DNA of 61,042 bases, the filler included, from Catajapyx aquilonaris (lineage: Eukaryota), in assembly GCA_000934665.2 (NCBI GenBank). It is 2 parts of 2 records of this genome, joined end to end, with 100 filler letters (N's around TTAATTAATTAA, not from the genome) between each part and the next. Parts side by side here need not be neighbours in the genome. Positions count along the whole stretch, not along the records: positions 1 to 30,449 come from JYFJ02004643.1; 1 more part is not named here. The stretch is one strand, 5' to 3'. Both the position numbers and the translations under genes were made by a program. How positions within the stretch are numbered: the first letter of the stretch is position 1; the number at the start of each line of letters is the position of its first letter. The notes beneath the pieces are model-generated. The model saw nothing but the letters and a program-made list of their open reading frames with translations. It was not told where the DNA came from and did not search any database. Of this stretch, positions 1 to 61,042 are shown piece after piece.

Positions 1-565
1 TGAAGCTATTGGAAAAGGACCGTTTCCTGAGGGAAGGCATGAAAGTTTTTTAACGATCCTTCTTCAATCAAAGAAGAGGTACCGTAGCTGGTGCAAGAGA
101 AGACTTTTTACTTCGCTTATATGGATGATCAAGAAGTAATGCCTTAGATGCTTTGCGCTACTATACAGATAGCCTACCATCATCTAATATACAAACAGCC
201 TGTCGGCAAAACGTTTGACCTCGCATCTCCGCCTCCAACTATAGCGATGCTGCAGCACAACATTCATACAGGGTGTATCTACAAGTTAATTCAGAATTGG
301 TAAGGTAACGGGATGCACCCTTCTGACTGGGGGTGGATGCTAAAGAGAGACAGTTTCACACTCGTGTCTATATGGCAAAAAAAAAAAAACCGCTCCATCG
401 GAATTGTTAACGCTAATATCGTGTACCTGTAAAATCAACTGTGCCAACAGATGTAAATGTAGAAGATCTGGAATGAAGTGCTCTGCTATGTGTAGAGAGT
501 GTCAAGGCCTATTCTGCATGAATGCCGAAGATGTTCAGTCCGATGAAGATGATGATAATGTCTAG
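1..565 (+). pseudogene. Frameshifted C-terminal fragment of an Academ(X)-type DNA transposon protein with a Cys-rich CXC-like zinc finger
   Basis: Broken frames read FDLASPPPT, DAAAQHSYRVYLQV and GMHPSDWGW. From 392 the frame reads APSELLTLISCTCKINCANRCKCRRSGMKCSAMCRECQGLFCMNAEDVQSDEDDDNV* (TAG 563-565). The LPPT..H..R..Q..WGW..AP..LL..C-x-C motif series is typical of invertebrate XPG/CXC transposon proteins. Stops and frameshifts indicate decay. Confidence 0.65.
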
Positions 566-619
566 TACTTGTGTATATTGTAAGTACAGTCTTTTCTTTT
601 CCGCTGAACTACAGTATTA

Positions 620-1385
620 CATTTCTGGCATAATGGCAAGGTTTATCAAAAGAATGCTAAGAATAAAATAATGATATGGGCAATTGTACAGCAAACATTT
701 TTGTTTAAAGGCATATATTATAGTTTCCGTGATAAGTGTGAAAAATGCGATTTCGGCTGCCATTTTCCAAGGTAGCGGCCGTCACACAGCCTTGATTTTC
801 GAGGACTTTTACTATGTTACAAGGATGATCAAATACTACACATACCAAATATCTCGCTTGTAAGGATTTTTTATACCTCATTTTCATAAAATGACTGCAT
901 CACTATTTGCCCAGCATAATGTAGCCATGGGCCACGTTATAATATTATTTTATATTATAATAACCCTTACAAGCAAGATATTTGGTATATGTGTAGTATT
1001 TGATCACCCTTGTAACATACTAAAAGTCCTCGAAAATCAATGCTGTGTGACGGCCACCATTTTGAAAAATGGCGGCCGAAATTCCATTTTTCGACATATA
1101 TTGAACAAAGGAAATTAGATTTCTGGCATAATGACAAGGTTTATCAAAATAATGCTAAGAATGAATTATATGGGCAATTGCATGGCAAACATTTTTTGTT
1201 TAAAAAACCTTTTGATAACATGTGTATTTTCAGAGATAAGTGTGAAAAATGGGATTTCGGCCGCCATCAAGATCAAGAGTATGTTACAAGGGTGATCAAA
1301 TACTACACATATAGCAAATCTCGTGCTTGTAAGGATTTTTTTACCTGATGCCGACATTTTGGTCTAAAATGGCTGCACTGACTGG
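620..1385. mobile_element. Terminal/subterminal repeats of the Academ-like element plus an adjacent short derivative
   Basis: 621-900 recurs directly at ~1119-1384. 737-866 is inverted at ~965-1095. The first copy ends in ...gcatcacta (905), compatible with a TAG...CTA-type terminus. Confidence 0.55.
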
Positions 1386-1761
1386 GAGGCACTTGATTAT
1401 CACAAACAGCTGAGCAATCACCAGTAACAACTGGGCATGTGATTCAACTTAATTCCATTCAATTCTCTGAAAGAGTTACTACTGTGAGCGTCACTGTTGT
1501 ACTGCAGATTTGGACAGTGCATGGGGTACCATCATGACTTTTTCTCTCTTCCACATTTATCAAAACCTACAATCCCAATTTCCCCTATCAGAAAATGAAA
1601 TACCAAACAACTTCAAGCAAGAATTTTCTTCCAGGCAACACCCTACTCGACACTACTATATACACTTGCCCAATGGCAGTCAAGTTGACTGGTGCATGTG
1701 CCACCCATGAGAAATGGCCCGGCAGGTAAAAAAGTTGCATTGGAAACTTTAAATCTGACAT
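1381..1761 (+). repeat. Segmental duplication block A (copy at 12526-12958)
   Basis: Near-identical text actgggaggcacttgattatcacaaacagc...aaatctgacata at both loci. The ORF track shows the same spurious peptide MDSAWGTIMTFSLFHIYQNLQSQF at 1510 and 12680. Confidence 0.9.
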
Positions 1762-3147
1762 ATGGGAAACAATGAGTGGAGTAGCACTTTATACCAATTA
1801 AGTGGCAGCCGTCTCACAAAATGTGGTGATGAGTTACTTGTGTATTCACTGCGAATTGAACTTGAAGAAATGGCTACTTTTCAAGTTAACAAGCAATGAC
1901 AAGGGCATTGTGATACTGATTGCTGTTTTACTCCACGGCTTAATTTCACGATGAAAATGCACGTACTGTTCAGTTAAGTCTTCCCTTCAAAGGCATTTTC
2001 TCGTAGCTAATCTGCTTATTATTTAGCAGTGACATGAGTAGTTATTCTCTCTTAGCAATGCAGGGTATTCCAAATTCGTGGGTCGTTAACAGATGATATT
2101 GCCCGATAGCACTTGTAGTTTATTTTTTTGTAGCTTCTTGTGCCCCTCCCCATTCTATATCAACTTCAACTCCCACAAGGTCAACTATAACAGTTAATAT
2201 AGAATGGGGAACCTGGTTAGGGCCACAACAAGCTACAAAAAAAACTATACAAGTACTATCGGGCAATATCAATTGTTAATAAACGATCCACGAATTTGGA
2301 ACACCCTGAATAATCAGGGCACCACTGTACGTGCCCAACGCTAGTTAAGTTCATCTAGCATGAACATCACATGGATGTCCATCTTACAAAATATAAACCA
2401 TGTTTTAATAACACCTTGTGGCCCCAACAACTCTCCCATATGCCTCATTAGAATATAAATTGTATTACAACATGCTACAATATAATACAACTTATATTAC
2501 TATAATGTTATCTATAGTCTATCTATACTTATCTACATTAATTTTAATGCTAAAATCATAGTTAAGTCCATTTATAGGCTACTTGTAATTCTAACAACCA
2601 CTGTTCTAATCATAACTTATATTCTAATGAGGTACATCGAAGAGATGTTGGGCCCATAAGGTATTAAAACATGATTCATTTTCTACTCATCCATATTAGT
2701 GATATGAACATGCAGATGATTTTCATACTAGGTGAACTTCATTGGCGTTGGGCAAGTACCTACAGTGGCGCCCTGATTATATAGCCACTCGTGACACTGC
2801 TAAAAAAATAAGCACATTAGTTACGAGAAAAGTGCAATTGAAGGGACGACTTTAACTGAAAGACCAATGCGCAGGACGTGCATTTTCATCGCGAAATTAA
2901 GCCTTTGAGTGAAACAACCATAATGTCACAATGCCCTAGTCATTGCTCTAGCAAAGTAACCATTTCCTCACAGGATAAATCAAGTGCCCAAGTATGCTTT
3001 GCACAACACTCGCCACATTTTGTGAGAAGGCTGTCACCTAATACAGTAGGTCAAATGCTACTCAACTCATTGTTTCCATCTGAAAATTTTTTAAACCAAA
3101 AAGTTAGCACTGCCAGGCAATTTTTCAGGGGTGGTGTACACCCGTGC
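1690..3147. mobile_element. Large foldback (palindromic) element with a nested MITE
   Basis: The left arm (1765-2040 plus 2310-2450) is the reverse complement of the right arm (2620-3080), e.g. ttaatttcacgatgaaaatgcacgt / acgtgcattttcatcgcgaaattaa and ataatcagggcaccactgta / tacagtggcgccctgattat. Weaker similarity extends to ~1690/3147. Confidence 0.75.
2061..2308. mobile_element. Palindromic MITE with CAGGGT...ACCCTG termini (Tc1/mariner-like)
   Basis: cagggtattccaaattcgtgggtcgtt ... aacgatccacgaatttggaacaccctg. It interrupts only one arm of the larger foldback. A right-half copy lies at ~6795-6897. Confidence 0.75.
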
Positions 3148-4559
3148 ACAGATTACAGGTGTCTTCCCAAAGCATAGGAATTAGCTTTTGATTGTCAAAT
3201 GTCAAAATAGATTATCCTGTATTTAATAAGGCACATGAGTTTTACGAGCAACCCTGGTAAAACTGAATATGAGAATATTCCATTTAAAGCACCTGCTGAT
3301 AACTAGGATTCCGTTAATTTTAATGCACAAGTTGATCATTTGGAAGTACCACAGAAATTCACATTGAATATCTGAAAACCTCCACGTCATTAATCCTGCC
3401 ACCTTCATCACATGTGCCCTTATTGGACTGGGTCTCAAATATTAATGCCCTCTGTTGCACTGAAATTAAACATAGCACTACCTCAAGTCAAATGTCTCCG
3501 CAGCCTATTAAACAAGCCTCCCGTCAGTGCTGATTGTCCCAGGTGGGCGAGTTTTCATAAGTGATTCCTAATTGATGCAGCCACAAGCAAGACTGCAGGC
3601 CAAAGTTGGGCAATAATGAACCTGACATCTGTCACTACTACGACTCCTGCAAAAAGTAGCCTCCACATTTCGATTTTTCAACTCAAAACCGTGCGTGGAT
3701 GATCCTGGGATGATCCCATTTCCCATCAAGACACGACGAGGCACCAATAAATGAAAGCAGGACTCACCAAATGCGGGGCAGTGTTGGCATCCGAAGTCAC
3801 TCTAAGATCCACAGTTGCGCTCGGGGCCGGCGATGAAATGAGATGACCATGTCTGTTGCCGGAGTGTCTCAGTCTGTCTCAGCGAAATTAGTTGTCCATC
3901 GCAGCAGCCACATCTCCAGAGCAACGCAGATGTTTGAGGCTGCTTCTGCAAATGGCGGAATGTATATGAGATCAAAATGTCAGGCAACAAGTCACTAATA
4001 TACATACATGGAATGGGTTTAAGTTCTCTTTTAGCAGTTAAAAGTACAATTTTGTATCTACTCAAGGTGATATTTCACATCTACAAATTTTCAGGAAAAA
4101 TGCCAATTATTTGCTATTTACAGCACTCGAGCAATGGTAGGCTGCACCTTCATGTAATACTGCTTATCAAGTTGGTCTTCAAATACAACAATTTTGAATT
4201 TGGATTTATTGCAAAATAGTCCCCAGCTTTTTCGAGCTATATATTACAAGCTCATTACATGCAAAAATGAGCCTTGCTCGCTAGAGAAAAATGAATGGCC
4301 ATAATGCCACAGCAAGAGTTGCATTGGCATCATAATATATTTTACCTTTAATATTGTGGTCAAGGCATTTGACCAGACCTACAACTGGTTTATTTATAAC
4401 TTCACAGATCAATCAAATCAGAATTTTAACATTTTACACATCAAAGAATCAGAATTTTAAATTATTATTTCAAATGGTTCAGAAAAGATTGATTTTGCCG
4501 TTTGAGAGGATAATTTTTATTGGACGTTCTTACTTTTAATACTCATAAGGTATATTTAA

Positions 4560-4827
4560 AAGTGAAAACATGGGGTCTATAAAGTTGAGAATTTGCAATA
4601 AATTTCTGCATTTGAAACGGCCACAGAAGGCACTAGGAACCTTCCAGAATTATTATCAATTTTTCTGACAATGGTAGACGATGAATAGGCCAAACTAAAA
4701 AAATTGAACATCGTCTATCATCGGTCGAAAAAATTGAGTATAATTCTGGAAAGTTCCTAGTGCCTTCTGTGGCCGTTTCAAATGCATAAATCGCAAATTT
4801 TCACCTTCAGAGCCCAGGTTTTCACTT
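4560..4827. mobile_element. Palindromic MITE-like element
   Basis: atttgaaacggccacagaaggcactaggaac / gttcctagtgccttctgtggccgtttcaaat inverted arms. A diverged partial copy lies near 33027-33115. Confidence 0.7.
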
Positions 4828-5845
4828 ACTCATAGTTTCACTTCATGCAGTATTAACGACATCCAAAATAATCAGGTCACACGGCAAAATCGATCCTGGA
4901 AGGCTTCAATTTTTACAGTGCCCAATTTGAGTCCAATAATTGGCCTACTGAAACGTACGTTCAATTCTAGTGGAACCTCATGACTACCCCTATCAAGCGG
5001 GTACAATGGGCCAGCTTGGCTGAACAAGTCAGTTGCCAGTTTCAGCTAATTATTGTGACTCGAAAAATTGGGCATATTCTACCATTACTGCAAACCATGC
5101 AATAAAAATTTACACCCATTCCCATAGCCTCCTGGAGCCATTTCAAATGTTAAAAATTCGCAAATTCGCAAATTTCAAACCCTGATTTTCACCAATACAG
5201 CATAAAAAATTGGCTTCATCTATTTTGCTTCATCTACAATCCCCACTGGAAAATCACAGGAAATTGGCAGGAAAAGTGATCATGGAAGAGGTCAGAGGGT
5301 AGTGTTTGTCAGGTACTCACCAGAGTTGCAAATTGCAATGGTGGTCGTCAAGCCCTTCATGTAGACATCGCATCTCGAGGACCATCTTGACAGCCACCGT
5401 CGATGGAGACACGTCAGCAGAACTCGATCCTAAAAGCATTCTATCAGTGGTGTCTCATCTGAAATAATAACACTCAATATGATAGATGCCGCAGTATTTC
5501 ACGAGTGAACCTGCTTGACTGGTTCAATGGCATAGTACATGCGTACTTGCGCAATGTATGCAGTAGTATACCCCCCAGCAATTATGCTTACCATGGTTCA
5601 GGTCCATTATCAGAGAGCCGTTGAACCTTCTCGATGCAAGTCCAGGCAGAGAAAGAAAGATTGGATATGCTACACAGGTCGTCTCCCCACCCCCCATGAC
5701 CCCCCACCCCCCATGACCCCCCACCCCACGACTTATCTACAGCCAAATGCCTTGATTCGAGCTGACTCTATAGTCCGATGTATCCGGAATTACGCTTCAA
5801 GGTCTCCTCGTGTTACAGTGCAATGCATTGTGGTCAATTTTTGTT

Positions 5846-6416
5846 ATCAGAATAAGACAAAATCTATGAACGAAGCTCGTCAGCTTTCGTCACACACAAA
5901 GCATGTGGGTGCGTAGCTTCTTGGCTACATCACTTCTGGCGTATTTGAACAATGTCTAACCTGCTGGTCCAATCGTACTATTGGAATTTTTATTTATTGA
6001 TCAATATTATTGTTGTGATACATTTTAATTTGGAGCTGACATTACTCCAACCTATGAATGGTGCCAACAAATTCGAAACTGAGTTGAACCCATGAAAATA
6101 AGTACCTAAGTGCCAAGGCCAATACTCAATCCATATATACTATACCGTATATCAAAAGCGCCAAATGGGGAAAAATCCGTATAGTGGTGGCCATTTACAG
6201 TAAATAATGGAACTTCCCATTAGCCAGTCATAAAGCCAGTATTAAATATTGCTATATCTCAAAAGTAAGTTTTTGACACATAGGCCCTTTCTAATATTAT
6301 TTCCACCCTTCAGATATCTTGTTAATTTTTGTACATTCATCCTTCCTCTCCATATCCGTGTGTATAGACCACATATCGATAACTTTACCCGTTATAAAAA
6401 ATATTCACATACATTT
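5846..6416 (+). repeat. Segmental duplication block B (copy at ~12965-13545)
   Basis: Near-identical sequence tgaacgaagctcgtcagctttcgtcacacacaaa...ctttacccgttataaaaa at both loci. Confidence 0.9.
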
Positions 6417-7301
6417 ATCACAATGTCACCCCGCAACACCTTGTGTTTGAAGCATATTATCTAGGTAACTATGCGGCGGTAAACCCATGATGCGACAACT
6501 TCTATATCATTTTCCAAAGCGACCGTAAAGTAAATCTTCACCCTCTTCGGATTTCGGATCAATAGTTACTTATCTAGAAGCCGAGGACATGCTACTTTCC
6601 GAGTGGCCCAATTTTTTCACTGCTCGTGACCTTGAACCATGAACCCTAGGTGGCTCCAAGAATTCTCTTCAAACTTCTCTTGCACACACAAATAATACGC
6701 CACGTACGGCAAGTTTCATACCAATTTTTTTAAAAAAGACAGAGAGGGTGTACTTTTGATTTTATTTAAATGATCTAGCTGTCATATGCATTATATAGAA
6801 TGGGGCACCTGGTTAGGGGCACAAGCAACTACAAAAATAACTACTATTGGGCGATATCAGTTATTTAAAAACGACCCACGAATTTGAAACACCCTGTATA
6901 GTAGGCTACTGTACCTTGCATGGGACATAAAAAATGACCAAGCCGATGCCCGTTTACTTAGGCTAAATACTGTATGTTCAAAGGTTTAAAATTGGAAGAC
7001 GCAGACTTTTTAAAGTCTCTACAACAACAATAATGATTGAATACTTTCAATTCCTAACTGTCGAATTTGACTATAACTGACATTTAACATGAAGGTGATG
7101 TGTGCAGCAGGGCAGGGTGTCCCGCTGAAAACTTACGGAAGCCCAGAAGGGTCAACCACAAACACTCTTCTTGGGAGACCTTCTCTCTCACTCAACTAGA
7201 TATTATATCAAATATTGCAACCAGATCACGATGCACGGCAGTGCATCCGCCAAGTCTCAGCCACTTCCACCGCCACCGACCCGCACTATAGCCCCATCTC
7301 T

Positions 7302-7433
7302 CATTTACTCTTACGTCTCACGCTGCCGTGTATATTTACTGGAGCCATTTACTCTTACGTCTCGCGCTGCCGTGTATCTTTACTGGAGCCATTTACTCTT
7401 ACGTCTCGCGCTGCCGTGTATCATTACTGGAGC
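7302..7433 (+). repeat. Tandem minisatellite, 3 x 44 bp
   Basis: Unit catttactcttacgtctc(a/g)cgctgccgtgtat(at/ct/ca)ttactggagc starts at 7302, 7346 and 7390. Confidence 0.95.
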
Positions 7434-8371
7434 CAACTCGTACTCTACACTTCGGCATTTTCTAGTTCGGCACAGGAAAATGCTGCAAGTCCGAAATTTT
7501 AATACGACGATGGGGCACACCAGGGGACCATACAAATAAATTGTCGTGAAATTTGGACCACTAGGTCCACAACAGGAGCGGACCCAAATTAGCCTTTTTT
7601 CTCCCCATTCATATATATAGTACACATGCTGCCCCTCCAAGCCACGTGGCCATGCTGGATGATCGATAAGCCTCTTTAAAAATTAATGAGCCGCACGCGC
7701 AGCAACACAGGGATACACGTGACTGAGGCATCCTTTCAGTGGAGCAGTTGAACCGAGGTAAACTCTAATTAATGGAAATGAAGAGCACAACATTTATGCT
7801 ATAATTATGTAAATGACGGAAGTGACCGGCACCATTAATAATTTCTGCTTGATGTCACGGCGAATACTAAGCTATACTCTACAGAAGTACGCATAACTGG
7901 GAGACGAAATATTCTCTATAGTAGTTATCAAACATGTACCATACATAGGGTGAAGAGATGATTATTATGTACATAACTTAATGGTAGCTTGCTGACATTC
8001 TAACTGGTAACAACTGCCTAGCATCTAGAGCAAATCGCTCTGAATTGCTTGAAGACCAGAAGCAAAATGCCCAAAATGAGATCAAAAGGCATCATTTAAT
8101 GTCATTATTAGTCACCTTTGACATATATGTGCCGACAAGAGTGACGCTAGTTGCTGGGGGGGCCTAATAAGGTGCAATTTTCTACTTTTGCAACGACAGA
8201 AGTTGGCGATTAGCAATTTGGTAGCTTGGTAAGAGACGCATTACTTGCCAGATTGAGGGAGCAATTTTTATGATTCCAGAAAATGTTTAATTCCAACCGT
8301 GGTTTAAAAATGTGCTCAAGTTATAGCATTGGAAGGGGAAAATTGACGGCTTGATTTCATTCGGCGGTGGG

Positions 8372-8378
8372 TATAAAA
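8372..8378 (+). promoter_or_regulatory. Candidate TATA box of the IR gene
   Basis: TATAAAA 43 nt upstream of the ATG at 8415, with an Inr-like gtagtc about 30 nt downstream of it. Confidence 0.5.
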
Positions 8379-8414
8379 AGGTTACGATGAAACCTGGCCA
8401 GGACTGTAGTCACG

Positions 8415-10451
8415 ATGGAGTCATATTCGTTGCCAGTCCTCATACTGCTCTTGTTGATGGTGGTGGCTGTGGATGGGGAGGTGACCCTTGACCTTCGATC
8501 ATCAGAGCACAGGGAGTTGTTTCGGGTGACTGAGTTTGTCCATTTGGTCAGCCGGATGTACCCTTCTTGCCTTTTGGTGCCTGCCACGGACCAAGGAAGA
8601 AGGTTCAACGGGCCTGAACTATCCGGGTTCATCAGGAGGATACACCGGGTGGGGGTGACCCCAGTGTTGCCCGTCACCACCACCACCGTGACCCGGCAGA
8701 AGAGGGGGTCACACCAGGTCAACTCAGGTCAGTTCGAGTACTGGTTCTCTTGGTTGCACAGACCTGGTGCGGTGGAGCACAAGTGCGCGGTGTACCTGCT
8801 CTTGCTCTTCGGGTCACCATCATCATCCGACCACCACCATGACCCGAGGTCACTGGTGGAGCAGGTGGCCAGACTGGTCTCCATCCAGACGGGAAGGGAC
8901 AAGTTCGTGGTGTGGGTCAGCGAGGGGGGACGGAGGGGGCTGGAGGAGGTCATGCTGCACGGGGTCACGGAGAGGTTCCTCTTCCTGGCGGGGGTGGACA
9001 CCTCCTCAGGGGTCCAGGGAGGTCATCCAGGGATGGTCGGGCTGCTCTCCAACTGCCACTTTTGCAAGGGGGGTCATCCCGGGGTGGTCACGAGGGGATG
9101 GTTCGACCCTGAAAAGGAAGAAGTGATTCCATCCGGACTGGATCTCTTCCCGGACTACTCCCGGAATATGCACAATCGATTCCTCAACGGATCATTCATG
9201 GTGGACCTGAGCAAGAACGAGCTGCAGTACTTCCGGGAAAACAACTTGCCCATGTTCCCAGAGATAATGGCCCCCCTTCCTATAAGCGAGGCACTCAATT
9301 TCGACTGGGTCTTGGAATCCCCCGAGGGGGAAGACGGGGTGATACCAGATGTGCCTCTGCCAGACGGAAACTACACCGGAGCAACAGGAGTCATCCTCCG
9401 AAGAAAAGCAGTGTTTGGAATAGCATTGATTAAAGATCGCATTTCCCTGGTGGTCGACGTCAATTTTCCCCATGGATTTGGCATAGTTTCCTTCGTAACC
9501 AGGGCCCCTCGAGTGAGCTACACCTGGAACGCGATGCTCCGACCGTACACTCCGGACATGTGGGCGATGGTGATGGTCTCCATAGTCTTTGGCAGCGCAG
9601 TCCTCGCCCTCCTCTTGAAGTGGAGTCCCCTCCCCCCCTTCCCATCAGGTGACCTCAGGAGGTCATCCCCCCGCCTCCTTCTGTACTCCCTGAGGTACCT
9701 CTCCTCCACCCTGATCGAAGAGAACCCGAACCTGGTCCCCTCCACCCAACCACCCCGAATATTCATCTCCTTCTGGTGGGCCTTCTCCCTGGTCATCATC
9801 TGTGGGTACGAGGCCCTCTACTTCGGCTTCCTGGCCTCTCCCTTGATGGAGGACCTCCCGGAGACATTCAGGGACAGCAAGAACTGGCCCAAGTGGACTT
9901 GGGGTACGATTGGATTCTTTAAACCGTTCTTCTACGGTGCTCTTGCCGGACTGGAATACTTTTCATCTGCTGCCAGGGAAATGACGGATCACGTGGACCT
10001 CAACACGTGTGTCCTCGAGGCCATGAACTCCGACCACTGCTGCATTGTCACTTACGACATCCTGGTGGCCGGTTGCTATCAGTTTGCGGACAAGGCGGGT
10101 AATCTGCCCACAAAATTTGCACAGGAAAGAGACATAACTGTGACCGGAACAATCCTGACCGAGAAGCACAGCTTGATATCCCCGATCATGAGCCGGATGC
10201 TCAAGTACGTCAGAGAGACCGGTGTACACAACAAGTTACAGAGGACCTTCGAGTATGCCTGCCTGACTATGGGAATAAGAGATGCCCGGAAGAATGACCT
10301 ATTGTACCAAAGGTCGATGGCCCTCAACTTTAGCCAGCTGAGCGGTGCTCTTTATTTCCTCTTTGTTTTTTCTTGGGGCATGAGTCTCGTGGGCTTCTTT
10401 GCCGAAGTTTTGACAGGAGGTGTGTTGAGCCAGTGTTGGCGTGGTTTTTAG
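8415..10451 (+). CDS. Divergent ionotropic receptor (variant iGluR chemoreceptor), single exon, 678 aa
   Basis: Signal peptide LPVLILLLLMVVAVDG. S1-like DGNYTGATGVILRRKA. First TM preceded by LRPYTPDMW. M3-like PRIFISFWWAFSLVIICGYEALYFGFLASP (SYTANLAAFL position). S2-like region ending RETGVHNKL. Final TM ALNFSQLSGALYFLF...FFAEV. GC-rich coding bias and no introns. Confidence 0.88.
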   Translation: MESYSLPVLILLLLMVVAVDGEVTLDLRSSEHRELFRVTEFVHLVSRMYPSCLLVPATDQGRRFNGPELSGFIRRIHRVGVTPVLPVTTTTVTRQKRGSHQVNSGQFEYWFSWLHRPGAVEHKCAVYLLLLFGSPSSSDHHHDPRSLVEQVARLVSIQTGRDKFVVWVSEGGRRGLEEVMLHGVTERFLFLAGVDTSSGVQGGHPGMVGLLSNCHFCKGGHPGVVTRGWFDPEKEEVIPSGLDLFPDYSRNMHNRFLNGSFMVDLSKNELQYFRENNLPMFPEIMAPLPISEALNFDWVLESPEGEDGVIPDVPLPDGNYTGATGVILRRKAVFGIALIKDRISLVVDVNFPHGFGIVSFVTRAPRVSYTWNAMLRPYTPDMWAMVMVSIVFGSAVLALLLKWSPLPPFPSGDLRRSSPRLLLYSLRYLSSTLIEENPNLVPSTQPPRIFISFWWAFSLVIICGYEALYFGFLASPLMEDLPETFRDSKNWPKWTWGTIGFFKPFFYGALAGLEYFSSAAREMTDHVDLNTCVLEAMNSDHCCIVTYDILVAGCYQFADKAGNLPTKFAQERDITVTGTILTEKHSLISPIMSRMLKYVRETGVHNKLQRTFEYACLTMGIRDARKNDLLYQRSMALNFSQLSGALYFLFVFSWGMSLVGFFAEVLTGGVLSQCWRGF

Positions 10452-11682
10452 CTCATCAGTCCAATATCAACTCATCCTGTTACATTTATGATTTATCACC
10501 TTGCAATACATTGAATTGTGCACCCTGTATACTTGAGTGAATAGGACAGTGAGGATAAAAAACAGTTTCTGTAGATAAGGGTAGGTGGCGTAATTTAATT
10601 AAAATTGAATGATTATCTCTGTGGTAATCGTCTTTGTTAAGCATATTTCAGTTTTAAAAATTATTATCAAGCATGTGAATAATATTGTTTGAATGGTCCT
10701 CTATTGTGCTCTCTGAGACTCTGGTGTACTCATGAACTGTTTTAAGTATGATTAAATGCATTATGCTATTAGAGAATGGTGAATATCATTTTCTCTAATA
10801 ATTGCATTTAAAAATTTCCACAGAATTCACCCAAGACACATTATGACCCTTCTGGGCTGGCTTCGGTCCCATCTGTACGAGGACATTCGCCCTAATTAAG
10901 TATGCGGTTCACACCTCTCTGCCAAGCGTGCTTCTCAATTATAGAGATTTACATGTGATTATGTAATGCATGATTACACGCTCGCGCCCCAGACTCGAGT
11001 CGATTACCTATAGCTTCACAATAGGACTTATTCCATCCTGGAAGTTGGGCCTCCCGAAGGACAGTACTTCAGTGTGGGTGGCCACGAAGAGCAAGGATGG
11101 AGCCCTCTTTTGGAAAATAGACTCTCTTATGAATGATCGAAATGGCTGTATGTGTGGAGGATGAGAAAGTCATGTCCCATTGCAAAGGTCAGACCTACCA
11201 TTCGCATAAATCAAACAGTTCTGTCATGTAGTGACCTGTTGTCTTTAAAAAATTTCTGCATTAATATTATGTTAGCCTATGTGGAATAGGTGATAATGTG
11301 GCTACGAATAACAGGGGTTTACTGCTAGCGTGTAATAGACTAAACGTCATCCACTTTTGCCCTGAGAAGTGACCTAAGTAGGTGACCTTTAAACAGACGA
11401 TTCGTGCCTTGACATGTTGTGGTCAGCAACGAATCTAATCTCTTCAGACCATATTATACACGCATAGGAATCCGAAACTGTTTAGATTCGGGCAAAACAG
11501 CGTCAGTCTAAGTTGATATCCAGGATACAATCATAGTCCTCTCTGCTTTATTCGGAAATGAAGCTCGATTCGGTTGCTTTCTGGTGTGTCCTGCTTCTGA
11601 CATTGGAAGGAAGGCGAGGACAGAGCCGCACCTTAGAGGAATGGCGGGCTAACCCACAAATTGTCATTTTCGAGTTATCGTA

Positions 11683-12430
11683 TCTAACCAAAAACGGACT
11701 CGTAAAAAAAACGCTAAGTCCTTAGCCACTCCGCCTAAAAAAGTTGTGAGATCATGGGTGGACACCAAGCCTCTTTGTGAGACTATAGATTAAGTCAAGT
11801 TACTTGGCTCACGATTGGAGACTATAGACTTACAACTCGTAGACTTGGCGCATGGTTCGAGACTCTATAGACTAAGGTGAGCGACTTGGCTCACGGGGAA
11901 TTATACCGGTACAAGGTGTTTCACAACTCGTGTCCAAAACTTTGAGGTTGAACTCGTGTGCACCAAGTGGATCACTTTACATAGAGCAGGTGAAGCGATT
12001 CACTGGTGCTCAGGAGTTCACCCTAGAAGTTTTGGACGCGAGTTGAGAAACACCCCGTATGGTTTGAAGGGGGAACTTGTTACTACATGAGTATACGGTA
12101 ATTATTAAGGAATTGCGGTCTGGATATTACAGCAGTAAATGGAAGGCACGTAACAGTCATTGGTTGATCAGAAACTACTAAATTTTATCATTAAGCTGCC
12201 TATTGCTCTTCATGCCCGGTGAACCAATTGGCTCAACCTTAGTCTATAGTCTCGAACCATGCGCCAAGTCTACGAGTTGTAAGTCTATAGTCTCCAATCG
12301 TGAGCCAAGTAACTTGACTTAATCTATAGTCTCACAAAGAGGCTTGGTGTCCACCCATGATCTCACAACTTTTTTAGGCGGAGTGGCTAAGGACTTGGCG
12401 GTTTTTTTACGAGTCCGTTTTTGGTTAGAT
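11683..12430. mobile_element. Young non-autonomous element with ~200-bp near-perfect inverted arms
   Basis: 11683-11882 is the almost exact reverse complement of 12231-12430. Each arm carries internal gagactatagac-type subrepeats. Confidence 0.8.
11910..12059. mobile_element. Nested ~150-bp palindromic MITE (TA-flanked, mariner-like)
   Basis: tacaaggtgtttcacaactcgtgtccaaaactt ... aagttttggacgcgagttgagaaacaccccgta. Confidence 0.7.
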
Positions 12431-12525
12431 AAAACATACGACAATACAAAAGCAATTAGAAAAAAGTCCCTAACTACCATCAAACCTATCACCAGATATG
12501 CGTCTGGACACTTATGGATCACCCT

Positions 12526-13545
12526 ACTGGGAGGCACTTGATTATCACAAACAGCTATGAGCAATCACCAGTAATAAAATTATAATGACTGGCACAACTG
12601 GGCATGTGATTCAACTTAATTCCATTCAACTATTCTCTGAAAGAGTTACTACTGTGAGCGTCACTGTTGTACTGCAGATTTGGACAGTGCATGGGGTACC
12701 ATCATGACTTTTTCTCTCTTCCACATTTATCAAAACCTACAATCCCAATTTCAATTTGCCATATCAGAAAATGCCATATCAGAAAATGAAATACCTAATA
12801 ACTTCAAGCAAGAATTTTCTTCCAGGCAATACCCTACTCGACACTACTATACACTTGCCCAATGGCAGTCAAGTTGACTGGTGTATATGTACCACCCCTG
12901 AGAAATGTCCCGGCAGGTAAAAAAAAGTTGCATTGGAAACTTTAAAAAATCTGACATAAATTAATCAGATTAAGACAAAATCTACATTGACGTCATATTG
13001 AACGAAGCTCGTCAGCTTTCGTCACACACAAACCATGTGGGTGCATAGCTTCTTGGCTACATCACTTCTGGACGTATTTGAACCATGTCTAACCTGCTGG
13101 TCCAATCGTACTATTGGAATTTTTATTTATTGGTCAATATTATTGTTGTGATACATTTTAATTCGGAGCTGACATTACTCCAACCTATGAATGGTGCCAA
13201 CAAATTCGAAACTGAGTTGAACCCATGAAAATAAGTACCTAAGTTCCAAGGCCAATACTCAATCCATATACTACCGTATAATTATCAAAGGCGCCAAATG
13301 GGGAAAAATCCGTATAGTGGTGGCCATTTACAGTAAATAATGGAACTTCCCATTAGCCAGTCATAAAGCCAGTATTAAATATTGCTATATCTCAAAAGTA
13401 AGTTTTTGACACTTAGGCCCTTTCTAATATTATTTCCACCCTTCAGATATCTTGTTAATTTTTGTACATTCATCCTTCCTCTCCATATCCGTGTGTAGAC
13501 CACATATGGATAACTTTACCCGTTATAAAAATATTTACATACATT
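12526..13545 (+). repeat. Second copy of the duplication: blocks A and B fused, lacking the 1762-5845 interval
   Basis: Junction aaatctgacata|aatta|atcagattaagacaa joins the end of block A to the start of block B. Confidence 0.85.
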
Positions 13546-13793
13546 CACATACCTGACCAGATATTCAAGGCAATGTTGTTGACGGGTTGGTAAGACTGAT
13601 TCACGTACCTTAGTAACGGGTTCAAGTGTGGAAAAGTTTCCTCTGCCAAAATTTTCCGCCTCTGACCGCTGCTGGCTCACCCAAGGGTAAGTGTAAAGTT
13701 CGAATATGTTTTTTGTGGAGTGCAGTGCTCTTATAGCAGTAGACACTTGACATTGCAGGTGCCCTTCATACTCTTATGGTCACATTCAGCAAT

Positions 13794-14324
13794 ATGGCTC
13801 ATCAACCCAGAAGGTGCCAGTGTTCTGACAACCCATCGTCCTCTTCCCAGATGTGAGTATGTTGCTTTAGTTTAGGTTGCGTAAAATAACCAGCACTCAA
13901 AGTACAGTAACTGCATAAAGTAAATGCTAATAATTGACAACAATGCCTGTCAGCAAGCAAGGTTAACAGTGCAAAAAATTTCTCTTTCCGAAGGGACCCC
14001 ATGTGCACCTGCACCATGGGGATCCCTCCCTTGGTCCCATTGTTCAAGGGCCAGCCCTTGAACGTCGACCCAGCAGAAGCAGCCAAGTGCCTGAGGGACA
14101 TCTCCGTGGGCTCTGAGAAAAACGGGATCCCTCCTTCAGGGATGGGCGACGTCAGCACACCGCCTGCCACCAGCCGCCGATTGGACTACCGCAACTCCTT
14201 CTGCGACCTCCTCCAGCCAGAGGTCTCCAACCTGCCCAGGATGAAGGGCATGACTCGAGAGGACGTCGAGAATATGTTCAGAGACCACGCCGCTGCCCGA
14301 GACAGGCACACCTCGCGCCAATAA
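13794..14324 (+). CDS. Two-exon 129-aa small protein, paralogous to exon 9 of the neighbouring FSIP2-like gene
   Basis: Exon 1 13794-13852 (MAHQPRRCQCSDNPSSSSQ; donor AT|gtgagt). Exon 2 13994-14324 (acceptor ttctctttccgaag|G; MDPMCTCTMGIPPLVPLFKGQPLNVDP...RNSFCDLLQPEVSNLPRMKGM...DHAAARDRHTSRQ*). The phases match. The stop TAA is embedded in AATAAA. Confidence 0.75.
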
Positions 14325-14441
14325 AAACAGACCAAAGGGTGTGTTTCGCCAACTGATGGGTATATATATTTAGTTTGATTCGTGCATGGGTTTCTTCTTC
14401 TTCTTCTTGTTCTTCTTCCCCTCCTACATAAAATGTCGTGG

Positions 14442-17400
14442 TCATTGTTCGCCGTTTTCGTTGCTGCTGGCTTTGGTCAGGACACTGGCTTTCGAGGACG
14501 AAGAGGATCCGATGTCGGACACGAACGACTTGATTCTGTCCAGCAGATCGGACAGCGACTTGCTCAGGCTACGACGAGCCGCCGTGGATGAGTCGACCGA
14601 CCTCGGGGAATCCGTCGAGTGGGTGCCCGATGAGTCTCCGTCCGCCTGCTTCTCCGGAGCACCCACCAATTTCTCACCGGATAGGTCACCGGGAAGGCTG
14701 AGGGCTGCCTCAGATTCGGCGTGGGTGAAACGAGCTGTCGCCCACGATCCGCTTTCGGTCACAGGCGCCGAAGACGTCCTGGGGTTCTCCTCGTCCAGTA
14801 TGCCAGAAGCAGGCTTTGCCAATGAAACGGCTGCCAGAGCCGCGTTTTCGGATGGCGTCGGAGTCACTTCGATGCTGGTGGTCGGGGTTGCAGCGGACAT
14901 GGACGAAGCGAAGCAGCGGTCCTGCACGTTGTCGTCGATGTAAGGCCCGCTGATGCTTCGTCTGGTGTCGAACGCGTTGAAGGATTGACGTGGTGAGCGG
15001 TAGGCAGTGCCGAACAGTTGTGACGACGATAGGTCCTGAGAGGATCAAAGAAGGTGTCAACAACTAATCCAAACGACTACGACGACGACTACTACTATAC
15101 AAACACCTGGAATTTCAAATCGACGATACTTACAGCCGACTGGCGCTGTTCTCCTCCAGACGCGATAGACACGGTGGACGTATACCTGGAATCGCCCAGA
15201 GTGGCTTCCTCCACTTCCTGGTCAGTCTCGTCCCCGACCAGGGTGAGAACCTCGTCCTGGATGGCCACCACCGCGTCCATGTCGTCCACCGACGACATCC
15301 TCCTGTCCAGGTCCTCCTTTGACTTCTCCTTCAGACCCAAACCGGATGACAACTCGTTCCTGAACCACAGCGGTCCGTAGTCCTCCTTCTCGTCCTCTTT
15401 CAGGACACCCTCGCTCGGACGCTTGCTGACCCTTGCGGACGCGATCTGGCTGTGTTCGTCGTACCTAACAGTTCATGGAAAATATGTAAAAAAGACCGCA
15501 CACAAATTTAAACAGTTGTCAATTGATACCCTTGCTCTCCGCCTTGATTGGCTTCATTCAATGCATCGTGCACCATCTGCACCACCTCGTCCTCCACAGG
15601 CGACTCGGACTCGTTCAGATCGACAGTGCTCTGTTCCCTCTCTTCCCTGGAGTCCCTGGCGTCCAGTGGAGCCTGCCAGTCCTCGTCCCTGCTGGCGTGG
15701 TCCAATAGCACCTGCTGGATGGCCTCCGGGGAGAGTCCCTTCATCTGCTCCAGGTGCGACACCTCCGGCTTCAGAAGGTTGGCGAACGAGTTTCGGTCCA
15801 CCAGCTCGTGCGGAGGTACGCAGGTCTGGCTCGGGTGGTCGGCCAGGGGCATCGGAATGCTTCCGCTGGGCTCCAGCTGGCCTCCAGGGGTTCCTCCTGA
15901 GCTCCCTGCGATGCCTTCCTTGCTCAGATGCTGGATGGAGATGGCCCTCAGACCGCGGGACACCACGTCCGGGTCGATCTCCAGGGGCTTGCCGTTGTAG
16001 TGCGGAATCAGGTCCGGGGCTGGCAGCGGGCAGTAGCACTGGTTGCCGCATGGGCCTGTCCCGTCGTATGCACCACCGCAGTAGCACAGGTGGGGTCTGT
16101 GGTTTCAAGACAACGAGATTTAGACTCTGAAGGAAAAATATATACCACGGAGAAACATCCCATCTCCAAAGCTAGTAAGGGTGTTTCTCCTTGGGACGGC
16201 AGCGCAGTACTTACTGCACATCCTGCAGACGGTGCTCCTCTTGCTGGATGTCCCTCAGGAGGTAGTCGACCATGGTGGTGGCGACCACGTTCATGGCGCT
16301 TCCGGTCACGCTCCTGATCTGCCGCGAATCGGTCGTGCTCTCTCCGGATGAAGGCGCCATGTCTTGCGAGGGGCCTGGAGGAGCTGCGGTGGTCAGTCTC
16401 TGGGCAGCGGCCATCAGGGTCAGCCTGACCAGCTGCGCCGCCTCCATGGACAGGTTCTCTCCGAGGATGGCATCCGCGCTGCGAGACATCGATATGGTCG
16501 AGTCTACCTGAATTGCGTTAGCGGTGGCCATGGACACGGAGCGTTTGGGCTGTGCTGCTGCGCCCGGTATCTTCTCTCTGGACCCAGACTTTGTTGGAGG
16601 CTTCTTCTTTCCTGCCCCTTTGCCACCGGGAGGCGATTTCGAAGGAACTCCAGGTTCTTGTGACGAGGGTCCTGCCTCCTCCTCTTCTTCCACCACCTTC
16701 TTTGGCTGACTGCCCACACATGGTGCAGCAGGCTTCGATTTGGGTTTCCTAGCTGCCCTAGACGCCTTCACCGCTCCTTCGGCATCCTTCAGGGTAGCGA
16801 CCACCGTGCCCACCACGTTCTTGGCGTCCTCCTTCCCTCCATCCACAAGCTCCTTCAGCTTCTTAGCGGCCAAAGCACCCAGCTCCTCCTTGCACTCCAG
16901 ATAAGTCTTGGCGTTGGGGAACATGAGGTTTCTCTGAGCAGCGGCCAAGGACTTGGCCACTTTATCGGCGGTGTCTTTGAACCCAAACTTCTCTGGCGTG
17001 TCCGCAAGCTTCTCCTTGGCCACTTTGGACAGCTCCGGCGGCATTGAGGGATTGTCCAGAAACTTCTGCAGCTCGTCCCGAGCGTGGTCCCTGAAGTGAG
17101 CCTCGGTGATCATCCCCGCCGCTACCAGGATTATCTCTCTGGGATCCGACGCCTTCCTGGCCGTCTTCAGCGCAGCAGCCACGCTGTTGACCAGCGTGTC
17201 GTCCAGATAGGCAGGATGCGTTTCTTTCAGGCCTTCAGATTGCAGATCAAGGAACACTTTCACAGCTGCGTCGGCGGGAGCCTCCTCCTCCTCCTTCAGC
17301 GCTTCCGCCACCGCCTCCGACATGACCTCGTTGTCGGCCATGTCAACCTGGATATCCTTCAGCAGGAAGTCAGTCTGCAGGTGCAGGATCTCATCCAGCA

Positions 17401-20400
17401 TCAGTTCCGCCAGGGCCTGGATCGAGTTGAGATCGACTGGTGGAGCAGGTCGCGGTTGGGCTATTCCGCTCATGGCCACCATGACTGCTGCGGCGTTCCG
17501 GCCGTCTTGCCTCTGCAGCATCCTCTCTGCTCCGCACAGCACGCTCCTGGCGTGCGCTCTCAGCACGCTCTCCACCAGCCCTGGAGCCACCGCCTGGAGG
17601 CCCTCTGGCACCTTGGGGGCGCTCTTGGTCACCGAGTCAATGGCCTTGGCCAGCGAGTCGCATATCTTCTGCCTGTCCAGGTTCATCAGCTCGTCGGTGG
17701 TTCCAGGCGAGGATGCAGCCATCAGCAGCGACTGCATCTGCATCCTGGCCGCTTCCACCAGCAGGAGGGCTGCCACCACGGCCAGGTTCTTCGGGCAAAC
17801 GCTCGTCCCCAGTCCGCTGTCCAGGAGCACCTGCAGGATCTCCTTCCTGGCCAGGCTCTGTCGGGCGTTCCGGATCAGGCTGTCGCGGTAGGACTCCAGG
17901 ACAGAGTCCAGGAGAGATTGGGCCGCTTCTTGCGAACGTTCCGTGTCCACCCCTTCCTCCGTCATGTGTTCCAGAAGCTTCTTAACCAGCGCTGTTCTGT
18001 CGATTTGGTCTCGAGTGTCGACAGACACCCTGGCCCCCTGAGCCCTCACCAGTCCCGGCGCCACCCTGGACGTCGCCTCCGGAGCAATGTGGTTCATCTC
18101 TTCGGCCACCGCCTTCCGCAATGCCGCGTCCGACCCGCTGACAAACGCCTCTCCCATTATTTCCTCCTCTTTTTGAGCGAGCAGCTTCTCAATGTCCAAG
18201 TCCGAGAGAGTGAACACCACCGACTCCTGGGTCAGCCTCCTGGCCTGTATGTCCAGGATGCGGTCCACCAGGTCAGATGCCACCGGGGAGACGCCCTCGC
18301 TGCCAATGCGCTCCGGAGCCTCGTTCATCAGCTTGTCCATCTCCTCGTCCTCGTGCTCTGCCAGAAGCTTGCACGTCTGGGCGTGGAGGGCGTCCAGGAC
18401 CAGCTCATCTGCGGTCAGCGACAGAGTGCCTGTGGCTGTCAGGTCGTACGGAAGGTTCAGGGGCAGTTGGCCGTCCGACCTCACTTGGCGAGTCGGCACC
18501 CCTTTTGGTTTCAAACCTGTCACGGACTTCTGTTTCAGCGGGACCGCTGGAGCCCCATCAATCTTTGCAGTTGGATCCACCTTGACCTTCTTGGCAGGGG
18601 TCTCGGGCTCGTCATCCTGCTTCTGCCACCTGAGGTCGTCCAGGAACTGTACCAGGGTTCCGGCGATGTTCGCCTGCAGCAGCTTGTTCTTGGAAGTGTC
18701 CGAGAGAGGAAGGGTCATGTCCAGATCGGCCTTTTTCAGAACTCGCTCGATCATGGCCAGAGCCAAGGCGACAATGTCCACTGGAGGATCCTTCATGGGA
18801 ACATTTCCGTGCTCCCCGGTCTTGCACAGCTCGTGGAGTTCCTGAAAATCATGTGTAGGATCAGCCAGGGACGGATTTGCCGACAGGCATTTTTTTTAAA
18901 TGCATGGGCCTGTGATTTTAGCAGCAATGATAGAAATTGCAATTATGACAAGAGCCTGATCTAATTCTATGTGAGCAAGGCTTGTCTGATACGTCAAAAA
19001 AAGCTAATTTTCTAAATGCCTATAAGGGGCATCCGTCACTGGACTCAGCCTAACGAAAAGAAACCACGAGGAATAAAACAGCGTGCGTTCCTGTTTCATC
19101 ACGTTACTCAAATTTTTTTATTGAACTTTTTTTGTCCCACCCGGGCTGCCATCAGTTTTTCAGATTACTTATTTTTTTTTTGCCAAAATATGACTCACGT
19201 CTGCAATTTTTTTTAAATAAAGCTCGCAGGAAAGCTGGCGGTTTTATCCCTCGAGTCTCAAATAGAGAAACCCTCCCCGCGCAATTCTACAGCCCTTGCT
19301 CTCTGTCAGTTAGTTAATCAACCCTGGCTCTTGGCCGACTGGATGGACCCTGAGCGTTTTGGGGAGCCCCGATCCTCCTGGTTGTCCGGAGACTGCTCCC
19401 CATCGGGAGAAGCCTGATGGACGTCCACGGTGCTGCTGGTCTCACAGACACACAGGGAGCTCTTCTTCCCTAAACGAACCTGCAGCTCCTCCCTGAGGCT
19501 CTCCATCACGTGGTCCACCAGAGCCCTGGCCGCCCAGTCCACTATCTCTGCTCGTCTCTTGGCCGACTGCTTCTCTGCCGGAGTCATAGGAGCCCCCTTG
19601 GCCTTGCCTGCTGCTGTCTTGCCCCCTACTGTGCTGCATGGCGCCAGGCACGGTTCTTCTTCTTCTCCTTCTCCTCCTTCTGCCTCTCCTTCTGCCCCTC
19701 CTTCTTTGCCCTTCTTTGCCGCCGCCGCCTTTCCTTGTGCTGCTTCACCAGACCCCGCGCTCTCCCGCCTCTCTGCATCCTCCCCAACAGACAGATCCTC
19801 CTCGGAGCTGCTGGTCTTCGACCCCACCTTCTTCTTGGACTTCTTGCCCTTCTTCTTCCTCTTGCTGGAAGTGCGCGAGAGTTCGGAGGGCCCTTCGGTC
19901 GCGCCAGCTTCGGAGGTCCGTCTCGAAGAGCTTTCTTCCTCTTCCTCATCCTCATCCTCCTCCTCTTCGGACTTCTTCTTCTTCTTCTTCTTCTTCCTTT
20001 TGCCCACACTCTCGGTGGACGAGGACGGTAGCACGGCTTTTTTGGGCTTGTGGCGCGACTCCACTCCGTGGATAGCCTCCCTGACCACCATCTCGGATAT
20101 CTGGGACACGATGCTTTCGATGCCCGCAGGAGCTGGAAGGACAAAAAAAAGAGCAAGAGTTATTATATTATGGCTTACTGTGCTTCCCAGAAAAGAAAAT
20201 ATGGCAGCGCATCTCTTGCATTTTATAAACTCTTGAAAATACCCCTGAAAAGTCTGTCCAGAAACTGTACAAGTTTGCATGAAAAGGACCTAACCACGGT
20301 TAAGTTGCTTACTTGTTGCTTAGTATAATTATTGCGCAAAAATCTATGCCGCTCAGAATTTTCCTCATGAAATCATGTGTTGCGAAAATCAGTGCTTGAA

Positions 20401-23091
20401 AGCTCCTTTTGCCATTTTCCACTGTGACTAATCACAAATCATGGCAAAATGGGGGGGGGGGAAGCCAAGTCATGCATTTTTCAAAATGTACAGTTTCACA
20501 TTAATAATTTGCCAAATAATTATTTTCTAGGGATGCAACAAGTGAGATCAAAAACGACCAAGTTCACTGGGGGGGGGGGGGNTTATGGAGTTATTTTAAT
20601 ATCATTGTGGGTATTAATTGCACATTTGAGTATGCATCGGAACTCCGGCTACATACAGACGTAAAAAGTTTCAAGATTGCACCAGTGAAACTAAAGTAAT
20701 CATCAGTTTTTGCTCATTTTACGATCAGTTTTTCCAAGTAGATTATTATTTTGGTCGTTTTTGATCTCGGACCCCTCAATAATTAAGAAGTTGAATATTG
20801 TTTTCATCCCACACAGTGAAGGCACGGGAGGGAGGAGGCCTGTAATGTATCCGGAAGACTAAACGACGATCTGACGTCATCGTAACGCCTGAGAACAAAA
20901 TGATGGCGTCAGATCGTCGTTTCGTTTTCCGCGCTGTATAGTTGATTCAGCTTACATATTTCTCTCCTGGACCCTGTTTCCAGCTCCCTCTTGCTCTCCT
21001 TGATGAGCTTGTTGGAGAGAATCGTGGACACTTCTCCCAGGAATTCTCCCATCAATCGGGCCATCTGCGGATGCTTGGGGTCTTTGGCTCTGGAGAGGCA
21101 ACGGGAACGGGAACACGGTGAGCAAACCCCGGCTTCAAGATGAAGTACGAAATAATAAGTCAGAAATAACTCACTCCTCAATTTCGAAGACGATGTCTCC
21201 GCAGACGCAGGTCCTTCCGGAGGTGTCCCCATCCTCAGTGAGGCACACCGAGTGTGCGGCGCAGAGCTTCTCCTTGAGCAGCAGGGTGCTCCTCTCCCTG
21301 ATAATGCCCATGACGCTCTTGGCCAGCTCGAGGGCCTTGGCGGTCACCAGCTCGTCCCTTGCCTGTTCCGCTATCTCGCCGACCACTCCCTCGACTGCCT
21401 GGTAGACGTTCGGGTTCAAAGCTATCAGCCTGAGCACCTCCTCTCGGACCCTCCTTCGACTGGCAGCCTCCGCAGACAGGTCGCTCTCCCGACGCCTCCG
21501 ACGGCTCTCCTCCTCCGCCTTCTCCATGGCCTCCTGCTGGAGTTTGTCCTGCATGAACCTTCGCTTCAGCATCTTCAGCGTCTGACGGAGGCTGTCGTTT
21601 ATGTCCCAGGCCGTCTCGAACTTGGCCTCCTGCTTGATCTTGGTCTGCTGCTTCTTCGACAGGTCTGGAGTTTCCTCCACTTGGACCGGGCGCCCTGTCG
21701 ACCAGTGGGCTGCGGGAAAGAAAGAAGAGACGCTGTAAATTACCCAGGCCAAGGCTGTAGGACCCCAGGCTTATATCTCTCACCCTTGTCTCTCTTCCTG
21801 GTCTCGGCCAGGAACTTCTCGTACTCGTCGATGTTGGCCCTGCGCTGGTTCTCCCTGTTCTCCGTGATGGTCTTGGCGTGGTCCATGGAGTCCTCCTGCA
21901 TCTTCCTCTTGGCTTCCAGATATAACCCCCTGGCCTCCTCCCGCTCGTAATCCAGATCCATCCTGCGCATCTCCAGCCTGTTCTGGACCATCTCTGCCTT
22001 CTTCCGGATAGTCGCGGCAGTGGCGTTCCTCCATCGGCACCTCTCCTGGGCGGCCAGCCTCAAGGTCTCCTGCTTCATGGCCCTCTCCTGCTCCCTCAGG
22101 GAGTTCACCTGTAGCTTCTCCATCAGGGCCTCCTGCGCCTTCCGCTCTCTGATGCGCTCCTCTTCCATACGAGCCTCGTTGGCCCTGCAAGGACAATCAT
22201 CTCATCCTCAACGACACCGTCAATTATTACAACCTTTCTTGTAACACACACTGTACCTTTGTATGACTCGGAGTTGCTTTCGTTGGTATCTGATCTTGGA
22301 CTGGTGGGCCTTATCTGCCCTCATGCGAGCCCGGTCCGCTCCTGCAGCATCCCTCTCGGCAGCTCGAATCATCTCCAGCTGTTTCTTTTCGCATCTCTCG
22401 CGTTCGTCCTGACAAATTCAGCAAGATTACCAGTCGATTATTTATTATCACGTGGTTGTTCGGACTTACCCTGAGGTTCCTCTCGTGCAGGATGGCGTCC
22501 CTGTAGTTCTTGTTGAGATAAGCCCTGAAGTCGTTGAATTGCTTCAGGGAACAGATGACATGCCCGTCCTCCGTCACGACCTCGTTCTTCATCAGGATCT
22601 CCTTGACCAGGGGCACTTTGAAGTAGCTCTTCAGGTGGCGGTCGTGCAAGGGCTCGTAGATCGTAGGGAGCTTCGTCTTGTACATGTACGGATCGGACAG
22701 GTCGAAATCATGCAGCGGTGAGATGAACATGAGCTGACGAAAAGAAAACAGTATAGTTTTAAAACTGGCAATCCTGAACAATGAGGATCAAATCATCGGT
22801 TTCTCTCTATATAATGTGATTAGCAGCAATTACCGGTTTTGCGAGCTTCTCCCTGGCGTAGACGACAGCCCCTCTTGGAACAGGGACCCTGGGCAGCTTG
22901 GCGTCCATGGCCCTCTCCTTCCATTCCGGAAGGACGTTTGGCCCCGGAGGGACCCTGGCCTTGTGCTTCGGGATACATCCGTACAGTACCTCGGACGGTG
23001 GCAAGGGCCTGACGTTCAGCCTGGTGTACACGTTGTCTTCCCGGACTGATGATGAACTGGCGAGGTCTTCGCTCATGTCTGCGCCGTCCAT
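14442..23091 (-). CDS. Fibrous sheath-interacting protein 2-like (FSIP2-like), 11 exons, ~2171 aa
   Basis: Exons (minus strand): 23091-22834, 22733-22470, 22408-22257, 22184-21784, 21709-21175, 21089-20956, 20132-19480, 18841-16215, 16096-15530, 15464-15134, 15035-14442. All introns are GT-AG with consistent phases; the total of 6516 nt is divisible by 3. Exon 2 (FDLSDPY...YEPLHDRHLKSYF...VVTEDGHVICSLKQFNDFRAYL) matches the FSIP2 N-terminal motif, followed by coiled coil, a Lys/Glu low-complexity tract and helical repeats. Confidence 0.8.
20544..20768. mobile_element. Intronic MITE-like element
   Basis: gagatcaaaaacgaccaa / ttggtcgtttttgatctc inverted termini inside FSIP2-like intron 6. Confidence 0.55.
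20861..20922. repeat. Short hairpin in intron 6
   Basis: aaacgacgatctgacgtcatc / gatggcgtcagatcgtcgttt, a ~21-bp stem about 35 nt from the exon 6 donor. Confidence 0.7.
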
Positions 23092-23985
23092 TGTGGGCCA
23101 GGCGGTGGTTGTTGACGGATCGGCCGACCTTTAGCAGTAAAAGGGCTGTAGTTACGACATTTGATCACCGATTTTTTAGGGTTCTTGTTCCCGAGGGATT
23201 GCGAAAAAGATGTCAGCCCGGTGGCCGAGTGGAACTGAATGATTCGTCAACAATCGGGGACCCGTTGTTCGGGAGACGGCTGATTTGAAGCGTTGCCAAG
23301 CTTGGGAAGGGACAGCATTGTTGGAAGTGCTGGGCTTGTTTTTCTCATTTTCCTGTAATAACTGCGGTCATGAGTGTTGGTCAAACGTCGGGTTGCATCT
23401 GATTCAGTCGGATGGCCTAGCTCAGATATCAAAATGTAACCCTATTACGTATCACATAGTGTGTTATACACTTTTTATGGCCAAAAACAAGCTGTTGATA
23501 CATGTTATCTATTGTTGGCAACAATATCAGAAATGATGCACAATGAGAAACAAACTCAGTGTCAACTTGGTGTCAATTAATGATTGAAGCGCTGATTTTC
23601 AAGTGGCCAATACAGCAGACTGAAAAGCACCGTGCCGACATCAATCATGTGCCATTGAAGCGCGACTCCATAATTGTCGCCCTTGGGCTAGAATGTAACT
23701 GAATGATGACTGTGTACAGGAACTCAATTGAATAGTTGGGCAGGCAACCAAGAGAGGGCATGAAAGCAGACTGTGGGCACCGCTCTCAAAAAACTGCGCA
23801 AGATTTATCCTGAGTCTCCAGGGCAATCCTCTCGACTTTCCAGTGGAGTGGGTTGTCTAACATTCAGGATATGACTGGTCTACCGGGGTTTTAAAAGTTC
23901 AACAACAAAAACATTCCGGTTTCCTCCTTCATTGAATGCGTGAATACGTACTGTACCATGTGGATAGGTGTCATAATTATACTTA

Positions 23986-24111
23986 TGCCCGATTGCACCA
24001 ACCGAAATAACCGATCCGATAGCCCCTAATGAATAGTTAGCCATTTTAACGTGTGCTAACTATCTCCGTTAGGGGCTATCGAATTGGTAATTTTGTTGGT
24101 ACAATCGGGCA
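23986..24111. mobile_element. PIF/Harbinger-like MITE with TTA target-site duplication
   Basis: tta|tgcccgattgcaccaac ... gttggtacaatcgggca|tta, palindromic over its whole length. Confidence 0.7.
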
Positions 24112-27100
24112 TTACAGTGACTATAAGTCACGCTTCAAATACTGGCTCCAGCTACAACGTCAAGCCTGAGGCATACGCATTGTAGACTTGTAAGTACTTG
24201 CGCGTGCCATTTTTATACTTGCTTGAGATACGAGGAGCTATTTGCTATAATATGGAGTCTTAAAATGATATCCTGCCATTGATAGTACAGGAATTCACAG
24301 ATTACTTGCTGGCGTTCATCCAGTATTGAGCACATGTGTGCAAAAGGGGAGGTGATGTGGTATGCCGTCAGAAAAGATCAAATACAGGAACAAACCTTCA
24401 CGATCAATTACGGAGGACATATTATGAGTTTATGACTCCAGGTAATAGTTCCTATTCTGCCTAATCACTCTCAGTTAATGGAAGGTGACTGTTTCTTCCT
24501 AGTACTTGTCACCTTCCAAGTGTGTCTGAAAATAGCACGACATACCAAGAAGTGTGTACCTGCATATGAATGCATTATTAGCTATATATGACTTATTTAT
24601 GCAAGTTTCTCTCCCTGATCATAATGTTATGCGAGTAGAAATTGAACCCAAACGGGGCCAAGGAGATGATTACAGGGAGAAATCCCACTGACACCGTTTC
24701 CTCCTTCCGGAAATGTCCACTTAACCCCCAGCATTCATTTCCTATGACATTACGCATATAAAAACCAGAAACCCGACATTCCAGTCGAAAAAGAGGCCTA
24801 CTTGGAGGCTCTTCATATTATAATCCAGCGCACCTGACATAATCATTCGAAATGACTAAATTATCTCCGGCTGTATAAATGCGCAATGGCTATCTCCGTG
24901 ACAACATCATTCCGAGTGCGGTCATGTGTTAAAACTAATGAGGACCACCTAAGCTGAAAAAATCGCAGGGCTCGAGATGAATACATGAATAACGTATTGC
25001 TCACGTCCACATATTATAATGACGGTTAGAGAATGTCCAGCAGGCGCGTTATAATTAACTCTTAGCCGGTCGAGACTGAAAACGCGTCTCATTATAAGCA
25101 CTGTAAATCACACCTGGGAGGAAGTCTAAAAGGACACGTCGTCATGCGAAAATGATTCAGGCGTGCCTCTATATAGGAAGAGGGAAGGAGATTTTTATTT
25201 TTTAAACGTGTGAGGATGCATACGCTATTAGCATTACGTGTGTGTGTGAATGTGTGCCTTGTTTTGATGCACACGAATCTGCGTATGCATCAAACAAGCC
25301 ACTCACTGACTTCCTTGGTCATAAAACCAGTCCCCCATGAACATTGCAAATATGAAGACCTAATGAGATGCAGAACAGAGTCACATTTTGAATGATTTCG
25401 ATACTACGAAAATATCAGCTATTAAATTTGAAACATTTCTTTATGCTCTAAGTACGTTATATTGGGGAGAAATAAAAATTCTCATAGTAATGTCGTGGCT
25501 CAGTGGACTCACTTAAAATGAGGATGGAATTTGGGTTAATTATTTCTATACTAATTTATATATCCTTCTTCTGCACCGTGACACCGAAACATTACAATTG
25601 CAGCAATTTTCAATGAATACCAGGGCTGGAGCAAAAAAAAGAAGTAACATTGCCCTTTATGGGTGAGCAAAAGGTTCACCCGGCTTAATTATTCTCGAGC
25701 GTTCCCTCATGCGTCTAAAAGACTGCCTAAAAATCTAGGTTATGGGACAACACCTCCATACCAAGAAACCTGTTCTTTTATTTTCGCGTAATTTTAGTGT
25801 TAGAAAACTCAGGAATGTCGAGGCCACGACGTAACGGGGTCGTTGTTGACCAGAATAACAACCTGTGCTTCACGATGGGGGCTTTTTTGCATGCTGAGGG
25901 CACCATACAGTATATGGGGTGGGGTCATGGTGTCACACACTTAACCCTGCGTATCATCACCAAGACACGATCATAATGGTGATAATGTAATGCCAGGCCT
26001 TCTTGTCATATAGTAATCAGCATATCGCACCCGCAAGTCTCACTTAACCTACTCCAAGAGGTGATGGGATCACAACCATGACGCCATTAATCACATGTCT
26101 ATATGCAAAAAAGATCCGTCCCCCCTACATATTATTATTCAGGATATAGCTTTTGTGTGTTGCGATTCGAGAAGAAACCGTTTGACATGGTTTTGAAGAC
26201 GACGTGGATTATACGGACGGCTGTTTTCGTACGTACCGGTGCACCTGTGTGAGAAAATGGAAAATATATGTCATTTAGGAGGGCAATTAGCTGCCTAAAG
26301 AGCCGGCTCACGACTTTTTGTTTTGCGGTAATAACTCACCACCAAAGTGCGAACCCTTTAGAGTCAATGTCCCTTATACGCGGAAGATGATGTGCTGTCC
26401 TCGCAATATGAGATCCTTTTCCAGCTCTATTTTTGGACGTGCAGAGTGTCAATATACTGTAAACACAGAGTGAGGAATACATTTGTGCAATTTTTAACGC
26501 AATGTGACTTTTTAACGAAACAAATTATAGAAAGTTGGATATTTGGGGTGCCATGCACATCCTTTTCGTACGGATGTGACCCATCAGAGAATTCTTTAGT
26601 TACGCCATAAATTCAGTGTGAAAGGGTTCTCTAGTATAGTGTATAGTTCAACTGATAGAGTACCCATTTGTAAGGCACGTGTAGCAGATGATGAATGGAC
26701 CGATTAAACACTGAAAACGTCTATTATTTTGACCCTGTCCTTATAGCAAGGCTGATCATGTTTTTGTCGCACATTTTGGAAGTAAACACGATCAAAAGAG
26801 ACCGACTTCATGTGGCCGCGAGTCGAAACTGACCTTGTAGTACGCTTGATTTAGAGTGTATCCGATATTACTTCGAGTTATAATGCATTAAAATTGCTAT
26901 GGCCCGTCTGCAAAGGCGATGGCCTCCGAAACGCACAGGAATTTTTTTCGAGAGATTTATGTATACACCCCGATCCGACAACATTTTTTATCGCTTAAAA
27001 AACCGTAATGGAAACTCACGCCAAGCTGGATTTTCCATCCGCCGAGCGGTATTGTTACCAGTTTACGTCTGGAACAACAGCAACAACAAAAATGTAAAAT

Positions 27101-30100
27101 TCAGGTTTCCGCGCAATTTCATGTGCACCGAGTGAAATTGGAATTACGCAGCATGCTTCTGGGGTGGTCCAAATAGCGAATTAGCCTTGATGACACGTGC
27201 ATCTTGGCCAGGTGCACTCGAAATTATGACAGAGGATACATGCTGTACACAGGTAGAGCAACTTTAATTTGTACACTTACAGTAGAGGTGGAATAACTGA
27301 TTTTGCATTTTCAATATTTAATATGCAGTATGACGAGGACAAATAATTTACTCCGGACAATCAGAATAACGCAATACACTAATCACTTCTCAGACATGCA
27401 ATAGATTGGTAAAAGCAAAAGCAATGAGACAAGTTATGCAGTAGCTACGTAAAAATAGGCAAAAAAAGCTAATTATACTAATTATACTAATTTTTACGAG
27501 TCATCACTAATATTAAATGGTAAGGAAATAGCAGGGGGCCGAATTTTATAGTTTATAAATATATTTACAGTGTGTGGAACATTTTCAAGGTTTTATTATG
27601 GAAAAAACAATAAACTGAAAAATCCGCAGTTTTAAGAGCGGAAATGCCTTTCCCAAGCAGAAAATTTCGTTAGTTTCAAACGAACTGACAGTACGAAACG
27701 TACAGCCCAACGAGAGTGTTAATTTTCCCAAAACCCGATTTATTCGTCGCATCTTCCGGAATGCAGCAGCAACCCGCTGACCCCCCCTCCAAAAAGGTCA
27801 GCGACATTTCAAATTCTGACCCCTATATCCCCTACTATACTGCTGGCCAAGCTCTAAGACGATGACACGAGTTTGGTGGTGGTGGTGTTGGGGGGGTAAT
27901 CCTCCTTGCAAGGCTGGCGGCCCCAGAGAGAGCCGATTGTCTTATGCCCATGGAAGAAGGAGAATGGAGAAGCCGAGCGTGGTCTTGCAGCAGGCCAGTC
28001 ATCAGAAGGCAGCCAGCCAAGGAGGAAGTCAGTCAGCTGGGTTCTAGTGTTAATACGTGCCTGTTTATAAGTGGACACTAAGCAGGAAGGACAGGTCATG
28101 AGGTGAGTTTTCGTGGCCAAATTTCATACCAATTTTGTACCCAATTTCGTACCCATGGGAAAAAAGACCCTGCTGACCTGTTAACAGGTGGTTTTCAGCC
28201 AGGTACCGTATCTTCCACTGAGCTGACCACAGGCCAGCTTCCTTGAAAGGTAGTGGCCATGTCAGGCACCGGTATGTTATAGTGTCCGGTGGATGATTGT
28301 TTGTTCTGCTATACACTTCCGGTCTGCCTCGCGGTGAACTGGAGCAAGTCGCCCCTCAGGGACCCTGTAGAATCCTCTCTCAATAGGTCGGTCATTGGCA
28401 TCATCTGTGAAGTAAACATTACTGTTGGCTCAGCTTATTGGCTCAGATGTAATGAAACTTTTCAAGGATCGTCGGTTGTTTTTTTTTTATATGTATCTGT
28501 AACCGCGGCGGTGCAGAAAAGACGAAATGTATCAGGAAACGGCACGAGCACAATGGGATAACTGTTTTAACTCATTCTATGACTTGGAAAGGGGGAGGAT
28601 TAATATTGCCAGCAGGTGTAAACATACACCTGCTGGCGGGGGCCAATTTACTTTGTTGCGTTTACCGCTGTGCATTCGGGGGTTGCGGGAATACCAATTG
28701 TGCAGCGGGGGAGATGGACGGGGCTAATTGACTCGTTCTTGTTCCGGAATTTCTCTGTCATCTGATAGCTCCGTATGAAAAGCATTGTTGGAAGCACAAT
28801 CAGAGATATTAAACTAATATCATCAATACATATATACCAAAGCAGAAGCTTTCTCTGTTTGTATGTCCGGGCTACCTAACCCACTTTTGGACTACTGAGA
28901 GCACTGAAACTTGGCACATGCCGCCGATTGAGGAAAAAAAGTCCAAAACTAAACTTTTTTGAGTCCTTGATTTTTCTGTTCCGCGGCTCTAGAAGTGTCT
29001 ATTAAAAGTAGCTGATCCATCAGCACTTGCTACAATTTTTTTAATTAATATACACCCTATTGCCGTGTCCTTCAACAATAATCGGCCAATGTTGTGACCA
29101 AAATCAAGAGTTAGCATCGCGGCAAAGTTACACCAACCTCTGTTGAAAACGTGCAAGATCACTGCATGAGAGCCCGTGCATACATTTTATTTATTACTTA
29201 TTATTTTTCGTGAACTTTTTAAGGGAGATACGACGAGGTTGCAAAAAGGTTCGGTATAATGCCCTCTTCTGTCGGCAAAACTGCGCCATGTGTAACCACT
29301 GTGATAATATGTTCAAAAAAAATTCATTATCTGATTCCGCGGTCGTGAAATAATAATTTTTTTAAAAACCCCTTCTAAGTGGTCACGAGGCATAGAAGCT
29401 GCGAAAACCCCAATCCGCAATCCATGGCTAACTTCCATCTAATTAATTGCTGCTTCCCTCCTTACACCTTTTTTTTTTACCAAATGAAAAAAAAGTAAGC
29501 CAGCCGTGCTTTTGCTTGGTTTTGTTCGTAGATCTGAAACTTAGATTATGATTTAAAAAAAAAATCTTAGCACGCTACAATTGGGCCCTCAGAGCGCAGT
29601 GCCGTTTTGCCCTCAAGGGTTTACTCGCGAATTATATATAAAAAATTCGCATGGGTGACATACGTGCCCGGATTTGCAAATACGTTTATGTTGGTTAACT
29701 CATAAACACTCACTTGCTCAACCAACAAGATTTTCACGCAGCTCTATTTTGTACCATGCCAGAAATCAAGCTGAATCAAGGAACGGAAGACGCATGCTTT
29801 TTTAAAAAAATGTGCACGTTTTTCAAATAAAAAAAAGAAACACCGTTCGGTTGATGGATAGATTAAGAAGAAAAAAAACCTAGCCTGGAGCTATATGTAC
29901 GTGAGATTTTTCTGCAGTTTTTGACCGCAGGGTCTGTGCAAAAGTTCAAGGCTCGGACTGCTGTTTGCACACATACATTACCCGTATGCAAATTTATTTG
30001 GGCTACTATAAAACCAATTTAGAATCGTGAAAGTCAACTGCTGTCACTTAGAAAGTGACGGACATATTGATGCTTTCAAACTTTTCCTTCCTGAAGCACC

Positions 30101-30449
30101 TGGTGCTCACCTAAGGTGACAAACTTTGATGTCAAAGAAGCGACAACTCTTTCGCGACCCGGGGTACGGAACGACCTCCCATTGTCACTTTTTTGGATCC
30201 CCTTACAAGAGTATAAAGTGTCGAAATTAAGATGAGTGAGCAGCCAAGCGGACACCCCCTTTTGATGCAATCTCGGAAGAAGAACAAAAAAAAAAAAAAC
30301 AGAGGCACATATTTTAGACACGCGCCAGCTGGCAAATCCTACAAAAAAAAAGAGTGGTTGACATCTTCTTGCCAAAAATTTAGGTTATGCCAAATGATTA
30401 ATTCCTTCCATTCAAATTTTCCACGAACAATGACTATTACAACACAGGT

Positions 30450-30549
30450 NNNNNNNNNNNNNNNNNNNNNNNNNNNNNNNNNNNNNNNNNNNNTTAATTA
30501 ATTAANNNNNNNNNNNNNNNNNNNNNNNNNNNNNNNNNNNNNNNNNNNN
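30450..30549. other. Artificial scaffold linker (N44-TTAATTAATTAA-N44)
   Basis: Exactly 100 positions. The central 12-mer encodes stop codons in all six frames. Confidence 0.92.
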
Positions 30550-33500
30550 TATTTTTTTTTTTTGGGGGGGGGTGATGGGGGAGGATGTGGAGGATGATGC
30601 AATGTGGGAATAAAATTGTCGATATGATAACACAACATTGGGAGCTAATGTATGCGCAGGGTCAACAATTGGACACACCTATAGGGTTACGGTGGAGTGC
30701 CGCACTGCAGTAACCGGTGAATTGAAATTGATTGGAATTAACGCGAAATATTACTGGTGATGACATCATCTGAAAAAAATTTCAACCCAAAATGCGTCAC
30801 AGGCAGGGTTATGTAGGGGTCCAAAATATTTTTCGTCCCCAGTTTTTGGGTATAGTGGTGGAAAATGACGGGCCATGGAAGGGGTGGTACCCCCTCAAAA
30901 AAAATGCAAGTGGCAGCAAGTGACAGTATCGATCACCCGTCGAGGGAACTTGGACTGGAACAGATTCGGAATTGCTTGCCTCAGGAGGGTTGGCGGGTGA
31001 CATCTTTTCTCCCCTTACTCATGCCACCCTTATGTGCCCGGGGTGCAATTAAACGTCGCCATGGTAGACAACAGGCAAAAGCCGGATTAACGTCTAGGCG
31101 TAGGGGTCAGTTGGGCGCGTTGGTATGGTGGGGGAAAGCCACAGGTAGTTGCGTCGTAAGATTTTCTCTCGATAAAATTTTTGTTGGCACACCCGGTTTC
31201 TGTCCGGGAGGGGTCGTTCCTCTCATTAGTGACTATTCGGGGATTGAAACCTGCACTGCGGACAATATGAGCTGCCTTCCACTGCAGTGTTTGGCAACAC
31301 ATTTTATTACAGCGATTGTCAGGCCAAAATAATGGAAATGCCGGTGGATGATATGCGATGACAAAAGGGGTGCTTCACACTACACTGTCATTTTGATGGC
31401 GACACGGGACAGAAAGTTGCTAAATCGGGGTACAAAAAAATGTGGCCGAATATTTCCGTTAGGTAGGTTTTTTTGGGGGTTGGGCGTATGTGTGTGTGTG
31501 TGTGTGTGTGTGGGAAGGGATAATGGAACCTGGTTGACAACTAGTCGCATTTGGTAAATGAATTAAATCGTCAGTGTCGAACGCATTATCACGGCTTTTT
31601 TCCTCCCACGATATTGATTTCCCGTGCATGAATCGATTGGGGGCAGTGTCGAGTTTGGAAATTGCCGCCAAAGGCAGCACCAGGGGGATGGTGCTGGTGG
31701 TTTGGCGCGGGCGGGTGCTTCAGTGGGTGATGTGTGACGGGTGACGTTGGCAGGCCTGTCGCTGCCGCGGCCAACGGTTTAGAAGACGGTCACGTGCTTG
31801 GAAAGTCTGCGGGGATGACGGCCGACATAAACGGTTAGTTCTCCCACCCCCTGCTGTCCCTGGGAGAGGAATGTTGCTGCTAAGCCGACGGTTTAAAAAT
31901 ATTTTAAAACCGCCACTAAAATGCAGGCGTAGTTACAGATTTCAGGTAATTTGTGTAGCTATCCACGCAGACCAGTTTTAAAATGCGGGAATAATCAGAA
32001 TTAGCGTTCATTTTAATGAAAATGTCGCGGACGATCATTTGTGCAACACACACCCGTGTACAGTACATAACTATATGCCAGATATGAAGTAAGGCGCGAG
32101 TCCGCGAAAATTTTACCTATATGGACGTGAGCTAAATTTTGCAGCGCGCAGTGTAATGGGGCTTTTTGCATGGTTTTTACGGCCTGAGAGATGTGTAATT
32201 TGGGATGATTTTGAATGTGATTCACTTACCGTGCTTGTCTGTTTTACCGGGTGTGAAGGATGTCTTTTTGAAACAATGTCCGTAAAAAGCGGGACAGTTA
32301 CGAAAATTGGCGTCAAATATTGCCAAGGAGTTAAATAGTTTTGACAACTAAAATATACCGGTACCGGATCTGCTCATTTGTGTCTTTATGGCCGAAGTGG
32401 AAATCAGGCACACAGATTACCAAACATTGGGCACTGTGGTAGAAAAACCTTGTAATTAGCAAAATATCTTACCATTTGAAAAAAGGAATCTGTAGGACAG
32501 TTTTGTTTCGGGTACTTGCGTTTTTTGTAGCAAATGGTGCGTAATAGTGAGAATGTGAGAAGTGACAGCCATGATTGCATGGGTGACAATCTGTGTAGAT
32601 ACATGGGTAGAAGTATTGCTTTTGAAGTTCAAAGGGATGCTGATTGGATGGAATGTGCAGGAATTTTCATTTGAATTTTTAAGTCGATGATAGCTGGCAC
32701 TTCATTTTTAGAGCTGTATGATGTACATTAAAATAACATTTAATTGATGTTTGCTTAACACTTCAAAAGGGATATTACTACGGGCGACGACGTCATCAAT
32801 TTTGTTCGATGTTAATTTTAGTTAGCTTGATGCGATTGAAAATATTGGACCTCACTTATCAATGCTCTGAAGCAAAATAAAAATTAATATCTTCCCCAAT
32901 AGTTACACTTAAAATCGAAAGAACTACAAAAAATCTATCTCAGAATTGATTTTGTTGCGAGGCACGATAATTTTTATTGGCAGTTGTTCCTAATAATAGA
33001 TGAAAAGATGAAACTACGTATGCGTAGTGAAATCCTGGGCTTCAAAGCACTGAATGTGCAAATTTTTCGCAGTTGGACTGTCCACAGAAGGTGCTAGGAA
33101 TCTTGACAGAATTTTAACTTTAGTTTTTATGACAATTTCAGGTGATCGCCAATTTATTGAGTCGCATAATGTTCACGAGAAAAAGCTTTAGTTCGCCATA
33201 TGCCTTCGACAGCGGCCATATCTAACTTGATAGCCTCATTTATATGCATTTAGCTGTAGAATAGTACTGACGTCACAATGGACAACGCTGACACTCAACA
33301 ATATTAATAATATAACTAACAAAGACTTCAGTACGATCTAAGGCTGAATGCATTCTATACTGGAGTCAAAAGGGGTCAAAAAAATAAGTAGCCATTTTTC
33401 AGAGCCGTTTATCAGTAGGACCCTCACTGTCTGATTAGGTTGAATGGATGCATCCACATTTTTAAACCAGTTCAATGCATGGAGGGGAGTCTGACCTGGG

Positions 33501-33704
33501 AAAGGGTGGGTGATACCTAACCCTTGACTTGAGATACTAGTGGGTCCCAATCAAGTCCTTCCCAATAAGGTCGGAAATGCTTACATGTCAAACTCAGTAT
33601 CCCCGAATGAGAAATCGACTCGACCTTTACCCACTAGGCCACGGTAATGCTGTCCATAGCTTCCAGTTAATTACGTTCGAAAATCCAGGCGAAATAAAAG
33701 CACG

Positions 33705-33917
33705 TCATTTTCTGATGCGCCAGAAGGGCAAATCGAAGTGATAGAGTGTGGGACGTGCGAGTAAGAAGGGGTAGGCCTTGAGTGACGTCACCGGCTGGGG
33801 GGGCAATTGAGAAAAGCCTTGTCCCCAGCCAGTGACGTCGCCCAAGGGCTACCATTTCTTACTCGCACGGCTCGCACTCGATCACTTCGATTTGCACGTC
33901 TGCCGCCTCGGAAAATG
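33705..33917. mobile_element. Palindromic MITE-like element
   Basis: gcaaatcgaagtgatagagtg...cgtgcgagtaagaa...gtgacgtcaccggctgggg / ccccagccagtgacgtcgc...ttcttactcgcacg...cactcgatcacttcgatttgc. Confidence 0.7.
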
Positions 33918-36900
33918 TCGCTAGCAGTATGACGGAATTAATGTCCAGCACTGTACACGATGCTGTAAGTTTGTGTACGTGTAACTGCTTCTGATGCCAG
34001 AAAACTAAGCACTACTAATTTATCCCTGATAGTGGCAGTAGTGTGCCGAGAGGGAGCATGTGCGCCACCCAGTATTGGCATTTTGTACTACGTCCATGTG
34101 ATAGCCGGGCCGGGCGGTGTGGCCAAGTTTTGGCAACGGGTTCTCTCTCGTGAAGCAGAAATGAACTATAGGTTAGTTTCGCCTTAGATTTACAAGATGC
34201 CTAAATCCTAGAGGAAGTGGACACTTTCGGCACGTACACCCTACACTCACTATACAAGTAACAAGATCTCATGCTTATCCGATTCGAAACTGGATCCGAA
34301 TCCGTAATATAATCCGAATCTGTGTCCGGCTACCCGAGTACAGTACTCGAATTATTTGCATCCGGTTTTTAACTTTAATAATGATGCAAGACCAAAGTAC
34401 GTTGCTCCCGATAGAAAAGTACTGTGGTAAAAATTATTTGTACGACATATCTCCACGGTCATTCCCATCATATGGCGTTTGAAAGGGGGAAAAAGTGCGT
34501 GAAAAAAAATTGGAAGCGCGAAATATCACGCATAAGGTGTCGAAATATTTATGGTTAGAAAAATAATAATGGTATCATACTTGTGCACACTATTCATATA
34601 CTTGCATATCTGAGTGAGTAAATGAAACCCCAATTTTGGCACATGGTATTGGCCCCAAAAGCCTGTTTGGGTCATATCTTAATCTGTCATCGTCATCATC
34701 ACCACCATTAGCATCATCATCGACTGAATCTCTTGGTAGTAGGTCGTCGCCCCGCTCGTGCCAGTTTCCGCCCGACTATAAGGTCCTGTTGCACCATTTC
34801 ATTGCCAGGAAACTTTTCCGGCTGGGAAATTGACGGATGTGTATGGATAAAAATGTTTGGCAGTTTGCTGTTATTTTTCCATATTTTCAGATTTCCATAT
34901 ACAGCTGTGCATGTTAGTAAGAGTGGAAATGCAATAGAGCGCGCTGCGGCCCAGGGATTCCATTGTCTTTACCAATGTGATAAAAGAATTAGAGGTCGTA
35001 AAGGTCAGCCATCTTGGACGCAAGCGGCGATGACGTCATATTATGACAAAATAGCAATTCCAGCAGTTTAGGACAGTGCACTACTGCACTGCTTTAAATA
35101 TTTTGTCACTGCCATTGTTTTGGTTCTTTAGTGGAGCATAAAATATTTGACGAAATGTGCTGGTGCCAACATGAATGGACCTTTGGCAGGTGACAAAAGT
35201 AAACGAGCAACCATATTGCTTTGAAATATGTGTTTCATGAGTTAAGTCTCGGTAGTTATCGGGCTGTCTTGAACGTGGTAGCATGATGAGGGATTAATGG
35301 TTCTCCAGAAGGTCGCAAAATGTAAGCATTCTCTGTACACTGTACAATAGAACAATCGTACTGGGGGATAAGTTTTCTTGGAATACCCTCATCTACTGCC
35401 GAAACAATAGTGCCGAAGTCCCCAGCCACCCATTTTTTAAACTTTAAGGGAATTCTTTTCTGGGCGGCATATACCACTCGCCGTATTCCATAAATACAGT
35501 GCGTATTAGCTGAGGAATTTTGAAGTGAAAGTCAGGGCATTACAAATATTCACTCGCAATGTGTGTAGTGTCCAAAAAGGACTTGTTTGTTATTTTCCTG
35601 CTCTTAGAAGAAGGCGAAAAAACAGAAGCCATGGATAGGCCAGAATGCTTCTAATGCCTCTAAGATAGTTTAGGTTTTATAGGGCAGCATAACTATGCAA
35701 AAATGCTCAGATAGATAGAGGTTGGTGTCACCACCTACAAACAAGTCAACAGCTGCCGTGTTGCTCCGGTACGCATTGTGTGACATCGTCAGTTGCAGCC
35801 CTTCGCGAAGGAGAGTCGTTCCTGATCATGTTGTTACGGTCTGCCTGTAAGAAAAAGGTAAGAAAATATTATTTGTGGACAGTGCAACAGAAGTATGGAA
35901 AGGAGGCAGGGTTTTTGACATGGGGCTAGTAGATTGTGAGTAACTTGAGATTTTCGAAGCCTACGACATACTGAGACCCGTAGAACTGTGACGTGATAGC
36001 TTCATGGGACGAGGACGCGACCTTTTCGGCCTTCTCGAGTGGTATGAAGTTGCCAGTACTTGATAAATATGGCTTACGTTGCAATTTCTTACTCGAGTGT
36101 CGGTGTTCCAGATTATATAAACATAAGGCTAGCGTGTTGTGCAGGAAGATTTCTTTCCAAGTAATACAGAGTTTGGACCAACTCTGCGTACTGTGGAAAG
36201 ACAAGGTCCTTTCGAATCTCTAATGGTGAGTTCACACTAGCATATGCTGGTGATGTTTGTTTCGCAGGAAGCTGTGCCATTTCACATTCAGCATTCCTTA
36301 CATTGTTAAGGGTCTTGGCCATGCAACGTCGGCAACGTATGAGGTGCTGATTGGGGAATAGCACCATTTTGAATGAAGCGGACGTCACTCAAGTTCTATG
36401 GACTGTAAACACAGATTAAGACTGGATTGCTACGGCTGATTTTTGGCAATTTAGACTCCGGGAGATAAACAGGGTGACGAAAATTAATATTCAATAACCA
36501 CCGACCCGTGTAGTAAAGCTGCTTGACGGGTTGCCTACCTTGCAGGATGAGCTTGATTCAAAATTGATGTCCGCGATGAATCCAAAACCGCAGGTTATTT
36601 TGTCTGGAATATCGCAAGGGATCTAAATTAAAGGAGACGTGATTTTTTTTTTTTTTTTCGTAGCACACTGTAAAAATGGCATGGACACTAGAAAACTTAT
36701 ATGATTCCAGATGGCTAATGTTCGACTAAAACAACCTCGTCGTTGGCCAGACCGCCTAGTTGCTAAGAATGTACTTACAGTGTGTTCCAAAGGACTGGAT
36801 CCGCTCGTAATAAGAGGAACTTTGGTCCAGAGCCCCCCAGACCTACACGTTATAATAGACGCACTTTGGGTTATAGCAGAGATGAAGCATTCCGTACATG

Positions 36901-39900
36901 GCGATTACCCCTGGGTACTTGAGCAACTTCTGTCTGTAACCAGTTGGGCGGAAGTAGTCAAGTTGAAGCAAACTGCACTTTTGTACATCTGATCTGGCCT
37001 ATACTCCGGATTTGGTCGTCTGCCTGGACTAACCTTACCTGTTGGAGAAGACTTTGTAAAGGCGTCTCCCGGACTCGGTTGTAAGCCGCGGCTAAAATGC
37101 AACCTGGTTTTTATCAAAGGGATTTTAAAGGCGGTCGGACCAGTTTTATTAAATCGTACGGGCAGGGCTACAGTGCAGTCACGAAGTGTTGGCGGCCCTA
37201 ATTGGTTGAGGTAGCCAGACTCTACAGTGTGCTTAACCACTATTAAACAGTAAACATAGCCATCCTTGAGCATGATGGCACCACAGGGTAAGTCTGAGCT
37301 AGAGCTGTACTGTAGCGGCCAGCTTTTTGCGTTATGATATCATTGGTGAATTGGATGTGACATCAGTAATGGCTGAGTTTTTTTTTTTGGGGGGGGGGGG
37401 AGGCCTATGAGGGTTGTCAATATAGGAATGCAGCCGGGTTGCCAACATAATGAAGTTTTTTTTTTTTTTTTTTTGCCATTCTCGTAATAAGTTTGAAGCT
37501 ATTTGAGGAAGCTCAGGGGCCTGTGTAATAACGAAGTTTGTAGCTATAGCCTGTCCCAGTTTTGAGCAAAATAGAAGTCGCAACCTCACTGACATGTACT
37601 TTGATTAAAAGAGAGCTAGCTAATTCAGTATAAGGTTTGTTATTACCGTTGCTATATTAGTGCTTCTAATAATAGTCTAGTTTGGCATAACCGGAGTCGA
37701 CTATAATTTTCGTGCCACGTGTATATGAATTGAACGTTATGAAGCTCCCCTGATTTTCTATGGATGCTTATGCATTACAGTGCCAGAATAGACATTAGCT
37801 GATGATACGGTTGGCCGGATACAGACCGGCATTGACGAATAGAAGTGCCCCAGTTACAACATGCCTTGAGGTCGGGTATACTTTACACCTCAAATTTAAG
37901 CTGATGTAACGCAACACCTTGGCGCGATTTCAAATAGCTCCCCCGTCTCTCTACCCCTACGCAATCGACCACTTCCGAGGAGATAGGGCCCTGTGGTGGA
38001 ATGTGAACGGTAGAAGCTATTCTCCCATTCTGGGAAACTGGCAAGGGAATCTCGACCTCTTTTTTTTCTCCCCCCCCCCCNNNNNNNNNNNNNNNNNNNN
38101 NNNNNNNNNNNNNNNNNNNNNNNNNNNNNNNNNNNNNNNNNNNNNNNNNNNNNNNNNNNNNNNNNNNNNNNNNNNNNNNNNNNNNNNNNNNNNNNNNNNN
38201 NNNNNNNNNNNNNNTTTTTTTTTTTTTTCCTGAAATGGGGATTCTGTCCAGTGTATATTATAGTGGAGGTGCCGAGCCTCGTTTCTTACATCGATTTTCT
38301 TCTGGGTTCTGTCACATTATACATACATTCGTCTGATGAGATGGTATGACTACAGGGCTCTTCACTGGAATCTCTAATAAAGGAGTCAATATTAGAGAGG
38401 AGACTGCGGGTGGGGGAGTTCAAAACACTGTTAGTAGGCTTGAAATATTTGGCTAGGGTCGTAATAATGTTGGTGTTATCAACACAGCACATTGGTATTG
38501 ACTAACCCCCCAGTAGGCTGGTACAGCACATTTCCACCCAGCTGGACACCAGCAGGCATGTACCAACCAGAGCGTTGCCAAGTAGTGCCAGCAGGGAAAC
38601 TGGCACGGCCATGCGTGACTATTGGGAGCCCTGATGCATTTTAGACCTATCTCTCGTAATGTTACGGACAAGTTCTTTTACATGCCTCCAGGGCTCTTTG
38701 TGACCCCAAGTCCTATAGAGATAGGAGTTTCCTATCACTTTGAAATGGATATTGGGAGGTGGCACCCTCCACTTTGTATAACGATATGTGACGACGCCTA
38801 CCGATTGGCTGCCCTGTTTTTCACATGTGGGATGATCAACCCCGCTCTTTTTTTTAAAAAAAAAATCCGAATGGGGAGGATGTTGAGTACCATTGGCACA
38901 CGGATATTGTGAAGGGGACTCTAGAGTTCAATTACACTACCTGAATTCGACATACAAATGTCGTGGGTATGCGTTAATTAATTAGATGGTCACTTACGCA
39001 CGAGTACTACCCGCTTCAAAAAAAAACAACAACTAGCTGAATGATATTTCACGCCGCACATGGTGGGTTACATAATGAGATGGAAAGTAAATGGGACCTT
39101 TTTATTTAGAAATAGAGCGCGCGGCATGAAGGTAGCTTTTTATGGGTTCAGATTAGGCCTATTTTTACCCCGATTGTTCCCCAAGCTATATTTGAAAGCC
39201 CCCGAAGAAAATGTCGGTGGGTAGCTTAATCAGATCTGGTTAATGCGGATGATTCCTAGAGGTAGGAGTGATGGGGGTTTTCGGGCATTAAGCAGCACAT
39301 CTGGGCTGAATAACACGCATGTGCACTTAGGTGCAGTGTGTACTCGCAAGCCACGTTAATGAATTAATAATAACCGGATGGTTGATGCAGCAGTGGGGGG
39401 GGGGAGGGGGCGGATGAGTAGTTTTCATCTAACTTGGCTCAGTACAATATCATGCAACTNNNNNNNNNNNNNNNNNNTTTTTTTTTCGATGGGGGGGGGG
39501 GGTGTTGCCTTGTTATTAACCTCTGAAGGTTAGATCAGTTAAATGTTAATGCTCTAGTTTTCCCCGCTTCCTTTGTTGATTATGCCTGGGTGTCGCACTT
39601 GTCGCCCATTTTCCTAGTTGGGGGGAGGGAGGGGGGAGGGGGGGGGGTAGATTTGCAATTCGAAGCGATGCCGATGCAAACCAAATTTTGTGACTAAGGC
39701 ATTATTATTAGATTCTGGGCGTGACGTTTAATCAAGTCAGGTGTGCACCGTCGATCTTCAGATAATTTTATTACGAGACGTTGCATATAGGGTCATACCC
39801 GCATCTAAAAAATTTTTGCGCGCGTCCCAATTTTCTTCAGGCCTCCTCTTTATATTAGGCAATCTGCTTCTCGTGCCCGGTTGTAAACCCAGCCAAGAGT

Positions 39901-42900
39901 GGTATGTTTCGCTGTCTTAACTTGGGATTGGTTTAGATCTTGCCTCTTTCATTTCCTGTTCCACGGACAGACAATTCTCAATCATGGCATCAGATTTAAG
40001 GAGGAAAACTCTGCACTGTGCAGGGTTTGAAGGAACTGAAAAATATCTATATGGGAATTGCTTGTATTGGGAACCATTATTGGAACGTGTTGCAAGAAGG
40101 GAAGTTATATAAGGCGAGGGTTACATAAGTTGTTTCTATGGAGAACAGCGACAGGAAATCTCGTTTCTGCTAGCCACAGTTTTTTTTTTTTTGTATGGCG
40201 TGTCGGCTTATTTTTTTAAAAACACGATGGTGGTGGTGAATATTTTTAATTGCGCTGGTGGTGAGAATAATGAACAATTACCACAGGGTCTGTTTAGCGA
40301 AATCCAACAGGTAATATGAATCGATTTGGCCGAGCTTGCCATCGATTGGTTGAAGTGGAAAAAAAAGTACTTCCGAACGTGGGAAACGGCTNCCCGCTCT
40401 TTTTTTTTTTATCTCACCATTTCCTAGGAGTGGGATTCGGAAACCTTAGAAACTAGGTGGGGAAAGGGACCAAAAACCTGGCTGTAGGATTTCCAGTGGA
40501 GAAATGTAAAAGGTGGGGTGTGATGGTGAAAGGCCAGCCTTGAGGTGCTTTGATGCGACAAAAGTTGAATGGGGAAAGGGTATGGGGAGGGGGTGGTACA
40601 AGGCAACTATGCTATTTCCAACCTTGGATTTAATTTTTGCCAAGGCAAACATGGAATTTATTTCCAACTGTTGATTNCCCCCCCCCCCCACCTACACGTG
40701 ACATCCCTGGTCGGTGTGTGACGGCAGGGGATTATTCACGGGTATTGGTCCCGTAACAATTGGCACGTACCCAGTAACACGGTGTCTTGTTTATGGTCGA
40801 GATATATAATTTTATGGGACGGAATATTTGCTGTCTTAAGAATATGGAAGATACTGAATATTTATAGACCTGTTGCCTTGAGGGGGGTACCCAGGATGCT
40901 GTCATACCCATGGTTCAGATAGTGCTAGCAATTGTTGTGTTCTAAGAAGCCTTTGCGTCACCACCTCCTATTGGTCTGATAACGAGGTGTCGCAGCCGAT
41001 ATCTAGGCACTAGGGGGTCTACCTATTGTACAATTGGCTATTCTCAGAATTGCAGAAGTGTGAGAGGCAATATTCCTTCTCCAAGCAGTGGCATCCAAGC
41101 TTTCTTACAGAGTGTGAGTGTCTGGCCTTTTTGTATGGGGATATCACCTTTAAAGTGTGCAGTAGCCCCTCCCCCAAAGTTGAACCTGTCGCTGTGGAAG
41201 TGGGGCGGGGAAATGAGATGAAGAGGGGTTACAGGAAGGACCATCTGGGAGCAGATGAAGCCGCCATGCCTCATTTCCTATTTAGGAGGACATGTTGGCA
41301 AGAGTTAATTGATCTAGTAGTTCTCCTTGCACTCGCAGGTTGCAATCGCGGCGACCCTAGGGCTGATCGCTGCTTTTTTACCTCGGCATACTTTGTTGGT
41401 GCATAGTAAGTTGCATACCATCAGGGGCTTTCAATATGTATAGCGTTGGTGACTGGTTGATGTGGCTGGGAAAACAATTGGGCTTTCGATGTAATTAGTA
41501 ATTTTTTATGCAAATATTGGGAGCAATTAAATTCATGGGGGGGGGGGGGGACAAACCTAATTGCGTTGCTGCTGATTCGAGGGATATGATTTTAATGTGT
41601 AATTGACCAATGGGGAGATGGAACTGGTTGGCAGATAATTGTGGTTGGCCAATTGTCATAATGGGCGGATACACCCAGTGTAGTTAGTGTAATTAGAACG
41701 CCATAGTGCTGACCTTTTTGATATAAAAAATAGTAGTAGTTTCTATTTAATTGCAATCAGCGATTAGTTGAAGAATAATTTGTCACGTTCATAATTAACG
41801 TTTTTAGTCTCAAGATATAAAATTTGCAGCAAACTCGATTGATTTGCGGCGGATTAGAGCGTTATGATTTTAATTTATAATTCCCCCATCAGTGTGAAAG
41901 CGTACCGTTATGATTTTAATATATAATTGGCCAATTTGGGGGGTGCGGAGCAGCTCTTGTCGATATAATATAAAGCATAGCATTCAACTGACCAGTTTCA
42001 GTGAACCGTACTTAGTGACAGTTGTCATCCCCGCGATTAATTGCGCACTTTGGCCTATGTGAAGGAGAATCAAAGTCGCAGCTCGTATCACTACGAGAGA
42101 AATTGGCAGCCATTACTCTTTTTTTTTTCTTCCGCCTCAAGTACACCAAACGAGGCGAACAAATTCGCAAAAATGATAGGAGCTAACATCGATTGCGGAA
42201 GGACGACATTTATCATCAAGGGGACAGTGGTCTTTATGCGCCGGGCAATTTGCTCCACTAGGGGTATGGACTATATTTTATCTTGTGTCAATTGATCGAT
42301 ACTTGAAGGTAATTAAATCTCCTCCCATGTAGGATATAGTCGAATCGATACGTTTGGCGCCGTAGATGGAAAATTAGACGCGTCTTGCGCTTAGGATAGT
42401 CCGCGCTGTCCATTAATTAGCAAAAAAAAAAAAAAAAAAACCCCAGCGAGGCTTGTTAATGAGCAATTTTCAAATAGCACGATTTTCAACCTCGCGTCGT
42501 GTGTGACACAAGACGCGGCCATCTTTGAGATTAGGGCGACGAGGGCAATGGTCAAATCCCAACCGGTGGTTCACCACCTGATTAACATTTATATTAAATC
42601 GCGCACTTGACTTTCAGGTGCTGGGTAGCAGCTAATTCGTGGAATAGTAAATCACCTGGATATTAAGCGATGAAAAGCAAATCCATTGCACTTGCGGAAA
42701 TTGAACCTCCTGGGAGCTCTTTATTGTGCGTTATTGTACCTGAAAGTCAACCTGGATTACCTGGACGAGGACATCGGTGGGTAATGAGAGCAAGGGGACG
42801 TTGAAGAAAAAGAAAGAAAAAAAAAGGTACGAGGTCGAAGGAATTAGGTGTACCCTTGTGTGGGGGGGTAGTACGGATTGCGTTTCAGAGCCACTAAAAT

Positions 42901-45900
42901 TAATTGCAAAGTTAATCTTGCATAAAGGTGAAAGCTTGGGGCTGCAACGGATTTGCGTACTCGGGAGAGTTGGAGGTGAACTTGTAGAAACCGAAGTGTG
43001 ACGTAACTGGATATATGTGGTCGTAATGGCATTTTGATACGACCCAGCTTGGGTTATCGGTAGTTTTATGCTGGTTTTATTGGGGGCCTGCTCACGTATT
43101 CGAGTGAAGAAATTGCTGCGCAGGGGATTGTTTGAATTTTAACAATTACGCGCATTGTCGCCAGAACTTTTTTTTTGTTTTTTGTTTGCAATACTGCGTA
43201 TACAGTTTGTGGGATGGGTCGAAGTGGCGGAGTGAGCAATTATTATTCAATACATGAGGCCAAAGAGTTACACCGTAGCACACTGTACAGAGACCATAGA
43301 ATGCAGCAGAAAAAGTGGGTCACTACAGTAGTTTAGGGGCATTGACATATTTGCACTGTCAAAGGGTCGAGTCGCACAGGAACCTTATTGCCTGAGTCCC
43401 AAAATGTACTTTGTCATTGTACTATAGTTTCATATGGCCTTGCCGCGTATCTGCTTATAGATGTGTCCTATAACCGAAATATATAATACCAGCACCGTGA
43501 TTCCTCATAGTTTGAATATAGCCTATTGACAGGTGGCGATTTTATTGGCGTGGGGCCTTTATGGTCTGGTCGCCGTAACTATGACACACAGGTGGCGATT
43601 TTGGAGGTGAAGATTGGCCACGTGTTGAAAAGGAAGTCTTTAATGTATTGGCAATAAGCAATTTTACATGGCATATCCGGCTGTTGCATTCCATCTCGTG
43701 TACACATTTTTCGTGCGGATATTTTTGGTCTGATATTTGCGTCACATTGTAGGATATGTTCAGTTATGTAAATATTAGGATTGTGGGCATGTTCCCGCCA
43801 TTTTTTGGGGGGTGTTCGAAACCTGGGTTGTGCAACATAACACGCTAAAAGCATCAAGATATGCACGAATTTGTGGGCAGCACTCATGATAACTGGGTCC
43901 AATTAACCGTGCACTAATTGTGCGCTGGTAATACTGTAAGCCACATATTTTCATGTATGAATTTGCACTGGTAATTGAACCTGCATAATTATTCCGCGCA
44001 TAACGCTGCAGCCTATTTCACGTCTCCCATTATAGACGCAGAATTAGGCAATGTTTGCACTGTTTGTTGGATATTGTGGACTAAAAAAAAAAAATTGAGC
44101 GAGAGACTTTCATCAAAGGCAGATTAACTGTTGGCAGGTTTTATCAGAGAATTGCGACACGTTCATGAGCCGTAAAGGTCACGGGGACGTCCACTCTTCA
44201 GAACGGTGTATTATGCCGAGGTTGAGGGAGTTTTTCGTCAAGAAAAATCTGGTTGCCTGCAAAAGACCCGTTGGTGATTGTCATTTCTGTTGGTACCTGT
44301 TCCCGTTGGGAGTTTCCAACTAGTACTTGTGTGTATGCTCTAAAGAAAAAGAGCGCAAAAAAAACAGGCTAAGTAACTCCCCGTTATAACCACTCGTTCC
44401 TGTTTAATTCTATAGACGTAGCGACCTTTCTCGTTCACTGATCAGGGTTGCCATATTTTTTGGAGAGACTCTCAGAGTCTTTTTTTAATTTTTTCAACAC
44501 CCAGGTAACAAGTCTTTGTTGAATAAAAAAAATTTTTGGAGCCTGCTAGCAGCGAGGAAGTGGAAAAGAAAAATATAATGAAATTATCACTATGGAAGGT
44601 TTAGAAGGGAAGAACGACTGACGTCATTACCGCCTTCCATTCCCCACTTCCACCAGCCTTTTTTCGTCTCATGTATGACACAAATAATTTATTTAATGAA
44701 GTCGAGGTCCCTTTGCTGGAGGGGTGGTTAAAAAAAAAAGAGGTCCATCCGGGACAGATTTGCTCTGAGATTTGATGTGTTGCCTGAGACTTGCGCCAAG
44801 GGAGTAACTAGATTAATAATTGAAGAAGCTTAAAGGTTAAAAAAAAAAAAAATCCTTCAAAATTTAGAGTTTGTCCATAGAATCTGGGTTGGAAAGTGCG
44901 TGGGGAAAGCCACACATTTTCCGATTTCTTCCCAAATGGGAGATAGGATGACCCACATGGAATTGTATGGAGGAGGGGGGGGGGGGACACCCAATGATAA
45001 CGCTCGTCTCTCACGCATGCAATTGTTAGTTACACTCTAGTTGAATTCGCCTGATTTATTAGCCCACACGAAATGTGTTTTTCACACAATGGTCCACATA
45101 AAGTATGGTGGAGGGTGACAAACAAAATAGGATTACGTAAATTTTGGCGAGCAGGTGTATAGAATGTTGGAGTGAACGATGGCGCCCACATCTCAGTGCC
45201 CTTAGGTTGATATGGGTTATCTGGATGATACAGGCTTTAGTTGCCGCAACACCTGTTGTGACGTGTAGAGTGCTGGGAGGGGGGGGAGTCATGTGAATGG
45301 CTCTTTAGGACTAGACTGGTGCTGGAGTTGGCTGTGTATAGCCGGGAACAGGATGCCTGCCATGTATCAGTAAGTTGGAGGAATGTGATGGTGACCCTAA
45401 AACGTGACTTGGTGTGTTATTAGTTGAGATCAGGAGGGTAGGAGATAGGTTAGTTGTCATTTAGGTGGTGATGGTTTTTTATGCTAACTAGGTGTGTTTT
45501 GTGCTTCTTAAATATGGCCGGGGGGGGGGGGGGTNGGGGTCGTAATGAAGTGGTTTAGCCTGAAAGATATGAAAAATGTTGTGAAATTTGCATATAACCG
45601 ACCCTGGATCCTGCGGAATTACAGACGTGTTTAATAAGGGACATTTTCGTGGATGCATAATGGCTTGTGACGTCATAAAAAAGTACAATTACGTTACTAA
45701 TGAGGAATTAGCTGTGTTTTTCAGGCAGTGTTTACTTATGGTACGTATAAATAGCAGGTTCAGGAGGTAAGGTTGGTATCAGTGGGTAGAGGGGGACATG
45801 TTTAGTGTAATGCACATTGCATAACTCGAAAATGATTTAAAACTGGCAGACTAGACCTGTTGCACCTGCAGCAACCACTCCTTTCCTGGATAAAAAGGCA

Positions 45901-46443
45901 GAGTAACCTGGCTATGACGCAGACGCCCTGTTTCGATTTTTTAAAAAATTATGCCCCTAACAGTTTTCTCCGATGCTCCACATATCTAGTAATAAGTTAA
46001 CGTTATTCATAGATTTGATTATTCTGGATTTTCCACTCAGTTTTTAAAAATTTCATATTGCATTGAGTGTCATTTTAAAGCTTCATTGTGGTTAACTTGC
46101 TTCTCATTCGGTTTTAGTTGACAATATGCGATCGGGCTTCATTTATCACTGCCATTAAAATGAAAATTCGGGATTTTTTTTAGCACTTTCGGTGGCCATT
46201 TTAAGCGCAAAAAATGGCAGATTTACGAGTTTCAGGCTAATGTTTCAACAAGTCAGGGAATAGGTGTTGAAAAGTTGAGTTTTACTTTTTCGTCTAATAT
46301 CATTAGGAACAACTTCCACTAAAAATGATTTGATACACGGAGCAAAATCGATTCTGGAGGGGAACCTTTTCATCCATGCGGAAGTGAGGTAAATTTTTGA
46401 AACACCTGGTGTACTGGTTTAACAGTATTTGTTCTGTGTTGTA

Positions 46444-47202
46444 CAGTGAAACCTGTGAAGTTGGACACCTTAATAAGTTGGCCACCTCCCTATGTTGGAC
46501 ATTATTTTTGGAACTGTCAAAAAGCCCATCCCCTGTAATGTTGCTAAGTTGGACACTTTTCCTCATCTTTTAAGTTGGATACTTATAGTACGATTTTCAC
46601 ATTTACTCTACATGCATTCAATCCCCCCCCCCCCCCAAAAAAAAACAAAANNNNNNCTTGAGCCATGCTGAACTCTGCATACATTCGTGTAGCTTTCCTT
46701 CATGTCTTCAAGTGACATTTCAACTGTATATGATAACATCCTGACAACATAGGATGAATATGGTGGCTATGCATATGAGGTGCTGAATCAGGTGTTGCAA
46801 GATACAGATAGTCAAGCAGAAAGTAAATCATGAGAAGATGAATGTGCTATAAAACCCATGTGTGCATTTAAAAATGGGAACTTTATGATTTGTCATGCCA
46901 CTCTTACTGATGTCATTTTTGCTGCCCAAAAGAAGATTGAAAATTCTCAATTAAACCAGCCATTTGTTACCAATTTATGAACCAAAAAGTAGGCCAGTGT
47001 CAGAAATTGCATGTACACTGTGCTGTACCATACCGAAAATAAGAAAACGTGCTTGGAAGTTGATTACTGAATGATTACTGTACAGTACTTACTCGTGCAT
47101 TACTCTACTGGACTATGAAATCCGAATGTATATGTTGGGCACCTCCCTATATTGGACATTTTCCTTGGAACCATCAGTGTCCAACGTAGACAGGTTTCAC
47201 TG
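46444..47202. mobile_element. pogo/Tigger-like non-autonomous element
   Basis: ta|cagtgaaacctgt ... acaggtttcactg|ta with TA duplication. The subterminal motif cacctccctat(g/a)ttggacatt occurs near both ends. Confidence 0.75.
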
Positions 47203-47747
47203 TATATATATAATCTGCATAATACGCGATTTTTTTGATAATGTGACATGGTATTCTGTTAAACTTTTCAAGTCTTTAAAAATAAAATGGCACGGGTATC
47301 ATAATATAAATTATAATATAGCATCTTTCTCGGCCCAAGTTAATGATCCAAGAGAGTGGACTGGGAAAAGTTGATGGATTATTCACCCCCTAGTGGATGT
47401 GCATGGTATGACTTGATTGCAGGAATTTAACAGAATTATGTATTAAAGGTTTCAGTAATGTAAACAGATCTGCAACACAAATGGAAACATGACCTATTGA
47501 TTAGGTGCCAATCAATGACATTAATTAGTGCTAATGGGTGATTTTTGTCCTCCATGCATTTGGAAATTTCACCTACCCCAATCTGAACAGGCGTGAAAAA
47601 AAAAAAAACAAAGCAAAAAATGAGGTATGGTGGGGTTGATTGACAATTTGGCATGGAATTAGTTAATTGGGCATAATTTTTCCAGTATTGTAACCTCAAT
47701 GCAGAAAAAAAGTTGGCTAAACAGTCCTCTGCCTGATCTCTTTATAG

Positions 47748-57827
<10,080 letters not shown>

Positions 57828-58422
57828 GTATGTACTGTTCCCCCCTGACCATTTATGCTTTGGTGGTAGAGCATATTTCATGTGACAAATTGGTTGAAAT
57901 ATTTATTGTGAAAATAAGCTGATATAATCTTTAGGACACTTATCTGTTCCAGGATCAGAATAGTACTGTAGCAGTTGATTTTGAATTTCTTCAAGGACAG
58001 AGTAGTAGATGCATTATATTGTTAGTATTTAATTACTTAAAATTGGCTCTTGGTTAATTGGGTCATGATAATTATAAAGTTTAACGTGATAATCAAAGAA
58101 TGTAGGATTTGAATTCTCCCAAGGTTTTTTACACCTTCCGATTTAGTATGCGAGAGATTCCAAATCATTGTGATTCCGTTTGGCTGTAGGTGTCAGGACA
58201 ATAGTACGGTACACAGTATGAAAAAAAACATGCAAGTAAAATTGCGATACCCAGTTACTTTTGAACCAGTTATTCACTCAGTGCACAAAGAAGGGGATTT
58301 TTTCTGAGGAAGTCATCCATAAAAAATTATGTAACATTTTGCATCATTGGGTCAAGGTCAAAAGCCTTTCATGCTGTATGTATTTTTGGAGCAAGGATTG
58401 AAAAATGTTTAAATCTGCAAAA

Positions 58423-58973
58423 GGACATGGCGGGAATTATGGGAAAATTTGAGCCAGATGGATTGGGATGAAACTTGGTCAGGTGATAGACCTTGACCTT
58501 AGCGTCAATTGTTCTGAAGGACGAAGAAAATCTACTGTGCCATTTGGCCGCGAGAGGCGCTCAAAGTCGGACTGTCAAGTCGTTTCTATCGGGCTCATTT
58601 TCACATATGCTGTAGAGTTTCATGAGTCGAGTCGAATGAGCCACGTGGCGATGTTCTGTGACAAACCATTTGGCTGATACACGCACAATCGAGTTCAACA
58701 TAGGACCTTGTAATGGGATTAACTGCCAAATGGTTTGTCACAGAAAATCAACATATGGCTCATTCAACTCAGCTCATGAAACTCTACAGCATATGTGAAA
58801 ATGAGTTAGATAGGATCATAGGAACCACTTGAAAGTCCGATTTTGAGCTCCTCTAGTGTCCAAACGGCACGGTAGATTTTCTAAGTCCTTCAGAACAATA
58901 AACTCTTAGGAAGGTCTCTCTCACATGACCAAGTTTCATCCAATTCCATCTGGCTCAACTTTTCCACCATGTC
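58423..58973. mobile_element. ~550-bp palindromic foldback element in a Hipk intron
   Basis: ttgagccagatggattgggatgaaacttggtca / tgaccaagtttcatccaattccatctggctcaa and ttttcacatatgctgtagagtttcatgag / ctcatgaaactctacagcatatgtgaaaa. Confidence 0.8.
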
Positions 58974-60116
58974 CTTCGTACATAATGCTTAGTTTTGCCA
59001 CTTTTTGTAGTTAGTAAATTTGGATTTTTTCCCTAATGCTAGTGTGACAAAGAGGACTCGCAAACCAAAGTTACTGTTTACCCTTGCATTGAAGAAATCA
59101 TCTTAGGACACTGGGGCTGGTGTAGCACCCATGTGGCATACTGGTATAGAGAAATTACTTTTGAGAGAATACTTTGAGAGAAATTACATGAATTTGGTAC
59201 CTGGATACAAATATGGTAAATGTTGGCCAATAACACTTGGTTTCAACTGGAAAATTTGCACAATTACAAAATGTTGTGTCAAAGTCATTAAGTTTTGCAG
59301 GCATGGCACAATTGGTGTTTATTATCTGATTCCAAACCCCTTCGTCCTTGTTACATTGAATGGGTGGCAGGACTAAGCCTTTACCCCACTCCAAAGGCCA
59401 TTGCATAATTTATGGACAACCTCAAATTCAAATTAAGTGACATAATTGCTTTAGAACAGTTTGCATGATTTATATGAATTTATTACAGTTTACATTGTTA
59501 CAGGCATAACTTTTCATTATAATCTACAAGGTATAAACAAATATATTGCTTACTGCTGCATTGAAAAAAACTATGACAACATGAGATGTACATAACAGTG
59601 AATGATCAAAGAAGATCCAACAGATTATGATAGGAAGGATGTGTACCTTCTGTCAAAAAAAACAACAAAAAAAGTCTTGGGTAACTATCCTGGCACTGTA
59701 GAACCACCAGCACTTGACCAAGTTGGACAAAATGGAACATAAAATACAAGTGTTGTATATTGCCAAGATGTGTGTCTCCTAAACTTTTTTTTGACACAGT
59801 ACAAATTATAACCAGTGCATTTATTTTGGAAAACACATAGTCATAAGGTTAACATAACCAGAGCTTTTAAATATATATAATATGACATCATATTAAAGAG
59901 TGGTCTCATATTTTTTTTACTATCTTAATTTTTTTTTACACCCATGCATTTAATTTTCATTTATTTTTCTTGGCTTGCAACATGCTTTTTATATTTGGAA
60001 GCTGCACTTCTTTTTGCAGATATGTAGCTCTTGAAAACCTGCTTCTGGGAAACATTTGAAAACCTCTTTAATACAAAGGAGAACAGGATTTGTGTAATGC
60101 AGGCTTTTCTTTAATA

Positions 60117-60573
60117 CACTGTACTCCCGATTATCCAGGCTAATGGTTGCACGAATGTTGCAGGATAATTGGAAAACACAGTTAATCGGAAAATGGTCCT
60201 AGATACCAGAAAATGGTCCTAGATACCGTAAAATGAGCTATCCACAGGTTTTAAATGAACGACTGTACTATATCGCTCAAAAACATAGAGACGATTTTGC
60301 ATTTGATTCAAGTGCAGGCTGCACTTGAGTCAAATGCAAAATCGTCTTGCATGTTTTTGAGCAATATAGTACATACTGTATTCTGCTTTAAATAAGATTT
60401 AATCAAAATTAGAAAACTTTCAGTAGATTTTTAGTTTGTATTATGGGAAAAGTATGTTATATTTCTTTGTTTGCGATAAAAATGGACATTTTTTCGGACT
60501 TGAATTTGTTTCAGTCATGTATTTATAATCCAAATCAAGGATAATCTGCATCCGGATAATCGGGAGTACAGTG
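60117..60573. mobile_element. TA-flanked Tc1/mariner/pogo-like MITE containing a nested hairpin
   Basis: ta|cactgtactcccgattatcc ... ggataatcgggagtacagtg|ta. A near-perfect hairpin lies at 60265-60372. Confidence 0.75.
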
Positions 60574-61042
60574 TAAATGTCAAGTTATGATTTTGCTGCT
60601 TATTTTCCCTTCCTATGGCTGTCCAGCGATATAGTGTATGTTCGTTTTATATACTTAAATCAAGACAGTCTGCTACACACTTCCTGTGTTGTGTGTGCTT
60701 TCTTTTCTTAGGAAGCCTTGTTGAGGTATTGGCTTTGGTACAGTTATAATACAATGTCACTTATACATACTGTCCATGCTATACTTTTCTCCTGTCTGTT
60801 ATTTGTAGAAGAAAGTGGTCTCTCTTTGTCATGCATAGTTTACTTCCTCACCTGACAGTAAGACATTTACGTCTATTGTTAGCTCAGTCAAATTTGACTT
60901 CAATCCTGTAAAATATACTGCAAATCTATTTTAATAATGGTTGAGAGTACTTGTTATTATGTATGTATGCCAGACTTCTCATAAGTCATAAGTCTCATAA
61001 GTCATAAGGGGGCCGTCCATAATCCGCGCGGACAAGTGAAGG

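Follow-up and report, generated by a model that had tools for sequence, protein, structure and literature searches.

MicroProteins are single-domain paralogues of multi-domain proteins, of which LITTLE ZIPPER and miP1a/b are examples; most of those described act on transcription factors or photoreceptors, which they modulate by way of dimerisation domains (PMC9638782, PMC4807768). FSIP2 is a giant scaffold of the sperm flagellum; in humans its loss is reported to leave the fibrous sheath disorganised and to impair the formation of the flagellum, and its mode of partner binding is described as unclear (PMC11276731). Here we describe a small predicted gene of the arthropod Catajapyx aquilonaris (hereafter the mini-gene), which adjoins, in opposite orientation, a putative giant FSIP2-like gene of the sperm-tail type and appears to encode a free-standing copy of one module of its neighbour. 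The analysis covers a stretch of 61,042 nucleotides, filler included (the window). Like trans-type microProteins, the predicted product is smaller than 20 kDa and has a single domain, which appears to descend from one of the domains of a larger, multi-domain protein. It differs from the described cases in that the parent would be a giant structural sperm-type protein.

As listed in Table 1, the mini-gene model consists of two plus-strand coding exons that join into 390 nt, encoding a predicted product of 129 amino acids followed by a stop. The motifs and coordinates quoted in the first-pass annotation are present in the sequence, and its description of an intact frame, an own ATG, a phase-2 intron missing from the big exon of the neighbouring gene (15530-16096, which has no intron at the corresponding position) and a polyadenylation signal could be read directly. 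The donor after position 13852 is CAGAT/GTGAGT, the acceptor before 13994 is TTTCCGAAG/G, and the ATG at 13794 is preceded by A at -3 and followed by G at +4. An upstream plus-strand ORF terminates at a stop at 10451, and there is no coding-like plus-strand island in 10452-13580; the mini-gene is therefore independent of that ORF. A search of the whole window against Rfam returned no matches. Overall, that the mini-gene is a protein-coding gene is a well-supported prediction.

Table 1. Positions of the mini-gene and of the FSIP2-like gene, counted along the window
Feature	Position	Strand	Remarks
Mini-gene coding exon 1	13794..13852	+	ATG at 13794; 19 codons + 2 nt; carries QPRRCQC
Mini-gene intron	13853..13993	+	141 nt, phase 2, GC 0.36, GTGAGT...CCGAAG
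Mini-gene exon 2	13994..14324	+	module core; GC3 0.80; stop TAA 14322-14324
AATAAA polyadenylation hexamer	14320..14325	+	overlaps the mini-gene stop codon
Alternative upstream in-frame ATG	13776..13778	+	would supply 6 further residues (MVTFSN); C at -3 makes the context weak
Variant poly(A) hexamers ACTAAA, AATATA	14365..14374	-	3' of the stop of the FSIP2-like gene
FSIP2-like last coding exon	14442..15035	-	open frame; predicted acceptor; stop 14442-14444
FSIP2-like penultimate coding exon	15134..15464	-	open frame; predicted GT-AG borders and frame
FSIP2-like module exon, putative parent or paralogue of the mini-gene	15530..16096	-	Pfam FSIP2 27.5 bits
FSIP2-like large upstream exon	16215..18895	-	ends CA/GTAAGT; 5' border provisional
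FSIP2-like N-terminal conserved region	22491..22938	-	tblastn match to the N-terminus of P0077, E 1.5e-12

Comparison of exon 2 of the mini-gene with the big exon by BLASTP gave 63.2 bits, with 41/117 identities (35%) and an E of 2e-18 for this single comparison. Similarly, when the whole window was searched by tblastn with the spliced product, the mini-gene itself was recovered, as was 16101-15691, which aligned with residues 3-120 (E 3.1e-17; 32.8% over 137 columns); the E of the next match in the window was 0.19. At the DNA level, no inverted repeat joins the two copies, and only five short unrelated pairs were detected in 13000-17000; the claim of clear protein similarity without DNA similarity is thus borne out. 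Chance similarity, or an assembly artefact in the form of an inverted mis-join of haplotypes, would have nothing to recommend it beyond the closeness of the two copies, and its probability is negligible: the former is already refuted by the E of 2e-18, and the latter by DNA that has diverged to saturation and by the absence of an inverted repeat. Because the divergence is saturated and no inverted repeat is left, the duplicate is neither recent nor artefactual.

The similarity extends into exon 1, as both copies carry two CxC motifs separated by the same 13 residues. In the six-frame translation of the window, RNSF occurs twice, each time in one of the two copies, and P..C.C occurs five times, with two of the five being the two copies; given this rarity, the exon-1 match is unlikely to have arisen by chance. 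The string QPHLCYC that had been matched to the QPRRCQC of the mini-gene holds as a match, but its Q does not lie wholly within exon 16096-15530, because the codon is split by the upstream intron and its CA is at 16216-16215. These observations bear on the view that the coding unit is real but belongs to another gene model, with a start at 14001 or 13776, an untranslated 5' exon or additional upstream exons. In-frame ATGs are indeed present at 13776 (giving 135 amino acids) and, within exon 2, at 14001 and 14016; further, GT-AG signals for such a 5' exon lie upstream, namely a GTAAGT donor at 13687 and a TTGCAG acceptor with its final base at 13758, and GC content increases modestly over 13580-13820. 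However, the exon-1 match has identical 13-residue spacing and involves a pattern as scarce as P..C.C, and the segment 10452-13580 is devoid of a coding-like island, so that we regard a different model as unlikely. By exact look-up, neither the ORF starting at 14001 nor that starting at 14016 is in a collection of 15 billion proteins.

The domain shared by the two copies, which had been left unrecognised, can be recognised: the big exon matches Pfam FSIP2 (PF15783) with 27.5 bits and an E of 1e-6, against a gathering cut-off of 27, and 28 of 34 aligned relatives match PF15783 at E<=1. Exon 2 of the mini-gene gave no Pfam hit at E<=1 and falls below the FSIP2 cut-off (27 bits), and its tie to PF15783 runs only through the big exon (E 2e-18) and the family alignment. 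On this profile evidence, what the two copies have in common is the C-terminal portion of PF15783. When the relatives and the big exon, rather than the mini-gene alone, were mapped onto the profile, segment 1 corresponded to 611-658 and segment 2 to 702-770, and both halves were colinear with the C-terminal third of the family. Like the module at this locus, the C-terminal region of PF15783 (~611-770 of 875) thus comprises two colinear conserved segments, the first reading ..P.[LV][IV]P...G..L.I[DN] followed by a helix that ends L.A[IL]S[IV], and the second RNSF....P[ED][LV] followed by a helix. In vertebrate FSIP2, the module lies near the C-terminus. The mini-gene differs in encoding the module only, which would amount to ~2% of human FSIP2, reported to have 6907 residues (PMC11276731), and in carrying the CxC-13-CxC lead. 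This cysteine cluster is common only to the mini-gene and the neighbouring exon; hence the earlier term Cys-rich domain is apt for the CxC motifs shared by the two copies but not for the core conserved across the family, which is not Cys-rich.

Structure prediction with AlphaFold2 returned both halves of the mini-gene product with confidence (block means of pLDDT 72-89) and a disordered linker between them, and the big-exon module had the same layout; the models thus show the predicted secondary-structure arrangement to be the same in both copies. Searches for a known fold were negative: a sequence profile found no PDB entry at E<=1, Foldseek against PDB gave no match at E<=0.001, and VIA-align against 48,161 chains reached a best Z of 4.8 (the NLRP14 pyrin domain), which is inside the noise range of the tool. 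In the ESM Atlas, the top feature score was 0.86, with unrelated clusters and no structure entry.

We also looked at small proteins that bear the module elsewhere. The 68 hits are nearly all lepidopteran entries of the type 'uncharacterized protein LOC...' of ~200-310 amino acids, together with psyllid proteins of 199 amino acids; examples are LOC103523952/LOC103522568 of Diaphorina citri (192-199 amino acids) and LOC proteins of Pieris, Danaus and Bombyx (~280-300 amino acids). All are unnamed and none has a precomputed Pfam domain. With such proteins present in insect annotations, the free-standing form also exists outside this genome. They resemble the mini-gene product in holding the module, with the same invariant residues, within a short protein, the mini-gene product likewise being predicted to be short and essentially module-only, from a gene that has an ATG, a stop and an AATAAA to itself. 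They differ in that core identity to the mini-gene is 29-37% and, in the lepidopteran proteins, in an extra conserved C-terminal tail. Further, in one lepidopteran species an 884-amino-acid isoform, P0077, joins part of the module to a region like the N-terminus of FSIP2, and the insect proteins may therefore represent isoforms, or the products of fission, and not duplicates. P0077, itself without a Pfam family, was the one hit in a search of proteins of 350-2000 amino acids, a range that excludes the giant FSIP2 proteins, and it served as the comparison for the N-terminal region of the FSIP2-like gene. We know of no insect small module protein that lies tail-to-tail with a giant parent gene.

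Other searches were less productive. A representative search with a two-sequence profile gave seven hits at E<=0.001, from which P0004, P0005 and P0007 were retained; P0001, P0002, P0003 and P0006 were dropped as false, being repetitive proteins with many short matching stretches. A word-index search with exon 2 alone yielded three candidates, none at E<=0.01, and metagenome scans with exon 2 and with alignment A1 found no relative. In the literature on FSIP2 domains, repeats and evolution, on AKAP4 and two-hybrid interactions and on Drosophila orthologues, the available portions contain no description of a free-standing FSIP2 module, and we found no literature that names PF15783.

With regard to the origin of the mini-gene, it had been proposed either that the exon became an independent small gene or that a small gene was recruited into the FSIP2-like protein. 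In the family tree, the mini-gene and the neighbouring big exon are sisters (support 99/98), and their terminal branches, estimated from 70 columns only, are 2.68 for the mini-gene, the longest in the tree, and ~0 for the big exon. The sister grouping and the concentration of divergence on the mini-gene branch therefore favour, as far as the tree can tell, the former of the two proposals, a duplication from the big exon to the mini-gene, over the latter. In the reverse case, the free-standing module gene would be ancestral and a copy of it would have been recruited as an exon; this would sit well with the small module proteins of insects and with a big exon that begins exactly where the module begins. 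It is nonetheless highly improbable, as the Pfam FSIP2 model includes the module at ~611-770, implying an old fused state, the divergence is carried by the mini-gene and not by the big exon, and in P0077 a single product combines part of the module with the N-terminal region.

We next consider selection. Under a single-omega, pairwise codon model (GY94/F3x4, a custom script, with an alignment picked by protein similarity), dS between the mini-gene and the big exon was saturated and dN was ~0.57; omega=1 was rejected with a 2dlnL of 48.8 and omega=0.5 with a 2dlnL of 27.8, and the profile gave 3.4 at an omega of 0.05 and 6.9 at 0.1. Nei-Gojobori counts (pS 0.58, pN 0.46) were not striking and were set aside in favour of the likelihood model, as they are uninformative at saturation. 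Base composition was also recorded: GC3 of the mini-gene is 0.77-0.80, compared with a GC of 0.36 in its intron and 0.39-0.40 in its flanks, the other coding exons in the window have a GC3 of 0.63-0.79, and a fine GC profile increases only over the two proposed exons. The mini-gene retains all 10 columns that are invariant across the 34-sequence family alignment (in exon-2 numbering, P11, P15, G19, L22, L33, S37, R66, N67, S68 and P75), and of the 26 columns with a conservation of 90% or more in the 32 other sequences it keeps 14, compared with 16 in the bona fide exon. The proposal of an old inverted duplication kept under selection is thus upheld by the saturated dS, the rejection of omega=1, the GC3 and the invariant residues, and the data support the mini-gene as an old inverted duplicate that looks to be maintained by purifying selection.

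The long branch of the mini-gene could mean relaxed constraint. Taken together with the missing Pfam hit and the absence of the exon-2 ORF from the protein collection, it would suit a relic, that is, a long-functional paralogue that is now silent or recently dead and in which the open frame and signals merely persist. Yet the 129-codon frame, the ATG, the GT-AG intron and the AATAAA are all intact, GC3 still stands well above its 0.36-0.40 GC background despite saturated synonymous sites, and every family-invariant residue is retained, which makes a relic rather improbable.

As a whole, we consider it probable that the mini-gene is a protein-coding paralogue that arose by ancient local inverted duplication and would yield a domain-only product acting at the site of its parent. 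The module-bearing exon of the FSIP2-like gene would have been duplicated locally in inverted orientation, and the copy would later have gained a start, a poly(A) signal and a single intron of its own. The predicted protein would comprise a short CxC-13-CxC lead and the bipartite FSIP2 C-terminal module. The first half of this module would be a mini beta-hairpin with a helix, and the second RNSF..P[ED][VL] with a terminal helix; a disordered linker would join them, and the halves are predicted to pack against each other. Because the module is also found in small insect proteins, it may be an autonomous docking domain. The domain-only product would then bind where the giant protein binds through its C-terminal module in the sperm flagellum, and would act as a competitor or cap, in the manner of a microProtein, or as a separate adaptor. 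A bolder version, which we hold to be doubtful, treats the C-terminal module of FSIP2 (~100 residues) as an ancient, autonomously folding docking domain of unmatched fold that animals have set free from the giant protein repeatedly, through duplication here, and through gene fission or a short isoform in Lepidoptera and psyllids. Here it would serve as a microProtein-type regulator that competes with, or caps, the site at which the FSIP2-like scaffold docks while the sperm tail is assembled.

The locus and the insect small proteins together delimit a compact module of ~100 residues that is conserved between arthropods and the Pfam FSIP2 model, is predicted to fold alone and, at this predicted gene, appears to be kept by selection as a stand-alone protein. 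The module may thus open the otherwise intractable FSIP2 to studies of binding and structure and to knock-out experiments, and the mini-gene would be an animal example, concerning a structural and not a regulatory protein, of a domain-only paralogue from a single-exon duplication.

Finally, the 3' ends of the two genes probably abut, the stop codon of the FSIP2-like gene lying 117 nt from that of the mini-gene. No canonical minus-strand poly(A) hexamer occurs between 14445 and 13162, where the variant hexamers in Table 1 are present. On the bolder version above, a convergent 3' end that abuts the parent might also allow antisense coupling of the expression of both genes.

The first-pass annotation proposed that a plus-strand two-exon frame (the mini-gene) encodes a free-standing copy of a domain of the neighbouring large FSIP2-like gene, its product aligning with a minus-strand exon of that gene (15530-16096, the big exon). 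BLASTP of mini-gene exon 2 against the big exon gave 41/117 identities (E 2e-18), and a tblastn search of the whole window with the spliced product hit, besides its own locus, only 16101-15691 (E 3.1e-17 over residues 3-120); the next-best match had an E of 0.19. QPRRCQC in exon 1 and QPHLCYC in the big exon each lie exactly 13 residues ahead of the second CxC. Six-frame translation of the window gave five P..C.C sites and two RNSF sites, of which the mini-gene and the big exon account for two and both, respectively. These results confirmed that the protein similarity is real, and a search for an inverted DNA repeat linking the two found none; at first reading, clear protein similarity without obvious DNA similarity had been noted, and no DNA-level likeness is left.

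The ATG, intron and AATAAA ascribed to the mini-gene are all present, and the joined frame has a predicted product of 129 aa, which could be six residues longer if translation began at a second in-frame ATG (13776). The window is animal DNA, with GC-rich exons and non-coding DNA of ∼40% GC. Because the upstream frame is closed by its stop and no coding-like island was found in the 3.3-kb AT-rich spacer between that stop and the mini-gene, the mini-gene is an independent unit.

Features of the mini-gene and its neighbours (slashes mark splice boundaries)
Feature	Strand	Position	Details
Upstream gene	+	8391-10451	Intronless 686-aa open frame; stop at 10451
Mini-gene exon 1	+	13794-13852	ATG at 13794; 59 coding bases; strong donor CAGAT/GTGAGT
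Mini-gene intron	+	13853-13993	141 nt; GC 0.36
Mini-gene exon 2	+	13994-14324	Starts at 13994 after acceptor TTTCCGAAG/G; TAA at 14322-14324
AATAAA	+	14320	Overlaps mini-gene TAA
Large FSIP2-like gene	-	∼22938 to 14442-14444	Open frames down to stop at 14442-14444; includes exon 15530-16096

The shared domain, unrecognised at first reading, is identifiable as part of FSIP2. The big exon passes Pfam FSIP2 (PF15783; 27.5 bits vs cut-off 27, profile positions 705-735); the mini-gene has no Pfam match. A profile of both copies searched against 1.84 billion representatives yielded three true relatives (122-199 aa), and a profile search seeded with these retrieved 68 proteins, nearly all lepidopteran entries of ∼200-310 aa named "uncharacterized protein LOC...", together with psyllid proteins; none carries a precomputed Pfam domain. 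Small module-bearing proteins are already present, unnamed, in insect annotations. Scanned singly, 28 of 34 aligned members match PF15783 at E≤1; the mini-gene is the most divergent member. Because segment 1 maps to positions ∼611-658 and segment 2 to ∼702-770, the module corresponds to the C-terminal portion of the family model for FSIP2. Compared with the small lepidopteran proteins P0013, P0024 and P0069 (∼290 aa), the 884-aa isoform P0077 (Epargyreus clarus) has the second module part and the conserved tail linked to an FSIP2-N-like region and skips the first segment. In Lepidoptera the small form may therefore stem from a reduced FSIP2-like gene, either as an isoform from an internal promoter or by fission.

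In the maximum likelihood (ML) tree, the mini-gene and the big exon are sisters (99/98), apart from all insect sequences, and they have common states absent from the latter. This placement, together with the presence of the module within the FSIP2 family model, makes it likelier that the mini-gene arose when the module exon was duplicated locally in inverted orientation; the copy would afterwards have acquired a start codon and a poly(A) signal, as well as an intron located in the spacer. Judged from its sequence, the mini-gene is a putative domain-only paralogue from partial gene duplication, a kind of event that is known.

We compared the mini-gene with the big exon over 126 aligned codons using our own pairwise GY94/F3x4 likelihood. 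Synonymous sites were saturated and dN was ∼0.57; omega=1 (2dlnL 48.8) and omega=0.5 (27.8) were rejected, and omega=0.1 already costs 6.9. Nei-Gojobori counts (pS 0.58, pN 0.46) are uninformative because the divergence is so high. Mini-gene GC3 is 0.77-0.80, compared with 0.63-0.79 in other coding exons of the window, 0.36 GC in the intron and 0.39-0.40 in the flanks, and in the fine GC profile the rise is confined to the proposed exons; a dead copy with saturated synonymous sites would be expected to have decayed to background composition. All ten invariant columns of the 34-sequence alignment are retained in the mini-gene. Of the 26 columns with ≥90% conservation across the other 32 sequences, it retains 14 and the bona fide big exon 16. 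Counting against selection is the very long mini-gene branch in the tree (2.68 vs ∼0 for the big exon; 70 columns): this copy has evolved fast and could conceivably have died recently. Overall, codon model, composition and both column counts agree in supporting selection on the mini-gene; the original proposal of an old inverted duplicate kept under selection is supported, and an omega near 1 was not found.

For the mini-protein, AlphaFold2 with the family alignment predicts, with moderate confidence, a two-part core (pLDDT as 10-residue block means: 85, 88 and 72 over residues 11-40; 78, 88 and 89 over 71-100) comprising a two-stranded mini-sheet and two helices (26-39 and the terminal one, 88-108), with a disordered linker at 41-66; the same layout is predicted for the big-exon module. 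The CxC-13-CxC lead has low prediction confidence, and a zinc site there is only a guess. No solved structure matched by sequence or Foldseek, and the best VIA-align score (Z 4.8) was not convincing. The locus is of moderate interest because the mini-gene singles out, from a giant fertility protein, one small module that can be tested. According to PMC11276731, which cites Fang et al. 2021, FSIP2 has two AKAP4-binding sites and is phylogenetically widespread, AKAP3 and AKAP4 arising only with the fibrous sheath. The module is best read as a docking domain able to act autonomously. On that reading, the mini-protein would occupy the site that the giant protein's own module uses, and so would work like a microProtein as described in PMC9638782 and PMC4807768.

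The N-terminal region of the large gene (22938-22491) matches the P0077 N terminus (tblastn, E 1.5e-12), and part of the module lies in the P0077 C-terminal part. With its N-terminal match and C-terminal module, the large gene fits an FSIP2-like layout, presumably the arrangement of vertebrate FSIP2. A weak, sub-threshold match to the SPMAP1-like family (PF15075, E 0.009-0.026) at 22491-22787 (minus strand) may reflect a motif common to sperm proteins. The two stop codons lie tail to tail, 117 nt apart (14325-14441, GC 0.40). No canonical poly(A) hexamer follows the large-gene stop before 13162, and only the variants ACTAAA and AATATA occur (14374-14365). The 3' ends probably abut or slightly overlap, and overlap would make antisense coupling possible.

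Directly upstream of the mini-gene start, 13687-13758 reads as a possible 72-nt 5'-leader intron (AAGG/GTAAGT ... TTGCAG/G). The 686-aa frame matches the ligand-gated ion channel family just below threshold (PF00060, 28.3 bits vs cut-off 30.8) and looks like an arthropod ionotropic-receptor-type gene. The spacer carries a foldback/MITE-like element (11681-12431), probably a young non-autonomous transposon, whose 187-nt terminal inverted arms (11681-11867 and 12245-12431) are 98% complementary and 377 nt apart. The window's 250 N fall into nine runs, either assembly gaps or masked sequence; these comprise 30450-30549, 38081-38214, 39460-39477 and some single bases, none of them near the locus.
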